Notes under the pieces: model-generated
Told to the model about the DNA's origin: nothing
The model's database searches: none
Seen by the model: the letters and a program-made list of their open reading frames with translations, nothing else
Assembly (NCBI GenBank): GCA_001938485.1
Contig: MQRK01250511.1
Location: forward strand, 1-64,000
Source: Girardia tigrina
Lineage: Eukaryota
Direction of reading: 5' to 3'
DNA: 64,000 bases
Translations under genes and position numbers: made by a program
In this document: one piece after another, positions 1 through 64,000 of the stretch
How the letters are laid out: every line of letters begins with the position of its first letter
How positions within the stretch are numbered: position 1 is the first letter of the stretch

Positions 1-192
1 TTATTTTGATTTGAGTTTTTTTACTTTTATTAACGATTTTTGATTTAAATTGGAGATTTTCGATTTTGATTTTCTATTAAGATTGAAAATTTTGATTTAA
101 ATTCGGATTTTTCTGAAATAATTTTTATGATGATAATTTTATCAATTTTATCGTTTTTGTATATATTGGTAAATTCTATTTTTAGTTTACAG

Positions 193-228
<36 letters not shown>

Positions 229-231
<3 letters not shown>

Positions 232-1050
232 CGAAAATATAATTTGGTTAAAGCTTTTTTATATAATTATTGGACATGTTTCGATGTTTACATACATCAT
301 CATCAGTAATTTGAAAACAATTTTAATAGATACATTAACTTTAAAAGGTATATTATGGATTAAATATTATTATTTATTAAAGTATTATTTATTAAAGTTT
401 TATATAAGTTACAAAATGAAACACAAATTTTTACAAATTGTAAATATCCCTTTGTTTACAATTTTAAAGTTTATATAGAAAAATTGTGAATTTAAATCTT
501 TTTGTCTTTTATTTTTTGCAGGTATTTTTGTTGTAGAATTTTTTTCTACTAAGACAATTTTTTAAAAAATACTTTGAAATTATTTTTTGACAAATAGTTT
601 TACTTTTATTTAACAAGTTATTTAAAATGTGATAACCTCGTTAAATTTGGGGTTTATATAATCGTTTGTTTCCTTCTTTTGTGTGAATTTTTATGTTAAA
701 TTTGAATTATTGTTTATTGATTCATTAATTGTTTTTCATCATTTTTTCTCATTTTGTATTTCAATTTGAAAGATTCGTTTGAATTTTCTTTGGGAGAAAG
801 GGGGCGCTGACAAGTTTACTTTTGCAAAATTTATAAAAAGGGGCGTGTTTGATCCTATCTGAAAAGAGGGAAGTGTTCGATCCTCTTATGGAGAGCGATT
901 TGAGCGGGTCATAATTTATTTATTAAGAGAGAGAAATTATTGGTATTTTTTCAATTTATTTGTTAAAGAGCATTGTTATTTTGTGTGTTTAAATATTCTT
1001 TGTTAGAAATATGAAAGAAAAAAAATTGTTTGTTTGAATTAAGCAAAAAA
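229..1050 (-). mobile_element. Penelope-like element terminal (pLTR) fragment next to (TA)n
   Basis: Positions 240-400 are similar to 57600-57800, which follows a GIY-YIG ORF end, and include a hammerhead motif. The right boundary is approximate. Confidence 0.6.
268..311 (-). ncRNA. Minimal type I hammerhead ribozyme (core intact, stem I weakened)
   Basis: Minus strand reads aatta-CUGAUGA-U-GAUGU augua(a) ACAUC-GAAA-CAUG-UC-caaua. Palindromic ACAUGU stem III/loop as in Penelope-associated hammerheads. The first stem I pair is an A:C mismatch. Confidence 0.75.
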
Positions 1051-1175
1051 GTGAAATGCATGGAAATAAGCAAAATTCTATATAGATAAAGATTTTTTTT
1101 AATGATAATAAATTAATAAAAATTATTGATCGACTTCGTTGTGGATATTTTTAATTTGGAATTTCAATTACGACA

Positions 1176-2450
1176 ATGTCACAGTTGAACCCGTCAGTAA
1201 TTGTACGACGAAAACCTGAAGACAAGTTGAAAAATCTTGATCGAATAACATTGGACCGACAAAATTTAACGAACTGTCCAATATTGGACAACGAGGAGAA
1301 CGTCAGATTACTGAACTACCAGTATAAATTACATCCATCAAATACAACATCTTGACAAGTTGCGCAATTTAAAACTTCTTGATTTGTAGACAACAGAATT
1401 GAAAAAATACCGGACTTGACTGTCTTAAGTCATTACGAGTTTGGCAGAAATAGAATTTCTTAGATTGAAGGACTTGAATCACTGATACGCCTTGATATGT
1501 TGGATCTTCACGCAAATTGTTTACAAGTTATAGAAAACGTTGATCATCTTTGTGATTTATGGGTTCTCAATCTCACCGGAAACAATATTACTTGCTTAAC
1601 CAACCTAAAGGGGTTTTATTCTCTCAGAAATAAATGTGCGTAGAAACTTTATAGATTCGGTTGTTGATGTCAATTCGAATAACTGTCCGAATTTACAAAA
1701 AATCTTTCTCAGTTTTAATCAATTATCCAAAATTTCCGACTTTTCCTGTCTAATTGATCTTTTGTCCCTAAATGAGCTGTCCATAGACAATAATCCCATT
1801 TCCAGCTTCAGTAATTTTCGTTCAGCTTTGATCTTCAACTTTGCTCAATTGGAACTATTGGATTCAAAAGCCATATCTGAATACTACCACAAAATCAAAA
1901 CCATCTGAAGTCATTTGATTCGCCACTCTCACTGGAGTCTCAAATAAATCGAAACGTATCTCGAAGTGGTAAATAATATCGAAAGAGTGTTGAATGAGTA
2001 TTTGACGCTGATCGAATGGTGTAAATCGGGCGATCAAAACTACGACGAAATGACCGAAGAAAATCTCGCGAAAATCTTGAGAAAATCTTGCTCTAAATGA
2101 TGACGGCCAAACCAACGAGAAAGGATTCTTAAACAATCTAATCGATTCCCCGGGTCGCGTAGAATTCAGTGACGATGTAACAGTAGCTTTAAGAGTAACC
2201 GACGAGGCGCTGGTTCTTCTTGATTGTGTGTTGGACGTGTGCATACAGACGGAGACCGTGTTGTGTCAAGCAATCATCGAGAGAATAAAAAAATGTAAGC
2301 TTCTTTCGATTCTCTCTCTCGTCCCAGTGTCTCCATATGCCCAACCCTGGAGCCCCACAGCTGCACCGCATCCACCCTCTTGCTATCAACAGGGCGCTAC
2401 ATGAAAAAAAGCTTGAGAACCACTGGCATAGAATAAGTTTGATAAGCTTC
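1176..2450 (+). pseudogene. LRRC49: Intronless LRRC49-like leucine-rich-repeat pseudogene
   Basis: Manual translation gives DRITLDRQNLTNCPILDNEENVRLLNYQ...LLDL*DNRIEKI...LDMLDLHANCL...NLQKIFLSFNQL...SIDNNPI...LELLDSKAISE, matching LRRC49 as I recall it. Several stops and frameshifts. The 3' boundary is approximate. Confidence 0.8.
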
Positions 2451-2678
2451 ATATCTGAAGTCAATAAAATATATAATATTCATTACAATATCATAATTTT
2501 AGTTATAATAATTAGTAATTACTGCAATATATTTTATTTGTTCAATCTAAATCTCATTAAAAACTTACAGATAAATCCAGAATAATGTATTCAAAATATT
2601 CTATATTATTCTCGTATAGAAAGGTAAAAGATTAGATTTTGTTTCTTTAACTATCAAAAAATAAATGAACAGTGTACC

Positions 2679-4791
2679 TAGAGGTGTGCACGTTTAGCGT
2701 TTAAACGACTGTTTAAACGTTTTTATTTTTTAGGACGTTTAAAAGTTTTGCGATTTATAAACAAGCGTGTAATTCGTATTTCAAAAGTACCTCTGACATT
2801 GTTCATATAAACTGACAAGAGCGAAGTTAACGCTTATTTAAAGTTTTGAGAACGTACAAATTCACATATAGTATAGGGTATGCCGACTTTACCGCGGACG
2901 ACTTTACCGCGGGCGACTTGACCGCGGGTGACTTTACAGCGGGCGTCTTTACCGCGGAAAATTTACAACAAAATTGTCAATAAGTGAACAATGTCATCTA
3001 AAATATGAATAAAAATTTTTAATTATGTTATGATAAAACAATGAATCATACACAGGTTTAATTTTAAAACATAATTGGATAGAAAATTTCAGATCGACAT
3101 TACATTTAATTATTCTTTTTAATATAAAAAATAAACAAACAACATACGAAAAATTAGTAAATTCCTAATTTAAAAAATTCAAAAAACATTCTAGAACAAA
3201 TGAATAACACACCAAAAAAAATTGATGTGTAAATAGAAGAAAGATACAAAAACATTAAACTGATATATTAAAATAATGGAATAGTAAATATATCTTTAAT
3301 CCAAAAAGTTTAAATTATGAGCAACGCCTCTAAGATAATCTAATATTGGTAAATTATTGTATTGCTCAACGACACATTCAATCCTCTCACTTACTTTGGC
3401 ATAAATTTGCGATGAGAATTGTGAGAATTCTTCTATTCCAAAGAGAATTTTAATGCGCTGCAAAATTAGTTCAACAAAATCTTGTTCAGTACGAAATTGA
3501 TTTATCAAACTATAAACAGTTGGGTGATTGCAAGCGATAGAATTTTTAAACGCACGATGCCAATTTTCTCTTGCATTGTTTGTGTTTGGTAGATGAGAAA
3601 TAACGCCGTCATATACATTCCACCACTGAATTGAATATGGAGGACGTAATCTTCGTTCTTCATGAGCACGGCCAATATATGTATCCTCAACATATGCAAA
3701 GACATCATCGAGCTCTGGATAATCATTGGAAAGATCAAGTAAAACAAAAAAGGCAGTGAAAACATCATCCACAGAAACAAACGCTAAGGCCATTTTTGAT
3801 TTCAGAATGGTTCTTATTTCATCATTGTTTGAATAGAGATCCGGAAGATTTGATTTTTCTTTTATTTTTTCCAAATTGATTGGTTCCGATGAAAAAAACA
3901 GCCTTTAATCCAAGCGATGAGAATAGCCTGCATATGCAACAATCGGATTTCCAGATTTTGAAGTAAAGAATTGAAGATTCATGCTGAAAAAAGTGAGAGA
4001 AAATTTTTTAGAAATTTATAATATTTTAAGGTATATTTTTAAAGGTATATTAACGTAAATGGAAAATTTTATTATAAATATTACTCCGAGTATATTTTAA
4101 TAAAGTATTATTCGGTAATATTGCAAAAAAATATATCAAAATTAAAAATTTTAAGAAAATTGAATTTATTTAATTATTTAATATTAATATTATAATTTTT
4201 TAATATTTTTTTGTGAAAAAATCCGCGGTAAAGTCGCCCGCTGTAAAGTCACCTGCGGTAAAGTCGCCCGCGGTAAAGACGTCCGCGGTAATGTCGTCCG
4301 CGGTAAAGTCGCCTCACCATAGTATATTATCTATTTTAATATGAGACTAGTTTCATTTTATTAAATTACCTTGTATTGTTGTAATAATTGTACCTCTTTC
4401 TTTCTGAAAAAAAATCGATATTTTTTCTATTACTTATAATAAGTCATTTTTCATAAAATACGTTTTATTTAAAAATTTGAAAACCTATTTGGAAATTTGA
4501 TAAATTTATTGTTGATTTTTTAAAATTAAAAACCTTATTTAAAATTATATTGTTGGAAAATCAGTTTAAAAGTATCATATAATAAGGGTTTTTAATGATA
4601 TATTTATTATATATAATGTGAGGTTTTATAAAAAAAATTTAATTCATGGAAATATCGAAACGAATGGGCTTCGAAGAAAATATAGCTTTGTCGTGATGTT
4701 TCTTTATGAAGATAGAGATCGTTTAAACGTTTAATACGCTAAACAAAGACTGTTTAAACGTTTAGAAAATTTTAAAATGTGCCCACATCTA
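2679..4791. mobile_element. Non-autonomous hAT-like element (TAGAGGTG(T/G)GCAC termini) hosting a nested MULE
   Basis: TAGAGGTGTGCAC at 2679 and GTGCCCACATCTA ending at 4791, with repeated CGTTTAAACG subterminal motifs. The same left end recurs at about 35078 and 35299. No TSD is preserved. Confidence 0.6.
2877..4318 (-). mobile_element. MULE (Phantom-like) deletion derivative with tandem-repeat TIRs; transposase C-terminal fragment at 3296-3874
   Basis: Inverted arrays of the 15-mer GCGACTTTACCGCGG at both ends. TSD ATAGTATA(G/T) starts at 2868 and 4319. ORF has ALAFV..DDV, YVEDTYIG, WNVY, TNNARENWH and HPT motifs. Confidence 0.9.
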
Positions 4792-4837
4792 TTCGAGTAA
4801 CATGACTTGAGTCGACAACATTGGCACCATTTCTATG

Positions 4838-4930
4838 TGATGTCACATTTCAAAAAACACCCCTCCCCAAGTCACACTTCGTCAAAAAAATTCTGCCCCC
4901 TCCTGCGTGACGTCATTTATGGACTGCCTC
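4838..4930. mobile_element. Isolated TIR of a PIF/Harbinger-like MITE
   Basis: Ends GCGTGACGTCATTTATGGACTGCCTC followed by TTA. The partner end was not found. Confidence 0.4.
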
Positions 4931-4989
4931 TTATTTGATCAGGTGAAATGTTCAGAGGAGGTTTATTCATAAGTTTCTCCTTAATCGTC

Positions 4990-6375
4990 ATGAGAATCTT
5001 ACATAAAGTGATGATTAGATCAGTATGCCAATGCAAAAAACATAGGATCACTGATGGGGTCAGTGGAAACATATTCAATAAGTCTTATTTATATTAATAA
5101 TTATTTATATTAATATTAATAATATAAATATTATTATTTATATTAATAATAAATATTGTTATTTATATTAATAATACATACATAGAATTGAGTAACTTGA
5201 CGATGAGGACAAGTACCAATCGTCTGATGAAGAAACATCAGAAGATGAGGAATAAGGATATAAGTGAGGCGGTAAAGATCACCCAATCTAGTGGTACCGG
5301 GGAGGCCGTACCATAATCTTATTTATATTAATAACTAAAACTTACTTACATAATCATGTATAGAACAGCAATCTATTTTACTTCAGAAACTGCAATATTC
5401 CGAATAGGGAACTGTCAGACTACTGGCACTCTGCATCACTAAATCTATATTCAAAAGTAGTTTATATGTCGAACTCCGTCGCCTATTAAAAGAAATCCTC
5501 GGCACTGTCCCCAAATCATCAAATGAATATTTATACCAGGACAAAGATCTTGAGGGATTGGGATTGATTGCTCCCCGAGATGAGTACTCAATGGAATATT
5601 ACGGGTAGGAACAACGGGTAGACCTGCAAATAATGGTCCCTGGGCAGAACTCTCTGTATCTCGTAGATGTCAAGTACCAATATGACTCACAGAAAAATAT
5701 AGAAAACTGCAATACCAAAAATTGGATCACTACGAGTCCTTGGCTATTGCTTGTAAAAAGTTCATGCCGAATACAACTGTACTGCTCCACACCCTCTAGG
5801 TAGGGTGTATAGGAACTTGGTCAAAATGCAGTACAAGTATTCTGACAAGTCTATAGATCGTGTCAAAGACTATTAGAAACATTGCGATAGCGTGCTCGAT
5901 ATCCAATGTCAAATATTCTTCGGCGCAATGCGCATTTTATAGAGATGAAGATGCCCAGGGATCCGCAGACTTAACCGGATCGAGATGAGAGATAAGGAAG
6001 TATCCATGGACTCCATACTGAACATGGAAAAACCAGACAGTATGGAAGAGCCCCTAATGGAAACAGGTGCAGAAGATTTCGTTCCGGTAGTCCTCGATGA
6101 GTTACTCAAGTCATACATACATAGAATTGAGCAACTTGACGATGAGGACAAGTACCAATCGTCTGATGAAGAAACATCAGAAGATGAGGAATAAGGATAT
6201 AAGGTATAAAGTGAGGCGGAAAAGATCACCCAATCTAGTGGTACCGGGGAGGCCGTACGAAAAGAACCCCGGTAAAAACCATTGCACTGCTCACCTGCTG
6301 TGCGAATTTATATTGGACTGAACGGGTACTTTTTCCCACTGATAAAGAAACAATACTGCTTTTTAGCAAAAAATA
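4990..6375 (+). mobile_element. 3' portion of a NeSL/R2-group non-LTR retrotransposon (RT thumb remnant, restriction-like endonuclease, 3' end)
   Basis: Manual translation gives EYLYQDKDLEGLGL, RVDLQIMV...LYLVDVKYQYDS, KLDHYESLA and VGCIGTW (PD-D/ExK-type endonuclease pattern). Frameshifted and deleted. Confidence 0.75.
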
Positions 6376-7672
6376 ACTAATTGATTATTTAGACAGTAAA
6401 TTGTTTATTGACTCAGGTGTTATCATCAGGATTACACAACTCTGCAAAATGTCAGTTAAATTGGATGGTCAATAGTTGTAATAAAATCGATCACAAGATT
6501 TTTTACTTGCAGACATAAAACCAGACATCATTAAACCAAGAAAAATGAGGTAAAAAGGACTAAATACAAAAAGAAATTGGATTAGTAAAAGGTAAAGAGT
6601 TGGTTAAAGGAGCTTCATAAATAGAATAATTAAAGCGTACTAATATAGGTAAAAGCATTCATCCTTGGTGCACAAGGAGGCACTAATACCCAAAGTGAAT
6701 GACCGTACAACTAATAGTACGTGCTGATTTTCCCTAGAACTTCCTTCTCATTATTCAATAATTGATCGTCATTTTCAGAAACTTTGACTTTATAAGACAT
6801 TTTAAAGAAAATCCATATGAATTGACTTAAGCTCAAGCTCAACGTCGTATCTGTCAACAAGTTCTTGCAAATGCTGAGGATGCTAGATTCTAAAAAAAAT
6901 TTAAGAATAAAGATGAAAAATGTATTTATTTATATAATCTTTACAAGGATAATTAATGTTTAATTCCTTGCCAATCTATTAATATCAAACAGGAGTATTT
7001 GAAATGGTGCACTAAGTAGAATTCTCAAGAACTGCACTTCAAAGAGTAATGCAATAAATTTTTATCTCAATTTTGAACAGTAGAAATGTGTTTATAAAGT
7101 TTAACGAATGTGTTATTCTGCCTTAATTAAATATTGGAATCGGGTACTTTAATATATGAAAATGCTTTTAAGGTAAAATGAAAAAACATTACAAGGATAA
7201 CTGTAAAAAAAATCAGTTTTCCTTAACGTTCTGTTAAATTTATTGAACATTTTGAACCTTATGTAATCTAACTAATGCTTTTACCATGCGCGAGGTCTCA
7301 TTCTGCAAGGACGCCATTCGAAGAATGTCAAAAATATATTAAATGGATGGCTTGAATTTTTCGCTTTGAAATAACAGGAAACAATATTTACAAGGAACTG
7401 AATTGTTGACAAAAAGATAGTTTCAAACAATAGATACTTAATATAGATACATATATTAATGTTTATTCATTTATCATTCATCATGCGTGTAAAATAATCA
7501 TTAGATGTATACCAATTTCATTATAATTTATTTGAAATTTATTAAATATAATAAATGTTTGTACTATATTTTTAAATAAATTTGATAAAAAGAGTGCATA
7601 GATATTATTTGTGTTGCAGTAATTGTTATTTAATAATAGTAAATGGGTTAGTACATTTATGATGGTTTATAG

Positions 7673-7818
7673 GTAAAATCAAATATACAGAGCATGTTTA
7701 TGATGCTTGCATGGAGGCTTTCGACTGTCTGCCATTAGCTGCCTTGATGAATCAGCAATTCTTATGTGTACACGGTGGTCTTTCACCAGATATTCATTCT
7801 TTAGACGATATCAGAAAG
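7673..7818 (+). CDS. PPP3CA: Calcineurin A (PP2B catalytic subunit) internal exon, 146 bp
   Basis: AG at 7671-7672 and GT at 7819-7820. Translates (C)[48 protein letters not shown], near-identical to calcineurin A. Phase is compatible with the next exon. The symbol denotes the PPP3C family, not a specific vertebrate paralog. Confidence 0.97.
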
Positions 7819-8265
7819 GTAAACTTTTAATTTTGAATCATATATAATGTCATACTAGAACATGTGTTAACATTTGTGAAAATAGACACTAATTTATTTT
7901 GATCTTTCAACTATTAACTAACTTATGGATCTTATCTTAAGTATATATAAGTACCAAAACCAAGAAAAACTAATAGAAATGTGCTGTCATATTTGAAGAA
8001 AATTTATGTACCAGACAAATGTGAAATACTTATTTGAAAAACAGATGCTTATATCATTTCAATTAAAAGTTCCTAATAGAAGCATTACACGGAAAGAATA
8101 ATCCAGAAAAATGTATAGTTAAGAGTAATGAGGCAAAGTTTAAATTAAATGTTCGTATAATTTCAGCAATTGCATTTATTATTGGTCTAAAAATCTTCAT
8201 ACTATGTATTGGATTCGAATTCAGAATTTAAGTTCTTGACAAAAAAAATATTTCTATGACATTAA

Positions 8266-9195
8266 CCTTCTAGTGGGCGCGCAGTCGTAAAATTTACGAA
8301 AAATGCGCATTACAGCTTTCCCCTCTTATACCACTTTGTTATAAGCGGCGAGCTCCAACCTATTCGAAGGTCAGTGTCTCTCTAAACTACAGACGTATCG
8401 GGTGTGCTTAGAAGTTTGTTATTCATTGATATTTGGGAATTTGAAATGGATCATGACACCAGAAAGCCTCAGGTTATACTTGACTATAACGAAACTAAAG
8501 GCGGAGTGGATACAGTCGACAAAATGTGTGCCGCTTATTCGGTCTCTAGAATAACAAAGAGATGTGTAGGTTTTTACACTTTAATGAATATTGCAGGCAT
8601 AAATGCTCAAATTTTATACAAATTTGCATGCCCAGAAAAAGATCCAAAGCATAGAAGAATTTTTCTAAAAAATTTGGCATTGACCATGATGAAAGAGCAT
8701 CTTATCTTCAGGACAAATGTCAAAGATTTACCGCAAGATATAACTGCTTTTCTGAAAGTGAATTACGGTCGGGAAGTTGAACCGACAACAGAAGAAGAAA
8801 GAATCCCTCCAAAACGCGGTGTCTGTCGGTCATGTGCGCAGGAGAAAAAAGAACCTCAGCATCAAGGAAGTGTTGCCGTTGTCAATCCTTTACATGCAAG
8901 AACCATTCTGCATTTGAGGTGGTTTGTAATAATTGTAATGTTGAGAATATTGATTCTGACTAAAACGTGGATAGTTTTTGTTTTTTGTTGTTGATACAAG
9001 TGTTGTTTCGTTTTTTTGTTTAGAAAGTCAAATATATTTTTGTACATTACTGTCATTTATCATTTTGCGTAACCTTACAGCAATTCCCTTACATTTATAT
9101 AAAGAAAACACCATTTACATAAAGAAAACTTGATGACGTAAAATTTACGACAAGCGCCCGCTCCAGTGATGTTATTCAGCGCGCCCGCTGGAAGG
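8266..9195 (+). mobile_element. piggyBac deletion derivative with transposase C-terminal fragment (8404-8994)
   Basis: TTAA TSDs at 8262-8265 and 9196-9199. TIRs CCTTC(T/C)AG(T/C)GGGCGCGC. Internal CGTAAAATTTACGA motifs near both ends. ORF has KP..ILDYNETKGGVDTVDKM and a C-terminal Cys motif. Confidence 0.95.
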
Positions 9196-10660
9196 TTAAC
9201 GATTTGTCAAAAAAATATTTTTGAGGAACTTAGGCACTTTCTTTTCTTTGCACAAACTATTATAAATAAAAATAAATTTAAATTCCGATATTGTTATTTT
9301 ACTAATTACGAATTATAATTTATAATCGTCTTTAAAATTATAAAGGTCTTTATTAAAATTTTGTCACAAAGATTTTTGTTCATATTTTATTAAATTTCTA
9401 TTTTATTTTACATTTTCATTTTAACACAATTACCTTTTAATTAATATTGTAATGTACATTTTCATTTCAATAAAATTAAATTTTCAAAAAATAAAAATTG
9501 TCTTTTCATTTATTTCGATTTAAGTTTTTAAATTAAATTTCAATTTCGATAACATTACATTTTCAAAAATAAAAATTATATGTTCAAAAAATAAAATTTA
9601 CATTTTCATTTATTTCAATTTTATTATTTTTGTTTTTTAATGAAAGTTATATTTTCATTTTATCTCAAAACAATGATATTTTAATTTTAAAATTTATGAA
9701 TTCATATGAGATTTGATTTGTTTTAGATAAAAGTTACAAAATAATTTTTTACAGTGTTATCATTTCAAATTTTAAATATGACGTTTTATATAAAATTAAA
9801 AAATTTACTTTGTGAATAAATCTGTTTAGGGATTTTTTGTTAAAACCTTAAAAATCTACTTAAATATTTATTGTTATATAAATTATTTTTTACGCTATTT
9901 TATGAAAATCTTATTTTAACAATCTTTAGATCTACTTTCGAAATGTAATTATATTATTATTATATGGATTAGATTTTAAATTCAAACATTTTATGAAATC
10001 GCCAAAGCTCCTAACATTTATATAGACAACCAATATTTTAATTTAATAAATACTTCTTGCTGTTATTTCTTCTTTAAACTAATTTTTGTGACCCCTGGAT
10101 AAAGTATAAGTTAAATACATGAATAGTCTCGAGATAAACTGCTAAACCTTAAAGATTATAGTATCAGTTTATAATTGTTTCGAATATTCGTTTTAGTAAT
10201 ATCTATGTATACATAAGCATGAATATTTCATATCGAAAAGTGAACAATAAGAATCACCAATGGTTTGTAAAAGTACATTAACAATAGTTTACTTATCAAA
10301 ATTATATTATTTTCTTATTTATTTTTGATGTTTTCGAATACTATTATATTGCCAAATATTTTTGAAAAAGAACCTTCTTTTCAAGCCCAATATGTTTATT
10401 TATTATATTATTTTATTTATATTTTAACCTTAAGGAAATCATAATTCAAAGTCAATATAATCGTAAGTAAGGTTTGATTAATAAAAAATGGAATAAGGTT
10501 ATTAATAAAAAGTTATAATTCATAAATAAATTTGCTAAAAATTTTTTTTGTTTAATTTTTATCTCTGTATTACTTTGGATTTTAAAGGGTAATTTTATAT
10601 TCATTTATAATATATGATTATTAAAAAATCAAATTAACATACTGCAAAATTAAATTTCAG

Positions 10661-10800
10661 CTGGACAGATTTAAGGAACCACCAGCTTATGGTCCAATGT
10701 GTGATCTTCTGTGGTCGGACCCTTTAGAAGATTTTGGAAATGAGAAAACATCGGAACACTTCTGTCATAACAGTGTCCGTGGTTGCTCATATTTTTTCAG
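10661..10800 (+). CDS. PPP3CA: Calcineurin A internal exon, 140 bp
   Basis: tttcAG|CTG start and AG|GTtttt end. Translates [46 protein letters not shown](S). Confidence 0.97.
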
Positions 10801-11100
10801 GTTTTTATGAATTTTATATAAAAATTAAGAACTTTTGATAAAAAATGCATTTATTCTACTTTAATTTCATAGGATAATAGTAATTTAATTAATATTAATA
10901 ATTGAATAAAATTGTATCCTTATAGGTTTTTAATGTTGTAGAGGAAGACTCTATCATAATTGAAAATAAGTTCCACATATAAGTGTGGAAGGAATTATAA
11001 CTCACCTTTGTCGGTAGCGCATCAGATTCGACTCATTTTTAAGAGGTGGTTACACTATCTGATTTCTAGGTCAGTGCCACGAATATTCGAGTTCATTTAA

Positions 11101-11449
11101 CGGATAACATGAAATAGTAGGACACCTACTATTTTAATAGTAGGTGGAAAAAAAATTGAAAAGGCGCCCAATATTGGTTTACACCTACTATTTGGTGCTT
11201 TTGTTTTGAACTTGTCTTAAACTTGAAAAATAAATAAGAATTAAACTGGAAAAATAAGAATTTATTCATCATAGATAATAAAAGCATCATCAGTTAATAT
11301 TTCTTCACTATCACTGTGATCAGTTTCTTTAAATTTATATGACACATTTTTTAATTTTTATAAAGTTCTTTTTTCATTTTTAAAAATATTTTTTTATAAA
11401 TTGCTTTAAAAACGATACACCTACTATTTTAATAGTAGGTGGAAAATTT
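11101..11449. repeat. Dispersed repeat beginning ttaa|CGGATAACAT with palindromic CACCTACTATTTTAATAGTAGGTG units (probable DNA-transposon end)
   Basis: The same start and units recur at 18401-18516. Both copies run into assembly gaps. Confidence 0.6.
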
Positions 11450-12973
11450 NNNNNNNNNNNNNNNNNNNNNNNNNNNNNNNNNNNNNNNNNNNNNNNNNNN
11501 NNNNNNNNNNNNNNNNNNNNNNNNNNNNNNNNNNNNNNNNNNNNNNNNNNNNNNNNNNNNNNNNNNNNNNNNNNNNNNNNNNNNNNNNNNNNNNNNNNNN
11601 NNNNNNNNNNNNNNNNNNNNNNNNNNNNNNNNNNNNNNNNNNNNNNNNNNNNNNNNNNNNNNNNNNNNNNNNNNNNNNNNNNNATATATATATATATATA
11701 TATATATATATACGTTTTTTGATCATTATTTGTTTTGTCTGATGATGACTGGTGATCTGTCAAAATTAATCAAATGTTTTAAAAACAAAATTTTCACAGT
11801 TTGTTTTTCATTTTAACAACGTATTTATTTTTTTGATTTTAATAATTTTTTGCTGTTCCAAAATTATTCAATTCATCTCATCTGACTTTCTAGCTTTCGT
11901 CAATTGGATAAAAAATATTATTTGTGTAAAAAAATAAAAAAAACACTACAAATGTCTTTTTCAAATATTTTAAATATAATTAATTCAATTTCGATGAACA
12001 TTTTATTTGTGTATAAAATTTTATTAAAGATTTAATTAAGTATTAAAAAGATAAAATGTAAATATATTTCTATAAGGTTATCCCTAACGTTCTGCTATAT
12101 TTTCGGAAAATTCCAGTTTTGTTTATACTCTTTAGAGTTCACCGAAGCACAAACGGCGATTAGAGTTCAAATTTCTGCGAATGAACGAACAATTCTGAAA
12201 ACGAAAAATGACTTCTATATGAGACGATATATGAGTTTATTTAGTCAATTAAAATCAAAACAAACAATGAGTTCCAAGAGTTCAGGCAACACCATCGGTT
12301 CCGTGTCAAGATCGCTTTTTTTCTTTTTTATTCATTTGATTTCGTGAGAAAGCGAATCACAAATTAAATTATAGTTATTTAATAATGTTTTGAAGTGTAA
12401 ATATAAATATTAAACTTAATATCATAGGAAGTGCAGTTTCTCACTAAAATTGTTTCATTTTATTTTGTTAAACTAAATATTTGTATGATTATGACAAATA
12501 CACTGCAAAATTCTCCACCGACATGATCAAACTGCAAGTTTTTTTGTAATATTTTAGTCTGAGAATCGTGTTAAATAATTTATTATATAAAAAGTTATCC
12601 GGGTTTTATTCTACAAAATTAAAAAGTTTTATGAATTTTTTGTGCTTGTCCGAAGAATGTTAAAGTCTTTATTTTATATAGAATTGATATTAATAACGAT
12701 CAATTAAAGTACATTATAATTACTGTTTATTAAATTGGAATTAAGGTTGTAAAAATTTGGTTTGTTTAATCCATTGAAAATTTCGTTAGATTATTTTTTT
12801 TAATATGTAAATTTGTTGTCTTTAGTGAACCATTGATAAAAATAATACTTGGAGTATTAAGTATATTATTTCTAATAAAGTTTATTATATCTGAATAATA
12901 TCTTAATTTTATATCTTTGACTTAACTAATAGTTTTCTTATCTGAAATTAATAATAATTTATTACATTTCATC

Positions 12974-15100
12974 CAGTGTTCCCGCCAGGGCTCTCTGGGG
13001 GAGAAACTTCCCCCCCCCAAAAAAAACTGTGGAATCCCTCCTAATCATAGCAGAACATTAAATGTAACGAACATAGTGGACTGTTCTGATCCACTGAAAT
13101 CAATAAAAAACAAAAGTTATCAAATAAAAACCTAATATCAGTTATTACGGATTGTTAAAATGTAAATATATTACTTTAATTTAAATGTGTTTTTTTTAAC
13201 GCATCAGATCAGTTTTTTGTATCTTTTATTTTTTCTAATTTGTGTTTCATTTGGTAATTAAACGTAACTAGTTTTGTTACATGATTTGTTTGGCGTAAAA
13301 TCACTGAAATACGTTTTCAGTTAGCTCTTTTACAGTAGTCACCTGGTAAGAAATTTAAGCAGATGATGGTTACTTATCATCACAAGCTGGTGATCTGTTT
13401 TTGGCACTTCAGACATCAAGAGGAATTACTCTACTCTTTGCATTGAAGCGTATTCTCCAACCTCTCTCCCTTTTATCAAAGCAGCTGCAGTCTCCAAACT
13501 CTACTCTTGTGAGGATGGATGAGTTCATATCAACTGGTAAATGCACTTTAAATGAATTAATGGAGAATCCTATTGTTGTGTTGTTTAAAAGATATTTATG
13601 TATTTTTTAAATTCAAATATATGTTTATTTTTATGCATGTTAAATGAATTTGTTAATTATAAAAATTGTTTATTTTTATGATTGTTGTAATTATTTATAA
13701 AACATGTAAATTTTTACACATTTGTTTTTTTATATGAAAAAAAAGAATAGTTGTTTAAATTAGATATATAAAACGGTAATGAAGAATATAATAAAAAAAG
13801 TCAATAAAAAATATTCAGTCTTCATTATTATTTATTCATTAATATTTAATCTAAAACGATAACACCTATTCTTTATCAAAATGAAGCACATAACCTCATT
13901 CAATCAATATCAACAGCTCTTATTAATGAAAATCCTATCTGTCCTGTTTCTCTGCATCTAAAAATTGTGAAACAATTTATCATGTGTCTGATAAAAAACT
14001 TTGTAGATCGATTTTCTGTTCAAGTTATGGCGATGTGCTCCTCGATTTCATTATTTGATCCTTCATTAGATTGTCAATGTGAATACCTAAATTTTTTTGA
14101 GTTGCATTGGTATGAAGCACACAGTTAACGCAACAACAAGCTTAGGTAAATATGGCATTGTCACTGACTCGCCCAAAATACGTTTACTTTACCGATAATT
14201 TCACAAACTTTGCCTTGCTGTTGTGTTAACTGATTTTATTTTATGAAATGTTGTAAAGAAAGGTTTTTGGTTTCATACTAATTGTTTCATTGTCGTTCAG
14301 ATCGAGTGCAATCGGTCACACAGCTGCGATTGATTTGTGCAAGTCATCCAGTTCTCAACAACATAACAGGCAAAGCGTTGGAGGAGTTCAATGTGTTTCG
14401 CCACCATCTGGTATTTTTTCGTGAAAAGGAAATTCTTCCTTCTTCCTCGGATGTACTTAGATCTTTGGTGGATTCAACAGAAGTTTTAACTGTAACGTTT
14501 CCTAACCTCTCAAAGATGGCTTCTGTTATTCTTCTGTACCCTTTCGGAACACCAAGTATCGAGATGTCGCTCAGTGGCATGAATAGGATCCTCACGGTTT
14601 AAGGCAACTTATGCCCCTTGAAAATTTAGAAGCATGTATGCTGGTCACGATTGAGGGTCAAGAAAAGATTACAGATGAAGAAGACAGAGAAGTTGTCCAA
14701 AAATGGCACAAACAAAATGAAAGAAGTTTTCGCATTCCATTATTCCCTTGTTATGATGCACGGGATATTGTGAATCAGTGAAACCTTTGTCGTTTTACTC
14801 TATTCTGATATTTATCAGTGCGTTTATTTGTTGCATTCTAGTAAAATGGTGTTTCTATTTCTTTTTGTGCTTTATGATGGTCATTCATTTTTTGGTCAAT
14901 AACTCTAATGTGAAGATACAGAAAAGATTTTTTCAAGGGTAAAATAATTTCTTTCTTAATCAATTTGAAACCCTTATTTTTTACTTCATGATAAATTACT
15001 AGAATATCACCTTAATTCCTCGTCAGCATCCACTCAGATTTAGAGTGGAAGAAAGTATATGTACATCGCGGTTCCCCTCAATGTTTTCCTGTTTCCCCCA
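12974..15100 (+). mobile_element. Degenerate hAT element (ZNF862-like transposase remnants)
   Basis: CAGTGTTCCCGCCAG left terminus. Fragments ILQPLSLLSKQLQS and FPNLSKMASVILLYPFGTPSIEMSLSGMNRILT (hAT dimerisation domain). Right end unclear. Confidence 0.7.
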
Positions 15101-15508
15101 AAAGAAAATTACTCACAGAGTAATCTCTCAAAGTACTCACTATATTTATAAACTAGTATATTAAAAAATTAAATTTTTTATAAACATTTTTATGCAGACA
15201 GAACTCTAATTTGCAAGCAAAGTTTTTAAAATTTAAAAAATTTTAATATAAAAAACAATAAAAATTAATATAAACTACTTATAATTTATAAGTAGATATC
15301 TTGTAATTAATATTGATAAGGAACTCCGAATTTTCCGTTTTTTCCAATTTTGGGATCTCAAAAAGATTTTTTCGGTCAAATTTTTACATAATCATTTATT
15401 GTCATCGAGAATGAGTAAGTGTGCAAAGTTTTAAGAAAATTGATTGAGTAGAAGGCTTTCAAAAATAAGTTTCTAAATTCCATGGGTATATATATATATA
15501 TATATATA

Positions 15509-15825
15509 GATCACATTAAAAAATGCAGAAATAGAGATAAAGTTAACTGTGAAAATGAATTTACAGTTTTGAAGAAAAATTTTGACACATATCATGAGAG
15601 GATAATCACTGAGGCATTATTAATAAAGCATTTAAAACCATGCTTAAATGTTCAAAGTGAATTATCTAATCATATTAAAATCTTTTCATATTAAAAAAAA
15701 TGATTGCGTAATAGTCAATGTGCCATATAAATGACTTGTAATTTGAAATTTATTTCACAACTGATGCCGTAATGGCGAAACATGTTTTGCAAAATAAAAA
15801 AAATCTTACTGCTTTCTGTATATAA
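15509..15825 (+). mobile_element. Penelope 3' fragment (GIY-YIG C-terminus plus pLTR part)
   Basis: DHIKKC...FTVL...ERIITEALLIKHLKPCLNVQ follows (TA)n and is followed by a hammerhead relic. Confidence 0.8.
15751..15796 (+). ncRNA. Hammerhead ribozyme relic with core deletion
   Basis: cacaa-CUGAU-GCC guaau GGC-GAAA-CAUG-UU-uugc. Lacks 3 nt of the CUGAUGAU core seen in the other copies. Confidence 0.6.
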
Positions 15826-15829
15826 ATGA

Positions 15830-16630
15830 ATTCGGATCTCCGGATGGTTCAAAGATGGCGATCAACTATGTCAAAAAGTTGAAGAAGGAAATGCAGAGAC
15901 ACAAGTATGGGTCAAGTCGACAACCGCTATGTTTTGAGTTAGAAGAAATCATTTGTGAATGGATTGCTGAGAGGAGGTCAAGAGCCTTGAGTGTTCGCAG
16001 GGTTGATATTCAAAAACTTGCTCTTATAAATGCATACAATTTGGTATATTTCCAGAAGATTTTAAAGCATTAAAACCTTTTAAAGCATTAAAAGATGGTT
16101 TTCTGACGTGACATTTATTTTCTCTTAGAAGATTAACAATGTTGTTCAAACTGGAAGATACTGATATTATTAAACGTGTACTCACATTTAAGTCCTTTGT
16201 TGATGGGATAGATTTTAGTAAATACAGTCTCTCGAACATGATTGCTATGGATGAAACTGCTGTGTTCGTAGGCCAAAGATCTCAATCGACGATTGATCAA
16301 AAGGGCGTATCATCAATTTACATTTCCTCCACAGGTTATGAAAGTGCAAAAATTACTTGTATTTTAGCAGTTCGTCACGATGGAAGTAAAGCTTTGCCTT
16401 AAATCATCACTGTATGTAAGAAAGAAAGAATTGAACGCGTTTCAGGCACCTATGTTTTAGAAACTGAAAAGGTATGGTGTACACAAGTAGTTTAAAGGAC
16501 ATGGATCGATTTAATGCTACCATTAGTTTTGCGAGGAAGTCAAAGAGGTATGAAAGCTCTGGATTCAGCTAGTACACAGCACGCAAAAGACATGAAGAAT
16601 TTTCTTGTAGAATAAAAAGTAGATCAAGCT
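15830..16630 (+). mobile_element. pogo/Tigger-like transposase remnant
   Basis: CENP-B-type HTH (LEEIICEWIAERR) and DDE start (IAMDETAVF...KITCILAVRHDGSK...LDSAS). Disrupted. Confidence 0.8.
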
Positions 16631-16999
16631 ATTAGTGGTTCTTGGAACATCGTCGGAATTATTAGTAGCAGACATTAAAACTTTTATTATACCACAGAAT
16701 AAATGTTTAAATCTAATATTTAAACAAATTTATTTTTTTGAGAAACTATTTGTTTTATAAATCTTAAACCGATATAGATAAAAAATACATATAAATATTC
16801 ATATTTGATTTTTTTTATTACTTCTATAATCACTTTTAAATTACGATAACACTTTAAAATATTTAATCGTTTCATTTAATTTTATTACTTTTTTTAAAAT
16901 TGTTTCACATAAAAATTATACATTTTTTTACTTTTTATATTATATTAAAACTCTCAAAAAATTTTTAGTAGCAATTTAATTGATCTTCTTCATTTTAGT

Positions 17000-18395
17000 A
17001 ATTTTATTTTTTCGAATGTTACATATTTAATTATATAAAAATTTTAATTTGTACATATTTAATATAACATTCTTTCAAAAATTTTCCTAACATTTTTAAT
17101 TCCTAACATTCCCCCTTTTCTTTAAAATTTTTGAACTTTTCGACATTTCTTACTATTTGTTTTTTCTCTTTATCCTCCAGTTTATAACTCATCTCATGAT
17201 TTTTTTCTATGATGCTGTATGGTCCCTCATATCTGTCATCATCTTTATTTCTTATCTCTTTTTTTACCCACACCTGATCTCCGATATTGAAATTTCGTCG
17301 TGTTTTTCCGTCTGGATACTTGATGTTGTCGTCTGACGTGTTTATTTTATTGCTATACCACTTTAGCCTATCTATTTTTCTATTTACAATACTGCTCCTA
17401 TCCATTTTTCTATTTAAAATTACTTCAACCGAACTTCTTCCAATTGTTTTCTGTCGTGTTGCATTTAATGTGAATTCCACCTCTGGGAGCATATCAGTCC
17501 AACTCGTCTCTTTTCTTTCTTTTAAACTTGCTTGGATATACTCTCGTATCGTTCGGAATTGTCTTTCCACCATACCATTGGTGTTATGGTGGTACGGACT
17601 AGAGAACACTAACTGAATACCTTGTTTTATCATTAATTCTTGTACCTTCTGTGATTCAAAACTTTTCCCACAATCCACATGTATTTCCTTAGGAGCACCA
17701 AATTTTAATATCCATTTTGTCAAACGGTTCAGATGATGTTATCTTGATTGTCTCTTCTTTAGTCTTCGACGTATCTGTTTTTGTTTGTTGACATTCTATA
17801 CAAGTTCCAACTACTTCTTTCACTGTTTTCCGTTCCTCTTCCATTTCAAATTTATCCTTTAAATAATGGTAAACTTTTTCCGCTCCTGCATGAAATAGCA
17901 ATCTGTGTGTCTGTGTGATAAATTCACTTCTTTTCTCTTTGGGTATCCATTCCGTCTTACTGTAGAAAGTAAGCATTTTACTCGCTATAATATCCATGGG
18001 ATGGGGGAGTTCAATGTCCAGGATGACCATATGGAACTTTTCAATCTTGTGTTTCGTCCTAACTATGCGTGTGCATAGGTTATGAAGGGCATGCAATTTC
18101 TTAATGTTCTTGTCTGCAGTTCTCCAGCTTTCCCAGCCTTAGTAGACTACGGAGAATATGCTTGCGTTGATAACTTTCTTCTTATTCCTCAATCAGTTTG
18201 GAGCTTTTCAACAGTGGTCTCAGGTCCCTGATCTTCTGGATTCCTTTCTTGATTCTTTCCATCACTTACGCGTCTACGTTTCCTATTGAAGCGATCGTGG
18301 ATCCTAAGTAACTAAATCTAGAAACCCATGTTAGGAGCGTTTTTGAGTTTATAAAATTTTTGAATTTACAATCTGATCAAATTAATAATTAAACA
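17000..18395 (-). mobile_element. Internally deleted Gypsy LTR retrotransposon (integrase at 17103-18000)
   Basis: H-H-C-C zinc motif, IHVDCG...SPYHHNTNGMVER and GPY. A purine tract precedes a TGTTAGG LTR start at 17108, and the 5' LTR end CCTAACA is at 18329. Same family as 30900-33680. Outer LTR limits are approximate. Confidence 0.85.
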
Positions 18396-18400
18396 ATTAA

Positions 18401-18516
18401 CGGATAACATCAAATAGTAGGTGGACATGAAGTAGTAGGTGTAATGAAGTTTTCAAAAAATTTTCCACCTACTATTAAAATAGTAGGTGGAATCAAATAG
18501 TAGGTGTATCGTTTTT
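18401..18516. repeat. Second copy of the CGGATAACAT/TAGTAGGTG repeat end
   Basis: Similar to 11101-11449 and truncated by a gap. Confidence 0.55.
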
Positions 18517-19084
18517 NNNNNNNNNNNNNNNNNNNNNNNNNNNNNNNNNNNNNNNNNNNNNNNNNNNNNNNNNNNNNNNNNNNNNNNNNNNNNNNNNNNN
18601 NNNNNNNNNNNNNNNNNNNNNNNNNNNNNNNNNNNNNNNNNNNNNNNNNNNNNNNNNNNNNNNNNNNNNNNNNNNNNNNNNNNNNNNNNNNNNNNNNNNN
18701 NNNNNNNNNNNNNNNNNNNNNNNNNNNNNNNNNNNNNNNNNNNNNNNNNNNNNNNNNNNNNNNNNNNNNNNNNNNNNNNNNNNNNNNNNNNNNNNNNNNN
18801 NNNNNNNNNNNNNNNNNNNNNNNNNNNNNNNNNNNNNNNNNNNNNNNNNNNNNNNNNNNNNNNNNNNNNNNNNNNNNNNNNNNNNNNNNNNNNNNNNNNN
18901 NNNNNNNNNNNNNNNNNNNNNNNNNNNNNNNNNNNNNNNNNNNNNNNNNNNNNNNNNNNNNNNNNNNNNNNNNNNNNNNNNNNNNNNNNNNNNNNNNNNN
19001 NNNNNNNNNNNNNNNNNNNNNNNNNNNNNNNNNNNNNNNNNNNNNNNNNNNNNNNNNNNNNNNNNNNNNNNNNNNNNNNNNNNN

Positions 19085-20109
19085 TATTAAACTGATATAT
19101 TAAAATAATGGAATAGTAAATATATACTTTATTCCAAAAAGTTTAAATTATGAGCAACGCCTCTAAGATAATCCAATATTGGTAAATTAATGTATTGCTC
19201 AACAATACGTTCAATCCTCTCACTTACTTTGGCATAAATTTGCGATTAGAATTGTGGGAATTCTTCAATTCTAGAGAGAATTTTAATGCGCTGCAAAATT
19301 AGTTCAACAAAATCTTGATCAGTACGAAATTGATTTATCAAACTAAAATAGTTGGGTGATTGCAAGCGATAGAATTTTGAAACGCACGATGCCAATTTTC
19401 TATTGCATTGTTTGTGAGTGGTAGATGATAAATAACGCGGTCATATACATTCCAACACTGTATTGAATATCAAGGACGTAATCTTCGTTCTCCACGAGCA
19501 CGGCCAATATATGTATCCTCAAAATATGCAAAGACATCATCGAGTTCTGGTTAATCATTAGAAAGATCAAGTAAAACCAAAAAGGCAGTGATAACATCAT
19601 CCACAGGAACAAACGCTATAGCCATTATTGATTTCAGAATGGTTCTAATTTCATCATTGTTTGAATAGAGATCTGGAAGATTTGATGTTTCTTTTATTTT
19701 TTCAAAATTGATTGGTTCCGATGAAAAAAACAGCCTTTAATCCAAACGGATTTTCAGATTTTGAAGTAAAGAATTGAAGATTCATGCTGAAAAAAGTGAG
19801 AGAATATTTTTTAGAAATTTATAATATTTTAAGGTATATTTTTAAAGGTATATTAACGTAAATGGAAAATTTTACAATAAATATTATATTTTAATAAATT
19901 ATTATTCGGTAATAATGGCAAAAAATATCTTAATTAAAAATTTTAAGAAAATTGAATTTATTTAATTATTTAATATTAATATTATTAATTTTTAATATTT
20001 TTTTCTGAAAAAATCCGCGGTAAAGTCGCCCGCTGTAAAGTCGTCCGCGGTAAAGTCGCCCGCGGTAAAGTCGTCCGCGGTAAAGTCGCCGCTGTAAAGT
20101 CGCCTCACC
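19085..20109 (-). mobile_element. Second copy of the Phantom-like MULE (left part lies in the gap)
   Basis: Collinear with 3255-4318, including the same internal deletion structure and the right 15-mer TIR array ending CGCCTCACC. Confidence 0.9.
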
Positions 20110-20289
20110 GTTAAAATCAGATTTTCCGAATTTAATGTAAAAATTATTTTTATTTATAATGGTTTGTGTAAAAAGAAAGTACGAAAGTTCCTCAAAAATA
20201 TTTGTTTAAAAAAACTTAAATTGTTATAGAAAAAAGGTTTTGCGTTAATGACATCTTCTTTTCATCAAGAACCCAATAACCCCCTTAAT

Positions 20290-20505
20290 GCCGGCCTCAA
20301 GCTGGTGCCCAGTAGTAAGGATCCGTGTATCTCCGTTTAGGTTCAAAACTTTGGTTTTACCGATGTTAATTTTGAGACCTAAATCAAGAAAGGATGCATT
20401 TAAAATGTTCAAATTATTTATCAGGTTGTTCTAGTCCGTGTCGATGAGGCAGAGGTCGTCAGCATAGGCTAGTCTGTTGATCTCAAGGAAGCTTCCATTT
20501 AAAAG
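20290..20505 (-). mobile_element. RTE-like reverse transcriptase fragment
   Basis: INRLAYADDLCLID...LGLKINIGKTKVLNLNG, homologous to the LINE at about 59450-59620. Confidence 0.85.
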
Positions 20506-20779
20506 TTGTTAAATGAAACGAAATTGCGATTTTAATTCTATTTTCAAAACGTTATTTTATTAAATCTGAAAGTAATTTTTAAAACTTATGAATACGAAAT
20601 GAAAAATGCTTTTGTTTAGAATTGGGAAATTTAATTGAAAAACAGTTAAATTTAAATATACAATAAAATGGAAATTTAATAAAAGATGCAACAAAATCTT
20701 TGTGACAAAATTTTAATAAATTCACTGTTTTTGTCAAATCCGTTTCCACTTTCCAATCACGAATTTTGGCCCTGAAGAG

Positions 20780-21187
20780 GGCCGTATATCTTTCGCAATT
20801 CTTAGAAGCATTTGAGGAACCTTCGATGAAATAATCGGGTTGAAAGAATTTCCCAAGGTTCGAATTCAATGCATAATCGAGAGGGGTACTATTCAATTCA
20901 ACCATGACGCTGATTGGCACACATTTTCCATGAATTCCAGAAGTAAAGTAAACGTAAATTCTCGGTAATTGCAAATCACTGTCACCTTCGTAAATACCAG
21001 TGATCGGTTTGATTCCGTGTTCATTAGTGATCATTTTCCAAAACATCGTTCCAATATTTTTTCCACAACTTTGAAATGTTCTCATCAATTCATACCATGG
21101 TTCATAAATGCCTCCACGTGGCTTGATAAAATATTCCGCATTAAAAACATAGCCAAAAGGCAAAGTTATCTGTCCGAAATTATGCAT
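20780..21187 (-). pseudogene. Highly divergent, truncated beta-tubulin N-terminal fragment
   Basis: CGKNIGTMFWKMITNEHGIKPITGIYEGDSDLQLPRIYVYF...GKCVP...FQPDYF aligns with beta-tubulin residues ~12-105. Preceded by a 34-aa unrelated leader. Similarity stops after about 100 aa. Confidence 0.8.
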
Positions 21188-21290
21188 CCAATCTCAAAAT
21201 AATAAAGAAATCGATTTTTCTATATAACTTTATTAGCTATCAAAAACTTAACAATTCTGATTCGTTTAAACAAACGAATCTCTAAAAAAA

Positions 21291-21321
<31 letters not shown>

Positions 21322-24062
21322 NNNNNNNNNNNNNNNNNNNNNNNNNNNNNNNNNNNNNNNNNNNNNNNNNNATATATATATATAAAATTATATAGATATT
21401 GTATTAATATTTTTAATTAAACATATTTTTTTACATGAATCCAATTTTATTTACTTTTCAATTTTGATAAATTTTTTAATTCATTCTGAAACATTCACCT
21501 TATAATTTTTTATTAAAAAAAAGTATAGAATTTTAATTCTTAATAAATACAATAACATATTTATATTTATATAAATTCTTATTTATAATGGTTTGTGTAA
21601 AAAGAAAGTGCAAAAGTTCCTCGAAAATATTTGTTTAAAAAAACTTAAATTGTTATAGAAATAAAGTTTTGCGTTAATGCAACTTCTTTTGATCAAGAAT
21701 CCTATAGTCTTCATTGTACCACAATAAGTAATTGTCTTTTAAAATACAGAATGTTCTTTTCTATTCATTATTTTTCTTGATTAAATCATTTTATAAGAAT
21801 CGATGTTTTTCTCTATGAATATCGGTATCAAATCCACCATAATTTATATTGACTGACATTGAACTATAGTTTCAAATTCAAATTAATAATTCACAAATAA
21901 CCAATTACAAAATTTTTAGTTTTAACTTGCAATACGAATCACAAATTAAAACTTTATGTGGTGCAGTAAAACAAACACAAGAAGAATTGATATATAAAAA
22001 TTTTACTTAAAACGTATTGTAGGTTTCTAAATTAATTTTTATTTACAAAAAATTATAATAATGAAATATTTTTTTTATTTAATTATTTAATTCGGAACAA
22101 CTTCCGTACTTTTGAGAATGCATTGCACTAAATCCTCCTTCTGTTATAACATGAATTACAATAAATGCTGAGCATATTATCGTACCGTGGTGCTGGCCTC
22201 CAAATCGGGCTGTGAAGGCAAGTACCCGTTTCTCGTGCAGAAAATCGTCGCTCGGCGAAACGGATCGGCCAGTCTAGTGCCGAACAGAATTCGATTGGAC
22301 CCGACCGGTGCCGGTTGGAGTACCGCTAAATAACGGCGTTTGGACCGAATTGCCGCGGCTTCCTATATCGCGTGCCCGTTGCTGTGACCACCGATAAGAC
22401 TCAATGTGGTGAGTTGTTCTCTCGGTTCGTCGACACGCGGCCCGAGTGCGTGGTTAGTGAGGTCGTGGGGATTTGCCATGCGTCGCCAAATTGTGTGAAG
22501 CGATGGCGCATGCGGTCTGGCCCCTCGAGGCCACTGCCACACTGTGGTTTGACTAAGGTGAATTATAACCCATCAAAATTTCAATGTGACAAAAACAAAA
22601 TCGAGTCGTCTCACATCTATTTCAAAAAAATTATAAATTGAATTATTTACATATTTTAATTAATTATTTAGTTTTTTAAACAAAAAAATTGATGATAGTT
22701 TTTTTTCGAACACGACATATACCATTCCTCATCACATGCATGGAAATGAATTATGTCATACAATAAAATATAGATGTTGAAAAACATTTGCAATTGTATA
22801 TTTCGACGCTTATAATTATGCATTGACTAAGGTGGAGATTAGCTTGATATATTGCAGTGATGACGAACCTTTTCAACTCTGTGTGTCAAAATTCAAAAAA
22901 TCGAATTATAATATTCATGGCGTGTCACACATTACAAAAGTGAAAACTAAAAAATAAAAATATTTGTATTTTTAAGCAATTTATTTGTTTTAAAATTCAA
23001 AAACAAAATTTGGAAACCAATAATTTATATTGTGAATCTATATGTCTGGTTTCATAATAAAATTACTTATTATTATTAACGTAAGTTAAATGGCCCAATT
23101 TTTTTTATGAATTAATGTGCAAGTACAAATATATTGGATTATTGTTTCTAATAATATGAAACGCACTGTATGTATTCTATTATCTCATTGTACTTAAGCA
23201 AATACTATGTCATCAATATCACACATTGGCAAAATATATTCTGCTGATGCGTCCCTTCTACACTTCTTATTTGACTCATTGTATCTTAATAAGTTGAAAC
23301 AGGCAAAATGCATTCACTCTTGTTATAAATCAATAGTATAATTTTCAATGTTCGATTATTTAAACTAATTAAAATTATTTAAATCTGCTTAAGTATTATT
23401 CGATCCTGTCGGTTATTTATTCGAACCGCAGAATAAAACGAACCATTTTTGATCAATATGATGGAATCGGTCTTACATCGGTTGAAAAGTAGCCGAACTT
23501 TCTATTTGTAAAGTGACATTTATGTTTGTATTGAAATTGTAATCCATTGCTTTTAATGGTGAATTTATTAGTTATAAATATAGGGCAGATAATATAATGT
23601 CAAGTTTAACGTTTCGGAATTAAATATCTCATGTACATAAATCGAGATCTATCTTTGAATAACTATTACTCTGATGATTATTGCTCTGCAGTGATTATCA
23701 TTGTTTTATAATTTTATTAAATGAGAAATTCTTAAATAATTTGTTTTATTAAGAAATTTATAAATGCGCAGATTGTTTAAAAAATAAAATCATTTTCAAA
23801 ATAAAATTATTTAATAGTTAAGTTATTTTAAGATTTGAGGGTCATCTTGATACCGTTCATTAACTGTCTACAACTAAAGAGTATTCATTGCTTCACATTC
23901 AAAGAAATATATGTTTTAATCATTCAATAAAAACTAATTTTTTTTAAACATATTTAAAAATTGATGGTGGTTTATTTGTTTCTATATTTACGTTTTGACT
24001 AAATTTAGGTCTTTATATATAATGTCAGTTGAACTTTCATGTATTGAGACGGTAAGTTGCTA

Positions 24063-25321
24063 CCAGGGTGATTCAAAAGTTTTTTCGTTTTTCTATGCCT
24101 TAAATTGTGACAGTTATTTTATATGAATATTCTATTTTGGCATTATTGATTTTTATATTATTTATTATGATATTGCATGACGAATCTCCTTGTATACTGT
24201 TGGTTTATTCATTAAACGTTTGTTTGTTTATTCTTATCAGATTATGGAGAGCGAAAATACGGAATTCGAGTTCTTTTGCGACAAAATAGACTTGGAAAAA
24301 TAGGCTTCAACGCAGCTGCTGCAGCCCGGGAAACATCTGAAGTAGAAGTCGAAGGTACGGTCAGTGTTCGTGTGTCACAATTGTTGTTCAAGCGTTTCTC
24401 AAGTGGTGACGTCAATTTGGAAGACCAACCTCGCTCTAGGCGACCATCTGTTGTTGATAATGATACTCTACGTAAAGCTGTGGAGGAGCATCCCTGCACT
24501 AGGACGCGGAGATTATCACAGAGCTTGGTCCTTCACAACCCACTATTCAACGTCCTCTTCATCAGCTTGGTCTTGTCAATAGATGGTGTCGACAAATTCC
24601 TCACGAACTGACAGCCACGCAAACACAACAATGACTTGATCTCTGCAAAGAATTACTTGCTCACCCCCATAGCATGCACTTCTTCAGAAGGATCGTGACG
24701 GGGATGAAAAGTGGATATCTTCCGTAATACCAACAAGGAGAATCAGTGGCTCTACCCTGGTATACCCGCCCAACCCATGGTTAAACAATGACGCTTCGAT
24801 CGCAAAGTTATGATCTGTGTATGGTGTAATTTCGAGGGGATGATCCACTTCGAGATGGTTCGGAGAGGTGTACTATGAATTCCATTATTTACACTCAGCA
24901 GCTGGACAGAGTCTACACCATTCTTTGTAACCGGCTTCTTTTACAACAAGACAACACTCCGGCACACACTGCAAGTTTTACTCGTGGGAAAGGGCAAGAG
25001 CTGCATGGGATAGAAGGTTGGCCTCACCCTGCCTACAGTCCTGATCTCGATCCCAGCGACTACCACCTCTTTCGGACAATTGCACATTTTCTCGAAGGAT
25101 GCAGTTTGATTCAGTAGAAGAGTTTGAATAAGGGTGCCTTGATTTTTTTACTTCCAAAACGACAGAGTGGTATACCTGTGGAATTGAGCAACTGGCTGAA
25201 AGATGGTCGAAGACCATCGAAAATAAAGGCCTGCATTTCGAAGAGTAAATGCGTTCTGTTTGCATGCTTTGTTATCTTAAAAATATGAGAGGAAAAACGA
25301 AAAACTTGTGAATTACCCTAG
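24063..25321 (+). mobile_element. Full-length degenerate mariner element
   Basis: TA TSDs and ~28-bp imperfect TIRs (C(C/T)AGGGT(G/A)ATTCA.AAG). Motifs LEDQPRSRRP, IVT.DEKW, LLQQDN and HPAYSPDLDPSDYHLF. Frameshifted. Confidence 0.95.
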
Positions 25322-26182
25322 TAGTTCTACGTCAAAATTAGACGAACAAAGATATTTACGAATTTTACAAATATAATAAAAGCAAATTTTGCATAAAAGA
25401 CAAAGGACTTTTTTTTAAAACAAATTCTAACAATAATATATTTAATTAAAAAAATGTAAATTTAGAAAATTCATTTTTTATTTATAAGAAATTATATGTT
25501 GCTCAAAACTTTTATTAGTAAGTTTAAATTAAAATTAATTGCTCACTCTTCAAATAATTTTAAAATGGTGAATTACGGTAATTAACCACTATTCCAAGAT
25601 TGTGTATAATAAACCTAATAAATATCAAAGGACTTATGTACTTATAAGTCGATAGTTAATTCCAGTACAGAAATTTTTCAATAAAAATAATAAAGAAAAA
25701 CAGTATCACCGTTTATCAGTCAGAGTAAACAGATAACATGAGTGATAGATATAGTTATTGTAGCATTATTGTACTAAGTTGTATTGGGGAAAAATATGAT
25801 TATTAACCGCAGCTTATTGAAATCTATGATAAAATTTTAAAATCTAAACTCACTGTAATTAAGAATTAAAATTTTTAATGCTTTTATAAGATTCATAATT
25901 TTAAAAATATGTTTCTTCCTTAGATAATTATAATTCTGATTGTTCAGGACATATATTGCTTTTATTATTGTGATGACAATATTTAATTTGTAAAAAATTT
26001 TTATTGAAAAATGTTTTTGTATGCATTTAATCATTTTGAAATTATTTTAATAATCGAAATATGTTCTTGATTTATTTCTGGCTCTTAAGTTAACCAAAAT
26101 TTATTTAATTTTCTTATCTTTGGACCTAAACTTCCTGAATAAATTAATATAAATTATATATATATAACGGATATCGGTATAT

Positions 26183-27069
26183 GGTACCCCGATAAAATAG
26201 AGCAAATATCTTTCAATTATTAATTTTTTAGCTTTTGATATTACTTAATAAACTATAAAATATATTTGAAAATGAATATCTAAATAAAAAATGAATAATA
26301 AAATCAATAGATTTTATATTTTTATTAAATACAATTATAAAATTAATAAACTTTTTATTAAAAAATCAAAATAAAATTGATTTACTAAATTAATTTTATC
26401 ACAATGTCAAATTAAAAGTGATACAGTGTAGAAATTCTATCAGTGGTCTGTTGCTATACGTTGTCAACAAAGCTAAAAGACGTTCTCCTGCATTAAGTCA
26501 TTGAATTTAGATATTATGGTAATGACTATCAAGACACATCTGAAATCGAAGTGTTTGTTAGATACTCGATTTTGAACGTTCCACAATGTTACTGGAAATA
26601 TCGGACTACCCCTGTGGTTTTGCCTCCAGTTGCAAATATAATTTTACTCCAAGTAGTCAAATAAATTTTAAACAATACCTGGTCAAGCATTATTCAGTTC
26701 TTCGAAGGTAGTATTTACATTTTGACTTGTCATCTCCAAAAAACTGACTGTAAATTTATAGCTATTCTAAATCAAGACATACGATGCTTGTCATCTGCTA
26801 CTGATTTCCACAATAAAAAATTACCATTGCGACTTGGAACATTTAATCCAAGTAGTTGTGTAATATACTGCTGAGAATGAAATTGTAAGTTATATCGATA
26901 TCAGAATTCATGAGTCAAACTTCGTTTTATAATTTAAGAACCTGTAATTATTTAAATTAATTTTAATTTTTAAATTAAAATTAAAAAAGCAATGATCGGC
27001 GCTATTTTGCCGGTAAACTTTGTGCTATTATGTCAGCGCTATTTTATTGTTTGCTATTTTTGGGTCACC
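26183..27069 (-). mobile_element. Non-autonomous MULE
   Basis: Perfect 10-bp TSD ATCGGTATAT at 26173-26182 and 27070-27079. GGT...ACC termini. Minus-strand remnant FDYLE*NYI...PIFPVTLWNVQNRV. Confidence 0.85.
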
Positions 27070-27084
27070 ATCGGTATATAGTAT

Positions 27085-28675
27085 CACGGGCGTAGCCAGC
27101 AGAATGCAGGTGGGTTAAGCCCCCCTAGAACAGATGTCAGCCAACCATAAAATATTTATTTTGATAAATTTCAATAGAACTTTTTTAAAGAAAGCAATGA
27201 GAAACAGAATTTTTATCAGTTCAATTCATGAAAAACCGGACACATCATGAATTTGCACACATCAGCAAACCATCACACTTTCTCTTATAGCAGCACTCAA
27301 TCTATTTACCCACTCCCATAATGCTCTTTTCCTACACCAATTCTTTATCATAACTGGGCACAGAAAGAAGTAGAAAGGGATTAACAACTAAAGAAAGAGA
27401 AGTAATTGAAGAATAAATACGCTTTACATATATTCACGCCAACCACAAATGAGAAATAATATAAGAATAATAATGCAGAATAAAACATTTCGTTTCCCTT
27501 AGAATAATCATCCTTTAAAGGGAAATCTTGTAGTGGTAAAGAGCTATTTGGAAAAACATGCTCATTTCATGAATTGAACTGATAAAAATTCTGTTTCTCA
27601 TTGCTTTCTTTAAAAAAGTTCTATTGAAATTTATCAAAATAAATATTTTATGGTTGGCTGCACACACGCACGTACTCAGACCACATCACTATGCACACAA
27701 ATCTACGTCTGTTGTCTGAATTATTGATTACATTGTGTATGTATTGGTGTATAGCTTTATATGGTGAAAGGGGTTTAATTTACACATTTCTTACTTGTTT
27801 GAGTGATAATTTACAATCATTATGAATAAAATTTTAATTAGCTTAAATAAAATTCATCAACAGCCCCGTTGCAATTACCCATTCCACCTACTCTAGCGTC
27901 TTTGGTTGTATCTGCCGCATGCACGTCTTCGTCATCAGTGCAAAGTAGCTCTGATATATCAACTATTTCAATACCAATCCTCTCTTCTGCAAATCTAGAG
28001 AAAAGAAGTTATCCTTAAAACGAAGATTGTTTGAAATTGTTTTAATGGTTGAAGTACTTTGAAGATCGAGATGCTGCACTTTGTTATCCCTGTCGTTTTT
28101 TTCAGTTATAAGGAAGGAATGAAAAAGCTTTTACTTCCCTAGGTTTTATGAATTAGAAGAAAGTTCTGGACAATGAGAGAGTATTTCCAAATTATGAGTC
28201 CAGTGAAGTTCATCAATGAGCTATGATGTTATGACATGAAAAAGAACAGCGCGAACAAAGAGGACTTTCAGGGACAACTCTATTGCATGCCAAGGTGCTG
28301 AGTGATAGCAGATACTATTTGCAATCCATTTGTGACATCATTTAATTTCTTGGTTTGAGCAATGAAGAGTAATTCAGTGGTAAAGAAGAGCGACAACGAA
28401 GTGAAACTTAAAGTTTAAGAGATCATCACGCAATCAACAGGGCATTTAAGTGGAAACACCAGTGAGTCATTACAAGCAGCATAGTGTGAGACGATATATA
28501 TTGTTTGCAGTGAGATTAATAGAAGATTTCATGATAATAAACTTCTGACGAGGATATCATATAAATAACCTGGAATTCCTTAAATTAAAACATTTCGTTT
28601 CCCTTGGAATAATCATCCTTTAAAGGGAAATCTTGTAGTGGTAAAAAGCTATTTGGAAAAACATGCTCATTTAGA
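27085..28675 (+). mobile_element. Rearranged hAT-like remnant
   Basis: Left terminus CACGGGCGTAGCCAG, an internal inverted duplication and weak transposase-like remnants. Confidence 0.45.
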
Positions 28676-28689
28676 TCCTTTTCAGGTAA

Positions 28690-29340
28690 AACAGGCCTCA
28701 AAGACAGTCGATAATACATGCACGCTAGTTCGATTTGGTATATCTAGCTTTTGAAACAAATCGAGCCAAATGGGAAAAGATTCTCTGGCTCATGAAATAA
28801 CCAATTCCTTTGATTGCGGTTTTGAATTACCATTTTTGGTATAAACAACAGAATCAAAGTTCTCCTATTCATTAATACAAACAAATATCAAATCTTTCAA
28901 GGAATGAAAAATTCCTATATCTACTGCTTGTAGATACGGTGTCAAACCACTTTGGATGGCAATCATCTCAACATTTCTCTTAATAAAATGTTCTTTTGCT
29001 TGTCGGTCTATAAACATTTCACACGATTCTTCGATAATACACTTATCATTGCTTACATCAATCAAAGAAAGAATTTGTGGATCCAATTTATAAATAATTC
29101 TTGGTTCACCAAGATTTTGATTGGGAGTATGGAAGACACGATTTTGTTTACAAATAGAACTTTCATCCTTTCCTTTATGGATTGAAAAAGGCATTGCCTT
29201 CCTACGATCTGCGAAAATAGAAATCAGTGCTGATTTCATTGTCACAAAATATATTCTGGCATCCTCAATAAATACTGCAGTTTCATCTCTAACACTGAAC
29301 AACAAAATGGAACATTTGTCTGATAAATGACTTTTATCAC
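28690..29340 (-). mobile_element. pogo-like DDE transposase remnant
   Basis: RDETAVF and GLTPYLQAVDIGIFHSLKD motifs. Confidence 0.8.
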
Positions 29341-29499
29341 GTGATATTTACTAATTTGAGGTCGCTGATTTAAAAAATACCCTGATTTGTTTTTGTAACA
29401 GCTCTTGTTTATGAGTTATAGCGTTATAGTTATGATAGGTGGATGGTGCGAGAGCGGGCGCAGAGGTTTCGCGGCCGCGGCACGCTGGCGACAGGGGGC

Positions 29500-30115
29500 C
29501 AAAATCGGGTCGGGCAGAGGAAAAATAAATTAGCATACTCGAATCTTGCGGGCTTTAGGGACGTTGGAACGCCGCAAATATCGAATTTTCATTTCATTTT
29601 TTATCAATAAACAATTCTTCGGTAATTAAAGCCACCGTTGAAACTCCAACAGGATTTGGAACCCATTTATAGCATTTACTGCCATCAATGAACTGGGTCG
29701 AATTCAGTAGTAATAATTGTTGAGTTTTCTGATTCCAGCTTGTAAAGAACCTGACTCTGATAAGAAGTGCCGACATCGGAAAAAACGTTTTCTTACAACA
29801 CAGCCGACACGTAAACACCGACGCTCGATCAACAAGAAGCATTCGATTCAGTCGAGAAACACGAGATTGCCACACACTAATCGGGCACTCGAATGGCCCA
29901 TTAGAACGATCGATCACATCATCCAGTAACTCAGTGTGATATTGGCAACAGTAGCGATTATTGTCCCCGTCTCTCACAATCGATTGACTTTCCTCGTTAG
30001 TCGACAATTTCCGACACATAACAATGATACGAGGCGGATAATGCGAACAGAGATTCTCGTCGAGTTCTATTTCACATAATTCGACATTGAGAAACACTTC
30101 GAATTTGGATTTCAT
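29500..30115 (-). pseudogene. Possible divergent MTMR14-like gene fragment
   Basis: NLCSHYPPRIIV and LLDDVIDRS..GPFECPI resemble MTMR14 ICGHYPRHIV and LQDLIHRS...GRFVCPV as I recall them. Similarity is weak. Confidence 0.3.
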
Positions 30116-30899
30116 ACTAACGTTATAAATGACTTTCGTACAACAAACGATTTATTTCCAAAAATTTAAATTTCAATGGTGACTTGTGATCACATACAAA
30201 TTTTTAGTCATATAACATATTTAAATTTCACACATTTGACGAAAATAAATTCCATTTTACATCGAATTTTCCATTCAGTAATTAATAAGGATTGTGAAAG
30301 TATGAGAACGGCAAACGACTGAGGTTTTCTGCTGATTGGGCAAACATTCATCAACGGTCGTGAGGGCAACGAGCTGAGCACTTCCGTTGTTTGGAGAACA
30401 ATGCAACTGAGACAAGCTCGATTCTGTGACTGCGACTCGAGATTCTTGTTCATCCGTTTGAAATGTGTCACTTGACAGTCTCACTACCACCAGGTTGATG
30501 AAATACTCGCTCGGCGAACAGTGGAAGAAATCAAAAGATGTCTTCTGATTCACAGATCGAGAGATAACGATGTGAAGAAGGAGAATAAATTCAGAGAAGT
30601 GAAGGAAATAACAGAAGTGTAGAATTTCATTAAAAAGGTGGACGAAGTCCGGAGAATGGAAAAACTGGTGCATGCAATACGACCAACATGTAGAGAAGCG
30701 ATCAAGAAGTTTTTGGTGGTGGAAGTTTTCATAAGCACAAACCAGATGATATAAATTATGTATATAGTTGTAGTAAAATTAATAATATAAACAAAATTAA
30801 TAGTTTAGTAATTCAATATTACTAAAATAAACGATAAAATCATTTAAAATAAAATAAAAAATCAGAGTGAGCCCAAATTCTATCAGGATCTAGAAGTGA

Positions 30900-33680
30900 G
30901 TCAGAAAGTTATAAAATTCATAAAAAAAGAAAGGTACTGTGAAGGAGAATTGTTAATAATTAATAACTGTGACAATGCCCCAATTACATACAACAGACTA
31001 CAGGGTCGATCAAATTTAAGAGTTAGTATATGAGACACATAAATTGAATGCTTGCTAGATACAGCAGCAGCTTTAAACGTTATGACAGCAGATATACTGG
31101 AGAAATTAAGTAATATAAAGATGGAACAAACAAGCCAGAAGTTAACAGCTGCAAATGGACTACAAACGAATGTTAGAAGAGAAATAGAAACACGGGTAAA
31201 AATTGGAAAGAAAGCCGAGAAGATAAGATTTGTAATAGTGAAAAATTTAAAACCAGACATAATTGGGGGCATGCTATTGATGAAGGAATTTGGGATAGAA
31301 TTAAAGTGGAAAGAAGAAAATTACCGGGATAAGACGGTAAATAACATATGCGAAATTGACGCAAAATTAAGGAAAGTAATTACGGATGAAGATAGAGTCA
31401 AAGAAGCTTTGAAAACAATAGAGATAAGGAACGATAAATCACCAGAGGATATAATCCATCAATATCGAGGTATATTTATAGTAAACGATTGAGATATAGG
31501 ATGTACAAACTTGTTGCGACATAGAATAGAAACGACAGGAGGACCTATAAATATAAAACTAAGAAGGCAGCCGGTGCACTTAGAAGACAAAATAGAGGAA
31601 GTAATTAAGAACCTAGAGATAAATGGGATAATAAGACCTTGCAATTCACAATGGAACATACCAATAGTATGCGTTTGGAAAAAGGATAAAGACAAAATAA
31701 GGCTATGTCTCGAATTCAGACAGTTAAGTTTAATAACACAGGCATTCTCAATGCCAAACATTGCAGAAATGATGGATAGATCACACGGAACAAAATATTT
31801 CAGTATGATAGATTTAGGAAACGTATACTAGCAAGTAGAATTGGATGAAGAATCGCAAGAAAAACAGCATTCTCCACAAAAGCATGAAAATTTTGTTTTA
31901 AGCGTATACCTTTCGGTATAGCAGATACACCAGGAACATTCCAGGAATTAATGAATAATGTATTAAAACCAATACAGAAGGGAGCATCAGTCTACTTGGA
32001 CGACATACTAATAGCAACAAGAACAAAGGAAGAACACCATTCCGTATTAAGAGAAGTATTGGAAAGAATTAAGCAAACTGGACTAAAAATAAGACCATCA
32101 AAATGTAGAATGTTACTACAAGAAATGAAAAATTTAAGTCATATCATAAACAACCAAGAGATAGAGACAGATCTGGAAAAGATTTCAGCTATAGAAAATA
32201 TTCAAAGACCGAAATGCATTAAGAACTTGAGAAGCTTTTTAGGAATTTGTAATTTCTACAGAAGCTTTATTAACGGATACTCAAAGAAAGTTAAAGTATT
32301 AGACAGTATGTGTGGTTTGAATAAAGAAAAATTAATTTGGAAGAATGCATGTGAACTAGCTTTTCAGGAGATGAATAAATCACTGATAACGGCACCAATA
32401 TTGAGTTTTCCAGATTTCACAAAACAGTTAATTTTGGATACAGACACCAGTTTTGATAACATAGGGGCGGTGTTGTCACAGATAGGTGAGTCAGGTAGGG
32501 AGCAGGTCATAGCATACAGATCACACACTATGTTAGTACACGAAAGAGGTTTTTGAATCACAAGGAAAGAATTACTGGCAATTTATTATTTTTGCCAGCA
32601 TTTCAACCATTATCTATACGGGAAAAAGTTTAAATTAAGAACAGATTACAAGCAATAACATTTATGTTCCTTACAAAAAGACCTCTGACAGCCCAGTTCC
32701 AAACGTGGATGAATTATCTAAGTAGTTTGGAGTTAGAAATAGAATACAGAAAAGGAAAACTACATAGCAACGCGGACATGCTGTCAAGAGGGAATTGTGA
32801 CACGTGTACGCAGTGTCAAATGGAACATGAGGAGGCCAAAAAGGTAAGAATAAGACCAGATTATTAGCAGTAACTACAAGAACTCAAGCCAGAGCAGGGC
32901 AGAAAGAATGGATACCAAAAGAAAGACGGAACGATTTAATTTCACAGACACATAGACTACTGTGTCATGCTGGAGCAGAAAAAGTATACGAATATCTAAG
33001 GAATAAGTTCAACAAGGAGATGAAAAGCAAACGGTTAAAGAGGTGGTAGGAACATGTATAGAATGCCAACAGACAAAAGCGATGATCACTTAGACAAAGG
33101 AAGAAAACTTTAAACTAGCAGCGTCAGAATTATTCGAGAAGATTTACATTGATATCTATGGACCGTGGAACGAGACAGTGAGAAGAGAAAGATATTTTGG
33201 AAAATATATTCTTTTCTTTTTTGAAATGATAGATCACTTTAGTAAATATGTGAGTTTAACGGCTATCAAAAGACAAAACGAAGAAGCAATAATACAAACA
33301 ATATTACAAAAATGGATAGTAAAATTTGGAACACCAAAGGAGATGCATTTTGATTGTGGTAAGAGCTTTGAGGCAAAGAAGGTTAGAGAAATATTAGAAT
33401 CGAGACGGGTTAAAATAGTTTTCTCCAGTCCATATTATCATAATACAAATGGAATAATAGAAAGATAATTACGGACTATTCAAGAATTTATTCAAGTAAG
33501 TTTGAAAGAAATAAATGCTACGAGTTTGTTAGATATATTACCAGAAGTTGAATTTGCCATAAACGCAACCAAACAGAAAGTGATATAATGCAGTCCAGTG
33601 GAAGTTGTATTTTGGAAGAAAATAGACATGCAACAGTGGTATGTGAACAGTAAAATAAATCGAGAAGATACAAGACAAAA
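30900..33680 (+). mobile_element. Degenerate Gypsy pol (protease, RT, RNase H, integrase)
   Basis: CLLDTAAALN, WNIPIVCV.KKD...RLC, YLDD, LRSFLGICNFYR, LDTDTS, HRLLCHAG..C..C and IDHFSKY...SPYYHNTNGIIER. Many stops and frameshifts. LTRs not resolved. Confidence 0.93.
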
Positions 33681-34141
33681 ATAAAGGAAAAGAAGATTTC
33701 TTTAAAAACAATTTAAGTTATAATTTATTATACTTAAAGTATAAAAACTTTAATTAACTAAAATTATATATTAATATTTGTATTTCAATTAGACTATCTG
33801 GTTGTGCTAAAAATGAAATATTGTTCCTCAGAAATTTGTTTAAATCATTGTTTGTTAGAAATAAAGTTTTGCTTATTAATGAATCTTGATTTTAATCTCG
33901 AACCCAACAATCGGGATTTTGGCTTCGGAATTGTGTCATTCAGAAATATAACAGTCACTCCATTTTGGATGGTTTGACACTAATAATAACTTCAATGGTG
34001 CAATTCAACATATATCCTATTATCATTTTATGGTTTAATTCTTTGGTCATTTAAAATTATATCAACTTTTGTCGTTCTTCAATTTCCAATATTTAATTGA
34101 ACAATTCCATAATTTATTAATTCCGAGTCGTTTGTTTAATG

Positions 34142-35077
34142 TAGTGTTTTTCAACCTTTTCAGTAAAGTGGAACCCTATACAAATGACTACCTTGGTCGC
34201 GGAACCCTTATTCTATGTCACATAATAAACCACATCGGTGAAAATGCAGCTTTTACGTTTAATCGTACTATTTCTAAAATTTATGTAAGATTTTCATTAT
34301 TCATTATAAGCGTCACGAACAACAATTTATTAAAAGTTGCATAAAAATCCACAAATATCAAGGAACGTAAACATTAATTATAGTTACATATACATAGCAG
34401 TAGTCAACATTTCAGTATGAAATTTGTGCTTGATGATTTCTGCAGATAAGTTGAATTCTAGGCCGCATTTTAGACAGACACACCCGAAGTTCCTCCTCGA
34501 CTGATAGTAATCTTTCTCGCTTCTTGTATTTAATTGTGGTCAAACACGAAAATCCTAACTCACATAAGTAAGAAGTTGAAAATTGAACCAACAATCACAT
34601 GGCTTTCTGAGCAATTGATGTATACTTCTTTTCAACCAGCATCCAGAAGACATCAAAGTTTAACTCTGAGTGTTTTAGTTTCAATGTTCTGTCATTTGCA
34701 ATACTAGTGATCTGTTCCTCTTCTGATAAGGTAAACTGTTCATCGGATGGTTTAAATTCAACGAATGGGTTTCGAACCCAGTGGTACCGGTTTAATGATA
34801 TGGACGGAAAATATTTATTGAGACCTGCAAATAGTGTGTCCAAGTGATTTAAAATCAATAGCAGCATGTTCTGATAGTTTCTTTCAACGACACTGGGAAA
34901 TATTTCCACATTCCCTGTAGTAGCACGTTTCTTCCATATAGTTAATTTCTTCTGAAAAGCACTTATTTTATCTGCTGACGTCAATATGTTTTCGTTCCAA
35001 CCTTGCATGCTAAGGTTCAATAAGTTCAATTCGTGAAAGATGTCAACCAAATATACTAACCTGGAACACCATAAAGT
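34142..35077 (-). mobile_element. hAT (Buster/Charlie-like) 3' part
   Basis: Terminus TAGTGTTTTTCAACCTTTT. Motifs DIFHELNLLNLSMQG, WVRNPF and FSTSYLCELGFS...K...RERL...ELRVCLS...QAQ. Interrupted at 35078 by another element. Confidence 0.9.
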
Positions 35078-35400
35078 AGAGGTGGGTACGTTTAGCGTTT
35101 AAACGACCGTTTAAACGTTTTCGTTTTTTAGGACGTTTAAACGTTTAGCGATTTCTAAACGAGCGTATAATTATTAAGTTTGTATTTCAAAACTCACAAC
35201 ATCAGTTATACTTTTTTTGAAACTTTAATCAGGCTGCCTTAGGCCTATTCATTGGTAAAGAACACATTGTCCCAATCTATTTAGCTTTTTCGTGGGCCTA
35301 GAGGTTGGCAAATTTCGCGTTTAAACGTTTTCTATTTTTAAGACGTTTAGCAATTTATTAACGGGCGTATATTTCTTAAGTTCGTATTTCGAATTTTCAA
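35078..35400. mobile_element. Two tandem left ends of the TAGAGGTGGG hAT-like family
   Basis: Similar to 2679-2790. Confidence 0.6.
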
Positions 35401-37502
35401 TAATTAGAATTACAAGTCAACAGATTTACTCTGTTACTCGGTATGCCTATGCTGGTACTGTAGTCTCTACGATACTCAGTTATCCGTTCAGTCGGCGAAG
35501 GNTTGTTANATCAAGGTCATACAATTCCGTCAGAAACCATGTCATCAAAATTTTGTCGAATGCACAGTTCCACATCTTCATATGTTTGCTCACTATCACC
35601 ATAATCATTTATAATAAAATGAATTGATAAGTTTTCCATAATTTGATTTATAAAACATTTAAGAATTCATTTCATGTAAGAACAAATTACAATTTCATTG
35701 TTATACTATCAAACTTATAGTAGAGTTAAATTGCTCCGGATGTCTAAAGAAACCAGACTTAAAATGTTTTCAAAAAATATATATATAGCATTACGATTCA
35801 AAAAACAAGAACAGATGTCTAAAACAGAATGATTAAAATGCATTTATCTGAATTTATTAAATGATATATGAAAATAAATTTACATATATTTCTATACAAT
35901 AAGTTATTAATTAATCAATCGTAAATATTATAAATTTTGAGAAAATGACAAAAAAATAGAATTTTTTCTCAATAATAAACGAAAAATTTTTACCAAGTAA
36001 AAAAATAAATGATAATTATTTAAAATAAATATATTTCGGTTAAATAATCGATTGATAAATTTAAATAACATTTTTTATAGATATATCATCAATTACTTAT
36101 AATATATAATTTTCATATCGAAAATTGTTTACTTTTATACAATTTGTTTAATACAAATATTTATCATTTGTTTAAATGCTTTAATTTTATCATTTTAGTA
36201 ATTTGAATGGCAGTTTGAGCGACACTTAAAATTTGGTATGACGGTCGTCAAACTGTGTGTGTGTCAACTATTTATTATTCTTATTATTATTACTATCGAA
36301 GGGAGAATACATTTATCCTTTCATGAGGACCGCCTAAAATAAAAATCTCAATGTAACTGAAGGGCATCTTTTAGTGCTTTTTGTTATAATTCGAGATGAC
36401 AATTGTGTATAAATAGGAGATATTGATTTTTTTTTACAAAATTGTGAAAAATAAAAAAAATTCTTTCCTTTTTATCATAAATGGCATCGAAACAATTGTA
36501 AACCAGAAACGAATCAGATTTTGTGCAAAAAAACCATTTGAGGAAATTGATTTCACACATTTAAATAACGAAGTCCGTAACAAAATCAAATCAAGATTTG
36601 AACATAATTTTCAAAGTGTTTGAAACAACGTAAGGCTCCACTTACAATAGAGGAGCTTGTGTAGTGATCTAATTTTGGATATAGGATTTAATTCCTATAA
36701 TAAATGATATTGATTAATAAATTGACTAATTAAACATTTAAATTGTTATACATTCTAAATATATTTTGGAGTGTTATTTTTGGAATTTTTATTAAAAAGT
36801 GAAGACACTTTCGGTTTTCACAATAGGCATTTCACGGTTGTCGGATGGCGTATTGTTAAAATATCCTTCGTTATCATTTTTGCCTCGATCATTGTCTCTT
36901 GGTTGTCGGTAATTACCTCGACCTCTACGCAATCCTCTTTCTTCAATAAAACAATCTTGAACTTTGAAATCTTCAATACACCTATTTTTTTACACGAATT
37001 CTTCTGTAACGTATCTATCGTGTAAAAACAGAATTATGTGTATTCTAAATACAAAAGATACGATAGATACGTTCCAGAAGAATTCGTATAAAAGAAAATC
37101 ATGTAAAACAAGTAATGTAAAAACATAATTTGGTGTATATATTTAGTTTCTTTCTATCTTCTTATATTTTCATACTATTACAATATTCTCGATTCTCTAC
37201 ATGTTCACATTCCAGTTCCCGAATCGTTCGAGAAATTATTTTAATATGTAAAATTAAATTTATTTGTAAATTTAATTTTATTTTTAAATTTTACGTTTTT
37301 AAAAATGAAAAAATATACATATGTTTCTTTTCTTTTCTTAGAAAGCAATGCATATATACAGAAATAAAATACCCATTGTGAGTAAATTTATGTTTTCCTC
37401 ACTTAAAATATTTTCAACCATAGAAGCTTCCAATAATATACTTTAGAAATGTTTCAAAAACAAATTAAAACAAATATTTTTAAATTTGTTTTAATTTTTA
37501 AA

Positions 37503-37764
37503 AATTAATTTTTGTTTAATTTTATCAAAATTAATGTAAAGTTTTATATTAATTATTTATATATTTTATTATAAAAAAGTTTAGACTAATACTATTTTAA
37601 TAAAATATAAATATTTTTAAAAATAAAAACAAACATATTAAAACAAATTAAAAATATTTATATTTTATTAAAATAGTATTAGTCTAAACTTTTTTATAAT
37701 AAAATATATAAATAATTAATATAAAACTTTACATTAATTTTGATAAAATTAAACAAAAATTAAT
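37503..37764. repeat. AT-rich palindrome, ~117-bp arms with a ~27-bp spacer
   Basis: 37503-37620 is the reverse complement of 37648-37764. Confidence 0.9.
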
Positions 37765-38077
37765 AATATTAATCAATAAATACGTGGCCGAAAAATTTCA
37801 GCCAAAAATATGTTATCGAAAAATTGAGGCCCAACAATGAGCGACCAAAACATTTGGCGCCAAAAAATGCTTGGTTAAAAAACTCAACGACAAAAAGCAC
37901 TGTCCCCGTTAACATTTATGGAACATTAAGGTAACATTGATGAAAATAATTAGACCTTTTGAGTAATAGAAACGTATTCTGCGAATTTTATTTTATTTTT
38001 TTAAAAAAATAAAGGATTTAAACAAATAATCACGTCTATTTTGATTTTAATTCTAATTATTTATTTATTTCATTTAG

Positions 38078-38155
38078 TTATCCTGCTTGTTGTGATTTTC
38101 TTCAGAATAACAATATTCTTTCAATTATTCGGGCTCATGAAGCTCAAGATGCTGG
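38078..38155 (+). CDS. PPP3CA: Calcineurin A internal exon, 78 bp
   Basis: tttAG| start and GG|GTAAG end. Translates [25 protein letters not shown](G), including the RAHE motif, in frame with the previous exon. Confidence 0.96.
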
Positions 38156-38867
38156 GTAAGTCAATGTTAAGTTATTTGAATGGATATATTTTCATTAGGT
38201 AATATTAAATATTATTGAAGTTAGATATTTTTATAAATATTATTAAATATATATACCGTAGTACATGATGTGAGATTTTAGTTTTTTCAAAAACATTCAT
38301 GTTTCATCATGTAAAATATACGTAAAATGTATTTTTTTTATAAAAAATATATTAAATAAAGAATTATTAAAATTTTTTTAAAAATATTTATTTAAATATT
38401 TGTATTAATTGAATATACTGCTTTTTATTTAATTAAATGTAAATCCTCGTTTATAACAGAAATTTTGATTTGTGATTTACTGATTTTATAATATATATTG
38501 ACCTTTATTTGGGATAAAATTGTTTTACTTCATTCAGTATTATATTGGATGTTATAAAACCATGTTTGGAATGTGCAGTTTTGTGTAGAGTTGAGTGATT
38601 ATTAGTATTGTGATTATTAAATAGTTGAAATTATTTTTTATTCCAGATTTGTTTAATTTGCTCAAAAATTGTGATTGTGAATTGAGAGCTACAAATCTTG
38701 ACTTTGCTTTGAGAGTTAAAATGGTGGTTGCAATGTGTTTTGTACCTATTGCTCATTTAGAAACAAACATCAGTGTGAGACAGAATTGTTTTAAAAAAAT
38801 TTAATTGAAAAAGTAAAATTAAGTAAAACTTTCAAATTAAAGTCTGTTAATTAAAATATGTATTTTC

Positions 38868-39580
38868 TGTTGTATATTAGATATTTTGATTATTTCAAAT
38901 ATTTAATATATGCCTTTTTGATAAATATTTTGTTTGAATATTATCAATTAAACATTGTTTTGAAAATAAACTTTTCGAGTGTTACAAGCCATCCGGGCAT
39001 AACGAATGATATGAAAATCGTTTTGGAGTTTTTGGAAAAATTCGATGGAAGCATCAGCTTCGAGATTTGGCAGAAGAAATTTGAAATGGTAATGAAAATC
39101 CAGAAGATTACTGATCCAGCCCCGTATCTCCCCTTTTTACTATCGGGGGTTGCACTGAACATATACATGGAATCGGACGAGAAGACACAAAGCAGCTGTG
39201 ATCGGTTCTTCAAGTTACTAAACAACTCGTTCGGACTGACTAGACGTTCTGCGTATAGTCAATTGATAAACTTACAGTATCACGAGGGCGAGACTATCGA
39301 TGAATATGCGTCTCAGGTGAAAATGTTAGCAACAAAGGTCGACGATCTAACAAAGGCTGCCTTCATGGCTGGACTGCCTTTCGAGTTGCAGGTAGATTTG
39401 GAACGCGCCGGCGACCAACCCCTGACCGAAATGATTGAGTATAGCCGCAGGTATTTGGGGATTAAAAAGGGTTTATTACAGGGTTTAATTGCAGCAATAC
39501 AACACGGAAACAACAACAAATATTTATCAAAAAGGCATATATTAAATATTTGAAATAATCAAAATATCTAATATCCAACA
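38868..39580 (+). mobile_element. 713-bp LTR-derived unit with inverted ends and 5-bp TSD, carrying gag
   Basis: TGTTG...CAACA ends. 63-bp inverted repeats (62/63 identical) at 38868-38930 and 39518-39580. TTTTC on both sides. Putative LTR 38868-38986 (TG...CA, AATAAA). Confidence 0.85.
39011..39553 (+). CDS. Gag capsid-like ORF, 180 aa, no zinc knuckle
   Basis: MKIVLEFLEKFDGSISFEIWQKKF...GETIDEYASQVKMLA...AFMAGLP. Paralogous to the 44092-44775 ORF, which is followed by a CCHC knuckle. Confidence 0.75.
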   Translation: MKIVLEFLEKFDGSISFEIWQKKFEMVMKIQKITDPAPYLPFLLSGVALNIYMESDEKTQSSCDRFFKLLNNSFGLTRRSAYSQLINLQYHEGETIDEYASQVKMLATKVDDLTKAAFMAGLPFELQVDLERAGDQPLTEMIEYSRRYLGIKKGLLQGLIAAIQHGNNNKYLSKRHILNI

Positions 39581-41138
39581 TTTTCCTTTGTATTTGAATT
39601 ACATGAAAAAAATTACATGAAAGAAATTACATGAATTGTGAGCGAATAAATGTATGATATGGAAAATGTTTTGATGTATTTTATAGGCAGTGTATTTTAA
39701 AAGCACAACATGATTTTATCCGAAGGAGAAAGTAAAATTTTCTATTTGACATAATTGGATTATAAATTTCTAAATGTTTTCATAAAATATTACTGTTACC
39801 ACCAGTTTAATTTTTCAACTTCTCAATTTCAAAATTTTTTTTAACGAACAAACTCCTTATAATTTATTATTAAATATAAATACCACGTTATTTCAATTTG
39901 AATTACTGACTGAACTCTTTTTTTATAATTTTTTATTTTAGAAAAACATCACGATAAAAGTCTTGGCCTTCTCATTTGAAAAACCAAAATCAAACAACAG
40001 AATTTCAAAATGTTTATTGTGTTAGATATATTAACAAACAAACGTACATAATTTTTTTCGGAGAAAAAAACAAAAAAATAACGAAAAATATGCGTATGAG
40101 GGGTTAATTTTATATTTTTATCTCGCCTGAATAGTTTATTATTTTTTTAATTTAAAGGGTAAAATATTTTTATGTTAATTTGCTTATTAAATATTTTAAA
40201 AAAATTAAAAATTATATAATAAAAGAAAATCANNNNNNNNNNNNNNNNNNNNNNNNNNNNNNNNNNNNNNNNNNNNNNNNNNAAAAATTGATTTTGAAAA
40301 TAAAGTTTAAATAATTTTTTGAAATAAATTTTCGAAATAAATTTTCAGGGTTTTAAAAATTAAATCGAAAAGAATTTATTAGATTAATTTGGGTCGAGAT
40401 AATTAAATTAAATTAACAGGAAAATTTGTTTTAGAAATGTGAATTGTTATAGTAATAAATTTTTGGTGTTAAATTATGGCTTTAGAATGTGATAATAATG
40501 AAAGTGGCATAAACGCTACTTACAATGCGGTTTATATTTTTGAAGTGCATTTCAATTTTTTATATTTTAAAATATGGAAAATAGAAGGAATTTTTTTAAA
40601 TCTTACATGATTATTATAATTTATAAAAGATTTATTCTGGAAAATATCGCTGCGCGTGTAATTAAAAGTTTTGGACGCTGCTTTAAAAATCAGTGCGCGG
40701 ACATACATTTGCACAGCTTGGAGGGGACTTTGATCATTACATATCCCATATAATCCTACTGTTCTTTTATAAGGACATAAAATTGACGCCATATGAATAA
40801 GTAAAAACAAATAATAAGAAATAATATAATATATTACATGACTGTGAGAAATAATTGATACGAAACTGTTGAAAATTCTTGTCATTTGGTAAAATTTATT
40901 GGTGTTTCAATCACATGTCTTTTATGAGCAAAAATGTGTCGGGTTTGAATTGGATATTTTTTTGTATATATGGTATGTTTTTTTAGAGTATTGCTTTTCC
41001 TATCGTGAAGGTTGATCAATATATTTAATAGTTTCAATCTGCAAATGTAATTCTAAATTTAATACTAAATTTATTTTAACTAAATTTGTTGATGTACTAC
41101 TTTTAATTATTTCAAAATTTCAATGTCTCATATTTAGT

Positions 41139-41186
<48 letters not shown>

Positions 41187-41188
<2 letters not shown>

Positions 41189-41760
41189 GTAAAACCTCTC
41201 TAAGTCGAAATTTTTCGTTCCGAATAAAATATTCATGTTAGTGGGATGTTCAACTTTCAGGATTATGTACGATTTTCCATAGAATACCTCTTAGCATTTA
41301 AAAGACAATGGTTATTTCTATTCGATCTTAACGAGAGATCGCCGATTTAATCTTGTAACGGTAATAAACGTCATATAATGACCGCAAATCAAAACACCGC
41401 AAAAAAAACAGACACTCCTACTTGAGTAGGATATTTTTAGAGGCTTATGGTTTTTTAAAAAAAAACTTTTTTTTTAATATGAACGCAATTCATCTCACTT
41501 TTTTTTCAAATCAAAAACCTGCTCCACAAAGATGGATCTTTAGCCTATGCGAAATTTCGTATATTACGAATACTTAAGTATCCATAAGAAATACATTTGT
41601 CGACTTTGATGAGTCATAGTATCTTCTTCTTCAACCTCTCCTTCATTTGCTTGCATTGACTTCTTGAAGACTTAAAGTTTCCGCAAGGCTTTTTCTTGGA
41701 TTTTTGAGTATCGAATGAAAATATTTTTTGTCGGCAGAAAGAATTGCATTATTTTATTAT
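41187..41760. mobile_element. Tigger/pogo-like terminal remnant
   Basis: CAGTAAAACCTCTCTAAGTCGA TIR-like start next to (TA)n. The other end was not found. Confidence 0.4.
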
Positions 41761-42301
41761 TGATGTCATTACATTAATTTGTTCTGATGGACCGTTTCAA
41801 TAAATTGAATTGCAATGATTTTTATTATTTTAATAAGTGGGATTTGTTAATAATTAATACTCATTTTAGTTGGTACTTTTAACTGAAGTTTTTATTTGAG
41901 ATAGTTTGGCAGCTATTTTCCTATTATCAATCAACTTTTTTGTTATAACAGTTAATTATTTCAAAGAAAACAATTTAATAATAGAAAAAAATAGTTGGTT
42001 GATAGTAAGTGAATACCTGCTAAACCATTTCAAATAATATCAGTTAAATACGACTGTTTCAGAATGAATTAAAATTTTTATTCAAATTGAAAAAGTAAAA
42101 ATTATTTATTAAAAAAAGGTTTCATAAACATTGTATATAATTTATATATATATATATATATATATGTGTGTATATTAATAATTAAAAAATGTTTTTTCTT
42201 CAATTCGTTTGTTTTGACGAATTATTTTATATGGAAAGTTTGTCACTAATAAAATTTTTTGAATTATCAATTTTCTTATCGTTATTGAAATAAAAAAATA
42301 A

Positions 42302-42791
42302 ATGAAAACTGAATCTTATCCACCGAAATCGAATCCGAGAATTTGAGAGAAATCTAAAGTAGAAAAGACGAACATTAAACCGACGAATATTGCAACGCTT
42401 TTGGACAAGAGTACGCGAAGCACTGCTTCTTCTTCTTCGGCAAAGTCGACTCGAACGACATTAAAATCTAAATTATTGAAAATCCAAGAATCTCTAATAT
42501 CTCCGTCAATTTCCGAGTCGAAAATCGAAAAAGAAAGACAAATGATAGAATTCTTGCTGCGGCAGGTGCACCCAGACACTGGCATCTCTGGAAAAGCCAT
42601 ATCGATCATGATAAATTCCGTGAACGATGTGTTTGAGCAGATTGCAAGTGAGGCTAGTCGATTGGCGCATTACAACAAGAAGTCGACGATCACGAGCAGA
42701 GAGATTCATACGGGAGTGAGATTGCTGCTTCCGGGGAAAGTTGGCTAAGAACGCCGCAAGCAGAGAAAGACATACGTCCCTCTTTAGAGCC
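42302..42791 (+). pseudogene. H2B: Histone H2B variant pseudogene with degenerate 3' stem-loop
   Basis: [60 protein letters not shown]. Early stop at 42344, frameshift after LLPG, C-terminus lost. GTCCCTCTTTAGAGCC at 42776-42791. Confidence 0.9.
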
Positions 42792-43919
42792 AAAATTTGT
42801 GATTGGACAGTAAAAACGATTGTAATTCTAAAGTAATGTTCGATGCATAAAAGTTACATATTTCTTATTTTATTTTGAGAGTCAGAATTGAAGTTGGTTT
42901 TTTAATTACCCGCAGATGTTTTATATAAATCTTGACTTCCTTAGAACAATAACAATAAACTCTTGCTCTATTTCCTCTGATATATTTCTTACAAATTTAT
43001 ATATAAATATGATAATATTTGAACGATTAAAGTTATATATTACTATATTATTATTTTATTACTATTTTACAATATTAAATATATTGACTTAACTGTGTTT
43101 TTCTAACTTGACTTTAAGTTTTTATTAATTTAAATTTATGTAAACTTTATGTATTGAATTTTTTCAGTTTCACATATGCCCTGACATCCTCGAATATTTT
43201 TGCTTAAACGAAAAATGTCATGTTTCGTCTGAAAAAATACTGTCAATAACGATTTCATAGGATTTTCAAAAAATATATGTATATAAAATATTTCTCATTA
43301 ACGCTTGGAATTAATCTTTGTAGTGTCATTTTTTGTTCCTGTTTAAACTAAGTACTATAATCACGTCAATGTCTTTACCATTTTGTGGTAAATTATAGTT
43401 TATATAATTTATATATGTAATATAATCCATGGTTCCTACATTTATTTAGCGCTATTTTAAAATAATTCTACAAAAAAGGAAATGATTTCTTCTGTTTTTA
43501 CATAATATTTTACTTATTGATTAATAAGTTTGCATTCTTTAGTATTATTGTTTATAGTTTGTTTTCTTGTACTAAATATTTTTAATGCACAACTTTTATT
43601 GAATTGGTTGGTCGCATTGTGATTCCCTTTCTTACTTAGCCTCATCTCACTAATTATATAGTTATTGTAAATATCAGCGTCAATATATCAAATAATTAAA
43701 TAAATCAATTTTAAAAAATATTGAATTAATAATTAAATAAAGTAAAAAATAATAATTAAATAAATAATTCAAAAAAATAATAAAGTAAATAATTTTTTGC
43801 TAAATTATTTTTGTAGGAATATTTTGTCACAAATGTATTTTTTAAATGTAGGAGAGCCATTTACATGTTTTTAGAACTTTCCACTGTCATATGAACCGTT
43901 TTTAATTGATCAATGTAAA

Positions 43920-44927
43920 TGGTTATCAAATTTAAAACTGAAATCTAACCGACTTGTTGTTAACAATGACAGTCATGGTTGGCAGCGCCGGAAATGTCAA
44001 AGGGAGAGAGCCGGCGCCTACAAACTCTCCTGTCCGTTTCCCGACTTGCAATATTTTGTAATATGTCCAACTTGCTTACATTTATAGCAAATTATTTGTC
44101 ATTAGATTGCCGCTGAGAATTTTCATTACGGTTTACCCTTGTTTGTACCAGATTTCCGTCATGTGGCACACGGGTTTTTGTAAAGGAACTCCTTCTATCG
44201 CTGCTAACCTCACCTCGTTCTTTAGAAACGATCTTTCCATCACCAACGTTTTGTACCGCTGACATTGAACTTTGTGTGACGCATTTTTTAATTCCTAAAT
44301 ACCTACGACTATATTCAACCATTTCGGTTAAATCTTGATCTCCGACCTGCTCTAAATTCAATTGCAACTCGAACGGCAATCCAGCCATAAAGGCCGTCTT
44401 GGTCAGATCGTCGATTTTTGATGCCAACATCTTTACTTGAGAAACGTAATCATCAATAGTTTGTCCTTCGTAATATTTCAAATTAAGCAGTTGGCTGTAC
44501 GCAGATCGTCTGGTTAATCCGAATGAATTGTCCAAGATTTGCAGTACTTCTTCACAGTTGCTCTGTTTCTTTTCATCCAATTCCATGTATATATTTAAAG
44601 GAACATCAGTCAACAAAAAAGGAAGATATGGGGCCGGATCCGAAATCCCCTGGATTTTCATAATCATCTTGAACTTTTTCTTCCAAATTTCAAAACTGCA
44701 GTTTCCATTAAATTTCTCCAAATGATCGAGTATAATTTTTAAATCGCTTTTCATTGCCCGGATAGCTTGTAACAACGAATCACAAATCTATTAAAATTTA
44801 TTTTTCACTAACAAATACTTTTAAAAATAGATATTATTTAAACAAATAATTATCTATATTTTTTCATGTTAAATATTTCATTTAAGAAATAAATTTAACG
44901 TGTAACGTTTAATTTAAAAAATTAACA
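43920..44927 (-). mobile_element. 5' part of a Gypsy-type LTR element: LTR (44768-44927), PBS-like site, gag with CCHC, start of protease
   Basis: TG...CA LTR on the minus strand. Gag ORF 44092-44775. Frameshifted CYKCKQVGHITKYC knuckle, then ALPTMTVIVNNKSV. Confidence 0.8.
44756..44767 (-). promoter_or_regulatory. Putative primer-binding site AGCTATCCGGGC
   Basis: Directly abuts the LTR end. Conserved (11/12) at 38987-38998 in a copy whose LTR sequence has otherwise diverged. Confidence 0.65.
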
Positions 44928-45465
44928 AGAAAAAAAATTCTAAAAAATCAATATTCAAAATTTGATTTTTATTCAAAAAAAGACAAAAAGAAAAAAATAA
45001 TTAAATCATTTTTTATTTTTAATTTCAAAGAAACAAAAGACAAAAAAACTAAGAATTAAAATATTTTAATGCAATTTGAGGAATCACTTGGAACATTTAA
45101 GCATGGTTTATAATGCTTATTTAAAATGCTTCGGTGATTATCCTCTCCTTATAATTGTCAAAATTTTTACATGAATTTTTTTTTACAAAATTCCCAATCA
45201 CTCCCTATATTTTCTCGATACCTAAAATCCAATATATGATTAAGAATGGAAGTGTTTCGACTCGATTTAGTATGTTTCAATTTTTCAATTCAATTTTTCA
45301 ACTCTCAATTTCACAAGTGTATTTCATATATATTTTTAAGAATAATAAGTATTTCATTTTACCAAATAAAAAAAATATAAATGCTATTTGTTCTTTATAC
45401 ACAATAATATCTTTTAATTGAAATTTTTGTTAATAATATACTAAAATATCTAGGCAAGATTTTAA

Positions 45466-46323
45466 CCCGTTGACTACCGAATTTGTTTTTCAAGAGACAT
45501 GTTAATTTCTTTTGAAGTTTTAGACGTAACAAAGGTAATTCGGCATGAAAAAATTTAAGACTTAGAAATATTTATTACGTAAAAGTTACAAAAATGAGTT
45601 TTTTGAGCTACAAACATGAGTTTTCTATGAATATTGCAGCATTATTATATTTTACTGATTATAATTGGTTTTTATCACTCATCTACATCTAATCTCAAAG
45701 GTGTAGGAGCATTAGAAGGTCTACCAACTCTATTTCTCTCTGAAGGACCATATCTCTGAAGTATTTCTCTAACCAAAAGCAATTTGAACTGAGCAGGCTG
45801 TAAGTCTGCTTCATTCCGTATGCTATATACGAATTGAATATCGCCATATCCATCACATGAAAGAATAAATTTTTATACCACTTCAAAGTTTTCCTAATTG
45901 AAGCAGAGAATGTTATTTGCATGTCAGTTTCATCAACAGCTCCCATTTTTTGCGAATATTCCATGACTAGAGCGGGCTTCATAATTTATGTTCCGTTTGA
46001 TCTATCAATTTTTCCACTGTTCAAGAAATTTGTACTATTTAAAGTCGATAACATGTAGACATCTCGTTTGTCTTTCCATTTCATTGCTGGAAGAGCTGAA
46101 GACGAAAACCATTGAACATCTTCTTTTCGTGATTTTCCAGTGAATTTTGGCCATTCTTTTCGATTTTTTCTCATTGTTCCACATGCTCCAGTTTTGTTCT
46201 GATTCAATAAATTGAATAGAGTTGGACTAGAGTAATATTTAGAAAAAACCGCATTAGAAAATTCCTCTTCGTTCAAAAGTTATAATCCGTAAACCCATAT
46301 ACGGGTCTCCGGTAGTCAACGGG
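45466..46323 (-). mobile_element. piggyBac (PGBD4-like) deletion derivative
   Basis: TTAA TSDs and perfect 14-bp TIR CCCGTTGACTACCG. Motifs YYSSPTLF, ACGTMRKNR, KWKDKRDVYMLST and YSQKMGAVD...KWYKNLFF. Confidence 0.95.
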
Positions 46324-46852
46324 TTAAAAATCCTAAAATTGAAAGAGTGACTCATAGTCGCCCGCACACTATATTTTACAAAATAAGGAGTCCTTAATGG
46401 ATAAAAGTTTGGCAACTCCTGATATATATTATTGGGGGTATTTTGTCTGAGACTGGTACTGAATCACACGGAATTATTTCAATATTTACTTGGTTTATCC
46501 TGGTTTGATTATTACAACAAAATCTGTTGATTTTTATAAACTGCCGTGTCAGTCTATTCACCATTTTTATAAAACGATGTATCACAAGAAGATCCATTCG
46601 TTATGAAATTATTCCCCTTATTTTCGATAATTAAATTTCACACACCTTTTTTAACTTATTTGTGTGATAAAACAAATTTCTTTTTACAAGTTATTTGATA
46701 ATAATTTTTAGAAAATGATTTTTACATTTCGACACTTTTTTATTTACAGTTTTGTAGTAATAAAAGTTTTTCTTTTTTGAGGATTTAATTGGATTTGATG
46801 TGGTTGGTTCTGATTCGTTTGATTTTCTATTGTTGTGGTGTTAAAACTCAGC

Positions 46853-46884
<32 letters not shown>

Positions 46885-47609
46885 CATATATTTTTGAATT
46901 TGTCCAAATGCTGATAATCGATAATTTTAATAGCGCCTCATAAATATTTTATTGATTTACATTAAGAAATAAATCACTATTGAATCATTTTTGAATATCT
47001 CTGTGGAGTCTGAAGAAAATATGAAGAAAAATCTGTTTTCTTTTGTAACGTATAATAAATAATGAAGATCCACCATACTTTAGTTCTTTTGTTGTTTATT
47101 CTCTTATTTTAAATGTCGATTTGTGTAAATTCAGTTTTATTTTTAATCTTAATTTTTATTTTTTTTAATCATAATAAAATTTCTCCGTTTACATTTTAGA
47201 AAATGTAGTGTCTTATATCCGGATGTTTATACACCATAAATAAAAAATAAATGAAAATTTTACTGGATAATTATTTTATATAAATTAATTAGTTTCGATA
47301 TTTAAAAAAACATCCTCAATTGGAATCATATATTAAAACTGGTTTAATAGAAAATGTGTCATGTTACATTCGAACTGGCAATAATCTGTCTTGAATCAGT
47401 TTCAGTGACACTCTTGGCAAATCGTTGTCTTCCAGACGTCAAGCGAGCTCGCGTCTCGCTTTTAATGTTAACCAATTTTATTTGTTCAGTTATTACTTTG
47501 TTTAATTTGACAAAATTATTTTTTGTTTTAATTAATTATATTAAATTTTATTGTTTCATAAATTCATTTTATTAGAACATAATATTTTGCATTCAATACA
47601 TTTATTGTA

Positions 47610-50600
47610 CATTTATTGCATGAAACTGTACCCCATCCATCAATGAAACGTTCTTGTACAGGATTACCCTAATGAGAAAGTTGTGCTCAGCACAGCCATC
47701 ATGCGGTCCTAGACTCTTCTGCATCGGGTGTGGGAGTTCGTGGAATTCAATCCACTCATTCAATTGGTCTCTTAATAGCGTTGCCAGAATCTTATAAGAA
47801 CACTCTAGCAACGATATCGGTCTCCATGAGGAGATTTCTCTATATTGACCTTGTTTTCCCTGTTTTGGAAGAAGAATAGTAAAAAACTTCTTCCAACTTT
47901 TTGGCACAACTCGGCTGTTAATGATCCTATTATATAATTTAGTGAAAATTACTCCCACTAGATCACAATACAACATATCTTTATATGTTATATTTGAGTA
48001 ACCAGGGGAGGAAATATTCGCTTTTTGAAGTGCACTCACCACCTCTCCACTCTCCACTTCTTGTAACTCAAATGAATCTCTCCTTTTCATCAAAAGGGTG
48101 TCCAACAGTTCACTGATCGGTGGGGCAGTTGATTTGGAGCTAAAGTGCTCCACAATTGCCTCTGTTGATGGTGTAGTGTCTGCAATAGTGTTGTGCAAAA
48201 TTAATTGAACCACCTTCCTCGGATGATTCTTATACATCTTCCTCAGGCCGGGATCCTGATTGGTTGACTCATTAGTGATATTTCCCATGTACAGATTTCT
48301 CCTTTTTATGGATCTGTGAGATTATATATACATAGTTATATCCTTCTCCATCATGTCTGGGTCAACCAATGCTGGGCGGATCTCAGTAAATGTGATTGAT
48401 CTGTCAACTCTTTCTGCACGAGTTGCTACAAGAGTAGCCCGATCCTACTTTTCTTTGGTCTTTCTTCTTTGCTCTCAACACAAACGGCACGATCTTCTGT
48501 TTGATTTTTTGTACATTAATATCGAACAAATCTCAGTCCTCCATGAGAGCATGAATAAATCCACACACCATCAGCCAAGTTTCTCCACTATTTCTCACCA
48601 GTTGGTGAGGTTGACCAAACACATTGATCTTCATTTCTCTTTTTGTGAGACACAAATGTTCAATGTATTTTGCCTCCATCTTCATCCTTGCCAGTAAACC
48701 TTCATCAATTATATCTGCTGTCGAGTCCAGTACTGATATATGGTGCTGCACTAAGTCTGCAACAAACAGCACCCATTTCCTGTTGTCAACCAGTGACGGC
48801 ATGTAGATGAACTCCTTCTCAGCGAAACTGTTAAGGTTAACAAGTTTTCTGAGAAAAGCCACACTGTCCTTGCTTATTGGAGTCGCAACAACTGGCTTAA
48901 CTGTAAGGTGTTTGTTGCTCAATGTGTACGCATTGATAAACACCGAGAAGTGATTTTCTGTGAACGATAGATATTTCTGTAATGAATTGTCCAGTGGAGC
49001 AGCTCCAATTCCAATCATTTTTGGAATATTCTCGTCAGTCGGAGTCATTTCCACAAACTATCTCATACTCCTCACAGCCATTGTTGGATCCTCCTCCAAT
49101 CCATCTTCTACCAATCCAGCTGAATATATGCATACAAATGGACCGCAATCATAATCGTTGTTCTGATATATGGCCGGTACACACTCGCTATCAAACTCTA
49201 GGGGGCGATCAAACAAGAATTTGTTGATAATACCATGGAGCTTCTCTCCCATCGCCATTGTCTCATTCTTCAACACGCTCTCTTTGTGGGGGTGGAATAT
49301 AATGGCAATTCCATCTTCTATCGAGACTCCATACAAGACCCAGTGAGCATTGCGCACATTTAATGGGCAGAGCAAGAAGTTACATGAATTCAGATATTGT
49401 TTTTCAAAGCCCATGAATTGCTTAACTCTACTTCTGTTGTTCAACATGGTGTTGGAGTCCACTGGGCTCACATATTCTTCTGTCACCAGAGCTACATGGT
49501 TTCTAAAGTAAAAATCAATGTGCTTACTATTAAACCACATTGAGTTGACTGTTGTCATCACCTTTGGAACCTGCACACTCTCTATCATGCATTCATCATC
49601 CACATATGAGAGTGGGCAATCCATCCCTGCTTTTGTTGATGGGATTGACTCATCCGGTCATTGTGAGAATTTCTTTGTTTCTGGAGATTGTTTCTTCACT
49701 ATTTTGCCCTTCTTGTCAACAAGAAAGAACCCATCTTCATACAAAACATCTATCATCTCCATCTTCTTCTTCACCAGGCCTGGTTTCTTTTCTGACTTAA
49801 GAATCGTTTTAGAAACCGGTCCTGGTCTCTTGGTGTTCTTCACAACTGTTGGTGGTGTCTTTGAAGTCACTAACCCCAGGTGGTGCCTCATTCTTTTGTA
49901 TTTGTTGTGTTGATCGAGACGCAGGTGATTGAGTGAAGATATCCTGAACCAAGTGAGCAGTCTGTGATGTTCGTTTGTTCTCAATCATATTTTCCAAGTC
50001 CGGTGTGATTGAACCCTTTGGAATGTAGTCTTTACTTGATGTTAGGTTGGGAATTATCATCCATTTTAAATCAAAAAGAAATTAAGACTTGCAAAATTTA
50101 TTAATCTACAACAGGTTAAATTTGTTATTTAAACAAATTTTCATTTTTTTTATTTTCTTTTTTTTAATTCTATTTTCCATTTTTTTAATTTCGATTATAA
50201 TTCGAAATTTTTAAAAACTAAAATTCTTATTTTCGAAAATTAAAAAATTAACAACGACACTCTCTTACACTTGATAAAGGTTCTTCTTCTGACGAAGGAA
50301 AAGATGTAGTGCTCGAATCCATACAATCAAACATTGGTGGTGGTATAGTTCGATTATATGAGATTGGTGAGCTCACAATCTCAACATCAGCATTCTGTTC
50401 CTCTTCATCTTCAGTTTCATCATTTTATGTTCCTGTCTTTCATCAATTCTTTGGCGAAGGTGACTTGATAACTCCTCCTCACACACCGAGGTGCCCCATC
50501 AGCTTAGGAGCTCCTCTAGGACAGCTGAACGAAACTTTTCAGGTTGTCCGCCTCTCATAAATACTCCGTCCGTTGTAACATTCACCAAGTTAGAGTAATG

Positions 50601-51400
50601 TATTTCCAACTCTAGGTTATCCAGAATGGCAAGTTGAATTTTGTCATCAAGTTCTGGGCCTTTTCTGTTTTCCGTGGTGGCAGCGGTTTCTGTGTCTTGA
50701 TCCAATTATCGCTTTCCGTTTCCGTTGGTTTGAGATCATGTTACGTAATCATTATCGGGTTCATCATCTTCTTCCTTTTCATCTTTCAAATCTTCTCTGT
50801 CTTACTCTTCTCCATATTGCTTTTTTTCATCATTCTCTTCTATATCGACTTCTACATTCGATTAAATTTGTTGAGCAAGTTCTTTCATTTCTGTAATTTC
50901 TTCATTATCTCCACTGTCTATGACTCTTGGAGATGCAAGCTGATGAATTACTGATTCCGGTTCACCTTGTGCATCTTCCTTATAGAGACTTGTTCGAGTC
51001 CTGCAACTTGGTTAGCTCCTGTTGCCGCACTCTCTACCATCTGAGTGTCCGCAATTGATTTACGTCTTCTGATCACGTCTACCGAGTGAAATATTCGGAT
51101 TTTGTGCTCAGATATAATTTACCTTTCCTAGTTGGAAAATTTTCAGGCGTAGCCACCTTCTGTTCCTCTATCTTTGAGGGTTGATTGGATTGCTGCTTTT
51201 TCTCAAAATCTCCTCCAATATCTTTTGTCAGACGATTAATCAATTTCTCAATTTGGACAGGCATAACCAAAAACGTGGGGCATAGAAATGATCGATTGTT
51301 ACTAAAAAGCAGTAAAGAGGAAATAGCAGTTACTAATAGCAGTAATTCAGAAATCCGCCTCACGTTTTTGGTTAGGTATAAAATTTCTAACATGTCTAGA
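47610..51400 (-). mobile_element. 5' portion of a NeSL-clade non-LTR retrotransposon: ORF1-like region, two Ulp1/C48 protease domains, N-terminal RT
   Basis: RT motifs SSPGYSNITY, VPKSWK, TILLPK, WRPISL...YKI and QKS..P.DGCAEHNF. C48 motifs PLNVRNAHWVL...QNNDYDCGPFV. ORFs 49658-49984, 49058-49624 and 48533-49054 are one frame broken by stops. Confidence 0.85.
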
Positions 51401-51754
51401 AAAAAAATTATTTTCCTCTTTTTAGTGCATTGGTAATACTTGAAAAACGTGGTTGTTTTTATAAAAATTTTTTTTATTAATAATATTATTATAGGTATAT
51501 TTAATATAATAATAGTGTATAATAATGAAAATCATTCACCTTTTTATACTTTAAAAGGTATAATCATTCACCTTTACTTCACCGGTAGTTACTTTATGAT
51601 CAGCCTGTATACCTCTTCTCAGTGTGTCATCATCGATCTCTCCCAAATAAAGGTCAAAAATACTTTCCTTGCATTTTAAATATCAATATAATTGTCAAAA
51701 CTGACAATCGATGATAAATAATAAATGATTTTGTTTGTTTTTAAGGACAAATTA

Positions 51755-52685
51755 CAGGGTGCGGCAGCTATTTGAGAACACGTAATATAGACACCATATC
51801 TTTTTGTGTGTTATAATTACATAATTTTATTTTTGCTGGTAGACATGGTAGAAGCTACTCTTACGAATGAAATGAAAAGGCATGCAGTTATTGTGTCATT
51901 AGGACACACCGATTCAGAAATTGCTACATTTTTGAAAGTCGCCCGGTCGTTTGTTTTTAAAGTTCGTACAGAATTAGGAGCTGCGAAGGGTGATGGGGCT
52001 GAAGCTTCGCAACGGAAANNNNNNNNNNNNNNNNNNNNNNNNNNNNNNNNNNNNNNNNNNNNNNNNNNNNNNNNNNNNNNNNNNNNNNNNNNNNNNNNNN
52101 NNNNNNNNNNNNNNNNNNNNNNNNNNNNNNNNNNNNNNNNNNNNNNNNNNNNNNNNNNNNNNNNNNNNNNNNNNNNNNNNNNNNNNNNNNNNNNNNNNNN
52201 NNNNNNNNNNNNNNNNNNNNNNNNNNNNNNNNNNNNNNNNNNNNNNNNNNNNNNNNNNNNNNNNNNNNNNNNNNNNNNNNNNNNNNNNNNNNNNNNNNNN
52301 NNNNNNNNNNNNNNNNNNNNNNNNNNNNNNNNNNNNNNNNNNNNNNNNNNNNNNNNNNNNNNNNNNNNNNNNNNNNNNNNNNNNNNNNNNNNNNNNNNNN
52401 NNNNNNNNNNNNNNNNNNNNNNNNNNNNNNNNNNNNNNNNNNNNNNNNNNNNNNNNNNNNNNNNNNNNNNNNNNNNNNNNNNNNNNNNNNNNNNNNNNNN
52501 NNNNNNNNNNNNNNNNNNNNNNNNNNNNNNNNNNNNNNNNNNNNNNNNNNNNNNNNNNNNNNNNNNNNNNNNNNNNACGTGTTAATATATGTAAAATTTT
52601 AAATTGTAATAAATGTTATTTTTCTGTTGTATATTCATTTTTTGAACTTTATGTCATTTTGTTCTCAAATAGCTGCCGCACCCTG
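51755..52685 (+). mobile_element. Tc1/mariner-superfamily element (interior in gap)
   Basis: Perfect 26-bp TIR CAGGGTGCGGCAGCTATTTGAGAACA with TA TSDs. N-terminal HTH (SEIATFLKVARSFVFKV). Confidence 0.9.
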
Positions 52686-54272
52686 TATTTCAAAAATTTT
52701 TTGTACTTTTATATTAATTAATTATTTTTTAATATTTTTAATATTTTATATAATCTTTTATTATTTCTCCTCTTCTATTTCTACGAAATCTGTAATTAAA
52801 CAAACTATTTTTTCTCTTTCTTTATACAGATTCTAAATTTTATCTTTCTTAAATTTAATTTTAATATCATAAATATTTTAAATTTATGAAAAGAAGTTTA
52901 TTTACAAATTTTTATTGATTTTTATAAATTACTTTACCAACAGGTATATAGGTATATGAATATATATCCATGTAATTTAGAAACTTATTTTTGAAGGCTT
53001 TTTACTTAATCAATTTTCTTCAAACCTTGCATATTTACTCTTTTTTCATGACAATAAATGATAATGTGAAAATTCGATCAAACTACTAAATCAAAAAAAT
53101 CTTTTTGCAAAAAAAACCAATTTACGATTATCCACAAATGTTTAAACTGTATTAAACAGAAATGTTTTGGTTTTTTTTTCATTCCATACTTTATAATAAA
53201 TTTATTGCGTTATTAACTATTTAATTTCAAAATGGAGTTTTAATTTTTTTGTACGAAATTTTAATATTTACTTCTAACATAATAAATTTATTAAAAAATG
53301 TAATAGTAATTTTCCTTCTACAAAAGATAACAAAAAATTCTGTTGGCCAAGTAGAGTTCTGCCCGCATAAAGAATGGATTTGAAAAAATTTTTTTGATAT
53401 TCTAGATAAATATTCAGCGAGTCACCCTCCAAACAGCCGGGTGCGGTTGGTGAATGAATTAAGTTAAATAGCGAAAATTTATTGATTATAATGATAATTT
53501 AATTTGTATTCGTGAAGTAATATTTTTTTACTGAGGCTCTTTTTAAAGTTTCTTTATAATTGACAAATTTTCAGAAAAATATGCAAACCAAGTTGGTTTA
53601 AATTGTGTATTATAAAGAATACATAACAAAGTAATGATTTTATTATTGAAGCCTTAAATATTAATTCATTTGCATTTCTGATAATTTACTATTTAATTCA
53701 AATACAATAAATAATAAATTTTTATTAATAATATTCTGTTATATTTCCGGTTTGTATATTTAAAGTAAATTTCATCAGAAAAAAATAAAAACGATTTTTT
53801 AAGACTTAATTTATCTACTGCCAATTTATTCTGCAACAAATTCTTCATTTTTAGAGATAAATGACATTAAATTGATTTTTTTCTTTTTTGTCCAATTTTA
53901 CAAAAATAAACTTACAATCCATCGTGTTTTCCAAAAAGTCATAAAATAAATAATTATTTTTATAAAAATCTGTTACAAGTCTTATCAAAAATTTGATCAA
54001 TAAAATCGATAGTGACGAAATAGAGTAGGGCTAATGAGTCGTGCTGGACACGGATCAGCCAAAGTGATCATTATTATGGAATTTATACATTTATAATTTA
54101 TTTTAAACAAGTAGAATTAATTTTAAGATTAGAAAAATAAAATTCATTTTGAAAATTAATAAATTATTAATTATAATTAACAAATCCATTGACAAAATTA
54201 ATTTTGATTTTAATTGCAACCATTTTCAACCATCTTCGAGCTTAATTAACGACAATTGGACTGATATACATA

Positions 54273-55074
54273 TTAGGGTGAACCAAAAGTCTTTTCGTAT
54301 TTTTTATTAAAAATTTAAACATAATTTTACAACAAATAAAAAACATTTAAGTTTCAAAGTAAAGCCCATTTGAATCTATAGCTTGAACCCATCTATGGAC
54401 AAGTTGTGCGATTCCACTGCGGTACCAATCCTTGTTCTTAGAAGCGAAGAACTGGTGATACCCGTTTTCGACCTCGGCCAGATTATTGAAGCTGCGACCA
54501 CGAAGAAAGTGCCATAGAGCGGAAAAGGTGATAGTCGGATGGCGCAAGGTCCGGACTATACGCTGGGTGTGGAAGAAGTTCAAAGGCGTCGAGATTTTTG
54601 CTTTTTTCCTTTGTTTGTTTGGTGGTGTGCGGTTTTACATTGTCCTGTTGTAGAAGAACTCGCTTTCGATTGATCAAAGCGGGGTATTTCTCGCCAAGTG
54701 CCGCATAAATTCGATAAAGTTTGGCGCAATAAAGGTCAGCGTCAATGGTACGACGCTGATTGGAATCAGCTTGGAATCAGCTCGAAGTGAATCACACCTT
54801 CGAAATTCCACCAAACACACAAAAGTGCCTTCCTTGAGAAACGAAACTCTTTTCGCTACTGGTTTCGCCATTTGTCCGGGGTCCAACCATTGATTTGTTG
54901 GTCTGGATTACTGAAGTAAACCCACTTTTCATCGCAAGTTACATTTCGACGGATAAAACGGTCATCGCGCGGATTTTCAAGCAATTTTTGACAAGTTTCG
55001 AAACGCTTTTCGGCTTGAATTTGTGTCAATTCATGAGGCACTTCTCGACATCGTCTATTGATCTTGCCAAGAGC
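54273..55074 (-). mobile_element. mariner element, 3' part (5' part in gap)
   Basis: TA|TTAGGGTGAACC TIR. Motifs PHELT, VTCDEKW, LLQQDNVKPH and HPAYSPDLAPSDYHLF. Confidence 0.93.
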
Positions 55075-55715
55075 NNNNNNNNNNNNNNNNNNNNNNNNNN
55101 NNNNNNNNNNNNNNNNNNNNNNNNNNNNNNNNNNNNNNNNNNNNNNNNNNNNNNNNNNNNNNNNNNNNNNNNNNNNNNNNNNNNNNNNNNNNNNNNNNNN
55201 NNNNNNNNNNNNNNNNNNNNNNNNNNNNNNNNNNNNNNNNNNNNNNNNNNNNNNNNNNNNNNNNNNNNNNNNNNNNNNNNNNNNNNNNNNNNNNNNNNNN
55301 NNNNNNNNNNNNNNNNNNNNNNNNNNNNNNNNNNNNNNNNNNNNNNNNNNNNNNNNNNNNNNNNNNNNNNNNNNNNNNNNNNNNNNNNNNNNNNNNNNNN
55401 NNNNNNNNNNNNNNNNNNNNNNNNNNNNNNNNNNNNNNNNNNNNNNNNNNNNNNNNNNNNNNNNNNNNNNNNNNNNNNNNNNNNNNNNNNNNNNNNNNNN
55501 NNNNNNNNNNNNNNNNNNNNNNNNNNNNNNNNNNNNNNNNNNNNNNNNNNNNNNNNNNNNNNNNNNNNNNNNNNNNNNNNNNNNNNNNNNNNNNNNNNNN
55601 NNNNNNNNNNNNNNNNNNNNNNNNNNNNNNNNNNNNNNNNNNNNNNNNNNNNNNNNNNNNNNNNNNNNNNNNNNNNNNNNNNNNNNNNNNNNNNNNNNNN
55701 NNNNNNNNNNNNTAA

Positions 55716-55756
55716 GACGACGCGTTTCGAGATAATAATAATCCCATCATCAGGTC
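55716..55756 (-). ncRNA. Minimal hammerhead ribozyme, intact core
   Basis: gac-CUGAUGA-U-GGGAU uauuauu AUCUC-GAAA-CGCG-UC-guc. Confidence 0.8.
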
Positions 55757-56268
55757 ACAAAATGCACTAAGCAAGTACACTATATGGAAACTTGCCGAAA
55801 ATAAATAAAATTTATCCAATAAATTATTGGACGAAAATAAATTTATTTCACTTCCTTAAAACTAAGAAAAATGCACTAAATGCAATCAATCTCATTCTCG
55901 CAAACCAACCATTGGCAGCTATCAATTGCCATTTGAAAAAACGATATGTTTTCTCTATCGTTCCGTACTTTACAAGGTAACGGAGACATATGATAAAGAT
56001 GACAACTAACAGCACTCCAAAAGTTAATCTTTGAGATGAAACTTCTCACACTCAATACAATCAACTCAATTTTAGCCTTCCCATCAAATCCAAAACAATC
56101 CGAAATCTCATCGATGCAATTTGACGGAAATGCCTGAAATGGAAATCTGAGAGAACGTTGTGTTCTCTCAACTGTACCAGGTTTGACGCTGGTGACACTC
56201 AGGATAATAACACATTTGGCCAAGTTTCGGCAAGTTTCCATATAGTGTACTTGCTTAGTGCATTTTGT

Positions 56269-56309
56269 GACCTGATGATGGGATTATTATTATCTCGAAA
56301 CGCGACGTC
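56269..56309 (+). ncRNA. Hammerhead copy with cleavage triplet GUC mutated to GAC
   Basis: Identical to the 55716-55756 motif except T>A at 56305, the conserved U16.1 position. Confidence 0.7.
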
Positions 56310-56324
56310 TTATTTCTATCCCTA

Positions 56325-56325
<1 letters not shown>

Positions 56326-56374
<49 letters not shown>
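56326..56374. repeat. (TA)n(TG)n microsatellite
   Basis: Direct reading. Other (TA)n tracts occur near 196, 11684, 15487, 21295, 41143, 42143, 46860 and 57533. Confidence 0.95.
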
Positions 56375-57352
56375 AATGAGATGTTCGATCTAATTTCCAA
56401 TCATTGTTATTAATCTTCTTATGAAAATTTTGTGGCCTTTATTGCATAATATTTTTTGCAACCAATTTTACAACTTTTGCAAGAAATTTTCTAATAATAA
56501 TGTATATTCTAATGATTTATTCTGGCAGTATCTGAAAATACTAGATTATCAATGCCTTTTTGTTGACAAATATGCATCAGTACAACTAGTGCAGCTTTAA
56601 AATGTAAAACATTCAATGAATTTTAAATTTTTTTCGTAGAGCATGAAGTGGACTCTTTAAGGATGTATGAAATTGTCTGAGACAATGGTACTTTGAGACA
56701 CTTGCGATCCAAATTATAAATTACCTTATCACTAATTTTTTTCACACTAGTAAGACACTTTTAATTCACCCAGGTTTTAGATTGTTACTTTTTATTATCA
56801 AGAAGTTTAGATCTACACCTTTTAGATCACCACCCTTTTGGTTTGAAGCTATTTTATCGGTATTCTAAAAAATTTTAATAATTCGATAAATTACCCACTA
56901 ATTTAGCTCCTAGAAATCAGAAATTGATTTGCTCGATCGACCTTACCTAATATTTTTAGCAAATTTCAAACAGTCTTCCTCAGAAATTCTGATGTTTCTT
57001 CTACTACTTATTATGGTAATTTTTAAAAAAAAATATGTAAAACGATTTATTTAAAAAATTTAAAACAAATTTGCTAAGTTTTTATTTGTTATTAAATTTA
57101 ATTAATTTTAATTTTTTATAAATTTTTATTTAAAAACTTTTAGGCAAATGATTTAAAGTTATATTTGGAAAAATTAATTGCTAAAATATTATATAACAAA
57201 GGCTAAAAAGTTTTAGTTGGAGAATTGATTGCAGAAAATAGATCAGAACCCCTATAATAGAATGATGCTCAGGCAATCAACTGATGAAATAGGTTATAAA
57301 ATGCTCTTAACAAAAGGGTAGACATTTGTTCCAACATAAATTGATAGATTAA

Positions 57353-57505
<153 letters not shown>

Positions 57506-57549
57506 TAGATTTTTATGCCTCACTTATTACGGATATATATATATATATA

Positions 57550-58108
57550 GTTTAATATTGAGTCTTGTGAACGCAAGTTTAATATTTTGAAAATAAAATT
57601 TGATTAAAACTTGTTTATATAATTATTGGACATGTTTCGATGCTTGCATACATCATCATCAGCAATATTTGGAAATTTTGTATTTTAATATTTGAATAGT
57701 AAAATATTTTAATTGTGCTTAATAATATGATTTTAAAAGGTATATTAAGTTTAAATGGAATAATTTTAAAAATGTATTATAATTTATTAAAGTACTATTA
57801 GGTAATAATGGCAAAAATATTTTAATTAAAAATTTTAAGTATTGAAATAACCTTACTTTGCCCATTCTGAATGTTACTGGATGGATTGTAGTGTCTTATT
57901 AGTAGAGATTCACAGAACTGTCGTTCATAATGTGAATCGAATCCCTTTTGTAGAACAGAAAACTCATCTTTTGAAATGGATGAGGTTCTATCCTTACAAC
58001 ATAAGTTGTGTTGTAACGTAACCAATCATCAAGAACTTTACTCGATTGACTCATTTTAGAGTGCTCACTAATCCGTGATTTGAGATTACGATTTGTCTCT
58101 CCGATGTG
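57550..58108 (-). mobile_element. Penelope 3' fragment (GIY-YIG endonuclease plus pLTR)
   Basis: HIGETNRNLKSRISEH at about 58060-58108, then FSVLQKG...ERQFCESLLIRHYNPSSNIQ. Hammerhead downstream. Ends at (TA)n. Confidence 0.88.
57624..57667 (-). ncRNA. Minimal type I hammerhead ribozyme, intact
   Basis: uauug-CUGAUGA-U-GAUGU augcaa GCAUC-GAAA-CAUG-UC-caaua, with 5-bp stem I, 5-bp stem II and palindromic ACAUGU. Confidence 0.85.
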
Positions 58109-58109
58109 G

Positions 58110-61100
58110 GCCTCCCATCTCTGTAATGGTATTGAGCCTAAGGCTCTTTAGAGGGTCCACCCAAACTAAAGTCCTTAAGGGCCCCCCGATAGATCTCCTA
58201 CGGGGTCAGTGGCCTTCCGGCTCTGAGCAGTCGGCTTGCCAGTAACGAACGACCAACCATGGAACTTGGTACCATGGCCGTACATGCCGTTGGCTGTTAC
58301 GGTGGACGAGTAACAACCGCGAAATGGGCACTTGAATTGTCCTCTTGCAGTCTTGTAATCGGCTGGCAGCGGTATTGTAGGTGCGTCTCTTCGGCATCGT
58401 CGTTCAGCTGTATCCTCGGCATACTCACAGTTGCGTCCGGCAAATGAGGATTGGATTGGTTTGATGTCGGCTCTTCCTCGTTCTCTTCTTCCAAGTTTTC
58501 TTCTCTCTGGGCGTTGGATGTTGGCGCTTCTTGATGATTCTTCTGAATATGAATCCTTAGGAAACCAGTGGTCTTGTATTCCCTTGAACAGTGTTGACAT
58601 TGATATATTCCTTTCTTCTGACGTGGCTGGGCTTTCTACTCTCTCTTCTTCCACGGGATTGGCTCTGCTCTTTGGTGATCTCTTCTGAGATGCCTGTTTA
58701 ACTCCTTCACTTTGTAACAGGCATTCATCTGGCAGCTGTGTTCTTTCAGACGAGGTAGCACCAGTATTAGTGTTTGCTCGTCCCCGATTCTTTGAATTCT
58801 CTTCAATCGGAATACTTCCTCGATCTTTTCATCCATCTTCAGTAAGTTTTCCTGCAGAACGTCTCTTTTAAATTCACCGAAACTGTACTCGGTTCCAAAG
58901 AGCCAGTGAGCATCCACTCTGAGACATTCTACCAGATGTTGCTTTCTCCGACCGCTGATCTTCTTTCCTCCGATGAGTTCGTATCCACTGATCTGCTTGA
59001 CGTTCTCTGGAATTCTCCTAAATCGACCTTGGTATTGTGTACGATTCTTCTTCGCGCGATGATATCCATTGGGCTTTGTAGTCCAATTGATATCTCATCT
59101 ATCCTGATCCTTTCGACTTTCGAAATACCCAAAGTTCGCCGAGTACATAGATTGTGAAATGCTTTTAGCTTTTTCACGTGTACTTCATTTGTCCTCCAAT
59201 TTTCACAGCTGTAGTAAACCACCGGGAATACACAGCTGCTAATTATGTTCTTCTTATTCCGGAGAGACAATTCCAGAGAGACAACAAAATTCAACACTGG
59301 TCTGATCGTCCGTAATTTCGCTGCTCCTTTCTGAATTCTGGCTTTGATGTCCTTACCTGAGCTTCCTCCACTTTCAATTATTGATCCCAGGTAGCAGAAT
59401 TCGTCCACCCATTCTATTCCGGTATTCAGCTCGTCTCTTGCCGTAATGTACTTTGTTCCATTGAGATTCAGGATCTTTGTTTTCCCAATGTTGATTTTGA
59501 GCCCCATATTCAAGAACACAGTGTTGAGACACGTGAGATTCCGTTCGATATTTCCATAGTCTTCGTCCAGTAAGCACAGGTCGTCTGCATAAGCAAGTCT
59601 GTTCACGGTCAGCTCTTCCCCATTGTATTTTAGTTTCACACCACCTGATAGTCCTTCTTTGATCGCGATCTTAATTACATGATCAAAGACAAGGTTGAAT
59701 AGTAGAGGACCCAATACGCAACCCTGACGGACTCCTTTGTCCATACTGAATTTATCCTTTCCAATGCTTCCCGTGAAACCTTCATGANNNNNNNNNNNNN
59801 NNNNNNNNNNNNNNNNNNNNNNNNNNNNNNNNNNNNNNNNNNNNNNNNNNNNNTACGCTGTCAAATGCCTTTTCAAGGTCGATAAAAATAGCAAATACGT
59901 TTATGTTCCGGTATCTGGCCTCTTCTTGTATCTTTCGTAAGATACCAATCGCGTGCGCAGTGCTTCTGTTTGATCTGAAACCAAATTGCCAGTCATCCAA
60001 GATATGCCTCTAGGAATATGCCTCTATAATTATTCAATTCCTTCTTGGAACCCTTTCCTTTGTATAGGATCACGACTTTCGCCGTTTTCCAAGCCTCCGG
60101 GAATTCTGCTCTTTCCTCCCATATGTCCACGAAACATTGCTGTATCTTCTCAGTCAACTGGAGACCGCCCCCTTTATATAGCTCTGGAATGATACCGTTG
60201 TTTCCAGCAGCTGTACAGTTCTTTAGTTGTCCAATAGCGGTACCTACTTCTTCTACGTCCGGTGAGTGGTCTCTTTCGAATGCTTGGCTCTGTTCGATTT
60301 CCACGAGATATTCTCTTTTGCTTTTTCTGAATAGATGTGAGAAGTGCTCTGCTAACACTTCGTCCTTCACACTGCTTTGTACAGAACAGAGAGAGGATTC
60401 CTTCGTTTATCTATTGCAGAGAACACTGAGCTCCGTGTATAACTCAGAAGTCTTGCCTATACATTCTCTGTTGAGAATTCCTTCTATTTCTTGTACAATT
60501 CCCTCAATCCTCTCTCTTTTCCATTTCCTGAGATGCCGCAAGGTGTTTAGTCTTGCAGCCTTCCACGTCGAATATGTTCTTTCACATTTATTCTGAATGT
60601 ATTCTTTCCTTCGCTTCCATTTCTCCTGCAGTAGTGGTTTCAGCTCTTCTATGTGTCCATGTAGCCACCTCTGATTGAGTGGGACTTTTTTCTTTCTGTA
60701 TCTTTCTGAAGTCTTCAAAATGACCTCCACATCATCCCAGTTCTCGACATTCGGACAAGCTTGTCCTATGTCACTACTGATGGCCACTTTGTTGTTCTGC
60801 AAGGAGAATCTGTCAATTTTTCCTTTTCCTTTCTTTCTTCTATCATTCGCCAACTTGAGTACCTTATTGTTGTTGGTGATCCATATCGTTAACACGACTA
60901 AGTCGTGGTCAGAGCCGCAGTCAAAATTCGGGTAGGTTTTGACATTGCTTATCCTGTTGCATCTGCTCTTTTGAGACAGGAATAAGTCCAGTAGTTGTCT
61001 TTTTCTCGTTGCCGGGTATGTCCAGTTAGTTCTCTGCGCCAACTTATGTTTGTAGAAGGTGTTCTCTACTCGTAAGTTGCACGCGTCAGCAAGATCTATT

Positions 61101-61871
61101 AAAAGATCTCCGTTTTCTGATGTTCCTGTTGAACTAGTATAACACCCGACAGTCTTTCCGTTTTCCTCCGTCCAATTAAGTCGACAGTTGACGTCGCCTC
61201 CAACTATCAGTTCGTGTTTCCTCTTATCAGCCTTAGTCGTCGCCCTTTCGACATGTTCTTGCAGTAATGCGAAGAACTCTTCCTTTTCCTTACTTGAGTG
61301 TCCGCTGTCAGTCGGAACGTATACCCCCACCACTGTGATCGACCTTTGGGGTATATGACAGAGGAACACTCTCTCACTGATCACTTCGAATTCGATGTTC
61401 ATTGAATCCCCAGATTTTATCATCATGGTTACGCCTTTCTCCCTTATGCTACTCGTACTGCCACTATGATGGATCCTCCAATCCCCGAAAGAGGCAATGT
61501 CGGTTCCGATCCAGTGCGTCTCTGTGAGTATACACATATCAATTTTCAGTTTTTCGAAAATACTGACGATGTTTAGTACCTTTTCATCGGTTAAGCCTGG
61601 AATATTCAAAGTTCCAACCCTCAGTTCACTGCAAGTGGAATCCTTAACGAGGGATCCCCCTCTCGGGAGCTTAATGACTTTGGGTACTTCCAGACCCCTT
61701 GTTTGAGTTTTAAAAGCTATGTATTAGCGAAGGATAGGGTTGCTAGCCCCGTCGGTCCGTCCACTCATTTAGCCTAGATCAAGGGGACCCCCATTCTATT
61801 TCTACAAAGGGAAGAGACCCTCTTTCTAGTTCCCAGGATACACCACGGGGAGGCGAGTGACACTGTATCCC
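58110..61871 (-). mobile_element. Near full-length RTE-clade LINE (APE endonuclease, RT, C-terminal C2H2-like finger)
   Basis: APE motifs GTLNI, ILTETH, VYVPT, VGGDVN, LLDLF and SDH. RT motifs NYRGI, QFGFRSNRST, FIDLEKAFDSV, GVRQGCVLGPLLFN, YADD and FCYLGS. C-terminal CPFRGC...GH...H. A few frameshifts and one gap. Confidence 0.93.
61761..61871 (-). ncRNA. HDV-like self-cleaving ribozyme at the LINE 5' end
   Basis: P1 GGGAUAC/GUAUCCU with G1.U wobble; P2 UCACUC/GAGUGG; P3 GCC/GGU; L3 UCCCCGU; P1.1 CC/GG; P4 closed by CUAG/CUAG; J4/2 GCUAAAU with the catalytic C at 61772. Confidence 0.92.
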
Positions 61872-61872
61872 T

Positions 61873-63828
61873 TACAATGACATCGCAGTCAATGTCGCCG
61901 AAATGCCAGTAAATCGAGTTTTCAAAGTGATGCACTGCTTCGGATTAGAGGCGAAAGATCTAGTTCCCATAGACGGCGGTCGAGTGTTAGGTCTCTTGGT
62001 TAAGGTGGACAAAGGTGGGAAATTACGGTGGCGCCGTGACGGAGAAGTTCCATTACTGTCAGAACAAGTCCCTCGCCCTAATTTATTCACGTGGACCGGT
62101 CGGTTGGTGAGACATTACCCGGTCTGTGGTTGGTTATGGCCGGCGTGCAGCATCATCAAAAGGATAGCCAGCGATTGTGGATGGGACATAGTTGTGGAAC
62201 CTTAAATTGCAGAAATAGCTTGGCAGTTGGCGCACCGGGTCTAAACGGAAGATCCAGTCAAGGGCGAATTGGAGGTACCACAAATCAAGAGAGAGCGCGT
62301 GTGGTGCGACACAAGCTCGATTGCAGTCGGTATATGCGTCGAAATAGGCGGCGTTGTCGTCGAGGACGCCTGATGGTTGCGTCAAAAAGACGACACTAAC
62401 CACATCAATTTAGCTGAGTAGGACGCCGCAAACCGTGCACTCAAAGAGGGAGTCAAATGGGGAATTCGGGAATCGGAATTATTAACCGACTCAGCAACAG
62501 TTACCAAATGGCTCTCATCGACACTGTCGGGACGCGAATCGATTAGATCTCAGGCACTCAGTGAGATTCTAATCAGGCGGCCGGTAGGCCTATTTAAGCA
62601 AGTCGTCGAGGAAGAGAAATTGAAAGTCACCACAACACTGGTCCGATCAGAAGAAAACAAAGCGGACGCGCTGACTCGAGTTTTAGCCAGCTGGTGGACG
62701 TTGGCGAGAAATCCCGCAGTGGCAGCAGCAGTAACTGTCAGAGGTCAATGTGAATCAGTGGACGGTCTTCAGCAACTCCACGAAATGCATCATTTCGGAG
62801 TGAGAAGATCGATGTTCCTAGCTAGAAAAATATGGGGTCCGGCCAAGGTGTCAGAAGACCAAATCAGAGCAGTGATTCAGGAGTGCGAGCAGTGTGCATC
62901 AATCGACCCATCGCCAATTCAGTGGGAGAAAGGTGATGACGGGGTAAGGATATTGTGGATCCGAGTTGCTGTGGATGTAACACATGTTGGGGCGGCAACA
63001 TTTCTGACCATGGTGGACTGTCGCCCCGGGCGATTTATGATATGCGCCAAATTGCGATGGAAAGTGAAGCGGACATCTGTTCCGTAATGAACAGCGTCCG
63101 GAACGAATTCGGTCCACCAGAGGAAGTAATTCTCGATAACTATTTCACTTTCAGGGGGTCGGGCGTGTCGAGATTGTTAGAACGAGTGGGTATTGAAGCT
63201 CACTTCAGATGCATGAACCGTCCGAGCGGAAATGGAATTGTGGAACGCAGTCACAGGACTATTAAACGAATGGTTGCTCGGTGGGTGAAATGGTTGCGTG
63301 GTATAATGCAACGCCAAACGCAAGTGGCGTCATTCCAGCCTCAACTATCTTTGCACACAGACGGAGGCTATTATTGCCGAAGGTATTCAATCTCACTAAC
63401 ATCAGTCGGGGTCGAGAAATACGAAGTAAGGTATTTTGAATCGGAGATGAAGTATTTGTGAAACCGGCACCAACGTATTCGTGCATGTCACAGTGAAGAC
63501 GCGCAACCATTACCGGGTTGCACTTGCCGCATCAAGTGGAAGTCGACAGCAGACCCTACCACGTAAGTCACGTGCGATTGGCCCCACCCGCGGCAAGCAA
63601 TGATGATGTCGGACGAATCGAGATCAGGGATACGGGCGATCTGCGTGCGATTAGTGAAAGTAACGATCGAGACGGGCCAGAAAGAGCTGGTGGGGCGGCC
63701 ACAAAGAGCTATTCGCTGTCTAGCGAGATTCGTGGAATTCGTCTGTACTGGAATTCAAGCCAGTGTCGGTGATCGGGTCCCCCCTGCTCAAGTGATATCT
63801 ACTTGTGTGTCTTGAGGACAGGAGGGCG
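61873..63828 (+). mobile_element. Gypsy-type pol 3' part (RNase H, integrase) and polypurine tract
   Basis: VWCDTSSIAVG...HINLAE...LTDSATV...NKADALTRV; HEMHHFG...CEQC; VAVDVTH...ILDN...SGNGIVERSHRTIK. Purine tract at 63814-63828. Confidence 0.9.
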
Positions 63829-64000
63829 TGTGGAGAAATAGCAATCGGCATTAAATACGATTGTTTTACTGGACTAATGAATTGCGAGAATTTTGAAGCT
63901 GTTGATTTTCGATCGGAAAAATAAAACGTAGCCATCAGCTTCGATTTATCAAATGCTTTAACACAAAATATGCATATGCTTCAAAATATGTATATAATTA
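63829..64000 (+). repeat. Probable 3' LTR start
   Basis: TGTGG immediately after the purine tract, with AATAAA inside. Right end not determined. Confidence 0.6.

Follow-up and report, generated by a model that had tools for sequence, protein, structure and literature searches.

Ty3/gypsy-like LTR retrotransposons insert with a TG...CA LTR, a primer site behind it, a gag capsid region and a 5-bp target duplication, and all these features are found in the 713-bp unit described here. The unit differs from such insertions in its right end, which is an inverted 63-bp U3 sequence, and in having no pol, no zinc knuckle and no polypurine tract. Its inverted terminal repeats, on a gag-bearing retroelement, recall the DIRS elements, which use a tyrosine recombinase and are not known to generate a target duplication. 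The unit, in contrast, has integrase-type ends, is flanked by a 5-bp duplication and contains no tyrosine recombinase gene. TR-GAGs are non-autonomous LTR elements. Like them and like the TRIMs (the latter as described in the accessible part of PMC10886601), the unit is small, lacks pol, and consists of an LTR with a primer site and a remnant of gag. However, TRIM and TR-GAG elements have retained the polypurine tract and two LTRs in direct orientation, as reverse transcription requires, and the 713-bp copy has neither.

A second kind of comparison is with DNA transposons moved by integrase-like transposases. According to the accessible part of PMC2836005, the terminal inverted repeats (TIRs) of Ginger1, Ginger2 and TDD elements are 40-270 bp long and start with TGTNR, and TDD-4/5 make 5-bp duplications, in all of which they resemble the unit; the duplications of Ginger1 are 4-bp CCGG or CCGT, and those of animal Ginger2 are 4 bp within RTATAY. 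Unlike these transposons, the unit has no transposase, its ends are LTR sequence of a live retrotransposon family, and no second copy of it was seen.

The window, by which we mean the whole stretch of 64,000 nucleotides that was analysed, is AT-rich eukaryotic DNA full of transposon remnants, and gave no match to Rfam. Contigs of four of the 24 listed sequencing runs were aligned to it; the runs are called X1, X2 and X4 where they have to be told apart. Aquatic, sediment and leaf-litter runs contain small fractions of the sequence words as well, and none of the results rests on them. The 713-bp unit consists of the 5' part of an element from a very abundant LTR retrotransposon family, comprising a 119-bp LTR, a primer site and a cut gag, to which an inverted 63-bp U3 end is joined.

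Structure of the 713-bp unit and its truncated gag

The unit extends from 38868 to 39580, starts with TGTTG and ends with CAACA. Its inverted-repeat arms (38868-38930 on the plus strand and 39518-39580 on the minus strand) are complementary at 62 of 63 positions, and TTTTC stands on both sides as a target-site duplication (38863-38867 and 39581-39585, both plus strand), the right one being present also in an X1 contig. When flank lengths of 1 to 9 were compared, 5 was the sole length that matched; from the flank composition the chance of the TTTTC match is 0.0024, and TTTTC occurs at 7 of 1707 flank positions. Coordinates and flank comparison thus agree with the original prediction, which had described a 713-bp unit with TG...CA ends, 62/63 arms and TTTTC on either side.

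The left part is a complete LTR with TG...CA ends (38868-38986, plus strand), whose predicted length of about 119 bp turned out to be exact. It has its U3 end on the left, where a polypurine tract adjoins it in other copies, and an AATAAA at LTR position 98. The left arm corresponds to LTR positions 1-63, and the right arm is the same U3-end segment in inverted orientation, carrying in common with the left arm a rare allele at LTR position 47. A private letter is found at position 6 of the left arm, and the one position at which the arms differ was most probably altered after insertion. Directly behind the LTR lies a putative primer-binding site (38987-38998, plus strand), 11 of whose 12 positions are complementary to nucleotides 1-12 of tRNA-Lys(TTT); position 38990 differs from the family. 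Then follows a gag-derived stretch (39002-39520, plus strand), identified by a PF03732 match and by its relatives, which comprises the capsid part only and is cut at 39520, before the zinc knuckle. At the joint between gag and the inverted U3 (39518-39520) the two sequences share 3 bp exactly, or 6 bp if a one-base slip in an A run is allowed, and contigs with loose ends are found behind 39519/39520. The TG...CA ends with a target duplication within 4-6 bp are those of an LTR retrotransposon; two direct LTRs with a polypurine tract are not present, the right end being inverted U3 preceded by gag sequence.

An open reading frame of 180 codons on the plus strand (39011-39553) has its stop within the right arm. 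It had been described as the uninterrupted ORF of a gag-only element; the open frame and the position of its stop stand, but the gag is truncated at its 3' end and the ORF is made up of 170 gag codons and 10 codons of read-through into the right arm. Against Retrotrans_gag (PF03732) it gave an E-value of 5.5e-05 and 23.8 bits, just below the cut-off of 24.1. The protein most similar to it, P0002, with 98% identity over 94% of the query, runs on to a CCHC knuckle. All ten members of the ORF's 90% cluster continue beyond the joint (eight reach the CCHC knuckle, two end just before it), and none has the last 10 residues of the window ORF, i.e. the joined tail, so the ORF is a cut gag rather than a complete small gene. 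A search for longer proteins did not find a longer form of this gag, which is weak evidence. The first start codon of the relatives, at 39002-39004, is lost in the 713-bp copy.

Among the listed coding differences from the family majority, from which those with a common window letter were omitted, 10 of 13 are synonymous and 3 non-synonymous. Such a ratio agrees with selection in the active lineage and carries no information on selection on the 713-bp copy. The copy is a dead end for retrotransposition, since it has no pol, no polypurine tract and no direct 3' LTR, and its primer site is altered.

Origin of the inverted end

The identity of the two tips follows from other copies of the family. 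In organism A the family is very abundant: the summed contig depth was 0.6-2.0 million in the element bins versus 48-475 in the right flank (X1), although depth is not equal to copy number. Behind 39580, 30 contigs of X1 and 15 of X2 had loose ends. In the consensus of the X1 loose ends the first letters are the complement of a purine tract (the agreement of 0.46 is what mixed flanks should give), the purine tract was found also at one X2 joint behind 39580, and the translation of P0005 runs through polypurine tract and LTR into gag. The polypurine tract adjoins the TGTTG end in other copies, which marks this end as U3; the unit therefore has a U3 end at either tip. The parent family has Ty3/gypsy-like features, namely a polypurine tract adjoining the LTR and a gag with a CCHC knuckle. 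At LTR position 47 another letter accounts for 98.8% (X1) or 99.3% (X2) of the depth, and both arms have the window letter; this rare letter, common to both, indicates that the arms come from one minor sub-lineage. Together with the exact 5-bp duplication, the U3 nature of the tips upholds the earlier view that the unit integrated as one piece with two U3-type ends.

We think that the unit most probably represents a single faulty cDNA of the abundant LTR retrotransposon family, made by a one-off strand switch during reverse transcription and inserted by the family's integrase. The basis of this explanation is the U3 tips, the exact 5-bp duplication, the microhomology at the joint and the shared allele; the steps of the strand switch are drawn from established knowledge of reverse transcription. 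Within one particle, a strand would switch template at a microhomology. In one route the plus strand, primed at the polypurine tract, would stop after about 63-67 nt and re-prime on gag RNA; in the other, the growing plus strand would jump from gag to free strong-stop DNA and copy back to the U3 end. The two routes are indistinguishable from one copy. Either would yield a DNA with two U3 attachment ends, which the integrase could insert as one piece with its usual 5-bp stagger. Autointegration was considered and rejected, the inner joint being at U3 position 63 and not at the CA end. As to a printed precedent for an insertion with such an inverted end, there was nothing on point among the papers listed by the literature searches.

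The same structure, with two U3 ends, one 5-bp duplication and a microhomology joint, would also arise if two cDNAs each donated a U3 end to one integration and microhomology-mediated repair afterwards connected the free inner ends. Retroviral integrases are known to carry out two-donor integration in vitro. We consider it very unlikely here, as both molecules would have to belong to the same minor sub-lineage and one would have to be trimmed to 63 bp, whereas a strand switch in one particle explains both observations.

It is also conceivable that the arrangement was produced after insertion, either by deletion of the DNA between two facing insertions, with TTTTC matching by chance, or by a template switch during replication inside one element. 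In a family this abundant, close pairs of opposite orientation are possible, the scan selects for look-alikes, and TTTTC is, as stated above, common locally. Two facing insertions, however, would require a flank match with a chance of 0.2-0.4% plus two neighbours both carrying an allele of about 1% depth, and a switch inside one element would require a second jump that ended precisely at the CA end. Rearrangement after insertion therefore seems unlikely to us. Private rearranged copies are many in the family, as 13 of the 14 joints among those listed occurred in one run only. An X2 joint (39078>39548) was taken as a chance alignment, because one side is 21 bp long and 9 letters fit either way.

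The original prediction had made the reality of the unit depend on read support for the junction. The right outer joint is matched without differences by a 445-bp contig of X1 (depth 101), which reaches 25 bp into the element, less than the 31 bp required to count as bridged; X1 is possibly a source of the assembly, and the contig is thus perhaps not independent. For the inner joint and the left outer joint there was no spanning contig among the contigs listed for the four of 24 runs. This circumstance, together with nine runs of N in the scaffold and the abundance of the family, could be taken to suggest that a collapsed high-copy repeat was mis-joined during assembly. Against such an artefact, the 3-6 bp shared at the inner joint are not enough to mis-join an assembly graph, the X1 contig reproduces the right outer joint, the left arm has its own letter at position 6, and the outer flanks give an exact duplication. 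We regard a mis-assembly as highly improbable. In the four of 24 listed runs no empty site was seen, and absent coverage there proves nothing.

The original prediction offered two options, a one-off aberrant strand transfer or a non-autonomous TIR-like family mobilised by a retro-integrase or Ginger-type transposase, and our results favour the first. The second would mean that an amplified family of LTR-derived, non-autonomous elements is moved as DNA by an integrase-like transposase of the Ginger/TDD type, i.e. that LTRs have been converted to TIRs. The 63-bp inverted ends with TGTTG do fit the 40-270 bp range and the TGTNR start of Ginger, and the 5-bp duplication fits TDD-4/5 (accessible part of PMC2836005). 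Furthermore, the depth left for the window letter at 39490, near the joint, was 6385 in X1 and 919 in X2, which leaves room for some tens of copies. On the other hand, TTTTC fits neither the CCGG/CCGT duplications of Ginger1 nor the RTATAY sites of animal Ginger2, as far as these are given in that source, and the joined tail occurs in none of the ten cluster members. The depth left for the window letter was at most 359 (X1) and 81 (X2) at 38990, at most 579 (X1) and 104 (X2) at 39003, and 0 at 39215, compared with 63-101 for the flank contigs. These values speak for single-copy depth or less, and two of the private letters are at about single-copy depth, although contigs drop rare variants and the letters may be private to one copy of a family. 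In addition, X4 has no contig over 39540-39596, yet its contigs show gag continuing at 39517-39520. No second copy of the joined form was found in the window, in the ten cluster members or in the contig tables listed, and scans of metagenome contigs, viral contigs and genome contigs returned no related loci. (The nine viral matches to a 16-mer of LTR end and primer site were all dismissed as chance, no gag being present.) With the joined tail missing from the cluster, two letters near single-copy depth and target rules that differ from those of Ginger, an amplified TIR family is quite improbable, and we hold to the explanation by a single faulty cDNA.

A putative primer site complementary to the tRNA 5' end

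Several ways of priming the minus strand have been described for LTR retrotransposons. In Tf1 and Tj1 the site is short, flush with the LTR, and pairs with an RNA 5' end that needs to be cut, in this case a 5' segment of the element's own RNA (accessible part of PMC4600332). In Ty5 and Drosophila copia the primer is a 3'-truncated tRNA and not the CCA end; these are Copia elements, and pairing is at the anticodon loop (accessible part of PMC10886601). The putative site of the 713-bp unit's parent family shares with Tf1/Tj1 its length, its position and the need for a cut, and shares with Ty5/copia the use of a tRNA other than by its CCA end. It differs from the former in pairing with the 5' end of a tRNA, and from the latter in corresponding to tRNA positions 1-12 and in belonging to a gypsy-like clade.

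The original prediction had noted a PBS-like site between the repeats. That it adjoins the LTR is correct, but its match to a tRNA 5' end had been missed. The match is clearer in a decayed copy of a sister family (44021-44772, minus strand), which comprises an LTR end, the exact 12-nt site and a gag with a stop before the knuckle, has no inverted end, and is 72% identical to the unit in DNA over 529 bp. Directly behind the CA of its LTR this copy reads AGCTATCCGGGC (44767-44756, minus strand), from which the site of the unit differs at one position. The 12-mer AGCTATCCGGGC is complementary at every position to nucleotides 1-12 of the tRNA-Lys(TTT) given in PMC4688932 (Table 1, the part of that paper used here). 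If up to 3 mismatches are allowed, the window contains two occurrences of a 17-mer of site plus LTR end, against an expectation of 0.08. The site does not begin with TGG, as a site for canonical priming by a tRNA 3' end would. Self-priming of the Tf1 type was rejected, because the longest complement of the site in the element's own LTR is 3 nt, and 4 nt in the sister copy (with the 12-mer shifted by two bases). In folding, the primer site pairs only with itself. At the level of sequence, then, the putative site is the complement of a tRNA 5' end, and not of a tRNA 3' end, an anticodon loop or the own LTR.

The site appears to be kept well beyond these two families. A profile search gave 630 gag relatives at E-values up to 0.001, of which 150 were listed. 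Among the 149 listed besides P0002, 145 aligned to the model start, and 32 of these had at least 8 residues upstream. Some gene calls start before gag and so translate the primer site, which allowed it to be recognized as a peptide. Of the 32 relatives with upstream residues, 22 have a peptide that is compatible, in one of three frames, with ACA-AGCTA-N5-GC; in 2000 shuffles the mean was 0.49 and the maximum 4, and the same patterns gave 26 matches in the remaining 35,426 residues, or 1 for the two stricter frames. The pattern was set after five peptides had been seen, and if these five are left out, 17 of 27 remain. Two proteins have a loose first match, but each also has a strict match beside the gag start. 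The variants found were TSYPG/QAIRA (n=3), TSYFG/QAISA/HKLFR (n=9), TSYRG/QAIAA/NKLSR (n=7), TSYHG (n=2) and QANRA (n=1). Ten of the 32 relatives had no match, three of them with near matches (QAIAG, QAIAM, ISYFG). Since different frames converge on the same bases, the motif is kept at the DNA level while its middle changes. It should be added that for the unit's family and its sister the site is read directly as DNA, and for the distant relatives it is deduced from peptides.

When the complements of three variants, extended by two bases, were searched in viral contigs, the match began at the first nucleotide of a predicted tRNA in 58, 20 and 12 loci, respectively, out of 120 for each variant; at no locus did it fall at another place within a tRNA. 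These tRNAs are phage or bacterial, mostly Thr, and so they display the shape of a tRNA 5' end and do not identify the host's primer. The second and third of the three variants searched presumably match animal tRNA-Phe, and the QANRA variant, we assume, a tRNA-Lys(CTT).

What the wider clade looks like can be judged from P0166, a gag-pol relative of 1178 residues in which protease, RT region, RNase H and integrase follow one another in this order and which also contains DUF7047. For its RT-RNase H part 761 relatives were found, the majority of them on 3-4.5 kb contigs; the named ones come from Hydra, a mantis shrimp and a leafhopper. The unit's family is linked to this Pol clade by gag similarity alone (E 1.5e-11); the stretch behind gag in the sister copy gave no match to 119 Pol proteins, and searches of the cluster atlas gave generic gag and RT clusters.

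The site is flush with the LTR, complementary to a tRNA 5' end, and kept across relatives with a changing middle. Its partners in the tRNA would be the acceptor stem's 5' strand and the beginning of the D arm. Because tRNA position 13 is unpaired with the last base of the LTR, U12 would be the final nucleotide of the primer, exactly at the LTR boundary, which would call for cutting or trimming. The site may therefore invade the acceptor stem, the tRNA being cut after U12 in a manner similar to Tf1 but in trans. Judging from the position of the site and the lack of any other, we consider it probable that a 12-nt 5' tRNA piece, cut or trimmed after U12, primes the minus strand of the parent family and of the wider clade. 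A broader proposal, which we make tentatively, is that a large and widespread clade of compact LTR retrotransposons may use nucleotides 1-12 of a host tRNA as primer (types for Lys, which are shown or likely, and presumably types for Phe), and that this would be an undescribed fourth mode beside 3'-end priming, anticodon-loop priming and self-priming.

We found no description of a site for tRNA positions 1-12 in the literature, which is weak evidence, because supplements, most subscription papers and Repbase Reports were outside the search. The main texts of PMC2774666, PMC6238403, PMC5408684 and PMC4402516 have no passages on primer sites, and the accessible parts of PMC7472051, PMC10886601, PMC4600332 and PMC13524379 describe no such site. 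As a matter of sequence the clade-wide match to the tRNA 5' end is well supported; its function is putative, and the match is possibly already known to repeat curators.

Implications for the retrotransposon family

The 713-bp insertion is a readable scar, which indicates that integration in vivo is possible for a cDNA that has U3 ends on both sides. Such a cDNA is the raw material needed for the conversion of LTRs to TIRs, although one dead copy proves no conversion. If the proposed use of tRNA positions 1-12 is true, it would add a mode of priming, and would imply an unusual cut by the element's RNase H or by a host nuclease. It would also give a role to very short 5' tRNA fragments. Finally, it would explain why searches restricted to tRNA 3' ends, like the primer-site search described in the accessible part of PMC13524379, would call such elements primer-less.

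Related families of the wider clade

The primer site is present in two copies in the window, at 38987-38998 on the forward strand and at 44756-44767 on the reverse strand, both of them complementary to tRNA positions 1-12. Judging from their peptides, the distant gag relatives (P0035-P0183) appear to have retained five variants of this tRNA complement. A decayed copy of the sister family lies on the reverse strand (44021-44772), with a stop codon ahead of the knuckle in its gag. The sequence GGGAAAC occurs behind the gag of this copy (at 44042), as does a GC-rich hairpin with a computed folding energy of -17.2 kcal/mol. Together they suggest a -1 frameshift into pol; the pol frame ends abruptly near 43940. 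On the forward strand, positions 61876-63586 hold a broken pol remnant comprising the end of RT, RNase H and integrase. Because it is about 39% identical to P0166, a distant gag-pol relative, we assign this remnant, on sequence similarity, to the same wider clade, of which it represents a third family in the window.

Gene calls reading through the LTR

The gene calls of five gag relatives (P0002, P0005, P0006, P0008, P0009) run stop-free through the polypurine tract, the LTR and the primer site into gag, thus tract, LTR and gag are contiguous on their contigs. A collapsed assembly could explain this contiguity, as could one-LTR circles or tandem arrays with a shared LTR. In these calls the AT-rich LTR is open in the gag frame, perhaps by chance.

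Other features of the window

At 37504-37764 there is an AT-rich, perfect inverted repeat (117-bp arms, 27-bp spacer), which has no TG...CA ends. Two small MITE-like elements, at 27138-27660 and 55713-56312, carry near-perfect terminal inverted repeats of 96 bp and 88 bp, respectively, and are unrelated to the LTR of the 713-bp unit. Domain matches identified non-LTR retroelement remnants at 47602-49657 and 58175-61723, both on the reverse strand; in one of them an Ulp1-type protease domain precedes RT. A histone H2B-like frame (42347-42748, forward strand; PF00125, E 2e-13), whose N-terminal part is unusual, is possibly a pseudogene or a variant.

The parent family elsewhere and its derivatives

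In sequencing runs X3 and X4, which are labelled as two other organisms, contigs compared with window positions 38400-40100 contain the parent family, roughly 95-98% identical. The X3 contigs also match the left flank (38546-38713), which makes it probable that the X3 organism is closely related to the host. Contig alignments revealed further parent-family derivatives at single-copy depth, with joints 39509/38951 in run X1 and 39580/39087 in run X2. Judging by its joint, the X2 derivative seems to be a very short, TRIM-like copy in which an internal deletion has brought the polypurine tract and LTR up to early gag.

Follow-up and report, generated by a model that had tools for sequence, protein, structure and literature searches.

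The locus described here raises the question of how an LTR retrotransposon starts reverse transcription when the usual primer-binding site does not stand behind its LTR. A canonical primer site starts with TGG and pairs with the CCA end of a tRNA. The DNA analysed, referred to below as the window, comprises 64,000 nucleotides of Girardia tigrina (GenBank assembly GCA_001938485.1, contig MQRK01250511.1, positions 1 to 64,000 of the forward strand), and two gag-containing units in it carry the 12-nt sequences AGCTATCCGGGC (44767-44756, minus strand) and AGCCATCCGGGC (38987-38998, plus strand) behind their LTRs. In the initial annotation it was proposed that this lineage primes with a 5′ fragment of about 12 nt from tRNA-Lys(UUU). 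Parts of two papers (PMC10886601, PMC6317226) name three priming modes for LTR elements: by the 3′ end of a tRNA, by a tRNA cleaved within its anticodon arm (Copia only) and by self-priming. As judged from sequence comparison, the site is probably the primer-binding site of a short Gypsy-type clade, in which a 12-nt piece from the 5′ end of a tRNA, likely cut off, would prime minus-strand DNA. The complementarity in the initial proposal stood, and covariation across several tRNAs was added to it; its restriction to tRNA-Lys(UUU) was too narrow, and the cut 12-nt primer is what we infer from the position of the site.

Units A and B in the window

The two units (Table 1) are both incomplete elements with gag fragments. 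Each site lies directly behind the terminal CA of an LTR, as annotated: TGTTACA immediately precedes both, and the paired LTRs of full copies end there. The 15-nt junction pattern has two matches in the window compared with 0.01 expected from shuffles. Dissimilarity of the two LTRs had been taken to mean that the motif is conserved; the LTRs, however, have AT-rich blocks in common and the gag starts are 73 % alike, so that units A and B by themselves are weak evidence of motif conservation. The C at position 4 of the unit A site is peculiar to this copy, its sisters in family 2 having T.

Table 1. Features of the window, with the pol domains of one full copy.
Feature	Positions	Strand	Description
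Unit B (family 1) 5′ LTR	44768..44907	-	140 nt; TGTTACA end; first base unlike sister copies
12-nt site AGCTATCCGGGC, unit B	44756..44767	-	LTR+1; complements host tRNA-Lys(UUU) nt 1-12 exactly
Unit B gag reading frame	44092..44754	-	ATG 2 bases 3′ of site; early end before zinc-knuckle region
Unit B gag end and start of protease region	43946..44091	-	unit breaks off here; no 3′ LTR seen
Unit A (family 2) 5′ LTR	38868..38986	+	119 nt; TGTTACA end
12-nt site AGCCATCCGGGC, unit A	38987..38998	+	LTR+1; 11/12 to tRNA-Lys(UUU) nt 1-12; sister copies 12/12
Unit A gag fragment	39011..39517	+	Retrotrans_gag PF03732, E 5.7e-05, slightly below curated cut-off
Inverted copy of unit A LTR, first 63 nt	39518..39580	-	closes unit A
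TTTTC direct repeat flanking unit A	38863..38867; 39581..39585		
pol domains, one copy			RVP 32-121; RVT_1 244-355; DUF7047 421-476; RVT_3 (RNase H-type) 525-577; integrase zinc finger 642-684
LINE piece	58929..61723	-	endonuclease and RT
Standard Gypsy piece	31888..32556	+	RT-RNase H
Integrase fragment	17103..17738	-	
piggyBac-type transposase fragment	8386..8994	+	
Two tandem Ulp1-protease-like frames; tubulin-like fragment; frame reading like degenerate histone H2B	48533..49657; 20579..21193; 42347..42748	-; -; +	histone H2B frame read by eye
Perfect 117-nt inverted repeat	37504..37764		27-nt loop

Unit A as a whole (38863-39585) consists of LTR, site, gag fragment and the inverted start of its own LTR, and is flanked by 5-bp direct repeats. 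It looks like a fold-back product, apparently integrated via two left ends. Fold-back junctions right at the site, looked for as a mark of plus-strand run-off, were found only once genome-wide, at L026 (G000:C11525), where LTR, site, ACC and inverted LTR, with a 5-bp duplication, are nested in the LTR of another family.

Full elements and clade placement

The host genome (1.43 Gb, AT-rich) was searched with the gag of unit B, which gave 7,455 candidates at first look, 150 of them scored; 20 stretches were fetched and ten LTR pairs examined. Full copies of family 1 are Gypsy-type elements of ∼3.9 kb with LTRs of ∼140 nt running TGTTACA...TGTTACA, and a purine tract (PPT) adjoins the 3′ LTR. A clean 5-bp target-site duplication (TSD) was present in five of the ten LTR pairs shown. 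Since the paired LTRs end at CA and are followed by the TSD, the LTR boundary lies at this CA, and LTR+1 is the first base of the site. Within ∼3.9 kb, one copy encodes gag and, downstream of it, protease, RT, DUF7047, RNase H and integrase in Gypsy order. Direct TG...CA LTRs, TSD, PPT and gag followed by PR-RT-RH-IN agree with Ty3/Gypsy.

Comparison of the RT with references yielded weak matches only, scattered over Ty3, foamy virus and other retroviral chains, and a search of the ESM Atlas returned generic RT/RNase H clusters only. Among 7,996 candidates scored for pol, 203 relatives were obtained at E 1e-100, the named ones being from Trichuris suis, Macrosteles and Petrolisthes; viral contigs contained neither a match to the junction pattern nor a relative. 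The animal Gypsy clades Cigr-1, Tor2, Mag, CsRn1 and MolGy are named without primer sites in the portion of PMC6238403 consulted. Family 1 (window positions 44300-44950) occurs, mostly 95-99 % identical, in runs X1, X5, X7 and X20, which are coded as different organisms or metagenomes; this may reflect either close relatives or recent transfer.

The Lys(UUU) site and the host tRNA

Host tRNA-Lys(TTT) genes start GCCCGGATAGCT, the 12/12 complement of AGCTATCCGGGC, as the initial annotation had predicted, and the family majority equals the tRNA-Lys(UUU) 5′ complement. Over all tRNA positions of a partial host set (62 Rfam matches, 63 candidates scored), the best match of the site was 12/12 at position 1 of tRNA-Lys(TTT). 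The site complements the tRNA 5′ strand rather than copying the 3′ acceptor strand, from which it differs by one base. Genome-wide it occurs 2,183 times after CA and 1,587 times after TTACA, with reversed controls at 0, and TGG is absent at the family junctions examined. A deviating family consensus, a different start of the host tRNA-Lys and better pairing with another tRNA region or with the element's own transcript had been named beforehand as findings that would speak against the proposal; none of them was encountered.

Covariation with other tRNAs

Forty further loci of the same genome were chosen by DUF7047 alone; their pol is ∼30-40 % identical to that of family 1. A site was recognisable in 17 of them, and 23 had none under the pattern used. 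Most of these sites read AGCTATCGCGGC, the complement of tRNA-Phe(GAA) nt 1-12, which occurs in 824 exact copies after ACA (reversed control 0). The host tRNA-Phe was retrieved in pieces, including GAA anticodon pieces, and both its 5′ start and its 3′ acceptor strand agree with the site. The Tyr-type site AGCTATCATCGG was counted as 79/80 exact (reversed control 4) and was read at one DUF7047 locus; the tRNA-Tyr form with A4 that matches it accounts for 23 among the 100 starts listed, with one whole gene (L303).

For Ile(AAU), the expected site was derived from the host tRNAs ahead of the search, which then found it in 78 exact copies (reversed control 0); the matching host tRNA-Ile start is present. 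Twelve of 15 fetched copies have clade pol downstream, seven have paired LTRs that end at the site, and TSDs were seen. LTRs of the Ile-type family (L343, L344, L347, L354) start with TA, not TG, yet show clean 5-bp duplications. A Lys(CUU)-type variant has 20 occurrences in five family contexts, and the Ile(UAU) complement has one occurrence among the matches listed. Complements of tRNA-Thr, -Cys and -Ala were absent among the 100 matches listed, though these host tRNAs have UAGCU at 8-12, and a Met-type site gave no count above background in the own genome. One family of three copies (L091, L105, L112) has AGCTATCGCG followed by TG, which pairs with tRNA-Phe nt 3-12 only (10/12). Across the tRNA switches the seven acceptor-stem bases change in step with the tRNA, and AGCTA, which stands opposite the shared U8-U12, is constant. 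The site follows the tRNA sequence for Lys-UUU, Phe, Tyr, Ile-AAU and, as a minority, Lys-CUU.

Copying of the primer into the site is a possible source of the Lys(CUU)-type base. This base outnumbers the other transversion (G 20, C 17, A 3; with repeated loci removed 18, 12 and 3), but 11 of the 18 Lys(CUU)-type loci fall within two families and may be inherited, and a C-to-A change at the next base is about as common (17 among the 100 matches listed). For Ty3, moreover, an excerpt of PMC7472051 gives the site as strictly inherited.

The tRNA genes themselves showed some peculiarities. All copies of tRNA-Phe retrieved (L356, L120, L121, L128, L155-L157) were in pieces. In L356 (G000:C181207, 89-1947), ∼1.8 kb lie inside a tRNA-Phe gene and 16 bases (nt 16-31) are duplicated; the insert resembles an element that targets tRNA-Phe genes. 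Loci L287-L304 contain 106 tRNA-Tyr starts with one common upstream flank, many cut near the anticodon and some with an intron of 11-12 nt, possibly another targeted or amplified tRNA family.

Metagenome relatives and site evolution

By pol alignment only, 69 metagenome loci were retrieved; 29 were dropped for too little upstream DNA and 40 were usable. AGCTA directly behind CA, followed by seven tRNA-type bases, was found in 28 of the 40, in ten sequence types and 699-999 nt upstream of pol. The remaining 12 comprise two degenerate versions, L204 and nine loci with nothing under the patterns used, some of them visibly cut or rearranged. No candidate TGG site of at least 11/12 was found in the 69 loci, which were scored against the partial tRNA set of this host. 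The commonest type (10/28) ends a Drosophila tRNA-Phe 5′ probe given in part of PMC7038984, and four more equal the Phe, Lys(UUU), Lys(CUU) and Tyr complements of this host; five of the ten types are thus assigned, and among the hosts as a whole Phe types are the most frequent.

An RT tree drawn quickly from 29 rows, with nine rows left out (eight additional copies of family 1 and a degenerate one of the Phe family), implies at least ten site changes, with the Lys and Tyr types each at two separate places. In 56 junction groups conservation does not extend past base 12, bases 1-12 being fixed by the selection pattern. L204 has C as its first base, matching nt 12 of elongator tRNA-Met, and agrees in 11/12 positions with the elongator tRNA-Met of the G. 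tigrina genome; it is a single contig with an odd LTR end (AAA).

Proposed mechanism and alternatives

The site points tRNA nt 12 at the LTR edge and ends at nt 1, so the simplest primer would be nt 1-12. These nucleotides would anneal at LTR+1 and open the acceptor stem; the predicted site-tRNA duplexes have energies of -19 to -23.5 kcal mol−1. A cut at 12/13 would leave a 3′-OH on the 12-nt piece, which would then prime minus-strand DNA, much as in the self-priming of Tf1 except that the RNA would act in trans. For the cut, the RNase H of the element itself is the preferred candidate, as in Tf1, with about even chances against a host nuclease, which would make a longer 5′ fragment for subsequent trimming. 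An RNase H-type domain (RVT_3) is encoded in the element, its activity being predicted, and in Tf1 RNase H cuts an 11-bp duplex with the 5′ end of the RNA, according to a part of PMC7175516. Known 5′ tRNA fragments measure 13-26 nt in the section of a review consulted (PMC10275265), which leaves a free 12-mer outside the established species. With chances a little short of even, a wider reading is advanced tentatively: an old, animal-wide Gypsy clade would have a fourth, undescribed way to start reverse transcription, in which tRNAs with UAGCU at 8-12 are captured and their first 12 bases cut off by its own RNase H.

Covariation demonstrates pairing, not priming. The intact tRNA might dock by nt 1-12, which would free its 3′ acceptor strand, while the 3′-OH would come from the CCA end or a protein, without pairing at the LTR edge. 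Such docking would require no cut in a modified tRNA, and for Ty3 and gypsy, split binding of the tRNA is known from excerpts of the literature. It is nevertheless unlikely, as the site adjoins the LTR end in every family, where the 3′ end of the primer must lie, and none of the junctions scored had a TGG site. About as unlikely is a shorter primer from a tRNA cut after nt 10 or 11, with the AG behind the LTR as a spacer that, as known from Ty3 and retroviruses, is copied and then trimmed by integrase. Two variable bases (AG, CG, GA, GG) separate the PPT from the 3′ LTR and suggest a trimmed 2-nt extension there; the well-supported tRNAs all have C11-U12, which makes spacer and pairing indistinguishable in them. 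The AG is constant in 28/28 strict metagenome sites, however, while the bases on the PPT side vary, and in L204, one case with its odd LTR end, the first base changes with nt 12. LTR-LTR junctions that would show the element ends were looked for and none was found.

A target of 5′ tRNA fragments for the control of translation or packaging, with priming by other means, would fit the proximity of the first ATG, which in 35 of the 56 groups of junctions lies at most 6 nt away from the site. This explanation is very improbable: there is no other primer site at the LTR edge, and a control site would not have to begin at LTR+1 and finish at tRNA nt 1 throughout the families. Self-priming of the Tf1 type, in which the transcript start of the element would be the primer and the tRNA match incidental, is scarcely credible. 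It would explain a duplex of the same length as in Tf1 (11 nt in a passage of PMC7175516), but the LTRs are AT-rich, the sites follow the tRNA sequence, and in 38/38 cases the longest complement of the site does not exceed 7 nt, whether within the 350 nt upstream or elsewhere in the element. A clade-wide U5-leader stem, at which one fold of the window junction had hinted (z -1.41), was not supported, with -6.77 kcal mol−1 for own pairs versus -6.49 kcal mol−1 for swapped pairs (p 0.18). Priming by nt 1-12 of a tRNA is retained as the preferred reading; what the sequences themselves show is the position of the site, its exact complementarity, its conservation throughout the families and the switches between tRNAs.

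Prior description and significance

Searches of the main texts in open PMC and bioRxiv brought up no account of a site that complements tRNA nt 1-12, in agreement with the initial annotation; Repbase, GyDB and subscription papers lay outside this search, in which the prime sign was unsearchable. An account elsewhere (Repbase reports, GyDB, older subscription papers, supplements) is somewhat unlikely. Site sequences occur in 19 papers, and among the 15 of them listed none is, by title, on LTR primer sites; the sequences are absent from seven supplements of PMC13524379, and DUF7047 has no mention in the open literature searched. There was no such site in the portions consulted of PMC4402516, PMC3587641 and PMC12471100, and PMC2774666 is without the terms. 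The PBS search described in the part of PMC13524379 consulted used tRNA 3′ 12-mers only, and searches of that kind cannot see a 5′-complement site.

If the proposed mechanism is correct, the 5′-terminal 12-mer in a Gypsy clade would be a fourth priming mode for LTR elements, very short 5′ tRNA fragments would gain a concrete job, and the elements would become targets of 5′, not 3′, tRNA fragments. The site is also an easy means of recognising this clade, which numbers thousands of copies in the genome and which searches for 3′-end PBSs only would score as having no primer site.

Comparison with known priming systems

Canonical Ty3/Gypsy and retroviral priming resembles the present system in a site directly behind the 5′ LTR, in tRNA specificity and in isoacceptor switches, the last described for 3′-end priming in a part of PMC7472051. 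The present site differs in that it has no TGG and no match to tRNA 3′ ends. In copia the primer is the 5′ half of a tRNA, as stated in an excerpt of PMC10275265. Half-tRNA priming as a whole (Drosophila copia, Ty5, Osser/Bryco/Bianca, rust-fungus Copia and Helenus; parts of PMC10886601, PMC6317226 and PMC10275265) is alike in the proposed 5′ tRNA piece, the lack of TGG and the occurrence of tRNA swaps. These systems, as far as the same parts describe them, pair with the anticodon arm and are confined to Copia lineages, whereas here nt 1-12 pair, a 12-nt primer is proposed and the domain order is that of Gypsy; pairing with an anticodon arm was absent (in the partial host tRNA set the best matches are all at position 1), as was Copia order with IN before RT.

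Tf1/sushi, according to a part of PMC7175516, is similar in that the first 11-12 bases of an RNA pair beside the LTR, and both belong to the Gypsy superfamily. Tf1 uses its own transcript in cis, whereas a host tRNA would act here in trans, with an LTR that holds no complement and without a clade-wide U5-leader stem. Possibly the mode proposed here is Tf1 self-priming in a trans form, and connects tRNA priming with self-priming. It would work like the fragment priming of copia with the geometry of Tf1, and belongs to neither group.

Follow-up and report, generated by a model that had tools for sequence, protein, structure and literature searches.

We identified a LINE on the minus strand of the window (the whole 64-kb stretch of Girardia tigrina DNA analysed here) that begins at the first base of a 111-nt fold which is, by its anatomy, an HDV-like ribozyme. 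Both this LINE and a ribozyme-headed SINE insert after the motif GTG-N10-TAC with ~9-bp duplications. The ribozyme marks where the element starts at its 5' end and likely cleaves itself, and the finger-tailed lineage that uses this motif probably evolved for 28S rDNA and spills over into a look-alike site in Penelope-like elements. The window LINE probably lives as an rDNA parasite in the manner of R2, with an APE enzyme as its basis. RTE-type LINEs that carry ribozymes are already known, and the ribozyme by itself is a further member of that known class; the targeting habit is the new part.

Ribozyme, leader and flanks of the window copy

An initial annotation of this DNA, made from the letters alone, had described a nested double pseudoknot with a G1·U wobble and a catalytic C; every core pair of that fold was found, with the C75 equivalent at 61772 (Table 1). 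An HDV descriptor made for this analysis matched once in the whole window, and once in total over 300 mononucleotide shuffles (GC-richer 5.9 kb, both strands). The suggested search with Infernal and HDV models picked the same stretch but scored it below the gathering score (RF02682, 25.8 bits against 44, E 0.17), and other family copies, at 25-34 bits, also fell under 44. The energy of the nested-only fold is unremarkable (z -0.49), as is to be expected because the active fold is a pseudoknot. P4, annotated as an enlarged multi-hairpin domain, folds instead as one long interrupted hairpin whose closing pair has a probability of 0.92 in the window copy and above 0.5 in 49 of 56 copies, and the multi-hairpin form was rejected.

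Table 1. Features of the LINE copy and its flanks, in window positions
Feature	Position	Strand	Remark
HDV-like ribozyme (by anatomy), 111 nt	61761..61871	-	G1 at 61871, the LINE 5' end
P1	61871-61865 with 61841-61835	-	7 bp, G1·U
P1 5' strand	61865..61871	-	first six bases identical to 28S where the LINE inserts
P2	61860-61855 with 61766-61761	-	
P3	61854-61852 with 61844-61842	-	
L3	61851-61845	-	
P1.1 GG	61834-61833	-	
P4 domain, 56 nt, single long interrupted hairpin	61774..61829	-	from folding
P4 closing helix	61829-61826 with 61777-61774	-	
Predicted catalytic C (C75 equivalent)	61772	-	in 51 of 51 copies
A78, conserved A in J4/2	61769	-	
Two extra J4/2 bases, before P2	61768-61767	-	
14-codon upstream ORF	61724..61768	-	AUG inside ribozyme (J4/2-P2), UAA 61726-61724, in frame with main ORF
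Single APE-RT ORF, broken	58175..61723	-	GTLNI motif at 61615
Three C2H2-type zinc fingers, C-terminus	58259..58734	-	coordinates read by hand
Assembly gap (N) inside element	59788..59853	.	
3' UTR	58106..58174	-	ends at 58106, without poly(A) or tandem-repeat tail
9-mer, the target-site duplication of intact copies	58097..58105	-	here on the 3' side only
Penelope-like GIY-YIG gene, downstream half	57540..58105	-	begins at I of Y-I-G-E-T
Extra base, position -1 of the 5' junction	61872	-	not Gypsy-derived
Gypsy-type LTR retrotransposon remnant (RT end, integrase)	61873..63460	+	unrelated flank, cut at junction

The proposal that G1 defines the 5' end of the family was confirmed by comparison with the 39 other best-scoring copies out of 1347 candidates, a choice biased to long matches: all 39 start no more than 6 nt from G1, 25 of them at the very same G (61871), and the sequence 5' of G1 in these copies is unrelated or consists of target flanks. 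Of 51 distinct 5' ends, all 51 keep C75, 49 each keep P3, P1.1 and the U20 and G25 of L3, 46 keep P1 with G1·U, and 39 keep P2. Because the compared copies are ~94% similar and similarity was the ground for choosing them, conservation within the family is weak evidence of selection. A better indication of selection comes from a 414-bp non-coding, SINE-like family (L146:2655-3068, minus strand; also L149-L178 and L207-L230) with an HDV-like ribozyme of its own, in which P1, P2, P3 and one P1.1 pair differ in sequence from the LINE and the predicted pairing is kept. The SINE ribozyme has a C1-G pair in place of G1·U and carries no AUG, and the SINE uses the same target motif as the LINE, also with ~9-bp duplications. 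Its derivation from an internally deleted LINE copy was rejected, as alignment gave only chance matches of 9-12 bases.

Alternatively, the fold might no longer cleave, being either a relic or an element that serves only translation or stability, with the sharp 5' end coming from an internal promoter. The sub-threshold Rfam scores, the two extra J4/2 bases and an unconstrained nested fold differing by ~3 kcal/mol from the active one are in keeping with this, as are contigs spanning G1 in two RNA-labelled runs, which may be uncleaved RNA or DNA (Logan contigs, unable to show RNA ends); against it, the catalytic-core positions are all kept, the LINE/SINE differences are paired, the 5' end falls at the bond predicted to be cleaved, and a SINE that codes for nothing retains the fold, which makes a non-cleaving relic very improbable. 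Putative self-cleavage before G1, the reading we prefer, would likely free the LINE RNA from a longer host transcript. Among the Logan contigs searched for LINE RNA, no run contained half of the query words.

Some 5' junctions carry further sequence. At L239:1137-1241 (minus strand), and also at L013 and L067, ~80 nt from the 5' part of 5S rRNA (Rfam RF00001, 56 bits) lies between the Penelope duplication and the LINE 5' end, and looks like a template jump of the kind described for R2. A tRNA-like sequence just 5' of G1 at L259:455-513 (minus strand; RF00005, 33.5 bits) would be either a neighbouring tRNA gene or a second template jump. A separate element (L258; L315:2510-5527) joins a window-type ribozyme core to a different leader and an ORF 47-49% like the proteins P0001/P0002, possibly a swap of ribozymes between families.

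The leader was annotated as having no in-frame AUG before the endonuclease motif GTLNI. We found one at 61768, composed of the two extra J4/2 bases and the next base; it opens a 14-codon reading frame, and the long ORF follows the UAA of this frame directly and in frame, 38 nt from the ribozyme. The AUG and the stop after 14 codons are present in 44 of 51 distinct 5' ends, and the upstream ORF is retained, with changed sequence, in a sister subfamily (79% protein identity); a third family has instead an in-frame AUG ahead of the endonuclease motif. A near-cognate CUG at 61693 is also kept.

The window copy itself is decayed. Besides the N gap, its ORF has an in-frame stop near 60408, a deletion near 60005 and frameshifts near 59010 and near 58369, and the halves of the element on either side of the gap may belong to different copies. 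At the 5' junction the Gypsy flank is interrupted inside its RT. It had been annotated as starting right beyond G1, and a Gypsy remnant does run from 61873, but the base at 61872 is not Gypsy sequence, differing from all 11 of 11 other copies of this LTR family. No duplication is shared by the two flanks of the window copy, and the missing upstream Penelope half was not found up to contig position 69999. The 5' end still derives from an RNA that began at G1, as had been inferred; the accompanying claim of a full-length insertion fares less well, one clean event not being demonstrated by a copy with mismatched flanks and an N gap. A comparable mismatch of flanks occurs in L065, which is also gapped. 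Insertion of the window copy into Gypsy as a normal target was rejected, the junction having neither motif nor duplication and no upstream Penelope half being nearby. A reading of the Penelope half as a 3' tail belonging to the LINE was also rejected, since what flanks the 5' side is the corresponding upstream half, and copies outside the target end without any Penelope sequence. Elsewhere in the window, positions 17950-20499 (minus strand) hold fragments of another related LINE RT (41-58% to P0001), and 55055-55855, beside an N gap, a transposase fragment that we take from its motifs to be mariner-like.

A finger-tailed branch beside RTE-type LINEs

The full-length relative P0001 (93% to the window copy) encodes 1145 aa from an internal Met, with APE, RT and three C2H2-type fingers. 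Pfam recognises RVT_1 and Exo_endo_phos_2 on the LINE ORF, a single APE-RT frame with the APE domain N-terminal, and there is no ORF1; the restriction-like endonuclease that follows the RT in R2 is absent. A predicted structure (pLDDT 81.9) has L1 ORF2p as its best fold match, and the RT is most like RTE-type relatives (up to E 1e-68, versus 1e-24 for L1 ORF2p).

The nearest annotated relatives are RTE-type, many bearing DUF6451 and some named CFDP2. In an RT tree of hand-picked rows, built without an outgroup or named reference elements, 22 of the 48 rows, the finger-tailed proteins, group as a branch of their own (support 100/98) beside DUF6451- and CFDP2-type rows. Fingers 1 and 2 keep their Cys and His residues unchanged in 24 of 24 relatives, none of 44 relatives has a zf-RVT/CCHC match in Pfam, and the finger-tailed LINE has no DUF6451 match. 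Its 3' end is fixed and free of short tandem repeats. LINEs of the RTE clade typically end in short tandem repeats, and those of the R1 and Tx1 clades typically carry ORF1 and a CCHC or zf-RVT C-terminal domain. The name RTE LINE, as first given to this element, suits its single APE-RT ORF and its nearest relatives, but is only approximate for a separate zinc-finger-tailed branch.

Insertion sites in 28S rDNA and Penelope-like elements

GTG-N10-TAY occurs within 18 nt of the 5' end at 24 of 40 distinct non-Penelope sites, compared with 52 of 7774 random positions (0.67%), and 16 of the 40 sites lack the exact motif. Other spacings between GTG and TAY were seen at 0-3 of the 40 sites, except N13 at 7. 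Where the SINE insertion point is fixed by the duplication alone, GTG at -16 to -14 and TA at -3 and -2 are present at all 11 of 11 sites. Duplications of 9-13 bp flank 6 of 10 LINE copies with both ends (20 fetched regions). The spacers of off-target sites do not retain 28S-like bases. Target specificity is loose, as 26 of the 100 listed LINE 5' ends and most SINE copies lie elsewhere. The same coding flank, neither Penelope nor 28S, recurs after LINE 3' ends (3' flanks of L084 and L095, also C121109) and is possibly a third multicopy target.

The recurring junction 9-mer is 28S sequence. L272 shows a short element bracketed by two copies of this 9-mer, after a perfect GTG-N10-TAC, inside Rfam-matched 28S; by our own count the cut falls between positions 2818 and 2819 of model RF02543, at a site that matches the Rfam eukaryotic consensus and that we take to adjoin the A2451 equivalent and to lie several hundred bases downstream of the R2 site. 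RT1 and RT2 of Anopheles insert antisense near the same 28S segment. At L313 a SINE, a full-length sister LINE, a second SINE and a further element stand between the 28S halves, with five copies of the 9-mer, and sister families more generally form sense-strand stacks at this one 28S base carrying the motif. All 11 matches to the downstream 28S half are preceded by non-28S sequence, mostly recognisable element ends. The upstream 17-mer continues as 28S in one of 24 matches; on its upstream side, with flanks scored by eye against L272, 12 of the 24 show long 28S, three short 28S and nine only the 17-mer (five of these nine in satellite). Intact rDNA is nearly absent from the assembly, and the 28S junction counts are therefore not occupancy.

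Most 28S cases belong to sister families, the window's own subfamily having one 28S-type junction only (L253). A third family (28% in the C-terminal part; the L253 head family, 45%) adjoins the same 28S base, including at L273, and so do two metagenome relatives from unrelated samples, L322 (29%) and L324 (27%), whose proteins a quick tree assigns to the base and the interior of the finger-tailed branch. Of 80 metagenome loci, these two end at the 28S base; 6 of the 8 top relatives show no 28S junction, and the ribozyme descriptor matched none of the 80. Independent copies with a fixed junction at this one rDNA base are found at L272, L291, L313, L255/L296, L273, L322 and L324. Many LINE and SINE copies lie outside rDNA.

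Further sequences were seen at or near this site. At least three more element families meet the same 28S base (L279, L285, L294, L295; L264, L270, L278, L293; L266, L271), and one of these has, close to the 5' end, an L3-like UCCUCG loop, which the HDV descriptor does not parse. In L275, L282, L288, L289 and L297, a tandem repeat carries the exact 26-bp 28S target (motif and duplication) in a non-rDNA context, and may act as a decoy or represent another non-autonomous element. Two 28S variants downstream of the site (L264-L274), both with insertions, suggest two rDNA types in the genome. In the metagenome relative L320, repeats close to the 5' end resemble the 28S target, and the contig ends in 28S-like sequence.

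Exact LINE 3' ends run directly into the I-G-E-T codons (YIG) of Penelope-like elements in 267 of 787 cases, a minimum, since flanks that have decayed escape exact matching; in a flank-blind sample, 15 of 30 LINE 3' ends lie at the Penelope site. A hand count of the first 100 of 167 listed LINE 5' ends, found with a search pattern whose leading W slightly favours Penelope flanks, gave 68 with Penelope flanks, 6 that follow a sibling element and 26 of other kinds. The insertions are in sense, interrupt the same codon in at least two host families, and coexist with 979 exact empty Penelope sites. The host gene has an RT ~650 bp 5' of the site (RVT_1, E 8.8e-6) and, in 1 of 4 fragments, GIY-YIG (E 4e-4), both just under the Pfam curated cut-offs, and Atlas places it with GIY-YIG clusters at 0.96; most host fragments gave no GIY-YIG match in Pfam, and no full-length Penelope host ORF was found among host copies that are mostly N.

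The window subfamily could on these counts be a Penelope specialist, derived from the 28S lineage and selected to insert into the GIY-YIG gene and thereby disable it, exploiting Penelope transcription, with the ribozyme freeing it from Penelope RNA. Its Penelope share of 34-68% stands against ~14-19 Penelope junctions, beside one direct 28S junction, in the first 100 of 318 listed ends of the 79% sister subfamily (hand count), and against 0 of 37 third-family 3' ends, two of which have the exact 28S 9-mer and most of which lie at neither target; the recurrence in sense at one codon of different hosts and the single 28S-type junction of the window subfamily point the same way. We nevertheless consider such specialisation unlikely: sequence likeness alone predicts an excess at Penelope, rDNA is under-assembled, the P1 strand matches 28S and not Penelope, and the commonest Penelope junction has G at position -1. 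G at -1 is the least favourable base for HDV cleavage.

That commonest junction is identical among many copies, as would be expected if only a short motif were preferred, with no evolved rDNA targeting, and if the pile-ups came from targets that are multicopy, tolerated or re-amplified with their host. The many dispersed insertions at the bare motif also fit this explanation, as do the 10^4-10^5 motif sites estimated per genome (from a small sample). Penelope 5' junctions nonetheless differ from one another in length and in the bases added, a sign of many independent events, several families stack at the 28S base, relatives at 27-29% from unrelated samples use that same base, and P1 strands match 28S; a bare motif preference is accordingly quite improbable.

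The 28S and Penelope sites have 12 of 17 upstream bases in common, and the pattern they share has 2853 genome matches (control 544); counted by hand, 92 among the first 100 proved to be Penelope-type. On the ribozyme side, the first 6 bases of the LINE equal 28S, and the P1 5' strand of the SINE is identical to the final 7 bases of the 28S duplication. From the shared bases, the abundance of the pattern and the agreement of P1 with 28S, we read this as a lineage born at 28S whose loose specificity has made Penelope its main landing place in this genome. The off-target spacers, in which 28S-like bases are not retained, count against this reading, and a preference for the full site is presumed.

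Proposed cycle and relation to known elements

Taken together, these features suggest the following cycle. A Pol I or host-element promoter would read through the copy, and the ribozyme would cut the LINE RNA out. The uncapped RNA would be translated from the ribozyme leader by way of the AUG-uORF-UAA unit, the main ORF being started by reinitiation at a near-cognate codon such as CUG 61693, or reached by read-through. The C-terminal fingers would bind the GTG that lies a helical turn upstream, the APE domain would nick the bottom strand after TAC, and the terminal AC of the RNA, which equals the last two bases of the target, would pair with the primer end, the top strand being cut ~9 bp downstream. 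As the recognised motif lies upstream of the cut it would survive insertion, so that later LINEs and SINEs could stack at the same place. The ribozyme-headed SINE would use the LINE protein in trans.

A review covers the HDV-like ribozymes of RTE, R2 and L1Tc elements, for which roles in release and as IRES-like elements have been proposed (PMC6765202). The RTE ribozymes covered there have, like the one described here, a double-pseudoknot core at the 5' end and a proposed function in release from a co-transcript and in the translation of uncapped RNA. They differ in that J4/2 of the present ribozyme has two extra bases forming the AUG, and the RTEs of that review sit in introns or behind LTR elements, whereas the present LINE is sequence-directed.

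For R2 and its relatives, published accounts describe ribozymes using 28S sequence in P1 (PMC3774820), ribozyme-headed SIDEs and template jumps to small RNAs (PMC3414825), and R8, R9 and non-specific R2s (PMC5035012). As portrayed there, R2 and SIDEs have in common with the LINE a sense insertion in 28S, a single ORF, a 5' HDV-like ribozyme, zinc fingers that recognise DNA, non-autonomous partners headed by a ribozyme, small RNAs joined at 5' junctions and a P1 related to 28S. R2 has a restriction-like endonuclease and N-terminal fingers, in contrast to the APE domain and C-terminal fingers here, and the present LINE uses another 28S site, makes a ~9-bp duplication and is far looser in its specificity.

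A 2015 survey assigned target specificity among APE LINEs to just two clades, R1 and Tx1 (PMC4640811). The elements it treats have APE, multicopy targets including 28S and transposons, fixed-length duplications and tandem stacking in common with the present LINE, which differs in having no ORF1, no zf-RVT/CCHC match and RTE-type elements as its nearest annotated relatives. Supplement S6 of the same survey shows LIN9_SM, a NeSL-related element of the planarian Schmidtea, inserting antisense in the same 28S segment, ~5 nt from the present nick; besides its orientation, LIN9_SM is unlike the present LINE in its T-rich tail, in the lack of a duplication in the figure and in its restriction-like endonuclease lineage. 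RTE-type elements are treated as random inserters in a further source, which lists RTE-1_MD as such (PMC13708176). With ordinary RTE-clade LINEs, such as the DUF6451-bearing and CFDP2-named relatives, the present one shares a single APE-RT ORF, a short 5' leader and the most similar RT; it stands apart from them in its separate supported branch, its 2-3 C-terminal fingers, the lack of DUF6451 and of a tandem-repeat tail, and its sequence-directed insertion. No RTE-type element specific for 28S or Penelope was found in the open literature, Repbase, subscription journals and bioRxiv supplements lying outside the search.

With moderate confidence, these comparisons may be extended to a widespread RTE-group lineage, so far undescribed, that independently came to lead the R2 lifestyle on APE and C-terminal fingers, with ribozyme release from a 28S co-transcript and finger recognition of a conserved 28S site next to the peptidyl-transferase centre; it would be a third origin of target specificity among APE elements, after R1 and Tx1, with one branch having moved most of its insertions in this genome to the catalytic YIG codons of Penelope. 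If true, this would make the LINE a parasite of a parasite, with ribozyme-headed SINEs of its own. The AUG-uORF-UAA unit inside the ribozyme offers a handle on how uncapped LINE RNAs cut by a ribozyme come to be translated. An APE LINE with seemingly separable C-terminal fingers on 28S would allow tests of how target specificity arises, loosens and shifts, and would provide a natural comparison with R2-based gene insertion into rDNA.
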